This document shows positions 1 to 37,850 of a DNA stretch of 37,850 nucleotides, piece by piece. Position 1 is the stretch's first letter, and every line of letters starts with the position of its first letter. Location: UHGV virus genome UHGV-0195539. The stretch is one strand, 5' to 3'. The notes beneath the pieces are model-generated. The model was not told where the DNA came from and did no database searches. It saw nothing but the letters and a program-made list of their open reading frames with translations. This DNA is from a virus. A program made the translations under genes and the position numbers.

Positions 1-134
1 TTACACTGCAAGAACGCCGCAAATTCTGACCACATGATGTTAAGTCTGAACTCACACGGCGAACGGTGTATCATCCAGATGGCCAACAACATGGTTAAGC
101 ATAAAATGCTCACGATGATCGTTTTTTGCGGCAT
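1..134 (-). CDS. hypothetical small membrane protein, N-terminal part only (runs off window start)
   Basis: ATG at 134..132 preceded by AAAGGAG-type SD; frame open to window edge; begins MPQKTIIVSILCLTMLLAIWMI. Absent from ORF track because no stop in window. Confidence 0.3.
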   Translation of the reverse strand, partial: MPQKTIIVSILCLTMLLAIWMIHRSPCEFRLNIMWSEFAAFLQC

Positions 135-268
135 AGCGCTTGACTCCTTTTACAGGGAGGCGCTAACCTTCCACTTGTCTAGGGTAGGAATGGTTAGGGC
201 CTCGGGTTAAACAATATGTTTGACTCGGGGCCTTTCCACATCCGGCCTTCAGGTTTTCCTTCCAGCCG

Positions 269-571
269 TCAGCCGAAAGGCACCCGCGCGTAATGTACTG
301 GTTTTAAAGCCATACCGCAATCCTCCAGTTGTAGCGTTAACTGACTGCGTCCCTGATGGGATTTGCGCATTGTCTCCCGTGGAATATCTTTATCGTGGAA
401 GATCAACTGAGGCTGGCCAATAATTCTGTGCACACTTTCCATTGTTGAAAATGTGGCGCTGCACTCAAGGTTATTGCACTGATAGTATTTGTAGCGGATG
501 GTGCCGGTATCATTGGCGGCTTTACTGGTACGGATCCGGGCAGATGCGCCGCAGAATGGACAATGAAACAT
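269..571 (-). CDS. ogr: Ogr/Delta-family zinc-finger late transcription activator
   Basis: Internal Met of track ORF 269..646 starts MFHCPFCG...YYQCNNLECSATF, the Cys4 Ogr signature. About 100 aa, longer than the 72-aa P2 Ogr. Confidence 0.85.
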   Translation of the reverse strand: MFHCPFCGASARIRTSKAANDTGTIRYKYYQCNNLECSATFSTMESVHRIIGQPQLIFHDKDIPRETMRKSHQGRSQLTLQLEDCGMALKPVHYARVPFG

Positions 572-615
572 TGATATACCCCCCTGGCTGAACTGGGGTT
601 GAACTCGTCGCCATT

Positions 616-1740
616 CTAACCATTGCTTTCCTTTTCGGCTATCCACTCGGGTATTCTTGCCTCCAGTTCAAGCCTTGTGGTGAAGCCGCTTCCGTCGATA
701 TTGTGTTCCACTTTTGCAATGAGCCAGTCCTGATTGTCTATTTCGGTTTTAAAGCCGGTTACCGTGCCATGCATTTCAGGGTAAAGCTCCGCTCTGCCCC
801 GGGCCAGCGTGATGGAGAATTCAGCCGCACCGCGCTGTAATTGCTGCCACCTGGCGGCAGCTGCGCGCTGTGCAGCAATTTCATTTGGGTAGGTTTTTCT
901 CAGAACGAACACGTTACCTTCTGCCCCCTCCATGTAGCTGCCTTCCCGGCTGCTGCTCTTTTCAGCGTGAGTTTTTCGTTTTTTTATGTTGACGGCTTTC
1001 TTTTTGCCATGATTCAAATCCAGCCAGTACGCCTTCACCCCTGTGTATGCCTGGCGATCGGCTATTCTGAACTGGTGACTGTCTCCGTCACTGCGTGCCA
1101 GTGCAAATGAGGGGAGTGGGCGCCCGTCAGCTGTCACGCCGCCACCCGGCAGAATGAACAGCAGACAGCCATTTTTGACGGTAGTGATGGCTCCCAGCAT
1201 ATCAGCCATGCGGGTAAGGAATGACATGTCGCTTTCTTCCGTCTGGTCGGCATGATCGATTTCAATATCCATAAGCATATCGCTTATCTGGGCTTTCAGT
1301 CCGTAACGGTGGGCAATAGCGGAAACCACGCGTTCAACAGTCACGTCGTGCCAGGATACTTCCCGTTTGACGTTAAATTCCTCCCTGAAGTCTGCGCTGT
1401 TTGCACTCAGTGTCAGCCGATCCGGAGGTCCTTCATGAGCGACCTCATCAACAATGTAGGTGCCTTTATCAACCAGAGGTTCTCCCTTCCATCCCAGCAT
1501 GACTCTGATGTGTGTTCCCCGCCCGGGGAGAGCCAGCTGCCCGTCGGCATCATCCAGCACAAGAGTGACCCTGTCTGCTTCAAACCCCCGGTTGTCTGTC
1601 ATGGAAAGCGATATCACCCGGTTACTCAGTTCCTGAAGTGTGTTTTTATCCTGCTCCCTGTCCAGTGAAACGCTGAAATCAGGCATTTTCACCAGTTCTT
1701 TCAGGGGGGAATAAACCGTGTTACCGTTCAGCAATACCAT
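616..1740 (-). CDS. D: phage tail protein D (late control gene D family)
   Basis: Motifs DNRGFEAD, GWKGE, LVDKG, AEFSI, GSGFTT recalled from P2 gpD. Start set at internal Met (MVLLNGN) with GGAGG SD. Confidence 0.85.
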   Translation of the reverse strand: MVLLNGNTVYSPLKELVKMPDFSVSLDREQDKNTLQELSNRVISLSMTDNRGFEADRVTLVLDDADGQLALPGRGTHIRVMLGWKGEPLVDKGTYIVDEVAHEGPPDRLTLSANSADFREEFNVKREVSWHDVTVERVVSAIAHRYGLKAQISDMLMDIEIDHADQTEESDMSFLTRMADMLGAITTVKNGCLLFILPGGGVTADGRPLPSFALARSDGDSHQFRIADRQAYTGVKAYWLDLNHGKKKAVNIKKRKTHAEKSSSREGSYMEGAEGNVFVLRKTYPNEIAAQRAAAARWQQLQRGAAEFSITLARGRAELYPEMHGTVTGFKTEIDNQDWLIAKVEHNIDGSGFTTRLELEARIPEWIAEKESNG

Positions 1741-1894
1741 AATTCCTCCGTTTTTCCCGCCACAGTTGCATACCAGAAACACCACCGGAATGAGTTTGGG
1801 TTGTATGTGTATTGCGAGAAACCGCAGTTCGTGAAAAAGCTCCCCGTGTTCGTAAAGATCTCTGCTGAACTCACACGAATGCATGGTGAATAAT

Positions 1895-3082
1895 ATGGCT
1901 GAAACCCGTTTCCATGGCGTGCGGGTCCGGGAGAATGCGGATCTGGTCACGGCCATTAATGATATTGACTCCAGTGTGATTGGTATCGTGGCTGTTGCTG
2001 ATGATGCTGATGCAAAAACATTTCCGCTGGATAAGCCGGTGCTCCTGACGCGCGTTATGGATGTGCTGGGTAAGGCCGGGAAAACCGGCACGCTGTACAA
2101 AAGTCTGAAAGCTATTGCCGATCAGGTCAGCACCAGAGTTGTTGTGGTGCGGGTTGCTGCTGCGAAGGAGGGGGATGGTCAGCCGACACAAACGCAGCTT
2201 GTTATTGGTGAGGTCAAAAATGACGGAACCTATACAGGCATGCAGGCGCTCCTGGTGGCTGAACAGAATGAGGCTGTTGGTGTTCGTCCCAGGATCCTGG
2301 CTGTGCCATCGCTTGACACCAAAGAGGTGGTGGCGGCACTGGTAACCGTCGCGAAAAAGCTGCGTGCCTTTGTGTATGCGGGCTGTCCCGGCTGTAATAC
2401 CGTGCAGGAGGCTGTCACCTGGCGCGCCGATCTTGCTCACCGTGAAGTTATGCTGATCTGGCCTGATTTTATCGCGTACAACCCTAACAGTGGCCAGAAT
2501 GAGGCTTTTCCTGCATCTGCGTATGCGTGCGGGTTGCGTGCGAAGATTGACCACGAGCAGGGCTGGCATAAATCCCTGTCCAATGTGGCAGTGAATAATG
2601 TCCTGGGTATTTCTGTGCCGGTGTTCTGGTCGCTCCAGGCAGAGGACAGTGACGCGGAAACCCTCAATGACAAGGAGATCACGACACTCATTAAACGTAA
2701 CGGCTTCCGTTTCTGGGGTAACCGGACTCTCGACACCACTACCTACACCTTTGAGACCTACACGCGTACGGCGCAGTCGCTGGCGGATACCATCGCCGAA
2801 TCGCAGTTTGAAACCGTGGACAAGCCGCTGACGCCGTCGAACGTGAAGGATGTGTTAAGCGATATCCGGGCAAAACTGAGTGCCTTTGTGACAGCGGGTA
2901 AACTTATCGGGGCAGAGTGCTGGTATGACGTGGTGGATAACGGCACAACGGATCTGCGTCAGGGGGTTGTGCGCATTCGCTACAAGTATACGCCGGTGCC
3001 ACCGCTTGAAGATCTTGAGCTTCACCAGACGTTTACCGATGAATTCTTTGCGGGTGCATTTGCATCACTGGGAGGTGAGTAA
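1895..3082 (+). CDS. FI: contractile tail sheath protein FI
   Basis: N-terminus HGVRV, FPLDKPVLL, GTL, and LRAF, PDF, KIDHEQGWHKSLSNV, NRT, YTPVPPLEDL match P2 FI. Second in-frame ATG chosen for GGTGA SD; stop overlaps FII start (TAATG). Confidence 0.9.
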   Translation: MAETRFHGVRVRENADLVTAINDIDSSVIGIVAVADDADAKTFPLDKPVLLTRVMDVLGKAGKTGTLYKSLKAIADQVSTRVVVVRVAAAKEGDGQPTQTQLVIGEVKNDGTYTGMQALLVAEQNEAVGVRPRILAVPSLDTKEVVAALVTVAKKLRAFVYAGCPGCNTVQEAVTWRADLAHREVMLIWPDFIAYNPNSGQNEAFPASAYACGLRAKIDHEQGWHKSLSNVAVNNVLGISVPVFWSLQAEDSDAETLNDKEITTLIKRNGFRFWGNRTLDTTTYTFETYTRTAQSLADTIAESQFETVDKPLTPSNVKDVLSDIRAKLSAFVTAGKLIGAECWYDVVDNGTTDLRQGVVRIRYKYTPVPPLEDLELHQTFTDEFFAGAFASLGGE

Positions 3083-3591
3083 TGGCGGTACCAAACAAAC
3101 TTCGCGTTTTCACGGTGTACATCGATGGCGAAAACAAGCTGGGGCGGGTGACGTCCTTCACGTCGCCTAAACTGACCCGAAAAACGGAGTCCTTCCGTGG
3201 TGCCGGGATGCCCGGCAGTGTTTCCGTCGACTTTGGTCTTGATGATGGTGCACTGGATCTCTCTTTTGCGGTAGGCGGCGCAGATGCCCACCTTTTCTCC
3301 CGTTATGCCGGGTCACTTGATGAAGTCCGTCTTCGCTTTTCCGGTGAGTACTATTCGGATGCGGATATCAGATATGTGGATATTGAGGTCCGTGGGCGCA
3401 TCACTGAAATCGATATGGGGGAGGCGAAGCAGGGTGAAGACACTGAGCACAGTTATTCGATGAAAAACACCTGGTACAGACTGAGCGTGGATGATCGGGA
3501 AAAAATCGAATTTGATGTGCTGAATTTTATCTGGCGCATTGACGGTAAGGATGTGCTGCCGGATCGCACCCGCTCGATGCTGGGCTTCTGA
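3082..3591 (+). CDS. FII: tail tube protein FII
   Basis: 169-aa ORF directly after the sheath gene; size and position are typical of P2 FII. Confidence 0.85.
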   Translation: MAVPNKLRVFTVYIDGENKLGRVTSFTSPKLTRKTESFRGAGMPGSVSVDFGLDDGALDLSFAVGGADAHLFSRYAGSLDEVRLRFSGEYYSDADIRYVDIEVRGRITEIDMGEAKQGEDTEHSYSMKNTWYRLSVDDREKIEFDVLNFIWRIDGKDVLPDRTRSMLGF

Positions 3592-3609
3592 TTATTGTTT
3601 AACAGAGAA

Positions 3610-3626
3610 CGGCGGGGATCCCGCCG
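3610..3626 (+). terminator. GC-rich stem-loop between tail tube and chaperone genes (possible attenuator)
   Basis: Inverted repeat CGGCGGG-GAT-CCCGCCG seen directly; no U-tract follows, so probably not a full terminator. Confidence 0.3.
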
Positions 3627-3638
3627 TGGAGACTGAAA

Positions 3639-4028
3639 ATGGATAAAGAAACGGAAATGACCACTGACACTGCCGTCAGTAACGGGGAGGCTTCCGCGGT
3701 GGCGGTTGCCGCTACGGCTGCACCTAAGAACGTGGTGAAGCTGACGGTGCCTGTTGTGCGCGGAGATGTGTCGTACAGTGAAATTAAAATCGGTCCGCTG
3801 GCGAATCAGGCCGGATCGCTGCGTGGGCTGTCTTTGCTTGCGCTTTATAATATGAACTGTGATGCCATGGTCACCTGGCTTGCGCGTGTGACAGAGCCAA
3901 AACTCAAGGAGGCCGAAATGTATGCCATGAATGTGGCGGATTTTACGGCGCTGAGCTCGGCGGCGGTTAATTTTTTCGCACCCTCGGGGTCGAATGCACC
4001 GGCACCGGAGAACACGGCAGAGCCGTAA
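3639..4028 (+). CDS. E: tail assembly chaperone E
   Basis: 129-aa ORF between tube and tape-measure genes with GGAGA SD; contains a slippery heptamer near its 3' end. Confidence 0.8.
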   Translation: MDKETEMTTDTAVSNGEASAVAVAATAAPKNVVKLTVPVVRGDVSYSEIKIGPLANQAGSLRGLSLLALYNMNCDAMVTWLARVTEPKLKEAEMYAMNVADFTALSSAAVNFFAPSGSNAPAPENTAEP

Positions 4029-4186
4029 CCTGTCTTTGCTTTGACTGCATTGAAGATCCCGTTGCGGATATTGCTGTTATTTTTAACTGGCCGCCCGCAG
4101 AGATATTTGCAATGACGCCTGCAGAGGTGGTCGCCTGGCGTGAGCGGGCGGCTGCCAGAAGCGGAAGTCACAATCATGATGAATAA
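3639..4186 (+). CDS. tail assembly chaperone E+E', predicted programmed -1 frameshift product
   Basis: Heptamer T TTT TTC at about 3971..3977 in the E frame; the -1 frame then stays open for about 70 codons to TAA at 4184..4186, overlapping the start of T. Confidence 0.5.
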
Positions 4187-6968
4187 TCTGCATATCAGGG
4201 TTGCTCTGGCGGCGGCAGACACCCTGACACAACCTCTCAGGCGCGCCCGCGAAACCGTGGGCGCGCTTTCTGATTCCCTCCGTGAAACTCAGGACTCCAT
4301 CCGCTCGCTTGAACGGCAGAGTGAAGCCTTTGCTGCGGCACAGACTAAATTTGACGAAGCCACCCGGAAAATTGCCGCTGTTCAGCAGCAACTGAACCGT
4401 CTGCAGCAGGCGGAGCGTGAGGGTACCGTGCTCAGTGAACGGCAGCGTGAAATGATGGCTTCGCTGACCACCCGGCTTGAACGTCTGAACCGGGTGAGGG
4501 ATGTACATCAGCGACGCCTGGAGGATTCACGCCGGGAGCTGGAGAGACACGGTATTGCCGCAGAGGGCAGCAGTCAGACCATACAGGCAGCCATTCGCCG
4601 GACGGCAGAGTATAACGAAGAGCTGGCGCGACAGCGGCAGGCGCTCGCACAGGTGACCCGTGCACAGCAACGCTATGAACAGGCGCAGGAGCGACTCGGG
4701 CGGATACGTAATGCCGGTGCGGCGGCACTGGCTGCCGGTGCAGCAGGACTTTACGCTGGCGGGCGTGCTGTTGCGCCGGTGATGGATCTCCAGCGTCATG
4801 GTGCCGTCATTGCGGCTCAGGCAGGAGAGGGCGCGTCAGATGCCGTGGGGTATACCGGGGTTATAAACCACATGGTTCATACCGGTATCACACCGGATGC
4901 ACAACTGGCGGCTGAAGCTGTGGGTGCTGTCCGCTCCACTCTGGGTGGGCTGGGGGCGGTTAGTGAGAATGAACTGACCCGAATCACCCGAAAAATGCTG
5001 GATATGCAGGCCGTGATGGGGGGCGATATCCCGCAGCACATTCAGGCGGCTGCCATCATGATCAAAAACGGTCTTGCACGCAGCAGTGACGAGGCGGTTG
5101 ATCTGATGGTGGCGGGCATGCAGCGCATGGGGCCGGTTATGCGCGATGAGCTGCCTGAGATCCTTCACGAGTATTCGACCCATTTTCGTAACATGGGGCT
5201 GACAGGGTCGGAAACCATGACGCTCCTTGCGGATATGGCGCAGCAGGGGAAGTTTGCGCTGGATAAAACCGGCGATGCCATCAAGGAGTTCAGTATTCGC
5301 GGCTCCGATATGTCAAAGGCGAGTGCTGAAGCGTATGCGCTTATCGGGCTGGATGCAGCCAGGATGTCATCGGCTGTAGCCAGTGGTGGAACGGCTGCAC
5401 GGGCTGCGCTGCAGAAAACAGCCTCGGGTCTGTTGCAGATCGTCGATCCGGCTGAGCGGGCCAATGCGGCCATCGCACTTTTTGGTACACCGGTTGAAGA
5501 TCTGTCTGTCGATCAAATCCCTGCCTTTCTTGGCGCGCTGGCGCGGGTGTCTGACCGTATGGCTGACGTGTCTGGTGTGGCGGACCGGATGGGGCAAACC
5601 CTGCGTGACAATCTGAGTGGTGATGTGGCGCGGCTTACCGGGACGTTCAGCGCGCTGAGAAGTGGGATTATCGGGGAGATTACGGACGATCTGCGTGGGC
5701 TTGTCCGGATGGCCACAGCGTGGGGTGAGCGTCTGCAGGCGTGGGTGAATGCGCATCCGGAACTGGTGCGAATGATTGCGCTGACGACGGGAGCGGTGCT
5801 GGCGTTAACCACAGCGATGGGGGCGTTGTCCGTTGCGGCCTGGATGGTTGTCGCACCGTTACTGAAACTGCGTCTGGGGCTTGCCCTGCTTCGCGCGATC
5901 CCGGCCGGACTCTCTGTTGCCGGTACGCTGTTTGGCGGACTGACGGGTGTGATTTCAGCCGTGGGGGCTGCGCTGGGGGCGCTGACCTGGCCGGTTGTGG
6001 TGGCGGTGGGAGCCCTGGTCGGTGGTGCTCTGCTGATCTGGCGCTACTGGGATCGGGTCAGGGCGTTTGTGAGCGGATTTATTGAAGGGGTACAGTCAGC
6101 ACTGGCGCCCTTCATGGCGACAGCCTCCCGTTTTGCGCCGCTGCTGGATCTGGTTTCAGGGGCACTGTCCCGTATTCTGGGATGGTTTAAATCCCTGTTA
6201 ACGCCAGTCTCCTCCACGCGTGATTTGCTTGAGCAGTGCACCTCTGCCGGGCAGACGTTCGGGAGCTCTCTGGCCGGTGCGTTAGCCACGGTTTTTTCGC
6301 CCCTGAAAGCTCTGATTGACGGTCTGGCGTGGGTGCTGGAAAAACTCGGTGTTCTGCCCGGTGAAGCTGAGCGGGTTAAGCGAAAACTGGATGAGGCCCG
6401 TAAAACGCCGGTGGCATGGGAGTGGGATCCGGAACAGAAAAAAATGGTTCAGAAGGCGTGGCACTGGTCGCCTCCTGGTGGGGCCAGTGTGCCTTCCGGC
6501 GCCTCCGGTACACAGCCTCCGCCGGTGGCGCTCCCTGCGGGGATAGCGCCGGACGGTAACCGTAACGTTCTCCGTCACCTGAAAGGCATTGAGGGGAATA
6601 CCGGTGGTCTGCTGGCTGAAAACCGTAAACGTATCGGACCCGGAGATATTGTGTTTAAACATCTTCCACGGGCGCTGGCGGTCCGGGGGCAGTGGCATGA
6701 ACCTGTCGTTGCGCCGTCTTCCGGCGGAATGCGCGCGCTGCCACAGGAGGAGATTCAGGTGCAGCAATGGCCGACGGCACGCCCGGCGCCACGAATGCAC
6801 CAGCAGGAAACCTTCGCCAGCGCCTTTCAGGGGGAGATACATGTGCATCTTCACGGGGTGAGTTCGCATAATCCCCGGGAACTGGCGCGCATGGTTGGTG
6901 ACGCTGTCAGGGCGGAAATGAACAGAATGGCACGTGCCGGAACCGGCAGCTTCCGCGATCGCGACTGA
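4140..6968 (+). CDS. T: tail tape measure protein T
   Basis: 942-aa ORF with coiled-coil N-terminal region, central Ala/Gly-rich hydrophobic segments and P2 tail gene position. GTG start with GAGGTG SD; ATG at 4176 is an alternative. Confidence 0.85.
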   Translation: MSGRLPEAEVTIMMNNLHIRVALAAADTLTQPLRRARETVGALSDSLRETQDSIRSLERQSEAFAAAQTKFDEATRKIAAVQQQLNRLQQAEREGTVLSERQREMMASLTTRLERLNRVRDVHQRRLEDSRRELERHGIAAEGSSQTIQAAIRRTAEYNEELARQRQALAQVTRAQQRYEQAQERLGRIRNAGAAALAAGAAGLYAGGRAVAPVMDLQRHGAVIAAQAGEGASDAVGYTGVINHMVHTGITPDAQLAAEAVGAVRSTLGGLGAVSENELTRITRKMLDMQAVMGGDIPQHIQAAAIMIKNGLARSSDEAVDLMVAGMQRMGPVMRDELPEILHEYSTHFRNMGLTGSETMTLLADMAQQGKFALDKTGDAIKEFSIRGSDMSKASAEAYALIGLDAARMSSAVASGGTAARAALQKTASGLLQIVDPAERANAAIALFGTPVEDLSVDQIPAFLGALARVSDRMADVSGVADRMGQTLRDNLSGDVARLTGTFSALRSGIIGEITDDLRGLVRMATAWGERLQAWVNAHPELVRMIALTTGAVLALTTAMGALSVAAWMVVAPLLKLRLGLALLRAIPAGLSVAGTLFGGLTGVISAVGAALGALTWPVVVAVGALVGGALLIWRYWDRVRAFVSGFIEGVQSALAPFMATASRFAPLLDLVSGALSRILGWFKSLLTPVSSTRDLLEQCTSAGQTFGSSLAGALATVFSPLKALIDGLAWVLEKLGVLPGEAERVKRKLDEARKTPVAWEWDPEQKKMVQKAWHWSPPGGASVPSGASGTQPPPVALPAGIAPDGNRNVLRHLKGIEGNTGGLLAENRKRIGPGDIVFKHLPRALAVRGQWHEPVVAPSSGGMRALPQEEIQVQQWPTARPAPRMHQQETFASAFQGEIHVHLHGVSSHNPRELARMVGDAVRAEMNRMARAGTGSFRDRD

Positions 6969-6978
6969 GGTGAAAAAG

Positions 6979-7470
6979 ATGATGATGATTTATGGGATGT
7001 TTGTGTTTCAGTTAAGTACCCTGCCGCATCAGCAGGTGGAACAGAGTAAACGCTGGCGACACGTCAGTAATGAACGGGTTAACCGTTCATCCTCCTGGCA
7101 GTATATTGGCTCTGGTGAAGATCACATCACGATGTCCGGTGTGCTCTGTCCGGAAATCACCGGCGGGGAGGTGTCACTGACTGCCCTGAACACCCTGGCC
7201 TACACAGGATTACCCTGGCCACTGATTGATGGTGTCGGACAGATTTACGGGATGTATGTCATTACGGAAATCAGGACCACCCGTCAGGAGCTGGATCGCT
7301 ATGGCATGGCCCGCAAAATTGAGTTCACTGTCAGCTTTCAGCGATGCAATGAAGATCTGCGTGAGCGTCTTCAGTCGGGCTCGGTGGGTGATCTGATGGC
7401 AGGATTAAAAAACAGCGCGTCGTCGGCCCTGTCGTCGGCGTCCTCTGCGCTGTCTGGTCTCATGTTGTGA
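6979..7470 (+). CDS. U: tail protein U
   Basis: Starts MMMIYGMFVF after GAGGTG SD, abutting the T stop; 163 aa; gpU-like by position and size. Confidence 0.8.
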   Translation: MMMIYGMFVFQLSTLPHQQVEQSKRWRHVSNERVNRSSSWQYIGSGEDHITMSGVLCPEITGGEVSLTALNTLAYTGLPWPLIDGVGQIYGMYVITEIRTTRQELDRYGMARKIEFTVSFQRCNEDLRERLQSGSVGDLMAGLKNSASSALSSASSALSGLML

Positions 7471-7480
7471 AGGTCACTGT

Positions 7481-8068
7481 TCAGGCTTCGGCTTCTTTTC
7501 CCCAGCCAACCTTATAGTCCAGAATCGCCGCCGTATCGTTCAGGGCGGCGATCTCTTTTTTCATGTTACGCTGGCGAATGTGAATTTCCATCCCTTTGGC
7601 AAACAGGGCTTTTGCGGCTGCATCGCTGAGGGCAATCAGCTCATCAGCAGAAACAGGAACATCGTTGTTCTGTGCATCAGTCCAGAAAAAATCCAGCGGC
7701 AGGATCCCCGCTTTTGCGGCAGCAACGGAAGGCTCAAGGCGGGCCTGCGTTGACTTCCCGTAGTCCCATTTCCTGCCGTTATGTTCAAAGGTGTAACTCG
7801 CCGCTTCCATCGCATTACGCCAGGCGTTGATTTCGTCGTTTTTCAGGCGTCTGGCGTTTTCCCTGTCAGTGTCGTTTTCCTGGTATTCAGATACAGGGCC
7901 GTGATTTCCTGCTTTCAGTTCGCCCCAGAGTTTTTTGCCGTGTGGCGAGTTGTCATATTCGGTTGCCGTATAGGGCAGCCAGCTCTCCTCCCCTTCAAAC
8001 TGGATCTCACAGTCGATAGTGCCGTCACGGTTATAAGCGGCATTTCTTGCTGATTTGATTGTGTGCAT
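7481..8068 (-). CDS. G: tail fiber assembly protein G
   Basis: 195-aa ORF immediately downstream of the tail fiber gene on the same strand; Tfa/gpG-like. Confidence 0.75.
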   Translation of the reverse strand: MHTIKSARNAAYNRDGTIDCEIQFEGEESWLPYTATEYDNSPHGKKLWGELKAGNHGPVSEYQENDTDRENARRLKNDEINAWRNAMEAASYTFEHNGRKWDYGKSTQARLEPSVAAAKAGILPLDFFWTDAQNNDVPVSADELIALSDAAAKALFAKGMEIHIRQRNMKKEIAALNDTAAILDYKVGWGKEAEA

Positions 8069-8079
8069 GAGTCTCTCCG

Positions 8080-9417
8080 TCAGGCAATGCGCTCAAATAT
8101 TCCGATTCCTGCGCCTGCATAAATGTCAGCGCAGGCCCGCCACGTGCCCGGTGGCCTGCGGTTTGTGTTCCAGTTTTGCATGGATTCACGGGGGCCGAAG
8201 TTGCCTTCGGAATGAGTCAGGCTTATCAGTCTGAGTTTACTGCCCGGGCGGGTGTTTCCGGCCGTTATATCAATTTTGGCTGGCCACTCCCCTTCGGCAT
8301 CCGTTGCCGCCAGAATAAAGCTGCCCACATCCCAGAGTGTCCGCTGTGTTTTTGCCTGTGCAGCCTCCAGTGCTTGCCGTGCTTTCTGCCCGGCGTTTTC
8401 TGCTGCCGTCATGGCCGTCTTCACAGCTTTTGGTGTGGCAGCCAGCACTTCACTGTCACTGTCCGTTGCGCTGCTTAGCTGAACAATACCTCGCTCTGTC
8501 AGGGAGGCATCGCCGGTCTGCGTGAGGGGGAGTATGGCAACCTCCTTCCATTCAGACCATGGCCCGTTGCCGGTGAAGTTACCTGTCACTGTCCGGATAA
8601 ATTTTCGTGGTGGATTCCAGGCGGTGTATTCCTGCTGGCAGAATCCCCATGCGCCCATCCTGATGGATAATGATCCGGCTGATGTTACCGGGTAGTGATG
8701 TGCTGTAGTGGCGCCGTTGTTGTTGGGCTGATAGTAGTCACCATGATGTTCAGGTCTCCCCAGTGTATTCAGATCCACGGCGAGGGGGGCTGTTGGTCTT
8801 GTTACTGTCAGCGCCTTAAGTGCTTTTATTGCTTTGGGTGTGGCTGCCCGGGTTTCATCATCACTGTCGGTTTCACTACTGAGCTGAGTAAATCCTTTAC
8901 TGGTGGTTGTGGCATCCGGGTGTTTACCGTTTTGTTCATGCTGCTTTATCATTTCTGCCACGCCAGCCTGTGTTGCCATGGTGGTTGATGAGTCGGCTGT
9001 CAGATTTACAGAGGCTTCGTTGCTCAGCAGAATCACCATGCGGAATACCTGTTCTCTGCCTGAGCCCTCATCAAGCTGCGGTTTGTAACCTTCCGCAACA
9101 TTACCTACGGCGATGAGTGTGCCTTTGCTGTCAAACAGACCGATTTCGCGGATCCAGAATCCTCCTTCATTCGCAGGAATGATCACTTCGGCGGTTAAAA
9201 AACTGGTGTTTTCCGCGTCACGGCTGACCCTGCTGACCTCGCCCCGCCAGACCTCTTTAACGAGAGCGGTTTGCGTGGCCAGTGGTTCTGTGGGTTTACC
9301 GTTACCGTCTCCGACGGCGATATGTGTCAGCGTGATCTTTTCTCCATCCGGTAACACCGCAGCTGCGAGGGCTGCTGTGCCGGCATTTGTGATAATGGTT
9401 TTGTATTTTGCGGCCAT
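8080..9417 (-). CDS. H: tail fiber protein H
   Basis: N-terminus MAAKYKTIITNAGTAALAAA, LIAVGNVAEGYKPQ, GFTQLSS and the repeated LAATPKAVK motif match the P2 gpH N-terminal region; C-terminal half differs. Second Met chosen for SD spacing. Confidence 0.85.
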   Translation of the reverse strand: MAAKYKTIITNAGTAALAAAVLPDGEKITLTHIAVGDGNGKPTEPLATQTALVKEVWRGEVSRVSRDAENTSFLTAEVIIPANEGGFWIREIGLFDSKGTLIAVGNVAEGYKPQLDEGSGREQVFRMVILLSNEASVNLTADSSTTMATQAGVAEMIKQHEQNGKHPDATTTSKGFTQLSSETDSDDETRAATPKAIKALKALTVTRPTAPLAVDLNTLGRPEHHGDYYQPNNNGATTAHHYPVTSAGSLSIRMGAWGFCQQEYTAWNPPRKFIRTVTGNFTGNGPWSEWKEVAILPLTQTGDASLTERGIVQLSSATDSDSEVLAATPKAVKTAMTAAENAGQKARQALEAAQAKTQRTLWDVGSFILAATDAEGEWPAKIDITAGNTRPGSKLRLISLTHSEGNFGPRESMQNWNTNRRPPGTWRACADIYAGAGIGIFERIA

Positions 9418-9419
9418 CA

Positions 9420-10043
9420 TTACTCCTTGTCCGGTCTGATGGTTACTGTGATGCCTTCATAGGTGACTCCACCCGGGTGGATGTCACCACTGACTGACAG
9501 CGGGCTTGTCAGTTCTGCTGCCGGATATACCACGATGGTTTCCCCGGTCAGCGTGGCCCCGGTTATGCGGGATACACCCCGTGCAACGTAGGTCATTTTC
9601 ATGGCGGCAAGGTGTCGGCTTACCGGGCGAACGGTGGTAATCATTCGCTCCATCTCCTGCCGGGTTTCCTCTGTCAGTCCGCGCTCCGATATGTCAATAT
9701 CCAGCCTGAATGACCCCGGCGGATCGTTGTTCTCCCACCATTCTGTAATACTCAGTATCGCGCCGAAGGGCTCCACAGCCCGACGCATGGCGCTGATGGT
9801 GCCTTTGTGGCGGTGAATATGCCACGAGTCACGGATGATCTGACGACGTGCCTCTTCACTCCATGTTTCATCCCAGCGGTCAACGGAAAGCGCCCAGGCA
9901 AGCCATGGCAGCAGATGGGCTGGGCAGGTGTCGGGGTTCCAGAGGGTGTTGATATGGATCGGCAGCTCTGACAGGCGCTGAGCGCCCTGTTCCGAATGAT
10001 GCAGGAAGGAGGGCGATGATGGCGGCAGCAGTCGGTTATTCAT
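9420..10043 (-). CDS. I: baseplate/tail protein I
   Basis: LWNPDTCPAHLLPWLAWALSVDRWDE and ITEWWENNDPPGSFRLDI match P2 gpI; ATG with AGGTGG SD. Confidence 0.85.
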   Translation of the reverse strand: MNNRLLPPSSPSFLHHSEQGAQRLSELPIHINTLWNPDTCPAHLLPWLAWALSVDRWDETWSEEARRQIIRDSWHIHRHKGTISAMRRAVEPFGAILSITEWWENNDPPGSFRLDIDISERGLTEETRQEMERMITTVRPVSRHLAAMKMTYVARGVSRITGATLTGETIVVYPAAELTSPLSVSGDIHPGGVTYEGITVTIRPDKE

Positions 10044-10932
10044 CGGTGCCACCTGCAGAGATGTTCCGGGATGTGCAGCGGGCTGACTGGGTGTTACTGA
10101 TCACCACATTCTGCGCTGGTTTCTTCAGCTCGACTCGCTGAACGCCCGGTACGTGTAGCGTTGCCATAATGGCAGAGCGGGCCACATCACGCCCTATGGC
10201 ATTCTGAGTCTTCAGCCATGTGTCAAGTGCATCTCTGGCGGCGGCAAGAATGGGTTCAGATTCCGGGCCAGGATAAAAATAGAGTACGGCCTCAATATCG
10301 TAACTGACGATGGTCGCACTCTGTACCGTGAGTCTGTCGGCCAGGGGGCGCACAGTTTCATCATTGAGAGCCCGGCTGACGGTCGCGATTAATTCCGGTG
10401 ACGCTGTGCCGTCTCCTTCCGTTGAGAGAATGGAGACAATGACCGTCGCAGGTGACGGACTGGTTGCCCGTGCATCGGCAACAAGACCGCTGGCACTGCG
10501 GGCAAAATATTCATATGCAGCAGAGGGGCCTGCGACGCTGAAACCTTCAAATCCGGATTGTGCCCGCAGACGGAACGCGCTGTCGCTCTCCATGATGGCA
10601 GCTTCTGTATCAGTAGCAGGTTTCAGTTCAAGGCGTTTCGCATTCACGATAGCGGCGAGATTATCCAGGTCTGTGGATACGGCATGGCTGAGCATGCACC
10701 CCGCCGCTGCATCGTTGATCCGCTGACGGAGCAGCATTTCGCGAAAGGCGATGGCCTGAGCAATGATGTTGAGTGGCTCTGATTCCAGCGCAATGGCTGC
10801 GCTGACGGCACTGCGCATGTTTTCAGGGAAGGCATCAATCATAAAGGCCTTCACGTCTTTCAGTATGCTCTCATAATCCAGTGATTCAATGATCTGCGGA
10901 CGTGGTAACTGAGACAGGTCAATTGTCGGCAT
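10036..10932 (-). CDS. J: baseplate assembly protein J
   Basis: MPTIDLSQLP, SVAG, VSILS, RPLADRVTVQSA, LYFYPGPESEPI, LHVPGVQRVEL match P2 gpJ. Confidence 0.9.
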   Translation of the reverse strand: MPTIDLSQLPRPQIIESLDYESILKDVKAFMIDAFPENMRSAVSAAIALESEPLNIIAQAIAFREMLLRQRINDAAAGCMLSHAVSTDLDNLAAIVNAKRLELKPATDTEAAIMESDSAFRLRAQSGFEGFSVAGPSAAYEYFARSASGLVADARATSPSPATVIVSILSTEGDGTASPELIATVSRALNDETVRPLADRLTVQSATIVSYDIEAVLYFYPGPESEPILAAARDALDTWLKTQNAIGRDVARSAIMATLHVPGVQRVELKKPAQNVVISNTQSARCTSRNISAGGTDE

Positions 10933-11284
10933 TACTCCCCCTCAGCGGAATGCTCATCTGTACGGGCTGCATTGTGCGGGTGAGCACGCCTGAGATGGCC
11001 AGCAGAGCGCGTCCGTCAGGCAGCCAGGCGATATCCACCCGGTTAATGGCGATCCGGGGCTCCCACTGTGCGAGCGCCATAACCACCGCGCTCATGCACT
11101 GCAGACGCGTCACGTCGTTTTGTGGCGCATCGAGCAGTTCAGGTAACAGGCTGCCATACTCTCTTCGCATGATGCGACTGCCGCGCGGGGTGGTCAGAAT
11201 ATTGTTTACAGAGTGGCGGAGGTGTTCTGTGTCACTGATGCATCCGCTACCATGCGGGTTCATGCCTGTGCATACCGGTGTCAT
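10919..11284 (-). CDS. W: baseplate assembly protein W (GPW/gp25 family)
   Basis: GMN, ILTTPRGSRIMRREYGSLL, QWEPRI match P2 gpW; ATGA overlap with the V stop. Confidence 0.85.
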   Translation of the reverse strand: MTPVCTGMNPHGSGCISDTEHLRHSVNNILTTPRGSRIMRREYGSLLPELLDAPQNDVTRLQCMSAVVMALAQWEPRIAINRVDIAWLPDGRALLAISGVLTRTMQPVQMSIPLRGSNADN

Positions 11285-11877
11285 TTCGGCCCCCCTGTCA
11301 TGCTTCCGCCGGACTGAACACCGTTATGAACGTGCGTATGCACGGTAACACCATTTGAGCGTAAGTTTCCGTTACTGTGTGTGATATCCCCTTTCATGGT
11401 GCCACCGTCAGTCAGTTCAAACGTCCTGGCCTTCAGATGTTTTGTGCACTCTACGGCCGGTGTGTCCAGGGTAATACGTGTTTCCGCAGAGATCTCTGCG
11501 GTTTTGATTCCTTTCACCGTCAGCGCGCCTTTTTCTGCGTCATAGCGTATCTCGGCACCGTCAGGTGCAAGGAGTATCACTTCATTCTGTTTTGTGCCGG
11601 GCGCCGGGTGTTCTTCGCTGTAGAGACTGCCAGCCACAACGGCCATTTCAGGACTGCCGCCCGGGCAGAGCAACAGCACCTGTTCACCGGGGGAGGGGGG
11701 CAGCCAGATTTTAAACGCCCCGGCGCGTGTGCAGTTCCAGCGGAGCCAGTCCGTTGTCAGTCCGCCGCTGGTAGCGCGAATGCGCCAGTTTTTCAGATCC
11801 ACCTCCGAAACGACGCCGGTGCGGACCATGTTTTCCAGCAGTCGCATGATTTCAGCATTCAACGGGTGTTTCTCCAC
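11281..11877 (-). CDS. V: baseplate spike/assembly protein V
   Basis: NMVRTG, TDWL, GEQVLLL, RITLDTP, GGTMKG, SNG, HTH matches to P2 gpV; start may be GTG at 11877 or ATG at 11847. Confidence 0.8.
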   Translation of the reverse strand: MEKHPLNAEIMRLLENMVRTGVVSEVDLKNWRIRATSGGLTTDWLRWNCTRAGAFKIWLPPSPGEQVLLLCPGGSPEMAVVAGSLYSEEHPAPGTKQNEVILLAPDGAEIRYDAEKGALTVKGIKTAEISAETRITLDTPAVECTKHLKARTFELTDGGTMKGDITHSNGNLRSNGVTVHTHVHNGVQSGGSMTGGPK

Positions 11878-12503
11878 AGGTTGTTGATAATGATTTCCGT
11901 CACTTTCTGTCTGTCGGCTTCACTGAATCCCAGCAGTTCGCGTTGCGGATAGCGGACGGCATTACCGGCAGAGACCAGTGACACTTCGCCGAACTGATGA
12001 ACGCGGGCAATGCGGGCTGCGCGGCCTTCAAATCCCACGCTGACGCCGCCGGGATCGGTTTTTACCTTCAGAAAGCGGTTTGTCCGAAGCTGCTCAAACA
12101 TGGGTGGACGCTTAATGGCGCTCTGCGTTCGCCTGCGGGTGTCAATTTCCAGGTATTCTTCAATATCGGCTTTGTGGAACGAGCGTATTCCCCGGCGCTC
12201 CGTGTCGTAACCGGTGATCATGGGGCCGTACCGGCCGGTTGTTGTCCGCCAGTTTTTCAGTCGTCTCACCTGAGTGCCGTTCCAGATGAACACCACACCT
12301 GCCTGGACACGGAATACACGTTTTTTACGGGCGGGCCACCGGTTACCGTCCGGTGATTGTTGCGAACGTATACGCTTTTGTTGCGCGGCGCGGACAGCCT
12401 GACCGACAGCACGTGCTGTTTTGTTTATACCGGCAGCGGACAGACCACTGAGGATCTCCTGAAAGAGACCGTCCAGTCTGTGCAGGTCATCCGGAGCCAT
12501 CAT
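11859..12503 (-). CDS. S: tail completion / virion morphogenesis protein S
   Basis: Position between R and V; ARIARVHQFGE-type C-terminal motif typical of virion morphogenesis proteins; internal Met chosen, start uncertain. Confidence 0.65.
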   Translation of the reverse strand: MMAPDDLHRLDGLFQEILSGLSAAGINKTARAVGQAVRAAQQKRIRSQQSPDGNRWPARKKRVFRVQAGVVFIWNGTQVRRLKNWRTTTGRYGPMITGYDTERRGIRSFHKADIEEYLEIDTRRRTQSAIKRPPMFEQLRTNRFLKVKTDPGGVSVGFEGRAARIARVHQFGEVSLVSAGNAVRYPQRELLGFSEADRQKVTEIIINNLWRNTR

Positions 12504-12954
12504 TCTGACCCCATGTGACATCTTCGAGGGTGACGCGCCATGCTTCCAGGGCCCGGCTGACAGGCGGCTCTCCGATGTGTTCTGCGTGAACAGTGCCATC
12601 ATCATTACGGCGGATAATCACCCGCTCCCATACCGGGATTTCCAGCAGGATATCGGTGCTGTCGTCGTCATTGATGGCAACAGAAAATTTGATATCCCTG
12701 TTTTTCTCCGGATTAAGCAGGAGATCAGGCTGATTGCGGTACAGCCAGCGCATCAGCGGCACCATCAGTTCATCGAGATCCTGCGTGAAGTCCATGACAA
12801 AGATCCCAAGCGTGTAACGGTAAAGATATGAGGGGGATTCGCCGGTCGTCTCAATGCCTCCGTTATTCACATACACAGTGAATTTCTCCGGGTTGGCGCG
12901 ACACCATGGGCAGGCGTCAGTCATGGCGTCGCGCAGGGTGTTAATTTTCAGCAT
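12487..12954 (-). CDS. R: tail completion protein R
   Basis: 155-aa ORF with MLK...LR...TDA start, NGG and RNQPDL resembling P2 gpR; AGGAGGGGG SD. Confidence 0.8.
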   Translation of the reverse strand: MLKINTLRDAMTDACPWCRANPEKFTVYVNNGGIETTGESPSYLYRYTLGIFVMDFTQDLDELMVPLMRWLYRNQPDLLLNPEKNRDIKFSVAINDDDSTDILLEIPVWERVIIRRNDDGTVHAEHIGEPPVSRALEAWRVTLEDVTWGQNDGSG

Positions 12955-12969
12955 GCCCCCTCCTGTGTG

Positions 12970-13143
12970 TTATGGCATGTTCTGGTTGTTCTGTTGTGCA
13001 GACTTCTGACTGATTTTTTCAGCGGCGCGCTCGTCAATTTTTCGCTGAAAATAATTTCTGATAACACTGTAACCGCCGCTGATCAGATACAGCGCGCAGA
13101 CGGCAGTACATAAATACAGCATGATCTGATGAATGAATAACAT
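12970..13143 (-). CDS. hypothetical small single-pass membrane protein
   Basis: 57-aa product from internal ATG with GAGGTG SD; one hydrophobic helix followed by a charged tail. No P2 counterpart at this position. Confidence 0.4.
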   Translation of the reverse strand: MLFIHQIMLYLCTAVCALYLISGGYSVIRNYFQRKIDERAAEKISQKSAQQNNQNMP

Positions 13144-13289
13144 AATCACCTCACACAAATGATTGACATAACGATGTCTGGCGTTTTAAAAAAAATGAAT
13201 AACAATAATAAACACTCTCCATAATTCCTCTTGCGCTCCCGTCAGGTATCTTTTCCTCTCAGTCTTGCCTGCCGGGAGCCTCTTTTTTC

Positions 13290-15335
13290 TTATGCGGCGT
13301 TGCTGTTATTGATATCCACCGTCACATACTCAATCAGCACGGGGTAGGTGTCCTTGTTACTGGTGATATCCGTGATCAGCAGTTTGTCGTTATCCAGTCC
13401 TGCCGCCGGGCATTTCGCCAGATTAAAGGCCGCCTGGGTCTGACCGTTGATGACCGGTGTCACGCTGATGCTGTTATTTCCGGCAAACCGGAACACCACG
13501 TTGTGCCAGTTATGATTAAATGCCCCGAAGGTTCCCAGTTTTGCATTCTGTTGTTTGTGCTGCATCAGATTCAGGTTTGCGCTGTCGCTCTGGATGAAGA
13601 AGGCGGCCAGCATATCGTTTCCTGCGCTGCCTTCCAGAACAACGTTTTCAGGTAGCTGAGAAACCGGCCAGTGCAGAGCCATGGCGAAGCGGTTTTCTGC
13701 CAGCTGAACACCTTCCGGGATTTTGAAACGAAAGGCAATTTCCCCGCCTTTCTGAAGTAATTCAGCTGCTTTACTTGCAGGCACATCGTGGGCGATTTTC
13801 CAGGCTGTTTGTTGCCCCTGGACTTTTTCCACTCGCATGGCTTTACCGCTCTGAGCAGCAGAGTCATTTACGACGGAGGCTTTTCCATCTGCCCCTGTCC
13901 AGCCCTGTTCTTTCAGTTTCCCTTCCTGTGCGTCTGCGCGATAAGCGACGGCCGTTGTTCTTGCCGGTGATGACTGCGTACCTGCGCCCGGCTGAGGTGC
14001 AGGTGTGTAGGGCTGCGGGCTTTCCGTGGTGGTGCTGTCTGAACCGGCCGTGGCGGGAGGTACTGCGACCACGCTGAACGGTGCGGGTGCACCTTTCAGG
14101 AAGGCGACGGTCTTCCCGGCATGCATCAGGATCGCCGTTGCCAGGCGGTCAGAAATAATGCCGCGGCGGGCCCATGAACTGAAATGCGTGGCGCGATCTG
14201 AAGAGGTCCAGTTTCCGTTACTACGGGATGCAGCACCGTAATAACCGGCTTCTGCCAGGTCAGGATCTTCGGCAGGCAGGTTTGTTGGCGTGTTAGCACC
14301 TTTCTCATCGGTCATCAGGGGCACAAAATAAATTTTTTGCGCTTCTTTGTTCTGATATGCACCGTAAACCACCGGGTACTGAGAGGTATATTGTTGTTTC
14401 CAGATATAGGTGGTATCGCCGCAAATCCAGGGAACAAGTGATGCGTTGCCTCCGGTGCACTGTGCAGCATATGCGCTGAGATCGGCGCGGAACTGATTCA
14501 CCATGTTCAGGAATAATTGCGGGTGCTGTGCGTATGTTGCTGATTTCAGATCAAACTCTCCCAGCATCCAGACCACGGATAACAGGACGTTTTTGGGGTT
14601 TTTATCCAGCGCGGCTTTTGTACGGGTAAGCAGATCGTTATACAGCGGTTTGCCGACGCCCCACAGGGATGATTCGGCCGTTGCTCCTGAAGATTCACTG
14701 AATGCCCCCTCAGCGCCGGAAGTAAGCGCTGACCCTCCACGACAGCAAGGTACCAGGAGGATCCCTGCATTTTTCGGGATAAACGCCAGTAATTTTTTGG
14801 CAATATGTAAACCCTGTCCGACGCAGCCATACTGACCTTTTGACAGATCGGCGTTCGGATGATTAAGGCTGCTCATATCCTGTACATCATGGAGACAGTG
14901 ATCTGCCGGAATAATATCGTTATAGGTACATGCAGCGCCGCCCGGTGTTACCGTACTGCGACGCGCTAACTGTTTAATTCGTGGATCAGGACTGTCGAAT
15001 GTATCGGGTAATGGCAGCCCCTCACCGTATGCCATGCCATTGGACTGACCAGCCAGTGGCACCACATAATAAAACTCTGGCTCAGTTGTGTGTCCAGTGT
15101 CGTATCCGTCGGTAGTGCCCGGTACGGGGTTTTCCTCGCCTTTTGGTACCGGAATGGCTGATGGCAGGTCTCTGTCAGTGACCAGTGCCTGCATCAGGTA
15201 AAATGGTGCTCCCGGCTCTGATGCTGAGACAGGTCCCCCAAGAAGTCCCCATCCTTCCCTGAGCATGGGCGCAAGTTTTTCGGCAAGTTCCTTGTTCGTC
15301 ATTGCCGTCACAAGCTGATAATGTTTCGGTACCAT
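13290..15335 (-). CDS. NanS-p-like sialate O-acetylesterase (SASA/SGNH-type esterase domain) with N- and C-terminal extensions
   Basis: GQSNG motif (PLAGQSNGMAYGEG) characteristic of SASA 9-O-acetylesterases; N-terminal YQLVTAMT...GW region resembles the DUF1737 domain of Stx-phage NanS-p. Start moved to second Met for GGAG SD. Confidence 0.7.
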   Translation of the reverse strand: MVPKHYQLVTAMTNKELAEKLAPMLREGWGLLGGPVSASEPGAPFYLMQALVTDRDLPSAIPVPKGEENPVPGTTDGYDTGHTTEPEFYYVVPLAGQSNGMAYGEGLPLPDTFDSPDPRIKQLARRSTVTPGGAACTYNDIIPADHCLHDVQDMSSLNHPNADLSKGQYGCVGQGLHIAKKLLAFIPKNAGILLVPCCRGGSALTSGAEGAFSESSGATAESSLWGVGKPLYNDLLTRTKAALDKNPKNVLLSVVWMLGEFDLKSATYAQHPQLFLNMVNQFRADLSAYAAQCTGGNASLVPWICGDTTYIWKQQYTSQYPVVYGAYQNKEAQKIYFVPLMTDEKGANTPTNLPAEDPDLAEAGYYGAASRSNGNWTSSDRATHFSSWARRGIISDRLATAILMHAGKTVAFLKGAPAPFSVVAVPPATAGSDSTTTESPQPYTPAPQPGAGTQSSPARTTAVAYRADAQEGKLKEQGWTGADGKASVVNDSAAQSGKAMRVEKVQGQQTAWKIAHDVPASKAAELLQKGGEIAFRFKIPEGVQLAENRFAMALHWPVSQLPENVVLEGSAGNDMLAAFFIQSDSANLNLMQHKQQNAKLGTFGAFNHNWHNVVFRFAGNNSISVTPVINGQTQAAFNLAKCPAAGLDNDKLLITDITSNKDTYPVLIEYVTVDINNSNAA

Positions 15336-15345
15336 AGTGACTCCG

Positions 15346-15621
15346 TTATTTTTCATGAGTGTTCATTCGTGCTGTCCGCTGCCGCTCCAGCCCGGCAATG
15401 GCGGCTTTATCGGCATTACAACTGTCCAGGGCATCTACCAGTCGGTCTCCCCAGTCAGCCACATCAGCCCATATCATGTGTTGCGGCAGCACCGGTACCG
15501 GTGTCTGTCTGGTCAGACTTTCCGGCACGCTCCCGCAAATGACGCCGGTTTTCAGCGGCGCTGGCGTGTTGTTGCAGGCTGTCAGCAACATCAGCAGGGG
15601 GAGAAGTGCGTGCGCACTCAT
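15346..15621 (-). CDS. o-spanin (Rz1/LysC-like outer-membrane lipoprotein)
   Basis: Signal peptide with lipobox LTAC (MSAHALLPLLMLLTAC); reading frame overlaps the 3' end of the i-spanin gene and extends past it. Confidence 0.6.
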   Translation of the reverse strand: MSAHALLPLLMLLTACNNTPAPLKTGVICGSVPESLTRQTPVPVLPQHMIWADVADWGDRLVDALDSCNADKAAIAGLERQRTARMNTHEK

Positions 15622-15889
15622 CCGCCTGTAAGTTTTTCCGCATCGTTTCACGTCGTTCTTCCCCTCTGGCTGCACGCTCCTGATCTTCGCGCCGGATAGC
15701 GGCCAGCGCTGACTGTGTCTCCGCCGTGGCCTTAAGCAACTCCCGGACGGTCGTATTGCTCTCTTTCACGGCTTTTTCCAGCGCTTCATAACGGGTGCTC
15801 TCCTGACCTGAGCGATAGGCCCGGATGACCACCATTGCCTGCAGCGAAATGGTCAGCAGCAGCGCACAAAGGATAATGTTCAGTTTCAT
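15464..15889 (-). CDS. i-spanin (Rz/LysB-like)
   Basis: N-terminal transmembrane helix then charged coiled-coil region; ATGA overlap with the endolysin stop. Confidence 0.7.
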   Translation of the reverse strand: MKLNIILCALLLTISLQAMVVIRAYRSGQESTRYEALEKAVKESNTTVRELLKATAETQSALAAIRREDQERAARGEERRETMRKNLQADECARTSPPADVADSLQQHASAAENRRHLRERAGKSDQTDTGTGAAATHDMG

Positions 15890-16437
15890 GGCTGCGCTCC
15901 CGCGTCTTTCAGGCACCAGTTCTTAAAATCATTCCGGCGGTTAACCAGTCCCTGCGTGCGCGTTCCGCCACTGTTCACAAAATCTGTCAGCCGGTAACAC
16001 ATGAGGCGCCATTGCCGTGTCTGCGCGTGTTTCCAGATGGTGGTGCGTTGCGGCGTGCCGTTTTTGTTTTTAAACCACATCAGATTCCGGCAGCCCAGGT
16101 TAAAGGCGGCGTCCGTCATGGCTTCGAATGCAGACTGCGGCATCTGCTGCCCCCTGAAATTCTGTGTGATGCAGTTCTCAGCGCGGCGCATATCGTTGAT
16201 CCACCGCCCGGCCACTTCCTCCTGTGTGTACAGGCGGTTTTCCACGTTACCGGTGGATCCGCATCCGACCGTACCGACCCCCACCAGATCACGGTAGGGT
16301 CGGGCCCGGCACTCCTCCCATGTGGCAATTTTGATTTGTGCCTCGCGGGAGGTTCTCAGTTCTCCGGGAGCCAGGGAGATCCCCAGCGCCACAATGGCGG
16401 CCACGGCGTAACGCTTAGGTCCGGCCATCGTGCTCAT
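15886..16437 (-). CDS. endolysin, T4-lysozyme-like (GH24), probable SAR type
   Basis: Catalytic-region motif TWEECRARPYRD...GVGTVGCG (Glu/Asp/Thr triad pattern); Ala/Gly-rich weakly hydrophobic N-terminus (AVAAIVALGISLAPG) typical of a SAR anchor. Confidence 0.85.
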   Translation of the reverse strand: MSTMAGPKRYAVAAIVALGISLAPGELRTSREAQIKIATWEECRARPYRDLVGVGTVGCGSTGNVENRLYTQEEVAGRWINDMRRAENCITQNFRGQQMPQSAFEAMTDAAFNLGCRNLMWFKNKNGTPQRTTIWKHAQTRQWRLMCYRLTDFVNSGGTRTQGLVNRRNDFKNWCLKDAGAQP

Positions 16438-16699
16438 CCTGCTTCAGAAGCATCATTGCCCGGCGCTCTGCGTCGTTCAGCTCCCTTCCTTCTGACTGCA
16501 TAAGGATTTTTTCAATCAGTTCGTTGCGCCTTGCCTGGGCGATCTCCATCCTGCGGCGGTGAAGCCAGGCACGAAGCAGTGACAGCGTTCCCAGCACAAA
16601 ACCGGCCACGGCAATTTTTTCGCTCAGCGTCATCACGCCGATACCGGCTGTCGTCACTGACGCCCAGAACGTGATGTGATCACAAAGCCGCTGAAACAT
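16415..16699 (-). CDS. holin, two-TMD (pinholin-like)
   Basis: Two hydrophobic helices then a basic C-terminus; GGGGGTG SD; first gene of the lysis cassette upstream of the SAR endolysin. Confidence 0.65.
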   Translation of the reverse strand: MFQRLCDHITFWASVTTAGIGVMTLSEKIAVAGFVLGTLSLLRAWLHRRRMEIAQARRNELIEKILMQSEGRELNDAERRAMMLLKQDEHDGRT

Positions 16700-16701
16700 T
16701 C

Positions 16702-16902
16702 TCACCCCCACAACTGGATCATTTCACGCCGGGTCTGCCCCTGCAGCTCCGGCAGCTCCACTTCCTGTCCGGCATGCAGAAACATGACGGCTGAAATCCC
16801 CGGATTGGCGGCCAGTACCGCCTCAGTCACCCCCTGCGTGGTGCCGTAATGGCGCTGACAGAGTAAATCGACGGTGTCACCGTCCAGAGCCATTACTTTC
16901 AT
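16702..16902 (-). CDS. X: tail protein X (LysM-like)
   Basis: MKVMALDGDTVDLLCQRHYG...AANPG motif matches P2 gpX. Confidence 0.8.
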   Translation of the reverse strand: MKVMALDGDTVDLLCQRHYGTTQGVTEAVLAANPGISAVMFLHAGQEVELPELQGQTRREMIQLWG

Positions 16903-17396
16903 CAGACCAGCTCCGCATAAATGCGGGTGACACCGCGTATGTCTGATATTGCCCAGCGGGCATCCCGCCACAAATCCTCAACCTGCATGTCCAGCGCGTC
17001 AGCCCTGCGGTCGCCTTTATCGGTGGTATCCACATCCCGGGTGCGCTCCAGTACAAACGCGCGGGTGAGTGCGAAAACGGCCCTGCGGTAGCGGTGGACG
17101 TGTACACTCTCTCCGTTCACCTGCGTGGCCGGAACGTCAGCCAGTGAGGCCGCGCCTTCAGCCATCCGCTCACGTTTCCAGAGCTCCAGTTCGGCGATCA
17201 CATGGGCGACCGCTTCCGTTGCTGCATGTAACAGACGGGTTGTTGTTGTCCTCCCCGGAATGCGGGAAGCCAGGCGAATTTCATGCAGTGAGATCGCCGG
17301 CCAGAAGTCACCCGCGCTCACCATGGCGTCGCCGTCATCGGTGTCGGTGGTATCTGTGTCAGCGCTGTTCACGCGGGGTCTGGCTATCAGACTCAT
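16902..17396 (-). CDS. L: head completion/stabilization protein L
   Basis: 164-aa ORF between M and X with GGAGA SD. Confidence 0.75.
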   Translation of the reverse strand: MSLIARPRVNSADTDTTDTDDGDAMVSAGDFWPAISLHEIRLASRIPGRTTTTRLLHAATEAVAHVIAELELWKRERMAEGAASLADVPATQVNGESVHVHRYRRAVFALTRAFVLERTRDVDTTDKGDRRADALDMQVEDLWRDARWAISDIRGVTRIYAELV

Positions 17397-17500
17397 GCCT
17401 GTCTCCGTAAAAATCAGGCGGTGGGCAACCGGTAAAAAGAACGCGAAGCCTGTTCAGATCACCGGTTGCGCCGCCTGCCGACGAGGTGCGGTTCGTTAAA

Positions 17501-18298
17501 TCAGTTTGTTTTGCGCGCGGCTTTTTTCTGGCTGGCAGCGCTTTTCTTTTTTGCGCTGCTCTTTTTCCCGCCGGTGGTGGTTTTCCTGCCCGTTGTGGAT
17601 GCAGGCACTACCTGATTTCCGTCTGCCAGTTTCCTGACCGCGCGCTCCAGCGTGGCAATTTCACGCTTCACTCCCGAAGCCGGATTGATCCGCATGGCTT
17701 CACGTAACAGGCTCAGCGACAGACGCAGATCATCGGGAGAGGAGGAGGCGCGGCGGGAAAATGCGCGTGCCTTGTGCAGTTTTGACCTGACCTGGTCCGG
17801 CATATCCTGCTCACTGACCAGGTGGTTCAGCTCATCAAGCATGGCGGTGTACACAGACAAATCCGCCTCGCTGTCCGTTGTGGCCTGCGTCAGAACGGCG
17901 TCAGTAATCTCTTCAGCCAGTACCGTGGCGGCGTCACGGCCAAAGTTATCCGGCAGCGCCAGACCATGGCGGATCACGTACTCCCCGATACGCAGTGCCA
18001 GCGGGTAGTCACGGCAGTCAATGGCCCACACCATCATGGTGGTGATGACCTCATCCTGGCGTCCGCTGTCTCCTGCCAGGGTGCCTTCAATCCACCCTTC
18101 AAAGTCAGGCAACAGATGTTTTTTAAGCTCTGCCCTGGCGACGTTTGACTGAATACCCTTCAGCTGCATCTGTGCCAGCCTTAACTGGTGAAGGACCTGT
18201 TCATGTGCGGTTCTTTCCCGTTGTGTTTCCCGGGCGTTCATGGTCACCCGGTTGCGGGCCACCGCCTGTTGCACATAGCGTTGTGCCGGTGTCAGCAT
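17501..18298 (-). CDS. M: terminase endonuclease (small) subunit M
   Basis: N-terminus MLTPAQR and basic Lys-rich C-terminal tail resemble P2 gpM; AGGAG SD. Confidence 0.85.
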   Translation of the reverse strand: MLTPAQRYVQQAVARNRVTMNARETQRERTAHEQVLHQLRLAQMQLKGIQSNVARAELKKHLLPDFEGWIEGTLAGDSGRQDEVITTMMVWAIDCRDYPLALRIGEYVIRHGLALPDNFGRDAATVLAEEITDAVLTQATTDSEADLSVYTAMLDELNHLVSEQDMPDQVRSKLHKARAFSRRASSSPDDLRLSLSLLREAMRINPASGVKREIATLERAVRKLADGNQVVPASTTGRKTTTGGKKSSAKKKSAASQKKAARKTN

Positions 18299-18338
18299 TT
18301 CTCAGCTCCTGTTAACGGGCGCGGCGCGCCCGTCCGGG

Positions 18339-19439
18339 TTATGCTTCGGGTTGCGGCTGTCCGCTTTCGGCGTTGTTGTCCGGATCTTCACCTGCGAAGG
18401 TGATCCCCTCAATCAGCGCGCATTTTCCGTAGTCTTCCACCACGTAGCAGTCATTCATGGACTGGTAAGTCGCGATACGGTTGTATTCCGGCTCCTCGCG
18501 AATGAAACGGCGCAGTGAGCCTTTCTGGAAGTAGATCGACAGGTTTTTCAGCGACGTGATGAGCATGGCGTCTTTCGGGAAGTACGGCGCAAGATACGTC
18601 TGAAGACCACCGACGGTACGGGACGCCACAATCAGCTGCCCGGCAACAAGCTCAGTGTTCGGGTTGGTGGTGCTGATGGCGTTAATCATGGGAAGACGCA
18701 GTGTATTGAACAGATCCCGCCCCATCAGTACGACCAGATCCGGTGCGTCCTTATGCCATTCATCCAGCACGGATGAGCGGATGTCGTGCACCATGGCATC
18801 CGGGTTACCATAGTCACCTTTTGCCACCAGTTTGTTTTCATCATCGCGACGGGTCAGGGTCATCCCTTTAACCACGCGGGTGGCAGCCTTGTCGCGGATG
18901 TGTTTCAGCCAGCCCGGGTTGACGTCCTGCAGGAGAGGGTTAGTGGCACGATCGGAAATCAGCGCGTGTGACTCCCCGTTGAAACCAATCATGATTCGAT
19001 CCAGGGCTACCTGGCGGGTGATTTGCGCGCTCAGCAGTTGCTGAAAGTTTTTCTGGCTGCTCCATGCGTCAATCTGTGCGTAGCTGATGAAGGTATCGTA
19101 GTTCACCTGCTCGCAGCGGTAACGGCGTGCATCCAGATCAGCAACTGATGCAGGATTGCGGCGTTTCACTCCGTCGCTCGTTGCGTTCGTGCTGGCAATG
19201 GGGCCGCTGGTGTCAATCAGGACTTTTTCACCTTCCTGGTCATCCACACCGATAAAATTGATTTCCTGTAACAGTCCGGCGCTTTCCTTGATGGCGTTCT
19301 CCATCTTCTGCTGAATGGATGGATCCACGCTGAAGGTTTTACCCAGGCGCTCTGTTGTGATACCAGCCAGCGATGCCTGCTGAATCATATAGCGTTCCAG
19401 ACTGTCACGTCCTTCACGGGAAAGGGATAAACGGGCCAT
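18339..19439 (-). CDS. N: major capsid protein N
   Basis: IMIGFNG, SDR, NPLLQDV, GWL, EWHKDAPDLVV, YFP, AMLITSLKNLSIY, YVVEDY match P2 gpN. Confidence 0.9.
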   Translation of the reverse strand: MARLSLSREGRDSLERYMIQQASLAGITTERLGKTFSVDPSIQQKMENAIKESAGLLQEINFIGVDDQEGEKVLIDTSGPIASTNATSDGVKRRNPASVADLDARRYRCEQVNYDTFISYAQIDAWSSQKNFQQLLSAQITRQVALDRIMIGFNGESHALISDRATNPLLQDVNPGWLKHIRDKAATRVVKGMTLTRRDDENKLVAKGDYGNPDAMVHDIRSSVLDEWHKDAPDLVVLMGRDLFNTLRLPMINAISTTNPNTELVAGQLIVASRTVGGLQTYLAPYFPKDAMLITSLKNLSIYFQKGSLRRFIREEPEYNRIATYQSMNDCYVVEDYGKCALIEGITFAGEDPDNNAESGQPQPEA

Positions 19440-19456
19440 AAATTACTCTTCTCCTG

Positions 19457-20293
19457 TCAGAATTCAGCCAGTGTCTGGTCAGTGCCGCCAGCGGAAGTAA
19501 AACGCTGCTGTGGATCGGCATCCTGGTTTCTCAGTTGCGCTTTCAGTGCTGCAAGCTCGTGACTGAGCTCATCCAGCGCCGTTTTGTCGAGGGCATGTTT
19601 CTGCTCCAGAGTGCTGAAACGGTCGATAAGATCTGCATGATCGGATGCGATGTTTTCCACAACGTCGCGCAGCTGGCTGAACTGCTCGCCATCCGCTGTG
19701 CGTGTTTTGCTGATGAGTGCCATGACGCGGCTGAACCACTGACGGCTCTCTTCCGTTCGCTGTTCTGTGGTGGTAAGCATCTCTGCTTCCATGGCGACGG
19801 TGAACATGGGGGGTTCTGTTGTGCACTTACTGAACTGCATGATGCTGGCGCGTTGCTGTGCGGCAAACTCCAGGCGTTCAGTGCCCAGACTTGCTGGCGT
19901 GTCGGTCATTGCCAGACCCACAATGTAAGGCCCCTTGACGGCGTCCAGCTCAGGCAACATCTCAATGCTCGAATACACTTTTTTCCCGTCAGCAATCATG
20001 TTTTTCATGCGGTCGGTGGGTTCAATTTCGGCATATAACGCTGTACGCCCTGCCAGTTTCCCTTCGGTGATTTCATCAGTTGACAGAGCGATCAGATCAC
20101 CCACTGCGCAGAGTTCACTGGATGGCCACATCGAAAGGACGTGCTCAATGTTCACCCGGGAGGCGTAAACGGACGGGTCATAGTTTTCTGCGGCCTGACG
20201 CAGCATTTCACCAGAAATTTCACGTCCGTCGATGGTTGAACCGGAAACGGCAACGCGAAATTTTTTGCGCTCTGGCGTGTTTTTGCTTCCCAT
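19457..20293 (-). CDS. O: capsid scaffolding protein O
   Basis: KKFRVAVSGSTIDGREISGEM, PTD, GLAMTDTPASLGTERLEF match P2 gpO; internal ATG with GGAGAA SD. Confidence 0.85.
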   Translation of the reverse strand: MGSKNTPERKKFRVAVSGSTIDGREISGEMLRQAAENYDPSVYASRVNIEHVLSMWPSSELCAVGDLIALSTDEITEGKLAGRTALYAEIEPTDRMKNMIADGKKVYSSIEMLPELDAVKGPYIVGLAMTDTPASLGTERLEFAAQQRASIMQFSKCTTEPPMFTVAMEAEMLTTTEQRTEESRQWFSRVMALISKTRTADGEQFSQLRDVVENIASDHADLIDRFSTLEQKHALDKTALDELSHELAALKAQLRNQDADPQQRFTSAGGTDQTLAEF

Positions 20294-20365
20294 GGAAATT
20301 CTCCATAACCTGGTCGTTTTTCCCATGATGGCGGCAGATAACGGTGTGTCTCAAGGTGCTTAAGT

Positions 20366-20383
20366 TGTATGGCGACGGGGACA
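20366..20383. promoter_or_regulatory. candidate Ogr-dependent late promoter box (TGT-N12-ACA) in the divergent O/P intergenic region
   Basis: Exact TGT-atggcgacgggg-ACA read from the sequence, centred about 55 nt upstream of a plausible start site for P. Confidence 0.4.
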
Positions 20384-20448
20384 ACGCGGGCTGGTATCAG
20401 GCGGTATTGCTGAGGCTTAATCTTGCCCTGTTAATGTCAGGGGGTGCA

Positions 20449-22182
20449 ATGATCCAGGATGTCTTTATTCGTATGCGGGCGAAACAGCTTTACTGGCAGG
20501 GGTATACCCCGGCGGATATCGCTCAGCTGATGGGAATAAACCAGAACACGATTTATTCGTGGAAAAAACGCGATGAGTGGGATGCCACTCCCCCGATCCA
20601 GCGGGTCACCCAGTCCATTGATGCACGCCTGATACAGCTCACCGCCAAACCGGATAAAAGCGGCGGTGACTTTAAGGAAATTGACCTGCTGACGCGCCAG
20701 CTGAAAAAACTGAATGACGGTCAGGGAGAACAGGCTGTTTCCGGTAAGAAGCCCCGCAGGCGCAAACTGAAAAATCACTTCACCGAAGAGCAGATTGTCG
20801 CACTCAGGGAAAAAATCCTGCCGTCACTGGCCTGGCATCAGCGCGAATGGTACGACAACCGCCATCACCGCAACCGCATGATCCTGAAGTCGCGTCAGAT
20901 TGGTGCGACCTGGTATTTTGCGCGCGAAGCACTCCTTGATGCACTGCGTGATGATGTCTCCGCCGGGTACCAGCGCAACCAGATATTTTTGTCCGCATCC
21001 CGTCGCCAGGCGTATCAGTTCAAACACTTTATTCAGCAGGCGGCGCTGGAAGTTGATGTCGAACTGAAAGGGGGTGACAAGATTGTTTTGTCTAACGGTG
21101 CAGAGCTTCACTTCCTTGGCACATCGGCAGCAACCGCTCAGTCGTATACCGGACACCTTAAATTTGATGAATTTTTCTGGGTCAGTAACTTTGTGGAACT
21201 CAGGAAGGTTGCTGGGGCAATGGCGACACTGGAAGGGCTTACGCGAACCTACTTTTCAACACCGTCAGGTGAAACACATGAGGCGTATCAGTTCTGGACG
21301 GGGGACCGCTGGAACAGCGAACAGCCACGCTCAAAACGCAGTGAGTTTGATGTTTCACATGCGCATCTGAAGGGGGGCGTGCTCTTTCCTGACGAAACAT
21401 GGCGGCAGATTGTCACTATTGAGGATGCTGTCGCTAACGGATGGCGGTACACCAATATTGGTGTTATTCGCGGCGAAAATACAGAAAGTGAATTTCGTAA
21501 TCTGTACATGTGCGAATTTGTCCGTGATGGTGAGGCAGCCTTCAGCCTGAGTGCGCTCACCGGCTGCGGTGTTGACGGCTATGACGAATGGCCTGACTGG
21601 AAACCTTTTGCTGCCCGCCCTATGGGGGTGAGGGAGGTCTGGCTTGGGTATGACGCCAACGGCAGCAGCGGGAAGGGGGACTGCGGGGCACTGTCGGTGT
21701 GCGTGCCGCCCCTTGTTGCCGGTGGGCGTTTTCGCACGGTGGAAACTGTCAGGGTTCAGGGGATGGAGTTTGAACAGCAGGCCGCACTGATTGAGGAATA
21801 CACCCAAAAATATAACGTGAAACATATCGGCATTGATGTGACCGGCGGGAACGGGGAGGGGGTTTATCAGATTGTGAAAAAGTTTTTCCCGATGGCCGTA
21901 CCGTACAACTTCAATATCGCCTCCAAGCGGGCACTGGTCATGAAAATGCTTCAGGTGGTGCGTGCCGGACGCTGGGAGTATGACCGCAGTGAACGTGACC
22001 TGATCCAGGCATTCGCATCGGTGCGAAAAATACAGACACCCGGCGGCTATATCACCTACGACACCGACCGCTCCCGTGGCGTCAGCCATGGTGACCTCGC
22101 CTGGGCAACCATGCTTGCTGTTATCAATGAGCCAATTGGTGCGGAGCGTGAGGATAATCGCGGCTTTGCAATGGAGTTCTGA
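20449..22182 (+). CDS. P: terminase ATPase (large) subunit P
   Basis: LYWQGYTPADIAQ and IYSWKKR in the N-terminal domain; ATPase and nuclease regions throughout; ATG with AGGGGG SD. Confidence 0.9.
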   Translation: MIQDVFIRMRAKQLYWQGYTPADIAQLMGINQNTIYSWKKRDEWDATPPIQRVTQSIDARLIQLTAKPDKSGGDFKEIDLLTRQLKKLNDGQGEQAVSGKKPRRRKLKNHFTEEQIVALREKILPSLAWHQREWYDNRHHRNRMILKSRQIGATWYFAREALLDALRDDVSAGYQRNQIFLSASRRQAYQFKHFIQQAALEVDVELKGGDKIVLSNGAELHFLGTSAATAQSYTGHLKFDEFFWVSNFVELRKVAGAMATLEGLTRTYFSTPSGETHEAYQFWTGDRWNSEQPRSKRSEFDVSHAHLKGGVLFPDETWRQIVTIEDAVANGWRYTNIGVIRGENTESEFRNLYMCEFVRDGEAAFSLSALTGCGVDGYDEWPDWKPFAARPMGVREVWLGYDANGSSGKGDCGALSVCVPPLVAGGRFRTVETVRVQGMEFEQQAALIEEYTQKYNVKHIGIDVTGGNGEGVYQIVKKFFPMAVPYNFNIASKRALVMKMLQVVRAGRWEYDRSERDLIQAFASVRKIQTPGGYITYDTDRSRGVSHGDLAWATMLAVINEPIGAEREDNRGFAMEF

Positions 22183-22187
22183 ACACA

Positions 22188-23231
22188 ATGAGTAAACGCA
22201 AAAAATACACCGGAAAGCGGGGGCAGGATTCGCTACACGATGCACTGAAATCAACGCCTGCACTCAGCGCATTCACCTTTGATGGGCCCTATGAAGTCAG
22301 CCACATGGATCTCCTGGATAACATGTCATGTGCAGATAACGGGCGCTACTTTGATACCCCCATGGACTGGAACGCTATCGCCCGTGCATCCCGTCGTGCG
22401 TCCTGGCATCAGTCGGCTTTGTACTTCAAGCGCAACGCCCTGAACGGGTGCTTTGTTCCTCACCCTCTGCTGTCCCGCCAGGCGTTTTCAGCCTTTGCGC
22501 TCGACTGGTTTGTGTTTGGTAATGCCTATCTTGAAGTGCGGCGTAACAGGCTGGGGGAACCACTCCTGCTTCGCCCGGCACTGGCAAAATATACACGCAG
22601 GGGAAGTGACCTGGATACCTACTGGTATCTCAACGACGACGGTACGGAGTTCAGTTTCAGGAAAGGGACTGTGTGCCACGTGCTTAATCCTGATATTAAT
22701 CAGGAGATCTACGGGATGCCGGAATATATCGGCGGGTTGCTGTCTGTCAGCCTGTCAAACTCAGCGGATACATTCCGCAAGCTCTACTACGATAACGGCT
22801 CGCATGCCGGGTGTATTATCTATGTAGGCACACCTCAGGCGAATGCGGAAAGTGTCGAGGCCATTAAAAAAACGCTTACGGATTCCCGTGGTCGCGGGGC
22901 GTTTAAAAACCTGTTTCTTCATGCGCCGGGTGGTGGCAAGGATGGTGTGCAAATACTGCCGTTCCAGCAGATAACCGCAAAGGATGAATTCCTGAACATC
23001 AAGGGGAGCGCCCGCGACGATATCCTTGCTGCCCATCGTGTACCACCTCAACTGATGGGGGCAATGCCTGACGGGAATGCGGCGTTTGGTGACGTTGAGA
23101 AAGCGGCGAGGGTGTTTTTCATCAACGAGTTGCAACCTGTCATGGAGGCCATGAAGCATGTCAATGAATGGCTTGGCGTTGAGGTGATGCGCTTTAACCC
23201 CTATGCCCTGCTTCTGGATAACGCCAGCTGA
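22188..23231 (+). CDS. Q: portal protein Q
   Basis: 347-aa ORF immediately after the large terminase gene, P2 gpQ-like in size and position. Confidence 0.9.
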   Translation: MSKRKKYTGKRGQDSLHDALKSTPALSAFTFDGPYEVSHMDLLDNMSCADNGRYFDTPMDWNAIARASRRASWHQSALYFKRNALNGCFVPHPLLSRQAFSAFALDWFVFGNAYLEVRRNRLGEPLLLRPALAKYTRRGSDLDTYWYLNDDGTEFSFRKGTVCHVLNPDINQEIYGMPEYIGGLLSVSLSNSADTFRKLYYDNGSHAGCIIYVGTPQANAESVEAIKKTLTDSRGRGAFKNLFLHAPGGGKDGVQILPFQQITAKDEFLNIKGSARDDILAAHRVPPQLMGAMPDGNAAFGDVEKAARVFFINELQPVMEAMKHVNEWLGVEVMRFNPYALLLDNAS

Positions 23232-23258
23232 CGCGCTTCGCTTGTCTGCTGCTTCGCC

Positions 23259-23281
23259 GGGGCATAAAAAATTTATGCCCC
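23259..23281. terminator. bidirectional hairpin between converging portal gene and orphan gene
   Basis: Inverted repeat GGGGCATAAA-AAA-TTTATGCCCC seen directly. Confidence 0.45.
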
Positions 23282-23296
23282 GACTCTCCAGCTCTC

Positions 23297-23800
23297 TTAA
23301 CGGAATGCGGATGGCGTTCTTCTTTGCAGCTTGCTGATAATATGCATCTTCATACTGTTTACTATCGGCAGCCATTCCCTGTCACCGTCTCCGTTGATGA
23401 CCACGCGAATGGAGGTATCATCTTCCACGCGAACCCGAAGAGATACACCGTCTTTTCCGACGGAATGTAACTCCATTGCCAGGACTATGTTTACCGACTC
23501 TCCTTCATCGTGTGAGTCAACCCATGTTCTTACAGCCATCCGGAATATGTTATCTGTGTCGGTTGCAATCATATTTACCGGAAATGGCCTGAAGTCCCGA
23601 TCGTTTCTGCACGGAAACCCCGTATCAACGTAACGATGATGCTCGCCGTCTTTGTCTTCCCATGTCTCTGAAGGCAATTCCAGCCACTGCTCATAAAAAG
23701 CAACCAGCTTTTCAGCCTGATTGCGCAGAATCCCTGTAACCTCCCGCCTCGCGTCCCGGCTCTTTTTGTTTGCCAGGTACAAATCGCGAAAATGGCTCAT
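23297..23800 (-). CDS. hypothetical protein (orphan cargo gene, 167 aa)
   Basis: Clean ORF with its own upstream intergenic region, converging on Q; no family recognised from sequence. Confidence 0.55.
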   Translation of the reverse strand: MSHFRDLYLANKKSRDARREVTGILRNQAEKLVAFYEQWLELPSETWEDKDGEHHRYVDTGFPCRNDRDFRPFPVNMIATDTDNIFRMAVRTWVDSHDEGESVNIVLAMELHSVGKDGVSLRVRVEDDTSIRVVINGDGDREWLPIVNSMKMHIISKLQRRTPSAFR

Positions 23801-24336
23801 GTCGCTCTCCTTTGGTCTGTTTATGCCAGCCTGTATTCTGCGCTCACCTCATATTGTGCGCAAGTTTTCACCCGTGAATGACTGATACTTTAAATTCTAT
23901 TAACTTTATGATTTCAGTGATTTTTGTCTCTCTTTTTTATCCCGTTCGTCACGTCCGTTTCCCTCCCGATCTCCGACCTCGCCAGACGCAATCAGACGCA
24001 TTCTGACGGCCTGTTTCCCTGACCATGTTTTGATGTGGTTTTTCAAAACTGACTTTACTGCGTGCGTATCACGCGCCATACGACCCCAAATAAAGCAACC
24101 CGCCTTCCATCCCTCAATTCGGGCGCCCTTCCCTCGTCGCCTGCGCGCTGCAATTGCCTCGTTTTTCGTGCACCGTGCAAACCGGCCTCAGCCAGCGCCG
24201 TTACCGGGCGGAATGGGGAAAAAGTACATTAGAAAAATTGTGCAATTTCGTGCGCTTTTGTGCAGTTTTGATCTTGCGATTTTTTGTGGCAGGTGGTGAT
24301 GATATTCATCTGTCTGAATCAGTGGGAGACTGCCGG

Positions 24337-24882
24337 GTGAGAACTGTGAAAAATTACTCATATCCTTATTTAACTTTTGTCACGCTTTCTGTTTTGGGGG
24401 GGATTTTTCTTTTTATTTGGTGGCGAAACGATGTTTACAGAATTACCTACCTTTATTCGTTCACGACAAACTGCCTTGTTTCAGTGTCTGTGGTGCTTTC
24501 GGTTTTTGTCTCACTGTGCCTGTTGAAAAAGAACCTGGTTGATCGGTCTAAATTTACCGGGGTTACATCGTATCTTAAGTTTTTTTCGGGTATGTGCCTT
24601 CTTACCTGGATGATTCTGTTTACCCTCCTGGTTACGCTGATATATTTTCTTCCGGGTGAAGATTCATTCTATTCCGCTCCCTATGAGTACAGTCGCGGTA
24701 GCTCAAAAAGTTGTTCAGGGGCATTTGTTGATGATCCTGATTTGCAAAAAACAATATTTATTTGCTACCCATACGGTGACTATCAGGATGGTAATGTGAT
24801 TTATGTGAAGAAGCGTGTGAATGCGCTGGGGGCGGTGGTCACCTATGCATACGCGACAAGCGGCCGATTTCGGTTTGACTGA
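24337..24882 (+). CDS. hypothetical multi-pass membrane protein with C-terminal soluble domain (about 181 aa)
   Basis: About three hydrophobic helices then a 75-aa Tyr/Gly-rich tail. Visibly AT-rich relative to neighbours. Track ORF begins at an upstream TTG; GTG with GGGAG SD preferred, start uncertain. Confidence 0.5.
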   Translation: MRTVKNYSYPYLTFVTLSVLGGIFLFIWWRNDVYRITYLYSFTTNCLVSVSVVLSVFVSLCLLKKNLVDRSKFTGVTSYLKFFSGMCLLTWMILFTLLVTLIYFLPGEDSFYSAPYEYSRGSSKSCSGAFVDDPDLQKTIFICYPYGDYQDGNVIYVKKRVNALGAVVTYAYATSGRFRFD

Positions 24883-24897
24883 AAAAAGAAATCCTGT

Positions 24898-24921
24898 GTT
24901 ACCCTCGCTGCTGAGGGTAAC
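24898..24921 (-). terminator. rho-independent terminator closing the replication operon
   Basis: Perfect 9-bp inverted repeat GTTACCCTC-GCTGCT-GAGGGTAAC followed on the minus strand by a T-rich run. Confidence 0.55.
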
Positions 24922-24931
24922 ATGCGTGAAG

Positions 24932-25249
24932 TCATCGCCCGGTTCTTGAGCTGATAATGCTTTGCGCCAGCAACTGCCAGCCCTCTTTCTGTTGCCCGTA
25001 CTTGTCCTGATACCTGTTTACCTGCAAGTTTCCGTGCACCAGAATCAGATCGCCTTTTCTGTGTTTTGCCAGTTCTTCGTGCTGCTTCCCGAATGCAATA
25101 AGGTAAAGCCACATTGTGGTTGGCTGTTCTGCGCCATGGCAGGGTAGTGATACCGCCAGTTGTGCCGTTGTGACGTTGGTTCCTTTGGTTGTTCTCCTTG
25201 TGTTCGGGTCTGCTGCCAGTCGTCCCTCTGTTGCAACCTGTGTTGGCAT
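24932..25249 (-). CDS. SSB-like OB-fold protein (short, no C-terminal tail)
   Basis: Pattern aligns with the SSB OB-fold (e.g. WLYLIAFGKQHEELAKHRKGDLILVHGNLQVNRYQDK versus [36 protein letters not shown]); GGGAGA SD. Confidence 0.65.
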   Translation of the reverse strand: MPTQVATEGRLAADPNTRRTTKGTNVTTAQLAVSLPCHGAEQPTTMWLYLIAFGKQHEELAKHRKGDLILVHGNLQVNRYQDKYGQQKEGWQLLAQSIISSRTGR

Positions 25250-25281
25250 ATTTGTCTCCCGTGTTGGTTTTATTGTTGGGG

Positions 25282-25620
25282 TTAGATGACTGGCAGCTCT
25301 TCGCCAGCGCCGTAGATAAACAGAATTCGCTTCATGATTTCGCTGCGCTTGCAGGCTTCAATTACGGACGGCTCTTGTTGCCATTCTGCCCGTTGCGCCA
25401 GCTCCAGTCGTTCCTTTTCCGTTAGCTTCCGGTAATGCGTTATCTTGTCCGTGTACCCGTCCACAACCAGCAGCCCTTCGCGTACCATCTTCCCGGCGGC
25501 CTGATTAATGATGGTCCTTTTCACGCCCAGTTTTTCAACCAGCTCTGGTGCGCTGAAGCGTGCGTGCGTTTCCAGGTAGCGTAAAATGATTACCTTTCCG
25601 GTCATTCTGGGTGTCTTCAT
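25282..25620 (-). CDS. winged-helix DNA-binding protein (putative regulator)
   Basis: HTH-like segment FSAPELVEKLGVKRTIINQAAGKMVREGLL; ATGA overlap with the upstream gene stop. Confidence 0.55.
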   Translation of the reverse strand: MKTPRMTGKVIILRYLETHARFSAPELVEKLGVKRTIINQAAGKMVREGLLVVDGYTDKITHYRKLTEKERLELAQRAEWQQEPSVIEACKRSEIMKRILFIYGAGEELPVI

Positions 25621-25787
25621 TTGGCGGCTCCTTCGTTGTTCCGGCGTTCGCGGAGTTCGGTCAGTGCTGCCAGTAAATTTTCCCACCATGTTTCTTCCAC
25701 AACCGGATTTCGTCGTGAAAGCAGCTGCTGCGCCGACTCAATCATTTTCGTAAGCTCTTTGTCGCTGATCCTCCTGATGTCGTTCAT
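25617..25787 (-). CDS. hypothetical small protein (56 aa)
   Basis: Internal ATG with AAGGAG SD at 7-nt spacing. Confidence 0.45.
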   Translation of the reverse strand: MNDIRRISDKELTKMIESAQQLLSRRNPVVEETWWENLLAALTELRERRNNEGAAK

Positions 25788-25835
25788 GGTGTGCTCCTTC
25801 GGTTTGCTGTTTCTGGTCATGTTCATGGTCTTTTG

Positions 25836-26240
25836 TTACCTGCGTGATTGCCTGCTGGCGGCCGAATGCACATAGCGGACAATTGCCGCTTTTCGGTTAA
25901 CGACGGCCAGCGTTCTTGCCAGTTCTTCGTTGAGTTTTCTGGTCTGTTTTTCGTGGTATGCCTGCATGATTTTTCCTACGGGAGTCAGTGGTTCAGGCTC
26001 TGATATGGCGCGACGAGGGCGCACGGCAACGATGAATGCGCTTCTGTCGGTGTTGATTCTTGCAGTCAGGATGTCGGTCATAACGGTGTCTGTGCTGCGA
26101 TCGGGACTGGCGATCGTGATTTCCAGTTCGTCGCCTGGCTGCGGTCGAACACTGACGCCGCTCAGTGTCAGTGCCGGAATGCGTGCGTTCATGATGGTGC
26201 TGAAATCATGGCGCTGGAGTACGCAATGGAATCGTGTCAT
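25836..26240 (-). CDS. hypothetical protein (134 aa)
   Basis: ATGA overlap with the replication gene stop; GGAGG SD. Confidence 0.55.
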   Translation of the reverse strand: MTRFHCVLQRHDFSTIMNARIPALTLSGVSVRPQPGDELEITIASPDRSTDTVMTDILTARINTDRSAFIVAVRPRRAISEPEPLTPVGKIMQAYHEKQTRKLNEELARTLAVVNRKAAIVRYVHSAASRQSRR

Positions 26241-28750
26241 GGGTTAACCTCCGGTTGATCTGCTGCCACCAGGCTTCGTGATTTTTCATCCCAGTGCACA
26301 ATCCGCCCGTCAGGCAGGCGAACGCGTGCACCTCTGTGTACGGAAAGTGCTGCGCCACTGTGTAGCTCCTCGCCCGTCGTGCTCAGTGCCGACTTGATCA
26401 CGGTGGTGGTGACGTCAGTCAGTGGCAATGCTGTACGTACATGTATGACGTCATCGGGCGTGGTGGAGCCGCCGGTTTTCACGGTTTTTGTGTCAGATGG
26501 CGCATCTTTCAGCTGCCTGGTGAGTTGTTTTCTCTCTGTGGGGGTCAGTGACCTTAACCATTCGCTCAAATCACCTTCCGGGATGGTCAGTTTTTGTTCT
26601 TTCCTGGTTTCCGGTGGTGGGGTTTTCCCCTCTCCGGTGTCTGTTTTTTCATCATGGGGACAGTTATTGCCACGAGTCCAAGGTGCGGCAAAGCCGCACT
26701 CAACGTCAAAACCCTCGTCCGTGCTGTTGTCGGCTTTCGCTTCTTTTCTGACCAGTTTCCACTCGTCCGGATGGGTACAGATGGTGTAGCGCTCGCCGAG
26801 CGACGGGGCGCAAATTCCGTAGATGCGCTGCGGGAATTCGCCGTAGTCGTTGGCCTCATCTGCGGTTTCGTATGCGGTGCGGACCAGGTACGCGTTGCGG
26901 GGAATGAGCACGCCACCCTGGCGGGTGATGTAGGTGGCAAAACACCCCACGTCAGCAGCGGCCAGAATGGCGTCAATGTCGTCATGATCCAGGCGCTTCG
27001 GTGATGCCGGGTTGCGCTCCATCTGTCCGGCAAGGCGGCGTAGTTCACGCCACACCTGGCGGGGCGGGATGCCGAAGAACTGGAACTGACGGATGCGATG
27101 GAGACTCGCCCAGGCAATGGCGTTTTCCACGGTTTCGGCCATGGTTTTCCCTGATTCCTCATCGGCGTAAGGTTTGCCGGTTTTCGGGTCATTGTCGTGA
27201 AAGGCGCTGGCGTCCAGGTTCTTGCCGATATAGGTTGCGATGTAACTTGCCGGTGTGCCTTTTGCCGGGTCGATTTTTTCGCACTTGAAGCGCGGCGAAA
27301 TATCATCCCCCAGTTCTGCGCGATCTGATTTGACTGCCGCGTCACGCATGATTGCAATGATGCGTTCTTCATTGTCCGGGGAGGTGAATACCAGCATGTG
27401 CCAGTGCGGTGTGCCGTCATGGTGTGGCTCAACGGTGCGCACCCCGTACCAGCTCAGGCCTTCTTTGTTGAGTTTTTTTCTTACAGCTGCAAAGACGTCG
27501 TACACCAGATAATCGCTGGCATCGCGCACGGTGGCACCGTTGTATTTCGGGTTCAGGCTGCCGTCCTCGTTTACGCTGTGAAAGCGGGAAGGGCAGGTCA
27601 CTGTCACGAAGAACGCGGAGTCACCACGCGATTCGGCGACCTGTTCCATCCCTCTGACGCAGGCCATCATCTCGTTGCGGCGGTTGCGCGGATTCCCCAG
27701 CCCTGACCAGTACACGTCCTCCAGGCTCAGGCGTTCACCGTCTTCGTTTTCAATGTCCCAGCTTTTGAGAAAATCACGGGTGCGCTGGCGTTTCTCCCGG
27801 AATTCCTGGAGTGACTCATGGCTGATGTAGGGGGATGCCTTGCGCGATACTCTTCCGGCGGCACGCAGTAATTCCTCCCGCCAGAGATCGGCGAGGTGGC
27901 GCAGCTGGTTGTTCCACCAGGTGGCGCAGGTGATGCGCATTACTGCACCCGGTACCCGTTCAGGGTCTGGTGCCGTGCGGCGGTCACGTCTGAGCTCGAG
28001 TGACGGCCAGCATGGTGGGGTCACGCCCAGTTTTAACGCCATGCGCGCCAGCTGCTGGTAAGTCAGCAACCAGGTAAACAGGTTATCGTCGCCTTTTCCT
28101 GTCCGCTCAGTAACTTCATCACATATGCGTTCCAGTTCGGTGGAAAATGCCGCCGCTGTTAGTGTGGCAAGGCGCTGAATTTGATCACGGTTGAGTTGTG
28201 GCAGCATGAGTAATTCATCAAGGCGATGGCGTGCTGCGGTGGCTTTGAATGCCGTCGTGGCGAAGCATTCATTCACCTGTTCGATGCGTTTCAGGCGTGT
28301 GCGCAGTCCACGGCGAACAAAGTTATCAGCCACGTGTGTATTGTTGTTTTTCACGCCTTCATGGCGGGCGCTTTGCTGTTTGCGGTTTAAACGCGCCAGA
28401 TCACGAATGAGCGCGTTGCCAAGAAACGAGGGCAGGGCGCGAAGTTCTGCCATGGCTTCCGATACCACTGTGGGCGGATTTTCGCGTTTGTGTCTCGCCA
28501 GTTTTTCCAGTCTGATCCGGCGCTCTTCGTCGTGGTGAAGATGCGAATTAATTCGCTTGCCTTCGTCTGTGTTTGTCAGGAAGTCGACGGTCTCTTCATC
28601 CAGTCTTGCATCAATGCGAATGTCTTCGTTGATGTAGCTCTGAATGGCCTGGCGTAATGCGGTTGGTTGCGCTCTGCCGAACGTTTCAGGATCGATAACC
28701 GGTAGCGGGGCGTTCCACGGGTACGCCAGTTGTGCGTTATGGTCGCTCAT
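26237..28750 (-). CDS. A: replication initiation endonuclease A (rolling-circle, HUH type)
   Basis: HWHMLVF HUH-type motif and large size match P2 gpA; ATG with GGGGAG SD, ATGA overlap with upstream gene. Confidence 0.9.
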   Translation of the reverse strand: MSDHNAQLAYPWNAPLPVIDPETFGRAQPTALRQAIQSYINEDIRIDARLDEETVDFLTNTDEGKRINSHLHHDEERRIRLEKLARHKRENPPTVVSEAMAELRALPSFLGNALIRDLARLNRKQQSARHEGVKNNNTHVADNFVRRGLRTRLKRIEQVNECFATTAFKATAARHRLDELLMLPQLNRDQIQRLATLTAAAFSTELERICDEVTERTGKGDDNLFTWLLTYQQLARMALKLGVTPPCWPSLELRRDRRTAPDPERVPGAVMRITCATWWNNQLRHLADLWREELLRAAGRVSRKASPYISHESLQEFREKRQRTRDFLKSWDIENEDGERLSLEDVYWSGLGNPRNRRNEMMACVRGMEQVAESRGDSAFFVTVTCPSRFHSVNEDGSLNPKYNGATVRDASDYLVYDVFAAVRKKLNKEGLSWYGVRTVEPHHDGTPHWHMLVFTSPDNEERIIAIMRDAAVKSDRAELGDDISPRFKCEKIDPAKGTPASYIATYIGKNLDASAFHDNDPKTGKPYADEESGKTMAETVENAIAWASLHRIRQFQFFGIPPRQVWRELRRLAGQMERNPASPKRLDHDDIDAILAAADVGCFATYITRQGGVLIPRNAYLVRTAYETADEANDYGEFPQRIYGICAPSLGERYTICTHPDEWKLVRKEAKADNSTDEGFDVECGFAAPWTRGNNCPHDEKTDTGEGKTPPPETRKEQKLTIPEGDLSEWLRSLTPTERKQLTRQLKDAPSDTKTVKTGGSTTPDDVIHVRTALPLTDVTTTVIKSALSTTGEELHSGAALSVHRGARVRLPDGRIVHWDEKSRSLVAADQPEVNP

Positions 28751-29163
28751 GCGTCGCACTCCCCGGCAGTCGCCGCCTGAAACGCCGCGCGGTACAGCAT
28801 GAGAAGGCGCTGGTATTCGCCGATAAAACCTTCTGCGGTGTATATACCTTTCACGGCCACGCTGTGGTTTGTCATTTCCAGAACCAGCGCCATCTCTGAT
28901 GACGACCAGCTGATGGTGGTGCTGTCGGTGCCGTTGATGTGAAATAAACCCAGTCCATCACCATCACCTTTCACGTCCACGCGGTAACGACCGTCAACGG
29001 TGAAGGAGAAATCCCCGGATGTGGTGATGCTGCGGGCAGCCTGTTTACAGGCGCGGCGGTAATAGTCGTGCCAGTCGTTCAGGCGGGAAGCCAGCCGGGG
29101 ATCCACTGCCCACATCCAGTTAAAAAAATCCTGAATATCTGAAAGTCCCTTAACGCTCTTCAT
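28747..29163 (-). CDS. hypothetical early protein (138 aa)
   Basis: GGAGG SD; ATGA overlap with A start. Confidence 0.55.
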   Translation of the reverse strand: MKSVKGLSDIQDFFNWMWAVDPRLASRLNDWHDYYRRACKQAARSITTSGDFSFTVDGRYRVDVKGDGDGLGLFHINGTDSTTISWSSSEMALVLEMTNHSVAVKGIYTAEGFIGEYQRLLMLYRAAFQAATAGECDA

Positions 29164-29231
29164 GAGAACCTCCGGTAACAGATGTGCGGAAGCCTCCCGC
29201 GTACGGGTGCGGGATGGCTTCAGGATGTTGT

Positions 29232-29459
29232 TTAGTGGTGGTGTTGCTGGTTGATAAGGTCCTGCAGCTCCGCGAGATCATCCGCCAGGTAGCTGAAAAC
29301 AGCGGCACAGTAACGGTTTGACAGAGCGTGAGTGCGCTCATGCAGCATGTTGATATGCATGATTTGCGCGACGCGTGTTGCGCGGAAAAGTCTGCGGTTG
29401 ATTTCAGTCTGGATGTGACGACGCTCAGCGCGGGCGCGCTGTTGCTTGCGGTTTGCCAT
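29232..29459 (-). CDS. hypothetical small basic protein (75 aa)
   Basis: GAAGAGG SD; Arg-rich N-terminus. Confidence 0.45.
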   Translation of the reverse strand: MANRKQQRARAERRHIQTEINRRLFRATRVAQIMHINMLHERTHALSNRYCAAVFSYLADDLAELQDLINQQHHH

Positions 29460-29842
29460 GGTGTGGCCTCTTCGTTTGTGAATTTTGAAAACTCACCAAC
29501 CAGAGGTGGAAAACTCAGGGTGGCGAGACGTACAGGGTTTCCACAACCGGCAAACGAAGAAACCGGCCCGACCGAAGTCGGCCCTGTACGCCCCGCCATA
29601 ATTCTGACGCGAAAAAGACGTGGCGATACAGTACGCACAAAAAAACCGCTGGCGCGGCTGTGCGCTTCGTTTGTCAGCGGGGTGGAAATCCCGGCACCCG
29701 TTTTATGAGGTGCAGCGGAAATGTAACCCGACACGACGAGCGCTGGCAAGCGGTTTTTGTGTTGCGTGCTGATGTGGTTAGAATGTGGCGAATTAATATC
29801 ACCTGGCAACTGGTGATTGTCTGCATACGCGGGGTGTTTCTG

Positions 29843-30307
29843 ATGAGTGATAAGCTCCCTTCTGATTACGACATTCTTTTTGACCTGTGGTACAGCTACT
29901 GGCTTGAACGTATTACATGTGTGTTTCACCGACGCGTTTCTGCTGCTCTGCGAATCAGCGCCTTTCTGGTTGGTGTTGCGGCGTTTGTCCTGTGTGATTT
30001 TGTTGTGTTGGTACTCTTCAGTGTGGTTCTGTTTCTGCTCTGGCAGTGCATGGCTGCCAGTTTTGAACGCAGGGCTGAAAAGGCTGAATGGCAGACAGTC
30101 AGTTACCAGCGCCTTATCAGTCAGCGCCATGTGATTAGTAAGGAATGCATGATTGCGCGCCTCTCCTTTGTTGAGGAAAGTGACAGTCCCATCATGGAGT
30201 GCATGATTAATCTTGCCTGGAATAAAGCCTGTGAGGCGGTTGGCAGCTCTTCGCGCAATCATGTTTCGTTCTCCGGTCGGTTACTCAGTCGCCTGTGCGG
30301 CTTCTGA
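29843..30307 (+). CDS. hypothetical membrane protein encoded antisense to the early operon
   Basis: Hydrophobic core ISAFLVGVAAFVLCDFVVLVLFSVVLFLLW; upstream TTGTGT-16 nt-TAGAAT sigma70-like promoter. Start chosen at MSDKLP; 3' end overlaps the convergent next gene. Confidence 0.4.
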   Translation: MSDKLPSDYDILFDLWYSYWLERITCVFHRRVSAALRISAFLVGVAAFVLCDFVVLVLFSVVLFLLWQCMAASFERRAEKAEWQTVSYQRLISQRHVISKECMIARLSFVEESDSPIMECMINLAWNKACEAVGSSSRNHVSFSGRLLSRLCGF

Positions 30308-30631
30308 CTGGCGAAGCAGCTGGGTGATGCTTTCACCGGCTGCCCTGTTTTCCGGGAATGACACCGGCATGTTCAGCTTGCGTGCCATTGCGTACTCTGC
30401 CCGTGCGCCAGCTGACTCCGTCCAGCCTTCCAGTAAGTAAATGGCATCGGCACACATGAGCATCGAAATACAAATGCTCATGTACTGCTGCTGGCTTAGT
30501 CCGTCCGGCAGTATGGCAGGGTTGAGTGCGGTGTATCCGGCTGACTTAAGCTTCATCGCCGCCATGGAAAACGCCGTTCTGTTGTGGTCTTTGTATCCGG
30601 TCATGGGACCGGCGATATAAATCACTGCCAT
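30281..30631 (-). CDS. DUF4406-like protein (nucleoside 2-deoxyribosyltransferase-like fold)
   Basis: N-terminal VIYIAGPMTG motif; GGGAGG SD. Confidence 0.55.
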   Translation of the reverse strand: MAVIYIAGPMTGYKDHNRTAFSMAAMKLKSAGYTALNPAILPDGLSQQQYMSICISMLMCADAIYLLEGWTESAGARAEYAMARKLNMPVSFPENRAAGESITQLLRQSEAAQATE

Positions 30632-30840
30632 GCTGTACCTCCCGTGTTGCGTGTTGCTGTCAGCACGCGTACTTCTTCCATGTTCGTGGCGCAGAAGTGC
30701 GAGCCGTTGATAAGGCGGATGTGATGCATCTCAGGATTGCGTGAGTCCTGGCGTGTCATGCCCGGGTCAATCAGGCTTTCGTCGACTTCGTACTGACGGC
30801 CGTTGGCTGTGAACCGGATAACGGTTGATTCCTGGATCAT
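30622..30840 (-). CDS. hypothetical small protein (72 aa)
   Basis: GAGGAAGGGG SD; ATGA overlap with upstream gene. Confidence 0.45.
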   Translation of the reverse strand: MIQESTVIRFTANGRQYEVDESLIDPGMTRQDSRNPEMHHIRLINGSHFCATNMEEVRVLTATRNTGGTAWQ

Positions 30841-31109
30841 TGTTCGCCCCTTCCTCTCCGTTCCTTGTTTGCTGCGGTTTTAAGTGCCTCAATTTCCCGT
30901 TGCTGCTCCTCAATGAATTCAGCGGACCTGCTGGCAAGCATTGCCGTATAGCTGTGTCCAAGTGCCACAAATATCCCCGAATCCCGCTTCTCCACCGCCT
31001 CTCTTGCTTCCTGTTGTTTGATGCAGGCCAGATATCTCAGTGCTGAAACGACGATTGATTGCTGCGTGCTTTTGTTATTCACCGGTTGACTCCTGTGTTG
31101 CTGATTCAT
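30837..31109 (-). CDS. hypothetical protein (about 90 aa)
   Basis: Internal ATG just downstream of the dam stop; the longer track ORF would overlap dam. Confidence 0.4.
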   Translation of the reverse strand: MNQQHRSQPVNNKSTQQSIVVSALRYLACIKQQEAREAVEKRDSGIFVALGHSYTAMLASRSAEFIEEQQREIEALKTAANKERRGRGEQ

Positions 31110-31117
31110 CTGGTTAT

Positions 31118-32092
31118 TCACGGGTGAGCAGAGGTAAACATCGCGCTGTACGTTGCATCTCCCGTCGCCGGGCCGCAGTCCGGGCACCAGCCACCGCCAT
31201 GGCGACCGCAGGTGTCGCACTGCTTCAGGGTGGCGATAACTTCCATTGCGGGTTCACTGGTTCTTGCGCCAACGCTTCGTGGTGCCTGTATGCAGTTCAT
31301 CCGGTAACCCTGATAAATGCGTCTGGTTTCCGGTGTGTCGGAATTGGAGATGGTGATGCTGGTCATGCCGCCCGTTTCCTGTGAAAGGCGGTCAAGCGCT
31401 GCTCTCAGGCGAATGTGGTCGTCCTTCGTGAAGGGTTTTCCATAGGCGGTGAAATTGTCCCGGCCACTGAATGGCAGGTAAGGGGGATCGCAGTACACGC
31501 AAAGCGTGTTACCCATGCTGAACAGGTGGCTGGCACAGCTCAGCGTTTTTCGAAAATCGCCATGAACAAGCAGTGTTCGGGTGCTGTTTGCCTTGTCTGC
31601 AAATGCGCGGATCTCCCGCTCAGGAAAATAAGGTTTGCTGTAGCTGCCGAAAGGCACGTTAAAATCGCCTTTTCCATTCACGCGGAACAGGCCGTTAAAA
31701 CAGTGTCGGTTGAGGTACAAAAACATGGCGGCCAGTCGCAGTTTCCGACGGTCGCTTATTCCCGTGCTCAGGAATGCATGATTCTCTGCATTAAAGGTGT
31801 TGCGGATGGCGAGATAGTCAGCCCTGTTGTTATGTTCCAGGAACAGGTCTTTTGCCTCATCGATCAGGCTGTCGGTGTTGTCCCGTGCTGCCCGCCAGAA
31901 ATTAATCAGCGCACCGTTGGAATCTCCAAGGATGCAGCGGCTGTAACGGGTGTTCATGAATACCGATGCGCCACCCACGAACGGCTCAACCAGGCAGTCA
32001 GCTTCTGGCAGGTGCGCCTTCAGTGTGTCCATGATGCGGTTTTTTCCGCCCACCCATTTCAGCGGTGTGCCGGATAACAGTTTTTCGCTCAT
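31118..32092 (-). CDS. dam: DNA adenine methyltransferase (Dam-like) with C-terminal Cys-rich zinc-ribbon-like tail
   Basis: DPPY catalytic motif (VYCDPPY) and GG...VFMN SAM-binding region; C-terminal CDTCGRHGGGWCPDCG. Confidence 0.85.
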   Translation of the reverse strand: MSEKLLSGTPLKWVGGKNRIMDTLKAHLPEADCLVEPFVGGASVFMNTRYSRCILGDSNGALINFWRAARDNTDSLIDEAKDLFLEHNNRADYLAIRNTFNAENHAFLSTGISDRRKLRLAAMFLYLNRHCFNGLFRVNGKGDFNVPFGSYSKPYFPEREIRAFADKANSTRTLLVHGDFRKTLSCASHLFSMGNTLCVYCDPPYLPFSGRDNFTAYGKPFTKDDHIRLRAALDRLSQETGGMTSITISNSDTPETRRIYQGYRMNCIQAPRSVGARTSEPAMEVIATLKQCDTCGRHGGGWCPDCGPATGDATYSAMFTSAHP

Positions 32093-32316
32093 AACGCGGC
32101 CTCTCTGTTATAGGTTTCGTGCGTTAATAAATCCCATGACTTCCCGTTGTTTTTGCTCAGTAATCGCCAGCGAAAACCGATTCTTATGACCAGGTAGTCG
32201 TGGGGCTTTATGCGTGAAAAATTCCGCGCTCCGTTGCGAAATAAGCGCAGAGACGTGCGGGCTTTTGTTTCCACGTTCAGGGGGGGGCGGCAACGCATAT
32301 TCAGGATGGCGACCAT
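32089..32316 (-). CDS. hypothetical small basic protein (75 aa), stop overlaps dam start
   Basis: GAGGTG SD; stop overlaps the dam ATG (ATGA). Confidence 0.4.
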   Translation of the reverse strand: MVAILNMRCRPPLNVETKARTSLRLFRNGARNFSRIKPHDYLVIRIGFRWRLLSKNNGKSWDLLTHETYNREAAL

Positions 32317-32325
32317 GGCTTCACC

Positions 32326-32907
32326 TCATATGTTCAGGAATGGTGTTGTGAAGCGCTGCCAGATTTCTGACACGATCTTTGCCTGGTAAATGGCGTCGCT
32401 TAGTGCGGTGTGAGCAATGGCCTCTTTTCCTGATCTGCCTGGCATTTTCCAGCCCGTTGACTCAGCCATGGCGATAAGCGGGCGCATACAGCGCTCGTTC
32501 CAGTAGCACCACGGAATGCTTTTTTCTCCGGCTGTGCGTGTTATGGCGGATTTCAGGATCGGGAAATCGAAGGATGCGCCCTTGCACCATATGGTCAGTG
32601 AATTGCCCGGGCTTTCGTCATGCATGTTGCGTGAAATGAACGCCAGAAATTCGGTCACAGCTGCAAGCTCTGTTCCCTTTGCGTTGCGCAGGCAGGCTCT
32701 GGCTTCCACGGATTGTCCGGCCCACCATACAGTGGTTGCTGCATTGACGGTTCCGCCGTTGCGTTCTGAATCCACCGGGTCGATGAATTGCTCAAACTGC
32801 TTGCCCAGCTTTCCGGTGAACGGGTCGAAAAACACCGCGCCAATTGCGAATATGACGGCATCCGGTCCGGAGCCCAGTGTTTCAGTGTCAATCATGAGGT
32901 GGTTCAT
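32326..32907 (-). CDS. 3'-5' exonuclease (DEDD/DnaQ-like)
   Basis: N-terminal MIDTETLG exo I motif and distal H...D motif. Confidence 0.75.
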   Translation of the reverse strand: MNHLMIDTETLGSGPDAVIFAIGAVFFDPFTGKLGKQFEQFIDPVDSERNGGTVNAATTVWWAGQSVEARACLRNAKGTELAAVTEFLAFISRNMHDESPGNSLTIWCKGASFDFPILKSAITRTAGEKSIPWCYWNERCMRPLIAMAESTGWKMPGRSGKEAIAHTALSDAIYQAKIVSEIWQRFTTPFLNI

Positions 32908-33137
32908 TGTGCGTTACCTTTCTGTTCACGGGTGTTCATGAGCACAGCAATTAATCGCTCAATGGCTGAGTAGATTTGTTCCGGGGATGCGTTAATTTCT
33001 TTCATCCCGTCAATCCGCTCGCGCAGTATTTCGCAGATATGCGCACGCTCGGCATTTCTTGCGGCCATGCTGATATGTGCGTGCATGTGCTCCTGTCCGG
33101 TGCTTATTTCTTTGTCAGGTGATTTAACGGTTTTCAT
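32904..33137 (-). CDS. hypothetical small protein (77 aa)
   Basis: ATGA-type overlap with the exonuclease gene. Confidence 0.45.
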   Translation of the reverse strand: MKTVKSPDKEISTGQEHMHAHISMAARNAERAHICEILRERIDGMKEINASPEQIYSAIERLIAVLMNTREQKGNAQ

Positions 33138-33234
33138 TGTTGTCTCATGAAAAAAGACAAAGGGAACCCGAAGGCATGAATGCCTTAATTAACTGTTCAT
33201 GTGTGTTCTGGTGTTATCGGAAGTTCATTTGCTG

Positions 33235-33339
33235 TTACAGATTTAAATATTGAGTAAGCAGCTTCACCACGAAATAAGAAACAACGAATGACGCCAGTAA
33301 TATCACCCATGACGCGATAATGATTAATGTTGAACTCAT
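33235..33339 (-). CDS. predicted 34-aa hydrophobic peptide (MSSTLIIIASWVILLASFVVSYFVVKLLTQYLNL)
   Basis: ATG overlaps the stop of the upstream 79-aa gene (ATGA); uninterrupted 34 codons; palindrome AAGGCAT-GA-ATGCCTT lies downstream. Not in ORF track (too short). Confidence 0.3.
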   Translation of the reverse strand: MSSTLIIIASWVILLASFVVSYFVVKLLTQYLNL

Positions 33340-33575
33340 ACGACCGCCAGATTGTAGGGCTGGATGTACCCATCAATATCCATCTGGCTGATGAGCTCGT
33401 TTATTTCGGTAAGCGCCTCACTGTCGTCAGCGCAGAATGCTGCCCGTTGTAACCCGCTGAGGCCCAGTATCAGGGAGTTGTCGGCGGCAGTTTTATTTTC
33501 TCCGTTTGTTTTTGCCAGTGAAAAACTGTGGCGCTCAAGGAGCAAATTCACTAATTGTTTGTAGTGGTTGTTCAT
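33336..33575 (-). CDS. hypothetical small acidic protein (79 aa)
   Basis: ORF in an AT-rich stretch; no recognisable family. Confidence 0.45.
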   Translation of the reverse strand: MNNHYKQLVNLLLERHSFSLAKTNGENKTAADNSLILGLSGLQRAAFCADDSEALTEINELISQMDIDGYIQPYNLAVV

Positions 33576-33599
33576 GTCTGTCTCCTTTCTCTCCTGTGA

Positions 33600-33824
33600 T
33601 TAAAATACAATCCAGTCCGCAGGATTTGATCTATTTTTAATGGTTTTTATTATTGCGCTTACGCATTTAACAGCGTTGCTTTCCGTGTCAGTAATCAAAT
33701 TAATTTCAACACCTTCTTTAAGAATAATTTTTACTTCACGGTCATGTCTGGTAGCAGAGCTAATACTACTTATTTTAATTATCCCGGACTCACGTGTGCT
33801 TTCATAAAGATAATATTTTTTCAT
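33600..33824 (-). CDS. hypothetical small protein (74 aa), AT-rich
   Basis: ORF with strongly AT-biased codon use compared with flanking phage genes. Confidence 0.4.
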   Translation of the reverse strand: MKKYYLYESTRESGIIKISSISSATRHDREVKIILKEGVEINLITDTESNAVKCVSAIIKTIKNRSNPADWIVF

Positions 33825-33837
33825 ATTTCCACCCGCG

Positions 33838-34188
33838 TTAGTTGTTGTGAAAACTTCTTCCGTTTATCAGGCGGTCTGCTGTCCTTAAGGCTTCAAAAAG
33901 TGTGAAGTCCTGCCCGAAATATTCATCACCCCGTGTCAGAGAAAAATTAAATCTGCCAGTAACAGGGCTGCGAAGGCTTTTGTGAATGACGATGCCGGTA
34001 TCGCCAACCGTCCAGGTGTGTTTGCCGGTTTGTGTTACAGGGCGGCCGTCAGGTGTTGCATGGATTTCAGTGGTTGCGGTCGCACCATTTTTACGGTGGG
34101 ACTGACACGCAACGTTGCGTTCTGCGCCACTGCGCAATTTGTGGCGTTCAGTGTTGTTATGGATGCGCGCATTTCGTTGTTGCTTCAT
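33838..34188 (-). CDS. hypothetical protein (116 aa)
   Basis: ORF in the early operon; no motif recognised. Confidence 0.45.
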   Translation of the reverse strand: MKQQRNARIHNNTERHKLRSGAERNVACQSHRKNGATATTEIHATPDGRPVTQTGKHTWTVGDTGIVIHKSLRSPVTGRFNFSLTRGDEYFGQDFTLFEALRTADRLINGRSFHNN

Positions 34189-34213
34189 TCTTCACTCGGT
34201 CCTTATGCGATGA

Positions 34214-34408
34214 TTACAGTGATTCGTCTCTTGTCAGCCTAAAAATCACTTCAGCCATGACTTCGCTAATTACATCGATCCCCTGATCGGTAAGGGCTTC
34301 TTTCCAGGCCTTGCTTGCACGTGTTGGATCCATCCTGCCTGATTGCTGTTGTATGATGATGAAGCGTAAATCGCTGTATAAGTCTTTTGTTTGAGTGGAG
34401 TCAGTCAT
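34214..34408 (-). CDS. hypothetical small protein (64 aa)
   Basis: ORF following the Cox-like gene. Confidence 0.4.
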   Translation of the reverse strand: MTDSTQTKDLYSDLRFIIIQQQSGRMDPTRASKAWKEALTDQGIDVISEVMAEVIFRLTRDESL

Positions 34409-34459
34409 GTCAACACCTTCAAATCCCGATGCTCTTAATGATCCCGGTTTGTTTTGATG

Positions 34460-34984
34460 TCACTGGTTGCCTTCGCTGTATTGGTGTTGCTCCAGTTTTG
34501 ACTTTCTTCCTGTGTAAACCCGCTTTCCATTGATGGTCTGGCAGTCTTCTTTGTTTGCCGGGGAAAACTTTCTTTTCTGTCGGTCGTACGTCCAGTAGCT
34601 TTTCCAGTTGTGCCATTCTGGCGGCTCGCATTCTGGTAGTTCGTCAGCCAGCTTGTCCCACTCTCTGGCGTTAAACCACCATACGCCATCCGAATTTTCA
34701 TCTTCAGGGTTTGAACGGGTCTTGTGTCCAGGCATCTGATTTCGCTGAAGCGCCACGCGCAATGCAGCTTTTGTCAACCCGATATAGGCTGCCCCTTTTT
34801 CAAGTGAGCAAAGTCCGGCTACCGGGCCATCCAGTCGCAAGGTTGCCCCTTTTTTGTAGGTGCGTTTTTTCTTTTCCTCTTGGTGTTCATCGTCGTTTGC
34901 CGCGCCAACGGATTCGGTGATGCTGTCGTTTTCATGAAGGGCTTGTGTGTCAGATAACTCTTTATCGGCAATTGACTTCCGCAT
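34460..34984 (-). CDS. Cox/Apl-like early regulator (putative excisionase/repressor), unusually long
   Basis: First gene of the early operon, divergent from C; HTH-like YIGLTKAALRVAL and WWFNAREWDKLA resemble P2 Cox; AAGAGGA SD. 174 aa versus 91 aa for P2 Cox. Confidence 0.45.
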   Translation of the reverse strand: MRKSIADKELSDTQALHENDSITESVGAANDDEHQEEKKKRTYKKGATLRLDGPVAGLCSLEKGAAYIGLTKAALRVALQRNQMPGHKTRSNPEDENSDGVWWFNAREWDKLADELPECEPPEWHNWKSYWTYDRQKRKFSPANKEDCQTINGKRVYTGRKSKLEQHQYSEGNQ

Positions 34985-35044
34985 TTGCTATCCTCTTGCG
35001 TTGGTGCGCTTGTCGCGCATCATGAAGGTTTGTTTAGGTTTATA

Positions 35045-35068
35045 AAAGATACTCGCACGAGTATCTTT
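35045..35068. promoter_or_regulatory. perfect 24-bp palindromic operator candidate in the C/cox switch region
   Basis: AAAGATACTCG-CA-CGAGTATCTTT read directly; overlaps a TATAAA -10-like element. Confidence 0.5.
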
Positions 35069-35088
35069 CGCGAGAGGTTAATACTCAA

Positions 35089-35430
35089 ATGGTTATCTTG
35101 TCAATAGACTATGCAAAAAAGCTACGTCAAATACGCAAGGCTGAAGGGCTAACGCAAAAGGAATTTGCGGATATTACGGGGTTGTCTTTAGCTGCCATAA
35201 GGAACTATGAATCAGGGCAAAAAAGCGCCAGAGCCAAAATTGTTGAGATGGTTCTCCAAGTTGATCGGTTTGAAAAATACATGATGTGGCTAATAAAAGA
35301 TAAGACAGTGCCTGCTGCCGGTCAGATAGCTCCGGCTCTCTCTCTTGATGGCTCCATTCAGTCGGAGGACGATCAGGATTCAATCCCAGCCACCCAAAAA
35401 TCATCCCGATCAGGCCGCAATGCTGGCTAA
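35089..35430 (+). CDS. C: immunity repressor C (XRE-type HTH)
   Basis: HTH LTQKEFADITGLSLAAIRNYESGQ and QIAPAL motif match P2 C repressor; directly upstream of int. Confidence 0.8.
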   Translation: MVILSIDYAKKLRQIRKAEGLTQKEFADITGLSLAAIRNYESGQKSARAKIVEMVLQVDRFEKYMMWLIKDKTVPAAGQIAPALSLDGSIQSEDDQDSIPATQKSSRSGRNAG

Positions 35431-35499
35431 CGCTGTACATCGAGCGGGTTTCATCCCGTAGAGAGTGTACGGCTGATTTATCCGTTGGAGGGGCTAATC

Positions 35500-36492
35500 A
35501 TGTCGATTAAGCAACTCAAAGACGGGCGTTATAAGGTTGATGTAAGACCGCAAGGGACGGAAGGAAAGCGGATCCGTAAGATTTTTACCCTGAAGTCAAA
35601 GGCACAGGAGTTTGAAAGGTATGTTTTGCAGAATTTCCACGATAAACCGTGGCAGGCCAAGCCAGCTGATCAGCGTCGGTTATCCGAACTGATAGATGCC
35701 TGGTGGGTGCTTGATGGCCGGAATCAGCCTTACGGGGATACTTACAGGGTCAGGCTGGAAAAAATAAACCGTGAGATGAGGGACCCCCGCGCCAGTGAGA
35801 TGACGCGAAAGTTTATGCTCGGGTATCGTTCAGACAAATTACAGGCCGGATTAATGCCCTCCAGTGTTAATCGTGATTTGTGTGCCTTGTCTGCAATGTT
35901 TACCTCGCTGATTGATGCGGAGGTTTTCCATAACGAAAACCCGGTGCGTGGAATACGCAAGCTCAAGGTCAGGAATACAGAAATGGCCTTTCTTTCAGAT
36001 GATGAGATTGATCGGCTGCTTGAACGACTCGAGGGGGATGCGCGTCGCGTTGCTGTTCTGTGTCTTTCCACTGGCGCAAGGTGGGGGGAAGCAGCTGGTT
36101 TACGTGGTGAGCATATCGTTGGTAACCGCGTAATGTTCTTTAACACAAAGAATGGAAAATCCCGTGCGGTTCCTGTTTCTGACACGGTGCTTTCGTTGAT
36201 AAAAACCCGAAAAACCGGGCTATTGTACCAGGCTGATTACATCCGTTTTAGGGATATCCTTCAGGAGGTGAAACCGGATTTACCCAAAGGTCAGGCGACT
36301 CACGTTATGCGTCACACGTTCGCCACGCATTTCATGATGAACGGCGGAAATATCGTTACGTTACAGCGAATCCTTGGGCACGCCACGATTCAACAAACGA
36401 TGACGTATGCGCATTTTTCACCGGACTTTTTACAGGATGCGATTAGCTTTAATCCGCTGGCTGATAGTGTCCATAAACTGTCCATTGACTAG
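35500..36492 (+). CDS. int: tyrosine integrase (P2 Int family)
   Basis: MSIKQLKDGRYKVDVRP start, STGARWGEAAGLR, ATHVMRHTFATHFMMNGGNI, LQRILGH, YAHF catalytic region; GGAGGGG SD before the ATG. Confidence 0.9.
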   Translation: MSIKQLKDGRYKVDVRPQGTEGKRIRKIFTLKSKAQEFERYVLQNFHDKPWQAKPADQRRLSELIDAWWVLDGRNQPYGDTYRVRLEKINREMRDPRASEMTRKFMLGYRSDKLQAGLMPSSVNRDLCALSAMFTSLIDAEVFHNENPVRGIRKLKVRNTEMAFLSDDEIDRLLERLEGDARRVAVLCLSTGARWGEAAGLRGEHIVGNRVMFFNTKNGKSRAVPVSDTVLSLIKTRKTGLLYQADYIRFRDILQEVKPDLPKGQATHVMRHTFATHFMMNGGNIVTLQRILGHATIQQTMTYAHFSPDFLQDAISFNPLADSVHKLSID

Positions 36493-36607
36493 TTGTAATT
36501 TGCGTTAATTTGCTCCCCTTGTTTTGATTTAGTCATTGAAAAATAAGTAAATCATCAAGGGGAGTAAGGTGTGTTAAATCTCCTGCGGGCGCTTTTTTTG
36601 TCTCCCT

Positions 36608-36621
36608 TTGATACCGAACAA
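36608..36621. promoter_or_regulatory. FNR-like half-site pair (TTGATaccgAACAA) in the host dmsA promoter region
   Basis: Resembles FNR consensus TTGAT-N4-ATCAA; dmsA is a known FNR-activated gene. Confidence 0.3.
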
Positions 36622-36791
36622 TAATTACTCCTCACTTACACGTAATACTACTTTCGAGTGAAAATCTACCTATCTCTTTGATTTTCAAATTATTCGATGT
36701 ATACAAGCCTATATAGCGAACTGCTATAGAAATAATTACACAATACGGTTTGTTACTGGAATCAATCGTGAGCAAGCTTGAGTGAGCCATT

Positions 36792-37850
36792 ATGAAAACG
36801 AAAATCCCTGATGCGGTATTGGCTGCTGAGGTGAGTCGCCGTGGTTTGGTAAAAACGACAGCGATCGGCGGCCTGGCAATGGCCAGCAGCGCATTAACAT
36901 TACCTTTTAGTCGGATTGCGCACGCTGTCGATAGCGCCATTCCAACAAAATCAGACGAAAAGGTTATCTGGAGCGCCTGTACAGTTAACTGTGGTAGTCG
37001 CTGCCCGCTACGTATGCACGTCGTGGACGGTGAAATCAAATATGTCGAAACGGACAATACCGGCGATGACAATTACGACGGCCTGCACCAGGTTCGCGCC
37101 TGTCTGCGTGGGCGTTCCATGCGTCGCCGTGTCTACAATCCGGACCGCCTGAAATATCCGATGAAACGAGTCGGGGCGCGCGGTGAAGGCAAATTCGAGC
37201 GCATTAGCTGGGAAGAAGCCTACGACATCATCGCGACCAATATGCAGCGCCTGATCAAAGAGTACGGCAACGAGTCTATCTATCTGAACTATGGCACCGG
37301 TACGCTGGGCGGCACCATGACCCGCTCCTGGCCGCCGGGAAATACCCTGGTCGCGCGCCTGATGAACTGCTGCGGCGGTTATCTTAACCATTACGGTGAC
37401 TACTCTTCTGCGCAAATTGCGGAAGGTTTGAACTATACCTACGGCGGCTGGGCAGATGGTAACAGCCCGTCGGATATCGAAAACAGTAAATTGGTAGTGC
37501 TGTTTGGTAATAACCCAGGCGAAACGCGAATGAGTGGCGGTGGGGTGACTTACTATCTTGAACAGGCACGCCAGAAATCTAATGCCCGCATGATCATCAT
37601 CGATCCGCGCTATACCGACACCGGTGCCGGGCGCGAAGATGAGTGGATCCCTATTCGTCCAGGAACAGATGCCGCACTGGTTAACGGTCTGGCGTATGTC
37701 ATGATCACCGAAAACCTGGTGGATCAGGCATTCCTTGATAAATATTGCGTTGGCTACGATGAGAAAACCCTGCCCGCTAGCGCGCCGAAAAATGGCCACT
37801 ATAAAGCTTATATTCTGGGTGAAGGGCCAGATGGCGTGGCTAAAACACCG
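36792..37850 (+). CDS. dmsA: anaerobic DMSO reductase catalytic subunit DmsA, N-terminal part (runs off window end)
   Basis: Begins MKTKIPDAVLAAEVSRRGLVKTTAIGGLAMASSAL (twin-arginine signal) with CTVNCGSRCPL cluster motif; matches E. coli DmsA as recalled. Not in ORF track because no stop in window. Confidence 0.85.
   Translation, partial: MKTKIPDAVLAAEVSRRGLVKTTAIGGLAMASSALTLPFSRIAHAVDSAIPTKSDEKVIWSACTVNCGSRCPLRMHVVDGEIKYVETDNTGDDNYDGLHQVRACLRGRSMRRRVYNPDRLKYPMKRVGARGEGKFERISWEEAYDIIATNMQRLIKEYGNESIYLNYGTGTLGGTMTRSWPPGNTLVARLMNCCGGYLNHYGDYSSAQIAEGLNYTYGGWADGNSPSDIENSKLVVLFGNNPGETRMSGGGVTYYLEQARQKSNARMIIIDPRYTDTGAGREDEWIPIRPGTDAALVNGLAYVMITENLVDQAFLDKYCVGYDEKTLPASAPKNGHYKAYILGEGPDGVAKTP

Follow-up and report, generated by a model that had tools for sequence, protein, structure and literature searches.

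In the early operon of a P2-like Escherichia prophage, a 34-codon frame whose start codon overlaps the stop codon of a DUF4754 gene is very probably a real protein-coding gene coupled to its upstream neighbor through an ATGA overlap, as judged by comparison with related loci. Of the known alleles in a family of single-pass membrane microproteins of 34 to 48 amino acids (aa), typified by gp07 of phage P88, it appears to be the most divergent. As an overall explanation, we favor, with somewhat better than even confidence, a DUF4754-microprotein pair that acts early in the lytic cycle at the inner membrane to modulate the host; the functional part of this explanation, namely the early-lytic host-modulating role argued from analogy, is put forward tentatively and falls short of being probable. 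The window, that is, the whole stretch of 37,850 nucleotides that was analysed (UHGV virus genome UHGV-0195539), carries every element of the reported locus on its minus strand, as determined by reading of the sequence and from the list of open reading frames (ORFs):

33336-33575, minus strand: DUF4754 gene (79-aa ORF; Pfam PF15946, phrog_2549; RefSeq name 'DUF4754 family protein').
33235-33339, minus strand: putative gene of a 34-aa single-pass membrane microprotein (ORF; positional homolog opened by the same ATGA in 8 DUF4754 lineages; RefSeq-unannotated for the window DNA).
33336-33339, minus strand: ATGA stop/start overlap, a predicted termination-reinitiation coupling signal (sequence reading; same ATGA in all lineages examined).
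33344-33348, minus strand: weak Shine-Dalgarno-like GGCGG, 5-9 nt upstream of the peptide ATG and within the last DUF4754 codons.
33150-33186, minus strand: hairpin AAGGCAT-TC-ATGCCTT, with CGGGTTCCC and then a T-rich run behind it (inverted repeat; compared with the 186 and P2 terminators).

The original prediction had described an acidic 79-aa ORF ending in GTATGA, whose embedded ATG opens a 34-codon frame, and this arrangement is indeed present. The DUF4754 gene ends with GTC GTA TGA, the ATG at 33339-33337 starts the small frame, and the junction reads GTATGAG. The deduced product, MSSTLIIIASWVILLASFVVSYFVVKLLTQYLNL, was also correctly pictured as being almost wholly one transmembrane (TM) helix, since it consists of a single hydrophobic stretch of about 21 residues with a GRAVY of 1.67; its top 19-residue hydropathy window reaches 2.47. 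The description of the peptide as unannotated holds for the window allele and fails for the family. None of the four RefSeq E. coli genomes that harbor the window DNA at at least 99.7% identity carries an annotation of the frame, and nr lists the identical 34-aa peptide, from a Caudoviricetes MAG, under the name 'hypothetical protein' (P0122). Annotated relatives, on the other hand, include P88 gp07 ('membrane protein', YP_009113050.1) and the PGAP proteins WP_000021704.1 and, in O157:H7 EDL933, WP_000021655.1. Within the window, the peptide ORF ranks second in hydrophobicity among the 263 ATG-initiated ORFs of at least 30 aa, two more junctions of the operon (32904-32907 and 32089-32092) also show an ATGA overlap, and five inverted repeats with 7-nt arms lie within the same 500 bases. 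By themselves, hydrophobicity, ATGA and palindrome do not exceed chance at this locus, and their significance comes from related loci. An overlapping 59-aa frame (33197-33376, minus strand) and the plus-strand ORFs were dropped, the non-peptide frames having stops in relatives and no coding signature.

The loci compared were those of phages P88, 520873 and Shae_phiSM, of E. coli S1-CAM-02-A, and of metagenome or genome contigs for the representatives P0002, P0008, P0010, P0012 and P0013. Their DUF4754 proteins are 32-49% identical to that of the window and 24-59% identical to one another. At this degree of divergence, the ATGA-embedded stop codon of DUF4754 opens a hydrophobic ORF in 8 of 8 distinct lineages, the ORF comprising 34, 37, 41, 48 or 77 codons, and the position of the Shine-Dalgarno-like sequence is occupied in the other lineages by GGAGG, AGGAG, AGGGG or GGGGAA. 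A blastn search of complete E. coli genomes recovered DNA related to the peptide gene in 1390 of 5426, the DUF4754 part being mostly not found; PGAP calls the peptide homologs in most genomes, and their annotation is usually 'hypothetical protein'.

Pairwise comparison of the P88 peptide gene with those of two other loci gave a pS of 0.72 and a pN of 0.19 (L005), and a pS of 0.75 and a pN of 0.17 (L007), so that P88-type alleles appear to be near saturation at synonymous sites with little non-synonymous change. Across nine P88-type sequences, the peptide frame contains 0 stops and shows a pN/pS of 0.35, whereas the other two frames contain 30 and 7 stops, with pN/pS values of 0.77 and 2.47, respectively; the variable columns are distributed as 19/7/24 over the three codon positions. 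These figures point to purifying selection on the P88-type peptide frame. The peptide also changes more slowly than DUF4754, whose pN between P88 and L005 amounts to 0.46. On the window allele, selection is not measurable directly because only near-identical copies exist: in L014, the only near relative with available DNA, the 105 nt of the peptide gene are 100% identical. Megablast and tblastn searches of the phage collection with the region and the peptide returned no match.

The retention of the ATGA and of the TM character in 8 lineages, together with the absence of the coding signature from the other two frames, argues for the 34-codon frame being a genuine gene. One may still propose that the hydrophobic frame is an untranslated by-product of AT-rich intergenic sequence, given that it is second and no more in the hydrophobicity ranking of the window, that PGAP makes no call of it, and that its Shine-Dalgarno-like sequence is weak. 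Such a chance origin can be given next to no weight for the window frame, and for the family it is already refuted, as frame, ATGA start and TM character are kept across the 8 lineages, the coding signature is confined to one frame, and PGAP does call the homologs in most genomes.

Membership of the window allele in this family was assessed separately. The window peptide is only 23-33% identical to P88-type peptides, but M1, S2, S10 and W11 are invariant across the window peptide and the other members of the family, position 26 is always basic, and positions 17 and 21 are always small. It thus displays the N-terminal motif MS..SW, small residues 7 and 11 positions on from the Ser, and a K/R at the helix end, and the window junction has the ATGA start of the P88 gp07-type microprotein. 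A 4-residue N-terminal insertion is common only to the window peptide and the L006 form. Against a profile built from P88-type sequences only, the window peptide scored 8.3 bits, a weak match reached by 27 of 5000 composition-preserving shuffles; the match to the L006 form, reached by 7 of 5000 shuffles, is also weak. The E-value of 3.5e-5 obtained in a profile search is circular, as the query alignment included the peptide. These scores lend weak but real support to a homology of the window peptide to the P88 gp07-type family, on top of the identical position and coupling. A side observation concerns the adjacent DNA: positions 33104-33217 (the hairpin region and the start of a 77-aa gene) are about 86% identical in about 20 other E. 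coli prophages that carry a different upstream module. Conserved flanks around differing modules suggest that the DUF4754-peptide cassette of the window is a divergent allele set.

The proposal that the two genes form a two-component module was strengthened by the comparison. Besides the ATGA coupling kept in the 8 diverged lineages, searches starting from the peptide side (clusters P0029 and P0074) placed DUF4754 directly upstream, with the 4-nt overlap, in 10 of 10 places among the matches listed; cluster P0029 is listed in 3085 blocks of the collection. The genes that flank the pair on both sides vary among these 10 places. In the loci examined, neither a peptide without DUF4754 nor a DUF4754 without a coupled membrane ORF was seen. 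In the P0010 lineage (L008:2276-2509 and L009:2743-2976), the ATGA-coupled ORF encodes a 77-aa protein with two TM segments. No similarity between this protein and the usual microprotein was detectable, an equal or better score being reached by 1714 of 2000 shuffles; a different membrane protein occupies the same coupled slot. The two genes of the pair can also have separate histories. Between L005 and L007, the DUF4754 proteins are 29% identical, whereas the peptide genes are 93% identical, with a peptide pS of 0.04, a contrast that suggests a recombination joint at the ATGA junction or close by. Reshuffling of DUF4754 and peptide alleles argues against an allele-specific contact between both products. 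Several of these lineages (L005:2381-2476, also L012/L013 and L007), but not the window, carry a second hydrophobic ORF of 31-33 aa, MKNVKAILTIATVWVIFQVSALIWLALKIWE, which in some lineages begins 12 nt past the stop of the 41-aa peptide; in the database protein P0017 (77 aa), the 41-aa peptide and this second small hydrophobic peptide are fused in frame.

The DUF4754 protein itself is acidic (pI 4.63; net charge -5.3). It matches Pfam DUF4754 (PF15946) over residues 1-77 of 79 with 48.1 bits, thereby passing the gathering threshold (cut-off 27), and phrog_2549 with an E-value of 1.8e-18. The AlphaFold2 model (mean pLDDT 94.4; helices at residues 3-22, 28-48 and 52-67) confidently predicts a three-helix bundle, which would be cytoplasmic and ends in a conserved C-terminal tail, G..I.PYNL. 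Fold searches with the protein found no informative relative, and a scan of viral contigs with the window DUF4754 gave no confirmed relative. Longer DUF4754 database entries (104-128 aa) were considered as natural fusions with the peptide and rejected, since they result from frameshift or read-through into a different frame.

As to the genomic context, the window DNA occurs in the four complete E. coli chromosomes mentioned above. In NZ_AP045173.1, it lies within a P2-like prophage integrated beside dmsA, with the gene order integrase, HTH repressor, cox-like regulator, hypothetical, DUF4761, hypothetical and DUF4754, followed by a 198-bp unannotated gap, a 77-aa hypothetical, a 3'-5' exonuclease, a ParE-like gene, a Dam methylase, further genes and gpA. 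The first half of the 198-bp gap is the 34-codon frame. From cox to gpA (replication endonuclease), the genes are tightly packed on one strand, the distance from the DUF4754 gene to the gene upstream being only 24 nt. A perfect 10-nt inverted repeat, AAGATACTCG-tg-CGAGTATCTT (35046-35067), is found between the repressor and cox-like genes and is overlapped by a promoter-like site on the minus strand, TTGAGT-17-GATACT, the whole spanning 35046-35088. This site is missed by the consensus promoter scan (8 of 12 matches), and the simple promoter scan performed at chance level; we read 35046-35088 as probably being an operator with the early promoter. The pair, which follows cox and precedes both the first hairpin/terminator and the replication genes, would thus belong to an early lytic operon under repressor control, of the kind found in P2 and 186, its early-only expression being suggested by gene order. 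Since it is absent from P2 and 186, it is non-essential; in P2-like Escherichia prophages (Peduoviridae, P88/Xuanwuvirus-type), it forms an accessory module of the early operon.

The palindrome noted after the peptide gene is present, as a 7+7 inverted repeat (AAGGCAT-GA-ATGCCTT, 33171-33186) that begins 49 nt past the peptide stop codon, but it stands apart from the protein pair and sits where 186 and P2 have an annotated terminator. According to the annotation of 186, apl is followed by cII, fil and dhr, then by the terminator tR1, a DUF2732 gene and an exonuclease gene; in the P2 annotation, a putative terminator separates gene B from orf80. Direct comparison showed a layout common to the window palindrome, 186 tR1 and the P2 putative terminator, namely TTAATTAA, a hairpin, GGGnTTC and a T run, and the position corresponds to the tR1 type, where the first early gene block ends and ahead of the orf80/exonuclease block. 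Hairpins of different sequence occur at the same position in other lineages (TCCGC/GCGGA, TCCGT/ACGGA and TCACTT/AAGTGA), with fold z-scores of -2.5 to -4.2; the fold of the window hairpin is weak (z -0.68), and the case for a conserved hairpin is made from differing complementary stems at one position together with the per-lineage fold z-scores. The consensus terminator scan found no intrinsic (rho-independent) terminator at the palindrome, where the T run begins 9 nt past the stem. By analogy, the palindrome would be a tR1-type hairpin, a putative terminator that closes the promoter-proximal early segment and lies outside the protein module.

A course of events compatible with these features can be outlined. 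Upon induction or infection, the early promoter would be derepressed, and ribosomes that end translation of DUF4754 would reinitiate at the overlapping ATG, so that both products would be made together. The peptide would enter the inner membrane with its N terminus out and its C terminus in, in keeping with the positive-inside rule, the K/R at position 26 closing the helix on the cytoplasmic side and leaving a short cytoplasmic tail. On a helical wheel, the always-small residues S10, S17 and S/A21 fall at 180, 160 and 200 degrees, that is, on one face, and W11 is invariant; such a small-residue stripe may represent the type of surface used for helix-helix packing in membranes. Stripe and W11 could pack against another TM helix, provided by a conserved inner-membrane protein of the host or by further copies of the peptide, and the acidic three-helix bundle of DUF4754 could act as the cytoplasmic partner of the peptide. 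The net role would be an early-lytic, non-essential modulation of the host at the membrane, and neither lysis nor a prophage-expressed defence. That the pair represents a new class of phage early host-takeover effector, in which the microprotein, supplied through translational coupling along with its cytoplasmic three-helix partner, binds a conserved E. coli inner-membrane machine (divisome, membrane protease or transporter, for example) and inhibits or re-routes it, is a more daring suggestion that we regard as rather unlikely.

Known systems resemble the pair to different extents. The closest is P88 gp06 (DUF4754)/gp07, which has the same two-gene order, ATGA overlap and early-operon place in a P2-like phage. 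P88 gp07 and the window peptide both have a single TM helix, an MS...SW start, a small-residue stripe and a basic residue past the helix, and the PGAP homologs WP_000021655.1 and WP_000021704.1 belong with the P88 gp07 type. The window peptide differs from that type by its low identity, its 4-residue N-terminal insertion and a much shorter, near-uncharged C-terminal tail, and the window DUF4754 is 32-39% identical to the P88 type. In phage 186, fil and dhr occupy the same slot as the pair, with a cox/apl-type gene on one side and the first hairpin/terminator and exonuclease gene on the other, and they are likewise small, overlapping and non-essential; their annotations state that fil 'overexpression blocks cell division' and that dhr 'inhibits host DNA replication'. 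This likeness is positional only and does not extend to the sequences. A clear TM helix is absent from both Fil (75 aa) and Dhr (66 aa), whose best 19-residue windows score 1.26 and 0.49, respectively (vs 2.47 for the window peptide), and fil and dhr overlap by 14 nt instead of an ATGA. SidA, MgrB, AcrZ and MgtS are single-pass peptides of 29-49 aa that act on one specific membrane protein by helix packing. This mode of action is compatible with the conserved face of small residues on the window peptide, although the four peptides have no sequence relation to it and are encoded by chromosomal genes with their own regulation. Our literature search on DUF4754, the peptide sequence, 186 fil/dhr and early-operon membrane proteins of P2-like phages retrieved nothing relevant to the function of the pair.

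The peptide had originally been likened to membrane-depolarising toxins and to abortive-infection or holin-like effectors, and this reading found no support: it has no Pfam, PADLOC, NCBIfam or PHROG match, its gene is positioned in the early lytic operon, and the prophage has a separate late lysis cassette. In the toxin/antitoxin or abortive-infection version, the peptide would depolarise the membrane in the manner of Hok, TisB, Ldr or GhoT and kill infected or stressed cells, with the upstream acidic protein neutralising it. Size and hydrophobicity do fit small membrane toxins and are like those of type I toxins (Hok/Gef, Ldr, Ibs, TisB and ShoB) and of the type V system GhoS/GhoT. In ghoS-ghoT, the gene of the soluble protein precedes that of the membrane peptide, an order resembling the one seen here, and the strict co-occurrence of both genes and a ParE-like toxin-domain gene in the same operon could be quoted on the same side. 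The peptide and its variants, however, matched no toxin family of Pfam (E-value up to 0.1), no NCBIfam family (up to 1) and none of the PHROGs, and in PADLOC-DB 2.0, with E-values up to 1, no family was matched by DUF4754, by any of three peptide variants or by any of five neighbouring proteins. Two admittedly weak tests, a search of Rfam with E-values up to 10, which produced no antitoxin RNA family and only two chance matches elsewhere, and a promoter scan, which found no promoter-like site opposite the peptide, agree with this result. The 24 nt to the upstream gene leave no room for a promoter of the module's own, and a pair placed in a repressed early operon would be silent in a lysogen. 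Unlike the type I and GhoT toxins, the window peptide is encoded in a phage early operon, with predicted translational coupling to a protein of a different fold. Furthermore, the recombination of very different DUF4754 alleles with near-identical peptides is unusual for cognate toxin-antitoxin pairs, and a depolarising toxin made early would damage the phage's own replication. Taking both sides into account, we consider this version improbable, although the peptide may still be toxic when over-expressed.

Superinfection exclusion, a function that stops DNA injection by competitors, as with T4 Imm/Sp or HK97 gp15, and that would here be exerted early in the lytic cycle or by leaky expression from the prophage, deserves a similarly low standing. 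A small inner-membrane protein from a temperate phage, non-essential and absent from P2 and 186, would suit it, and a strongly conserved TM helix would suit a conserved host membrane target; yet the exclusion proteins known so far usually depend on prophage expression or on a dedicated promoter, no signal of which was seen in the promoter scan, there is no similarity to exclusion families of PADLOC or PHROG, and the strictly coupled cytoplasmic DUF4754 would be left without a role. As for a holin, antiholin or other lysis-timing peptide, the single phage-encoded TM helix with its short polar C terminus is what one would look for, but the window already possesses a late lysis cassette at 15346-16711 (holin-like, 16415-16711; lysozyme, 15886-16437; LysC, 15346-15675), about 17 kb away from the peptide gene at 33235-33339 in the early operon. 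No holin family was matched, and a length of 34 aa is below the size of the characterised holins, all of which, to our knowledge, are longer. This assignment was rejected and retains a barely perceptible probability. Early-lytic modulation of the host at the inner membrane by the DUF4754-microprotein pair remains the reading we prefer.

The P88 gp07-type family is thus already in databases, common and sometimes annotated, and the window allele is a divergent, unannotated member of it; neither a Pfam model nor a publication was found for the peptide family. If the frame is the real gene that we take it to be, the four RefSeq genomes with the window DNA miss it, and an annotation rule becomes possible, namely that DUF4754 is always followed by an ATGA-coupled membrane microprotein. 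Related peptide DNA is present in about a quarter of E. coli genomes, O157:H7 EDL933 included. The TM helix is more conserved than the partner DUF4754 and is encoded in the slot where 186 keeps its host-shutoff genes; should the peptide act on a membrane machine of the host, it would amount to a compact natural inhibitor. At present, it is one conserved small hydrophobic ORF among tens of thousands in Enterobacteriaceae, where unannotated hydrophobic intergenic small ORFs are reported to form 67,297 clusters (PMC11188072). Like those ORFs, the window frame is short and hydrophobic, belongs to a family that appears to be under purifying selection and was missed by annotation; unlike them, it overlaps an upstream stop codon, is part of a module of phage origin and counts annotated proteins among its homologs.

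Other genes of these prophages were recorded in passing. The ParE-like toxin-domain gene of the early operon (32089-32316, minus strand; PF24732, 64.9 bits) overlaps the start of the Dam methylase gene by 4 nt and has no obvious antitoxin partner. A 174-aa ORF at 29783-30307 on the plus strand (RefSeq 'hypothetical protein', no Pfam match) is in the opposite orientation within the early operon and may be a prophage-expressed moron, and a gene of the 'derepression protein' family (29232-29459, minus strand; PF25738, 30.8 bits) immediately precedes the replication genes and recurs in related prophages. The late lysis cassette is adjoined by a gene for a 688-aa protein (13290-15356, minus strand) that combines DUF1737, SASA (sialate O-acetylesterase-type) and DUF6645 domains. 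Finally, P88-type early operons (L021:3914-4944 and, in P88, L002:3693-4723) encode a Band_7/SPFH protein of 276 aa preceded by a 67-aa membrane protein, which constitute another membrane-directed accessory pair in the P88-type early operon.

Follow-up and report, generated by a model that had tools for sequence, protein, structure and literature searches.

The P2-type switch is a textbook alternative to the lambda switch. One version of it, found in the 37,850-nucleotide viral genome UHGV-0195539 (the window, meaning the whole stretch analyzed), raises two questions: which regulator reads the symmetric repeat between its C and cox genes, and does its first early gene really encode a Cox protein much longer than that of P2? 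This region controls the choice between lysis and lysogeny in a P2-type (int-C-cox) prophage, which belongs to a P88/Xuanwuvirus-like lineage and is inserted upstream of dmsA in E. coli. The prophage is reversed in the window; cox, the first gene of the early operon, diverges from C and int, and host dmsA (start 36793) lies beyond int:

34460-34984, minus strand: long cox gene, 174 amino acids plus stop, first gene of the early operon
34985-35088: 104-bp spacer between cox and C
35089-35430, plus strand: gene for the C immunity repressor, a P2-C-type helix-turn-helix (HTH) protein of 113 amino acids
35500-36492, plus strand: gene for the tyrosine integrase (int), in the lysogenic operon, 3′ of C

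The integrase was identified by Pfam (Int_N and Phage_integrase) and by the RefSeq annotation of a locus, that of E. coli SCU-106, which is 99.5% identical to the window's. Among 5,426 complete E. coli genomes, 340 matched the 1.3-kb switch segment, 24 of them at 95% identity or more and most others at 80-90%; relatives of the segment are also present in Salmonella, Yersinia, and Serratia. The closest isolated phages are Peduoviridae of the P88/Xuanwuvirus type (72-81% identity, with partial query coverage). A search for an att core repeat (14-nt seed) found none at a minimum repeat length of 18 nt. The original prediction of a C/cox immunity switch was borne out. As switches go, the locus is of an ordinary kind, and its two twists are modest: a probable palindromic operator and a long Cox.

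C is a homologue of P2 C and is presumably dimeric. It contains an HTH_3 domain (E 3.7e-10), is 35% identical to P2 C over 80 amino acids (BLASTP, E 1e-21), and matches the PDB entries 2xcj/2l49 (phmmer, E 1e-13) and PHROG 147. Like P2 C (PDB 2XCJ), it combines the HTH with the conserved C-terminal GQIAPAL segment. P2-type C repressors are cited as a rare case of proteins recognizing non-palindromic direct repeats. Such repeats are the operators of all seven classes known in 2010, even though P2 C forms a symmetric dimer similar to proteins that bind palindromes (PMC2995052).

A repeat search of the window revealed a dyad-symmetric element in the spacer, at the position where relatives carry class-specific dyads:

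35045-35068: interrupted palindrome, AAAGATACTCG-CA-CGAGTATCTTT, proposed primary C operator O1

The two 11-nt arms (35045-35055 and 35058-35068) are 100% complementary and flank a 2-nt centre, CA. Since CA is not self-complementary, 22 of the 24 positions are symmetric, and the element is an 11+2+11 inverted repeat. The repeat that had been described as a 24-bp perfect palindrome is therefore real, but not perfect. A true perfect 24-mer occurs in one relative (L036; AAAGATAACCGTACGGTTATCTTT, with 24/24 positions symmetric), while another (L005) carries the exact reverse complement of the window's repeat. The proposed O1 core is the 18-bp sequence GATACTC-N4-GAGTATC. Inverted repeats with arms of at least 11 nt and spacers of at most 6 nt number two in the 37.8-kb window, compared to 0.05 expected from first-order Markov simulations. 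The other one, at 23258-23282, resembles a terminator. We rejected an intrinsic terminator as an explanation of the C/cox repeat, as its stem is not G+C-rich, it lacks a proper T tract, and a terminator scan did not list it.

The palindrome had also been described as overlapping a -10-like element. A TATAAA at 35041-35046 does overlap the left arm by 2 nt, but it is not conserved: it is confined to the window's own lineage, and members of the same repressor class have TTGTAAAG there. We rejected TATAAA as a conserved -10 because it is absent from relatives. The conserved promoter by the dyad reads from the opposite strand (Pe, below). Since published P2-type C proteins bind non-palindromic direct repeats, the dyad symmetry of O1 departs from the family paradigm in form, though not in layout. 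We found no description of a dyad-symmetric O1 in P2-type switches in the searchable literature.

To place the repeat among its relatives, we compared the spacers of 39 IMG/VR loci and several RefSeq/GenBank loci encoding long-Cox relatives; a scan of genome contigs gave one locus, from E. albertii. (Scanning the sequence collection for the pattern AAAGATA-N10-TATCTTT was unspecific, with more than 120 unrelated contigs matching.) In all 43 loci compared, conservation extends over the ~60 bp of the spacer nearest cox, while the C-proximal ~45 bp falls into discrete classes that track the class of the adjacent C. A dyad is present at the same position in every class. In class A, to which the window belongs, C starts with MVILSIDY and contains LSLA(A/T)IRNYESG, and the dyad reads AAAGATA-N10-TATCTTT. 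Class A members share the same outer 7 bp; the inner 10 bp are variable but mostly symmetric, and their differences do not clearly follow those in the recognition helix of C. In class B, which includes PhiECO5 of strain UTI89, C reads MVNMSRDY..VSVGTIGNYESG and the dyad is CTTCACC-N4-GGTGAAG, with 10-bp arms. In class C, C starts with MNSTLST and the dyad is TGTCG-N6-CGACA. From the covariation of dyad and repressor we infer that C binds this operator, represses Pe, and gives class-specific immunity. As the dyad and C are adjacent and are inherited as one module, the covariation could partly reflect physical linkage.

A relaxed position weight matrix (PWM) scan of eight class representatives and a search for further copies of the repeat gave the following:

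35075-35080, minus strand: predicted -10 of Pe, TAACCT
35099-35104, minus strand: predicted -35 of Pe, TTGACA, within C codons 4-6
35077-35100: degenerate second operator copy O2, GTTAATACTCAAATGGTTATCTTG

Pe reads toward cox, with TTGACA (35104-35099) separated by 18 nt from TAACCT (35080-35075). In all eight representatives the top cox-sense match has this position and the form TTGAC(A/G)-18-TA(A/T)NCT or TAAAAT. A default sigma-70 promoter scan returned nothing at its threshold; Pe is a promoter predicted by the relaxed PWM, and its -10 is weak. Its position would place the early transcription start near 35068, such that O1 would cover about +1 to +24.

O2, which was recovered both by the repeat search and by matching to the class A pattern, is 32 bp from O1 in the window, overlaps the C start codon, and lies between the -35 and -10 of Pe. 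Its central part (35080-35097) has one mismatch to the class A pattern GATAMYC-N4-GRKTATC. Classes A, B, and C each have a second copy, offset by +32/33 bp, and the right half of this copy is class-specific (GGTTATCTT, GGTGAAC, and TTCGACAC in the three classes; the class-specific right halves of classes A, B, and C are ATGGTTATCTT, ATGGTGAAC, and ATTCGACAC). O1 and O2 also stand in a direct-repeat relation. In silico they bracket the predicted Pe -10, in keeping with P2-type C operators, whose two copies span the -10 or -35 of Pe at a distance of two to three helical turns. Since the dyad tracks the C class and its copies flank the conserved Pe -10, we read it as the C operator O1 over the Pe start; most likely, the repeat is the main binding site of the C repressor at the early promoter.

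We considered whether the palindrome acts mainly as RNA, with protein binding secondary, either as a 5′ stem-loop of the Pe transcript or as a hairpin in the C leader, making the mRNA more stable or modulating its translation. A transcript starting near 35068 would open with an 11-bp hairpin, and the predicted fold of the early 5′ UTR (-23.4 kcal/mol) has a z of -4.2 compared to shuffled sequences. At positions 8 and 9 of the arms, class A members show paired substitutions in both arms (C-G to A-T and T-A to C-G), and the T-G intermediates would form U-G wobbles on the C-sense strand. However, these same intermediates are mismatches on the cox-sense strand, which is that of the Pe transcript. 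Moreover, each arm has an outer 7 bp that does not vary inside a class but is wholly different between classes, a pattern expected of a protein site rather than of a stem conserved for pairing alone. The class-specific half-copy 32-33 bp away cannot pair with anything, the arms of class C are only 5 bp, and Rfam gave no match. We therefore regard a mainly RNA-based function as unlikely. As the outer arms are fixed within each class and the half-copy at O2 is unpaired, protein recognition is probably primary, and an RNA role may coexist with the proposed operator role.

The other half of the spacer and its surroundings contain elements that are shared across classes:

35010-35044: class-independent, cox-proximal intergenic DNA, a candidate Cox operator or Pc region from the spacer alignment and TTGT boxes
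34950-34972: near-invariant DNA block in cox codons 5-12, synonymous sites included, across immunity classes (alignment A4)
36500-36523: three TTG[CT] boxes phased at 10 bp, directly 3′ of the int stop, a speculative candidate Cox site on the att arm

The block within cox contains the dyad GATAA..TTATC. Across cox codons 1-13, pS is 0.17, compared to about 0.5 elsewhere. The block also overlaps the -35 (TCGGCA, 34965-34970) of a weak C-sense promoter candidate. In P2/186-type switches, Pe and the lysogenic promoter Pc converge and their transcripts overlap. Here, the search for Pc gave no single site but three weak, mutually exclusive candidates. The one just named (TCGGCA, 18-nt spacer, TATCCT at 34989-34994) would be convergent with Pe and is the only one conserved in all classes. 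The second, ATGAAG-13-TATAAA (35022/35041), is confined to the window's lineage and resembles the annotated ATGAAT-14-TATAAT of P2. The third, TTTATA-17-TATCTT (35039/35062), would be nearly back-to-back with Pe.

In relatives, the conserved half-spacer carries four TTGT boxes with 10-bp phasing. Counted from the cox ATG they occupy +25 to +55, and they form the only such chain in each ~4.5-kb relative locus. The window retains two of the four (35010 and 35030). A phased TTGY chain of at least four boxes was found only in relatives and is absent from the window, and thus the idea that these are Cox boxes stays a lead. The boxes at 36500-36523 are the only chain of at least three on the plus strand of the window, and P2 has an annotated Cox site at the same relative place, the 3′ end of int.

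We also considered whether the palindrome is an operator of Cox, or of both regulators, rather than of C. The dyad does sit in the spacer that C and cox share, and P2 Cox can repress Pe as well when its concentration is high (PMC3936717). If Pc overlaps the dyad (as TTTATA-17-TATCTT or the TATAAA at 35041-35046 would), a protein bound to the dyad would also affect Pc. However, two mosaic loci (L006 and L008) encode Cox proteins 99% and 98% identical to the window's, yet have a class B C and a class B dyad, unrelated to that of the window. Thus, the dyad moves with C and not with Cox, and it matches the C class in every case. In addition, the sites bound by factors of the Cox/Apl/Xis type are phased direct repeats rather than dyads (PMC7498355, PMC3936717), and phased TTGT repeats are present in the conserved half of the spacer. 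We consider it very improbable that the palindrome is a Cox site, and continue with O1 as the proposed operator of C.

We next consider the first early gene, for which the following features were defined:

34991-34996, minus strand: cox Shine-Dalgarno sequence AGAGGA, 6 nt before the ATG (AAGAGGAtagcaaATG), invariant in 12 of 12 aligned loci
34844-34984, minus strand: cox residues 1-47, a disordered, mostly acidic N-terminal extension with the motif M-x3-IADKELSD
34580-34843, minus strand: cox residues 48-135, the Cox winged-helix core plus Trp-rich helices
34463-34579, minus strand: cox residues 136-174, a basic tail that ends RKSKLEQ

[quoted passage not shown] Residues 1-47 include 11 D/E and 9 K/R (pI 5.6), with the acidity concentrated in residues ~7-37 and followed by a KKKR patch; the Cox-like part spans residues ~48-135. 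The original prediction did not mention the C-terminal extension (~39 amino acids, residues 136-174), which is basic (pI 9.8).

The ORF opens at the first start codon downstream of a stop, and the long reading frame could in principle be an artefact, with a shorter, active Cox made from an internal start and the upstream part serving as a leader. An in-frame TTG at codon 49 has AAGGGG upstream at a suitable distance, and the AlphaFold2 (AF2) model shows no structure for residues 1-45. This TTG is the sole candidate for the downstream non-ATG start, giving a Cox-sized protein, that had been named as the finding that would undo the prediction, and it is not conserved as a start: in relatives, codon 49 is TTA, CTT, CTA, or CTG. 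By comparison, the ATG, the Shine-Dalgarno sequence, and the MxxxIADKELSD motif are kept down to about 37-50% identity. Gene-length differences among relatives are multiples of three only, and pN/pS is below 1 in every region (N motif 0.69, linker 0.45, core 0.15, and tail 0.33). The protein is annotated at full length in RefSeq, in GenBank phage records, and in PHROGs. Since the lone alternative start is unconserved, the normal start and motif are kept, all indels preserve the frame, and the extension has a pN/pS below 1, we conclude that the long protein is real and give an internally initiated Cox hardly any weight.

We determined how the long protein relates to other Cox proteins using profile searches, bridging alignments, and fold comparison. 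Pfam Phage_Cox (PF10743) matches residues 58-129 (E 1.4e-5), at 25.3 bits compared to a cut-off of 27.5, and close homologues of the window Cox carry a precomputed PF10743 match. PHROG 23196, whose profile length is 174, matches over the full length (E 1.6e-119). The short and intermediate Cox proteins of PHROG 1831 match with E 4e-15, and a 118-amino acid intermediate that can be aligned with the window Cox has a Cox-family score of 102 bits. Direct comparison of alignment A1 with the single P2 Cox sequence was weak (hhalign probability 6%, E 0.006). We rejected the only hits from PDB searches with the Cox protein or profile A1, which were spurious matches to NDUFA12 on the PPEWHxW motif (E 0.7-7). 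NCBIfam has no model for long Cox. The link to P2 Cox was obtained through the fold search and bridging alignments.

Alignment with P2 Cox, a check proposed with the original prediction, placed the 91-amino acid protein along residues ~44-135 of the long Cox. In alignment A2, P2 Cox P38 corresponds to P85 and W81 to W127, both invariant columns, and W84 corresponds to Y130/W131. These three P2 residues are needed for the oligomerisation of P2 Cox into filaments (PMC3936717). An AF2 model built on A3, an alignment of 66 sequences (with the shallower A1 the pLDDT was 41), has a core with pLDDT 75-86, residues 1-45 below 50, a tail at 55-66, and 61 for the whole model. Its elements (E58-60, H61-68, H72-80, E86-89, E101-105, and H106-119) form a beta-alpha-alpha-beta-beta-alpha winged HTH, the fold of PF10743 as seen in PDB 4LHF. 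In Foldseek, the top match was P2 Cox itself (4LHF; probability 1.00, TM(target) 0.69, rmsd 2.2 Å over 68 columns).

The two extensions are shared by a whole group of proteins. Homologues of 166-196 amino acids occur in E. coli, Shigella, Salmonella, Yersinia, and Serratia, and more distant ones of 158-161 amino acids in Serratia, Enterobacter, and Sodalis. The homologues all begin with M-x3-IA(D/E)(K/E)xLSD; then come a linker, acidic and differing in length, and a KKK patch. The Cox core, the PPEWHxWxxYWTYDR motif, and a basic tail with R(K/R)SKLE at its end are also common to them. Lengths in the Cox family are multimodal, at about 91, 108-137, 158-161, and 166-196 amino acids. The protein is therefore unusually long relative to P2 Cox, as had been noted, but family members of the three greater length groups are common. 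Of the suggestion that it is a fused or extended regulator, only the second part stands: neither the N- nor the C-terminal extension matches another Pfam or PHROG family and, among 1.84 billion representative proteins, the tail is restricted to this Cox subfamily; the protein is extended rather than fused. Nilsson et al. (2011) described group 2 Cox proteins as "larger" and assigned UTI89 PhiECO5, which has a P2-type switch, to a tentative immunity class IX defined from sequence only (PMC3448106). PhiECO5 probably belongs to this Cox group. By these comparisons, the long Cox represents a widespread subfamily that is already catalogued (PHROG 23196) and functionally uncharacterised, and its extensions appear as conserved, lineage-specific additions.

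A model that we consider probable is that Pe is occluded by C dimers bound at O1 and O2, while the targets of Cox, once Pe is expressed, are the att arm and that half of the spacer which does not differ between classes. In this model, a C dimer would bind the dyad O1 (35045-68) and, more weakly, O2 (35077-35100), three helical turns apart. Together they would bracket the Pe -10, with O1 spanning the transcription start. Since O1 would cover the start, bound C is proposed to shut off the early operon and so to confer class-specific immunity. When Pe fires, its first product would be the 174-amino acid Cox-family winged-helix protein, which, by homology with P2 Cox, would repress the lysogenic promoter and direct excision. 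Cox probably oligomerises on phased repeats, in the class-independent cox-proximal half-spacer and adjoining int.

A bolder version, in which this clade of switches departs from the P2 paradigm because its C repressors read a true palindrome with both dimer subunits plus a half-palindromic auxiliary site, and because the Cox tails are functional modules, is one that we hold only tentatively. If true, it would provide a natural test case for the way in which P2 C, a symmetric dimer, recognizes repeats that are not palindromic. The Cox tails might be, for example, an autoinhibitory or DNA-mimicking gate on filament formation or a lambda-Xis-like contact with integrase; either role would add a layer of control missing from the 91-amino acid P2 Cox.

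Our findings leave the known logic of the P2-type switch unchanged. A dyad-symmetric C operator in a large group of prophages with the same spacer architecture would make it easy to study DNA recognition by this repressor family through comparison. The 91-amino acid P2 Cox lies at the short end of its family, and the conserved Cox extensions could affect how excision is controlled and how prophages are induced in E. coli and Salmonella from the clinic.

Comparison with known systems shows which parts of this switch are shared. Lambda Xis and other winged-helix recombination directionality factors (RDFs; 186 Apl, RdfS, and Pukovnik Xis) have the fold of the long Cox (Foldseek matches 8dgl and 4j2n), and binding to phased direct repeats is expected for both; in lambda Xis, too, the winged helix is followed by a C-terminal tail without structure (PMC3936717). 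They differ in that long Cox has no detectable sequence similarity to these proteins and that Cox is also a transcriptional repressor.

P2 (NC_001895) has the same gene order and orientation, a homologous C, and a homologous Cox core of the same fold. Its annotated Pe -35 also overlaps the first C codons, and its O1 and O2 also flank the Pe -10. In contrast, P2 has operators of 8 bp that are direct, non-palindromic repeats with a spacing of 22 bp, whereas here O1 is a 24-bp dyad with a partial O2 32 bp away. The Cox of P2 has 91 amino acids, while that of the window is extended at both ends. No array of the P2 cox-box (TTAAAGNCA) is evident here, where there are phased TTGY boxes instead. In WPhi, C half-sites of ~10 bp lie 34 bp (about three turns) apart and likewise flank the Pe -10 (PMC1904263, PMC1904268); here the spacing is 32-33 bp and the shared right half is 8-10 bp. 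The WPhi half-sites are direct and non-palindromic, its Cox is short, and its repressor has another specificity (PMC1904263, PMC1904268). PhiECO5 of E. coli UTI89 shares the long Cox subfamily (173 amino acids), the spacer architecture, the serS-dmsA insertion site, and the integrase type; it differs in its class B C and in its operator, TTCTTCACC-atgt-GGTGAAGAA.

Two IMG/VR loci encoding relatives of the long Cox, L006 and L008, have Cox proteins 98-99% identical to that of the window, yet their C repressor and operator belong to another immunity class. Comparison with the window places the breakpoint near 35040. Both loci are natural mosaics, and because they pair a near-identical Cox with a different C and operator class, they show that C and the right half of the spacer are swapped as a single immunity module. 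Reverse-complementing the window palindrome gives exactly the spacer palindrome of a third locus, L005 (IMG/VR 2657245500_000012), AAAGATACTCG-TG-CGAGTATCTTT; the two differ only in the asymmetric centre, which is flipped. Two point changes or hairpin-mediated inversion could account for this difference.

Further features of the window are as follows:

34950-34972, within cox codons 5-12: near-invariant DNA block TCAGATAACTCTTTATCGGCAAT, from a comparison of 12 loci
34838-34840, cox codon 49: in-frame TTG with AAGGGG 5 nt upstream
36500-36523, + strand: three TTG[CT] boxes with 10-bp phasing, directly past the int stop codon
23258-23282: inverted repeat CGGGGCATAAAAAATTTATGCCCCG
33838-34408: genes downstream of cox, a 64-aa ORF and a DUF4761 protein
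36513-36567: 9-bp inverted repeat CTCCCCTTG..CAAGGGGAG

The block inside cox is almost completely identical across the 12 loci, which span five immunity classes, and this identity extends to synonymous sites; pS is 0.17 for codons 1-13, compared to ~0.5 for the remaining codons. The dyad GATAA..TTATC lies within this block, which also overlaps the -35 element of a conserved but weak candidate promoter in the C sense. Together, these observations suggest that codons 5-12 are constrained at the DNA or RNA level. The TTG at codon 49 could allow minor internal initiation of cox, specifically in the window's prophage; its relatives have no start codon at this position.

Besides the spacer palindrome, the only long inverted repeat in the window is that at 23258-23282. 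Since its stem ends are G+C-rich and its centre A/T-rich, it looks like a bidirectional intrinsic terminator.

The boxes past int form the only 10-bp-phased TTG[CT] chain on the + strand of the whole window. Upstream of cox, relatives carry four such phased boxes, two of which the window retains (35010-35044). Both sets are possible Cox boxes, and the annotated Cox sites of P2 occupy like positions.

The prophage end adjoins the dmsA promoter region (36493-36800; dmsA ATG at 36793). A repeat search of the window with an 18-nt minimum length found no att core. PhiECO5, the long-Cox prophage of E. coli UTI89, uses the same serS-dmsA insertion site. In early-operon gene content, the window's prophage differs from P2: orf78 and B are absent from 33838-34408, which instead holds the 64-aa ORF, lacking any family match, and the 116-aa DUF4761 protein (E 2e-29).

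Follow-up and report, generated by a model that had tools for sequence, protein, structure and literature searches.

The right end of a P2-like prophage lies in the serS terminator upstream of dmsA in Escherichia coli

Phage P2 uses one preferred attachment site in the host chromosome and several secondary sites which match it only in part. In P2 lysogens int is co-transcribed with the repressor gene C. The attachment region in the P2 record (NC_001895) is ordered P' arm, Cox sites, 27-bp core, IHF site, P arm and ogr terminator. A prophage of the same family, PhiECO5, was described at positions 911187-948481 of strain UTI89 (Nilsson and Haggard-Ljungquist, 2011, Bacteriophage 1:207; PMC3448106). 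Its ends in the UTI89 sequence are 32 nt past the serS stop codon and 93 nt past the int stop codon, dmsA comes next, and attL and attR have a perfect 20-bp core, AAAGCGCCTGCGGGCGCTTT, in common. PhiECO1, PhiECO2 and PhiECO3 of the same study were considered as further users of this site and rejected; PhiECO1 resides in strain HS between rcdA and ybjL. Beyond the 2011 report a literature search on prophage attachment at serS/dmsA yielded nothing specific.

Here we examined a stretch of viral DNA of 37,850 nucleotides (UHGV virus genome UHGV-0195539; 'the window'). It contains a P2-like prophage which is read from the ogr side to the int side and which is followed by the 5' part of dmsA. We are highly confident that the interval between int and dmsA is the attR of a P2-family (Peduoviridae) prophage which was integrated by its Int into the intrinsic terminator of serS. 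The genes which matter for this reading are:

1..134, minus strand: Hok/Gef-family toxin gene, the final 7 nt of which are lost at the window edge
269..571, minus strand: ogr/Delta late activator (Pfam Ogr_Delta, 7e-16, and annotation), the leftmost core phage gene
34460..34984, minus strand: Cox-family protein in divergent orientation to C, presumably the directionality factor of excision
35089..35430, plus strand: C-type immunity repressor with helix-turn-helix (HTH; Pfam HTH_3, 3.7e-10), upstream of int
35500..36492, plus strand: tyrosine integrase of the P2 Int family, 330 amino acids, transcribed towards the junction
36792..37850, plus strand: 5' part of dmsA, annotated as dmsA in all matching genomes and continuing past the window end

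Next to ogr are late control gene D, sheath, tube and further tail genes. The integrase has the Pfam domains Int_N (7.5e-28) and Phage_integrase (7.1e-20), both above their cut-offs. A full-length comparison with P2 Int gave 52% identity (334 aligned residues, E = 5e-134), and in the nearly identical prophage of strain LZSFT34 the protein is annotated as phage integrase. The order cox (minus), C (plus), int (plus) is that of P2. C is clearly an HTH protein; the match of the 174-residue Cox-family protein to Pfam Phage_Cox is sub-threshold (1.4e-5, 25.3 bits against a cut-off of 27.5), and the same gene is annotated as a Cox family DNA-binding protein in LZSFT34. Positions 14126-15084 within a 688-residue open reading frame (13290-15356, minus strand) are about 74% identical to orf3 of the Stx2-converting phage 86, for which the annotation gives a SASA-family carbohydrate esterase. 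Lambdoid Stx phages have this mosaic piece in common with the window phage.

The junction was located by comparing positions 36200-37100, i.e. the 3' end of int, the spacer and the start of dmsA, with 5426 complete E. coli genomes. The query was matched in 5425 of them. In prophage-free genomes the match starts at query position 377 or 383, corresponding to 36576 or 36582 of the window, and runs from there rightwards only. This places the prophage-host junction between int and dmsA, as proposed in an earlier note on this DNA. The distance of about 300 bp given there was also correct: the int stop is at 36492, the dmsA ATG at 36792 and the spacer, 36493-36791, comprises 299 nt. The attachment sequences were then defined by aligning the attR of the window with two others, the empty serS-dmsA spacer of BLR(DE3) and the attL of the near-identical lysogen LZSFT34. 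attB is AAAGCGCCTGCGGGCGCTTTTT (longer span AAAGCGCCTGCGGGCGCTTTTTTTG), attL is AAAGCGCCTGCGGGCGGTTTTT (longer span AAAGCGCCTGCGGGCGGTTTTTGCA) and attR over 36576-36600 is AAATCTCCTGCGGGCGCTTTTTTTG. Two segments of attR are relevant:

36576..36597, plus strand: attR core region AAATCTCCTGCGGGCGCTTTTT, identical to attB at 20 of 22 and to attL at 19 of 22 positions
36582..36591, plus strand: CCTGCGGGCG, identical in attB, attL and attR

The bases at 36579 and 36581 are phage-specific and the base at 36592 is host-specific. They bracket the exchange, and strand exchange must therefore fall within CCTGCGGGCG. While CCTGCGGGCG is exact in attL, attR and the empty attB, identity over AAAnCnCCTGCGGGCGnTTTTT is 19-20 of 22. 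An attB-type identity over about 20 bp is lacking, because attR reads AAATCTCC... and attL reads ...GGCGGTTTTT, with three mismatches to attB within 22 bp. The core common to attL, attR and attB is thus shorter and less perfect than that of P2 or PhiECO5. For annotation, the right boundary of the prophage is to be set at 36581/36582, neither at the int stop nor at the motif favored in the earlier note.

The closest deposited matches to the int-C region are vB_EcoM-569R5, vB_EcoM-705R2 and a record named 'Entero_P88' (82.6%). vB_EcoM-569R5 (ON470599.1) was tried as a source of an intact attP and discarded: in this partial-genome record int is followed by host dmsA, which marks it as an excerpt from a prophage. 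attP was therefore derived from the phage sides of attR and attL. Its core would read AAATCTCCTGCGGGCGGTTTTT, over a longer span AAATCTCCTGCGGGCGGTTTTTGCA and across the circular junction ...AAATCTCCTGCGGGCGGTTTTTGCATGAG..., or wider GTGTGTTAAATCTCCTGCGGGCGGTTTTTGCATGAGATT. Compared with attB, such an attP would have 10 bp of uninterrupted identity and 19 of 22 matches overall, unusually short for a primary P2-type site.

The end positions of PhiECO5, serS stop +32 and int stop +93, denote the same site and the same crossover as in the window: the prophage under study occupies the serS-dmsA spacer, and its crossover falls in AAAGCGCCTGCGGGCGCTTT. Site and kind of element were thus published in 2011, and the window prophage is a further member. 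Similarities extend to the gene order (hok/gef, ogr ... cox, C, int, dmsA), the TGTCCAT arm repeats, the conserved block described below and the hairpin in the P' arm, whereas between int stop and core the two P' arms differ visibly. In addition, GCG on the left of the core is replaced by TCT in the window phage, and C on the right by G, which reduces the 20-bp identity to 10 uninterrupted bp.

The attachment region was then compared with that of P2. The phage arm contains three elements ahead of the core:

36468..36485, plus strand: P' arm-type Int sites, TGTCCAT twice (36468-36474 and 36479-36485), within the 3' end of int
36496..36513, plus strand: two exact direct repeats TAATTTGC, 10 bp apart, right after the int stop
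36510..36567, plus strand: long imperfect inverted repeat (hairpin), the 3' half of which holds 36539-36564

In P2 the P' arm consists of two TGTCCAC in the 3' end of int; the TGTCCAT repeats match them in place and form. Their complement, ATGGACA, fits the P2-type arm consensus tgTGGaCa (PMC3448106), and the repeats are invariant in four diverged attR arms. Two direct arm-type repeats flank the core on each side, TGTCCAT twice in int and TGTCCATataaTGTCCAT at the attL of LZSFT34. By analogy with P2, where Cox binds between P' arm and core, the TAATTTGC repeats are candidate boxes for a Cox-like accessory protein. The core begins 83 nt past the int stop, compared to about 78-79 nt in P2. In int sense the P2 core is AAATCTCCCTTACACGGGCTTATTTTTT, and the window reads AAATCTCCTGCGGGCG... 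at 36576; the first 8 nt are identical, i.e. both cores start with AAATCTCC in the same orientation. At the position annotated as IHF site in P2 an A/T block, TTAATTAACTGAAAATAAAAGGGATTTATTTT, is present. By eye it resembles the P2 site, and we consider it a putative IHF site. Otherwise the layout is alike, with a hairpin-containing accessory region, an A/T-rich IHF-like block, a P arm and a terminator on the ogr side. The remainder of the core and attB differ: in P2 the identity with locI is 27 bp, here the partner is the serS terminator. A further difference to P2 are the two hok/gef genes between ogr and the attachment site. Taken as a P2 layout, attP would run from the arm repeats in the 3' end of int through the accessory region with its hairpin into the core. 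Int would act at the arm repeats and core; IHF and Cox would presumably act as in P2.

What is the target of the insertion? attB is the intrinsic terminator of serS, 29-38 nt past the serS stop codon. This terminator, AAAGCGCCTGCGGGCGCTTTTTTT in the empty serS-dmsA spacer, has the stem AAAAAGCGCC/GGCGCTTTTT, the loop TGCG and a T-run; CCTGCGGGCG corresponds to the loop and the inner stem. We suggest that the stem arms, AAAGCGCC and GGCGCTTT, supply inverted core-type sites and that strands are exchanged in the loop region, within CCTGCGGGCG (36582-36591). The insertion splits the hairpin. Its folding energy is -16.3 kcal/mol in attB (z = -4.2). The attL hybrid folds with -13.2 kcal/mol and keeps five T's, and serS probably still terminates there. 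The attR hybrid has -4.1 kcal/mol, no better than shuffled sequences. Only the left half of the terminator is replaced by the insertion, and the following remains in the window:

36588..36599, plus strand: right half of the serS terminator (GGCGC and T-run); the hairpin cannot form in attR

Integration thus leaves a slightly weaker hybrid serS terminator at attL, and the hairpin upstream of dmsA is lost. The second half of attP, which beyond the core comprises the IHF-like A/T block, two TGTCCAT and the ogr-side terminator, would now be at attL, outside the window. That serS keeps a terminator and dmsA its promoter is the usual non-disruptive outcome for temperate phages.

The proximity to dmsA had raised the question whether the insertion affects dmsABC expression via the FNR-regulated promoter. 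The relevant element is in host DNA:

36608..36621, plus strand: TTGATACCGAACAA, candidate FNR box in the class II promoter of dmsA, unchanged host DNA

No other site in the window agrees exactly with the FNR consensus TTGAT-N4-AWCAA. This box is presumably the functional dmsA FNR site, as reportedly mapped by Bearson et al., 2002. A full-text literature search for the sequence of the box found nothing. dmsABC is listed among the operons which FNR activates from a class II position, here -41.5, and ChIP peaks of FNR and sigma-70 were reported at 939,992 and 940,050, respectively (Myers et al., 2013; PMC3688515). The assignment of the box as functional also draws on this position and these peaks. 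By an approximate coordinate conversion they map to about 36602 (FNR) and 36660 (sigma-70) of the window. For this mapping an offset of 777 bp between two MG1655 sequence versions was assumed. The dmsA start site would be near 36656, which would put the exchange region at about -74 to -65. Positions 36582-37100 are 100% identical to many prophage-free genomes. Judged by sequence, the dmsA promoter is therefore intact and only DNA upstream of about -74 is replaced. An effect on dmsABC through the promoter thus finds no support in the sequence; from 36582 to 37100, FNR box included, the promoter is essentially unchanged.

Among the consequences of the insertion only one could act on dmsA, namely that the hairpin ahead of it is gone and int is transcribed in its direction. 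Because the terminator hairpin upstream of dmsA is destroyed, read-through from int is possible. By analogy with P2, C would share a transcript with int, and C-int read-through might cause a low, FNR-independent (aerobic) expression of dmsABC; alternatively, the new upstream DNA might alter activation. The gene order C-int as in P2 and the drop in folding energy from -16.3 to -4.1 kcal/mol speak for a measurable effect of this kind. In addition, a generic terminator scan did not find a terminator-like site between the int stop and dmsA, and int points at dmsA. However, downstream of -74 the promoter does not differ from that of empty sites, FNR promoters of class II do not require a specific upstream site, and int transcripts may end or be processed at the strong hairpin (36510-36567). 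Moreover, an insertion at this place is tolerated in 344 genomes. We therefore rate a measurable alteration of dmsABC as improbable, and the preferred reading remains an integration in the serS terminator which leaves the dmsA promoter intact.

Is the integrase restricted to the serS terminator? A P' arm identical to that of the window was found joined to five different host sequences, in the window and in strains S19-651, KY177, KY179 and STEC2018-607. The integrase of S19-651 is 100% identical to that of the window by direct comparison, and KY179 and STEC2018-607 carry an integrase of the same accession, WP_016237838.1. KY177 shares the P' arm, but its int is filed under another accession. 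The host flanks are:

Window: dmsA flank (serS terminator), TGCGGGCGCTTTTTTT after AAATCTCC
S19-651: nadA flank (terminator of the lysQ tRNA operon), TAAAGGCGCTTTTTT after AAATCTCC
KY177: flank in the cycA terminator, TGCGGGTGCCTTTG after AAATCTCC
KY179: flank in the convergent zapB/rraA terminator, TTGCGGTGCCTTTTC after AAATCTCC
STEC2018-607: flank in a truncated DUF2138 gene, AGAAGGTGTTTTGCC after AAATCTCC

At all five the switch from phage to host occurs directly after AAATCTCC, whatever the loop sequence; at the heterologous sites it is right after CC (36583|36584). The left junctions at three sites have the form host-stem|TGCGGGCGGTTTTTGCATGAG. The empty lysQ site is AAAGCGCCCTAAAGGCGCTTTTTT; it is occupied in one of the 5426 genomes. 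Four of the five targets are a GC-rich stem hairpin followed by a T-rich tract. These sequences fit a mechanism in which Int uses terminator stems as its inverted core-type sites and tolerates a heterologous overlap. Thus, five natural junctions map the exchange to one position and suggest terminator stems as core-type sites. Because P2 is known to use secondary sites, multi-site use is a variation on a known theme. The deduced attP core is a degenerate PhiECO5-type core (AAATCTCC TGCG GGCGG). Tentatively, this core may relax target choice, with the integrase recognizing the stem arms of GC-rich intrinsic terminators; we regard this as possible, with the balance somewhat against it. If true, a P2-type phage would have been caught in the act of switching attachment sites.

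The left end of the prophage is not in the window. The earlier note had found no convincing repeat in 1..268, and this was borne out: the core pattern occurs once in the whole window (36576-36597), as does the exact 10-mer (36582-36591), and a second copy of the att core was not found in it. The hok/gef gene at 1..134 is still prophage DNA; the window therefore begins within the prophage. For the left flank near-identical lysogens were used; the best genome match to window positions 1-25000 is 99.6%. In these, attL is located about 690 bp to the left of position 1 and adjoins serS, in agreement with the suspicion that the left end is beyond the window. The LZSFT34 prophage (NZ_CP132728.1, 4479608-4516308) is 99.5-99.9% identical and its attL core is 690 bp left of the base matching position 1. 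From there to attL follow the last 7 nt of hok/gef, a second hok/gef, a terminator and finally the P arm. Read from attL into the phage, the A/T block comes first, then TGTCCATataaTGTCCAT and then the terminator. By comparison with LZSFT34, the attL left of the window should carry AAAGCGCCTGCGGGCGG next to serS, with a core reading GCAAAAACCGCCCGCAGGCGCTTT on the minus strand, i.e. AAAGCGCCTGCGGGCGGTTTTTGC on the plus strand, and the serS stop would be 28 nt to the left of it. The prophage thus extends about 0.7 kb past the left window edge. Over window positions 1-36200 LZSFT34 is about 501 bp longer, which implies an internal indel somewhere; its match to positions 1-25000 ends at 24269. The two hok/gef-family modules between ogr and attL are in tandem and have similar upstream regions, cargo at the end of the prophage. 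The window edge cuts the inner copy 7 nt ahead of its stop codon.

A genuine attR does not by itself prove that serS is on the other side, since an inversion between two prophage copies may have swapped the flanks. Such a case seems to exist. STEC2018-607 (NZ_CP075697.1) has two att modules, at 855796-855884 and 4388141-4388271; its serS-linked copy ends at the truncated DUF2138 gene and the second arm, at a distance of about 3.5 Mb, adjoins dmsA. Such an arrangement suggests that two prophage copies recombined and thereby caused a large inversion. Two copies of the arm are present in three of 17 genomes. Yet lysogens with a single copy are the rule, serS is on the left in seven of the 12 genomes with this phage backbone, and the exact window-type attR adjoins dmsA in ten genomes. 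A left flank other than serS is thus quite unlikely for the window prophage, and an ordinary insertion between serS and dmsA is preferred.

The earlier note had pointed to a different core, a stretch at about 36538..36564 with resemblance to the P2 core. The stretch, AAAAATAAGTAAATCATCAAGGGGAG at 36539-36564, occurs once in the window and in none of 100 shuffles, although the pattern was tailored to the window. The resemblance holds only in part: it is seen with the P2 core as conventionally written, which is inverted with respect to int, the spacer is 9 instead of 7 nt and there is an extra G. In favor of the stretch are the 9-mer AAAAATAAG, identical to the P2 core, and a near-match to AAGGGAG, both found less than 75 bp past the int stop, the uniqueness of the combined pattern in the window and the block TTGAAAAATAAGTAAATCATCA, which is invariant among four diverged arms. 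Nevertheless there is practically no chance that GAAAAATAAG...AAGGGGAG is the att core, because 36493-36575 is wholly absent from empty sites and the stretch moves with the phage to four other chromosomal sites. Moreover, with respect to int it runs opposite to the P2 core, its spacer differs in length and a conserved hairpin has it as its 3' arm. Alignment to the prophage-free serS-dmsA region, which had been proposed as a check, did define attR and the core, yet it rejected the stretch as crossover: the stretch belongs to the phage arm, and strands were exchanged in the serS terminator, 18-27 bp to the right of it.

What then is the function of this stretch? The invariance of TTGAAAAATAAGTAAATCATCA in four diverged arms indicates that the block is probably functional. 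The 108 nt between int stop and core fold with -32.1 kcal/mol (z = -4.5), and P2 has an analogous hairpin between int stop and core (-25.2 kcal/mol, z = -2.8). Five of 29 consensus pairs keep pairing via changes on both sides, a count from only three diverged arm sequences. The hairpin at 36510-36567 is absent from empty sites. Candidate roles are a 3' structure of the int mRNA or a site for an accessory protein (Cox/Int).

How common are such insertions? Int adjoins dmsA in 344 of the 5426 complete E. coli genomes (about 6%, at least 80% query coverage). The P' arm of the window type (36493-36581) is rare, with 20 places in 17 genomes of the same set. An arm of the THO-003/569R5 type with an attB-type core is found in 284 genomes, in each at one place. 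The numbers 284 and 344 are compatible with modules having a perfect core always residing at dmsA, but are no proof. The structural backbone (window 1-25000) is likewise rare, 12 of 5426 genomes. For terminase, portal and scaffold the closest deposited phages are P88 and other members of Xuanwuvirus (Peduoviridae) with about 72% DNA identity, too distant for the same species, and most of the window genome is without a close match. The backbone is paired with at least three att/int modules: besides the serS type, KY176 has one adjacent to prpB and 2013C-3033 one adjacent to ihfA. This indicates module exchange.
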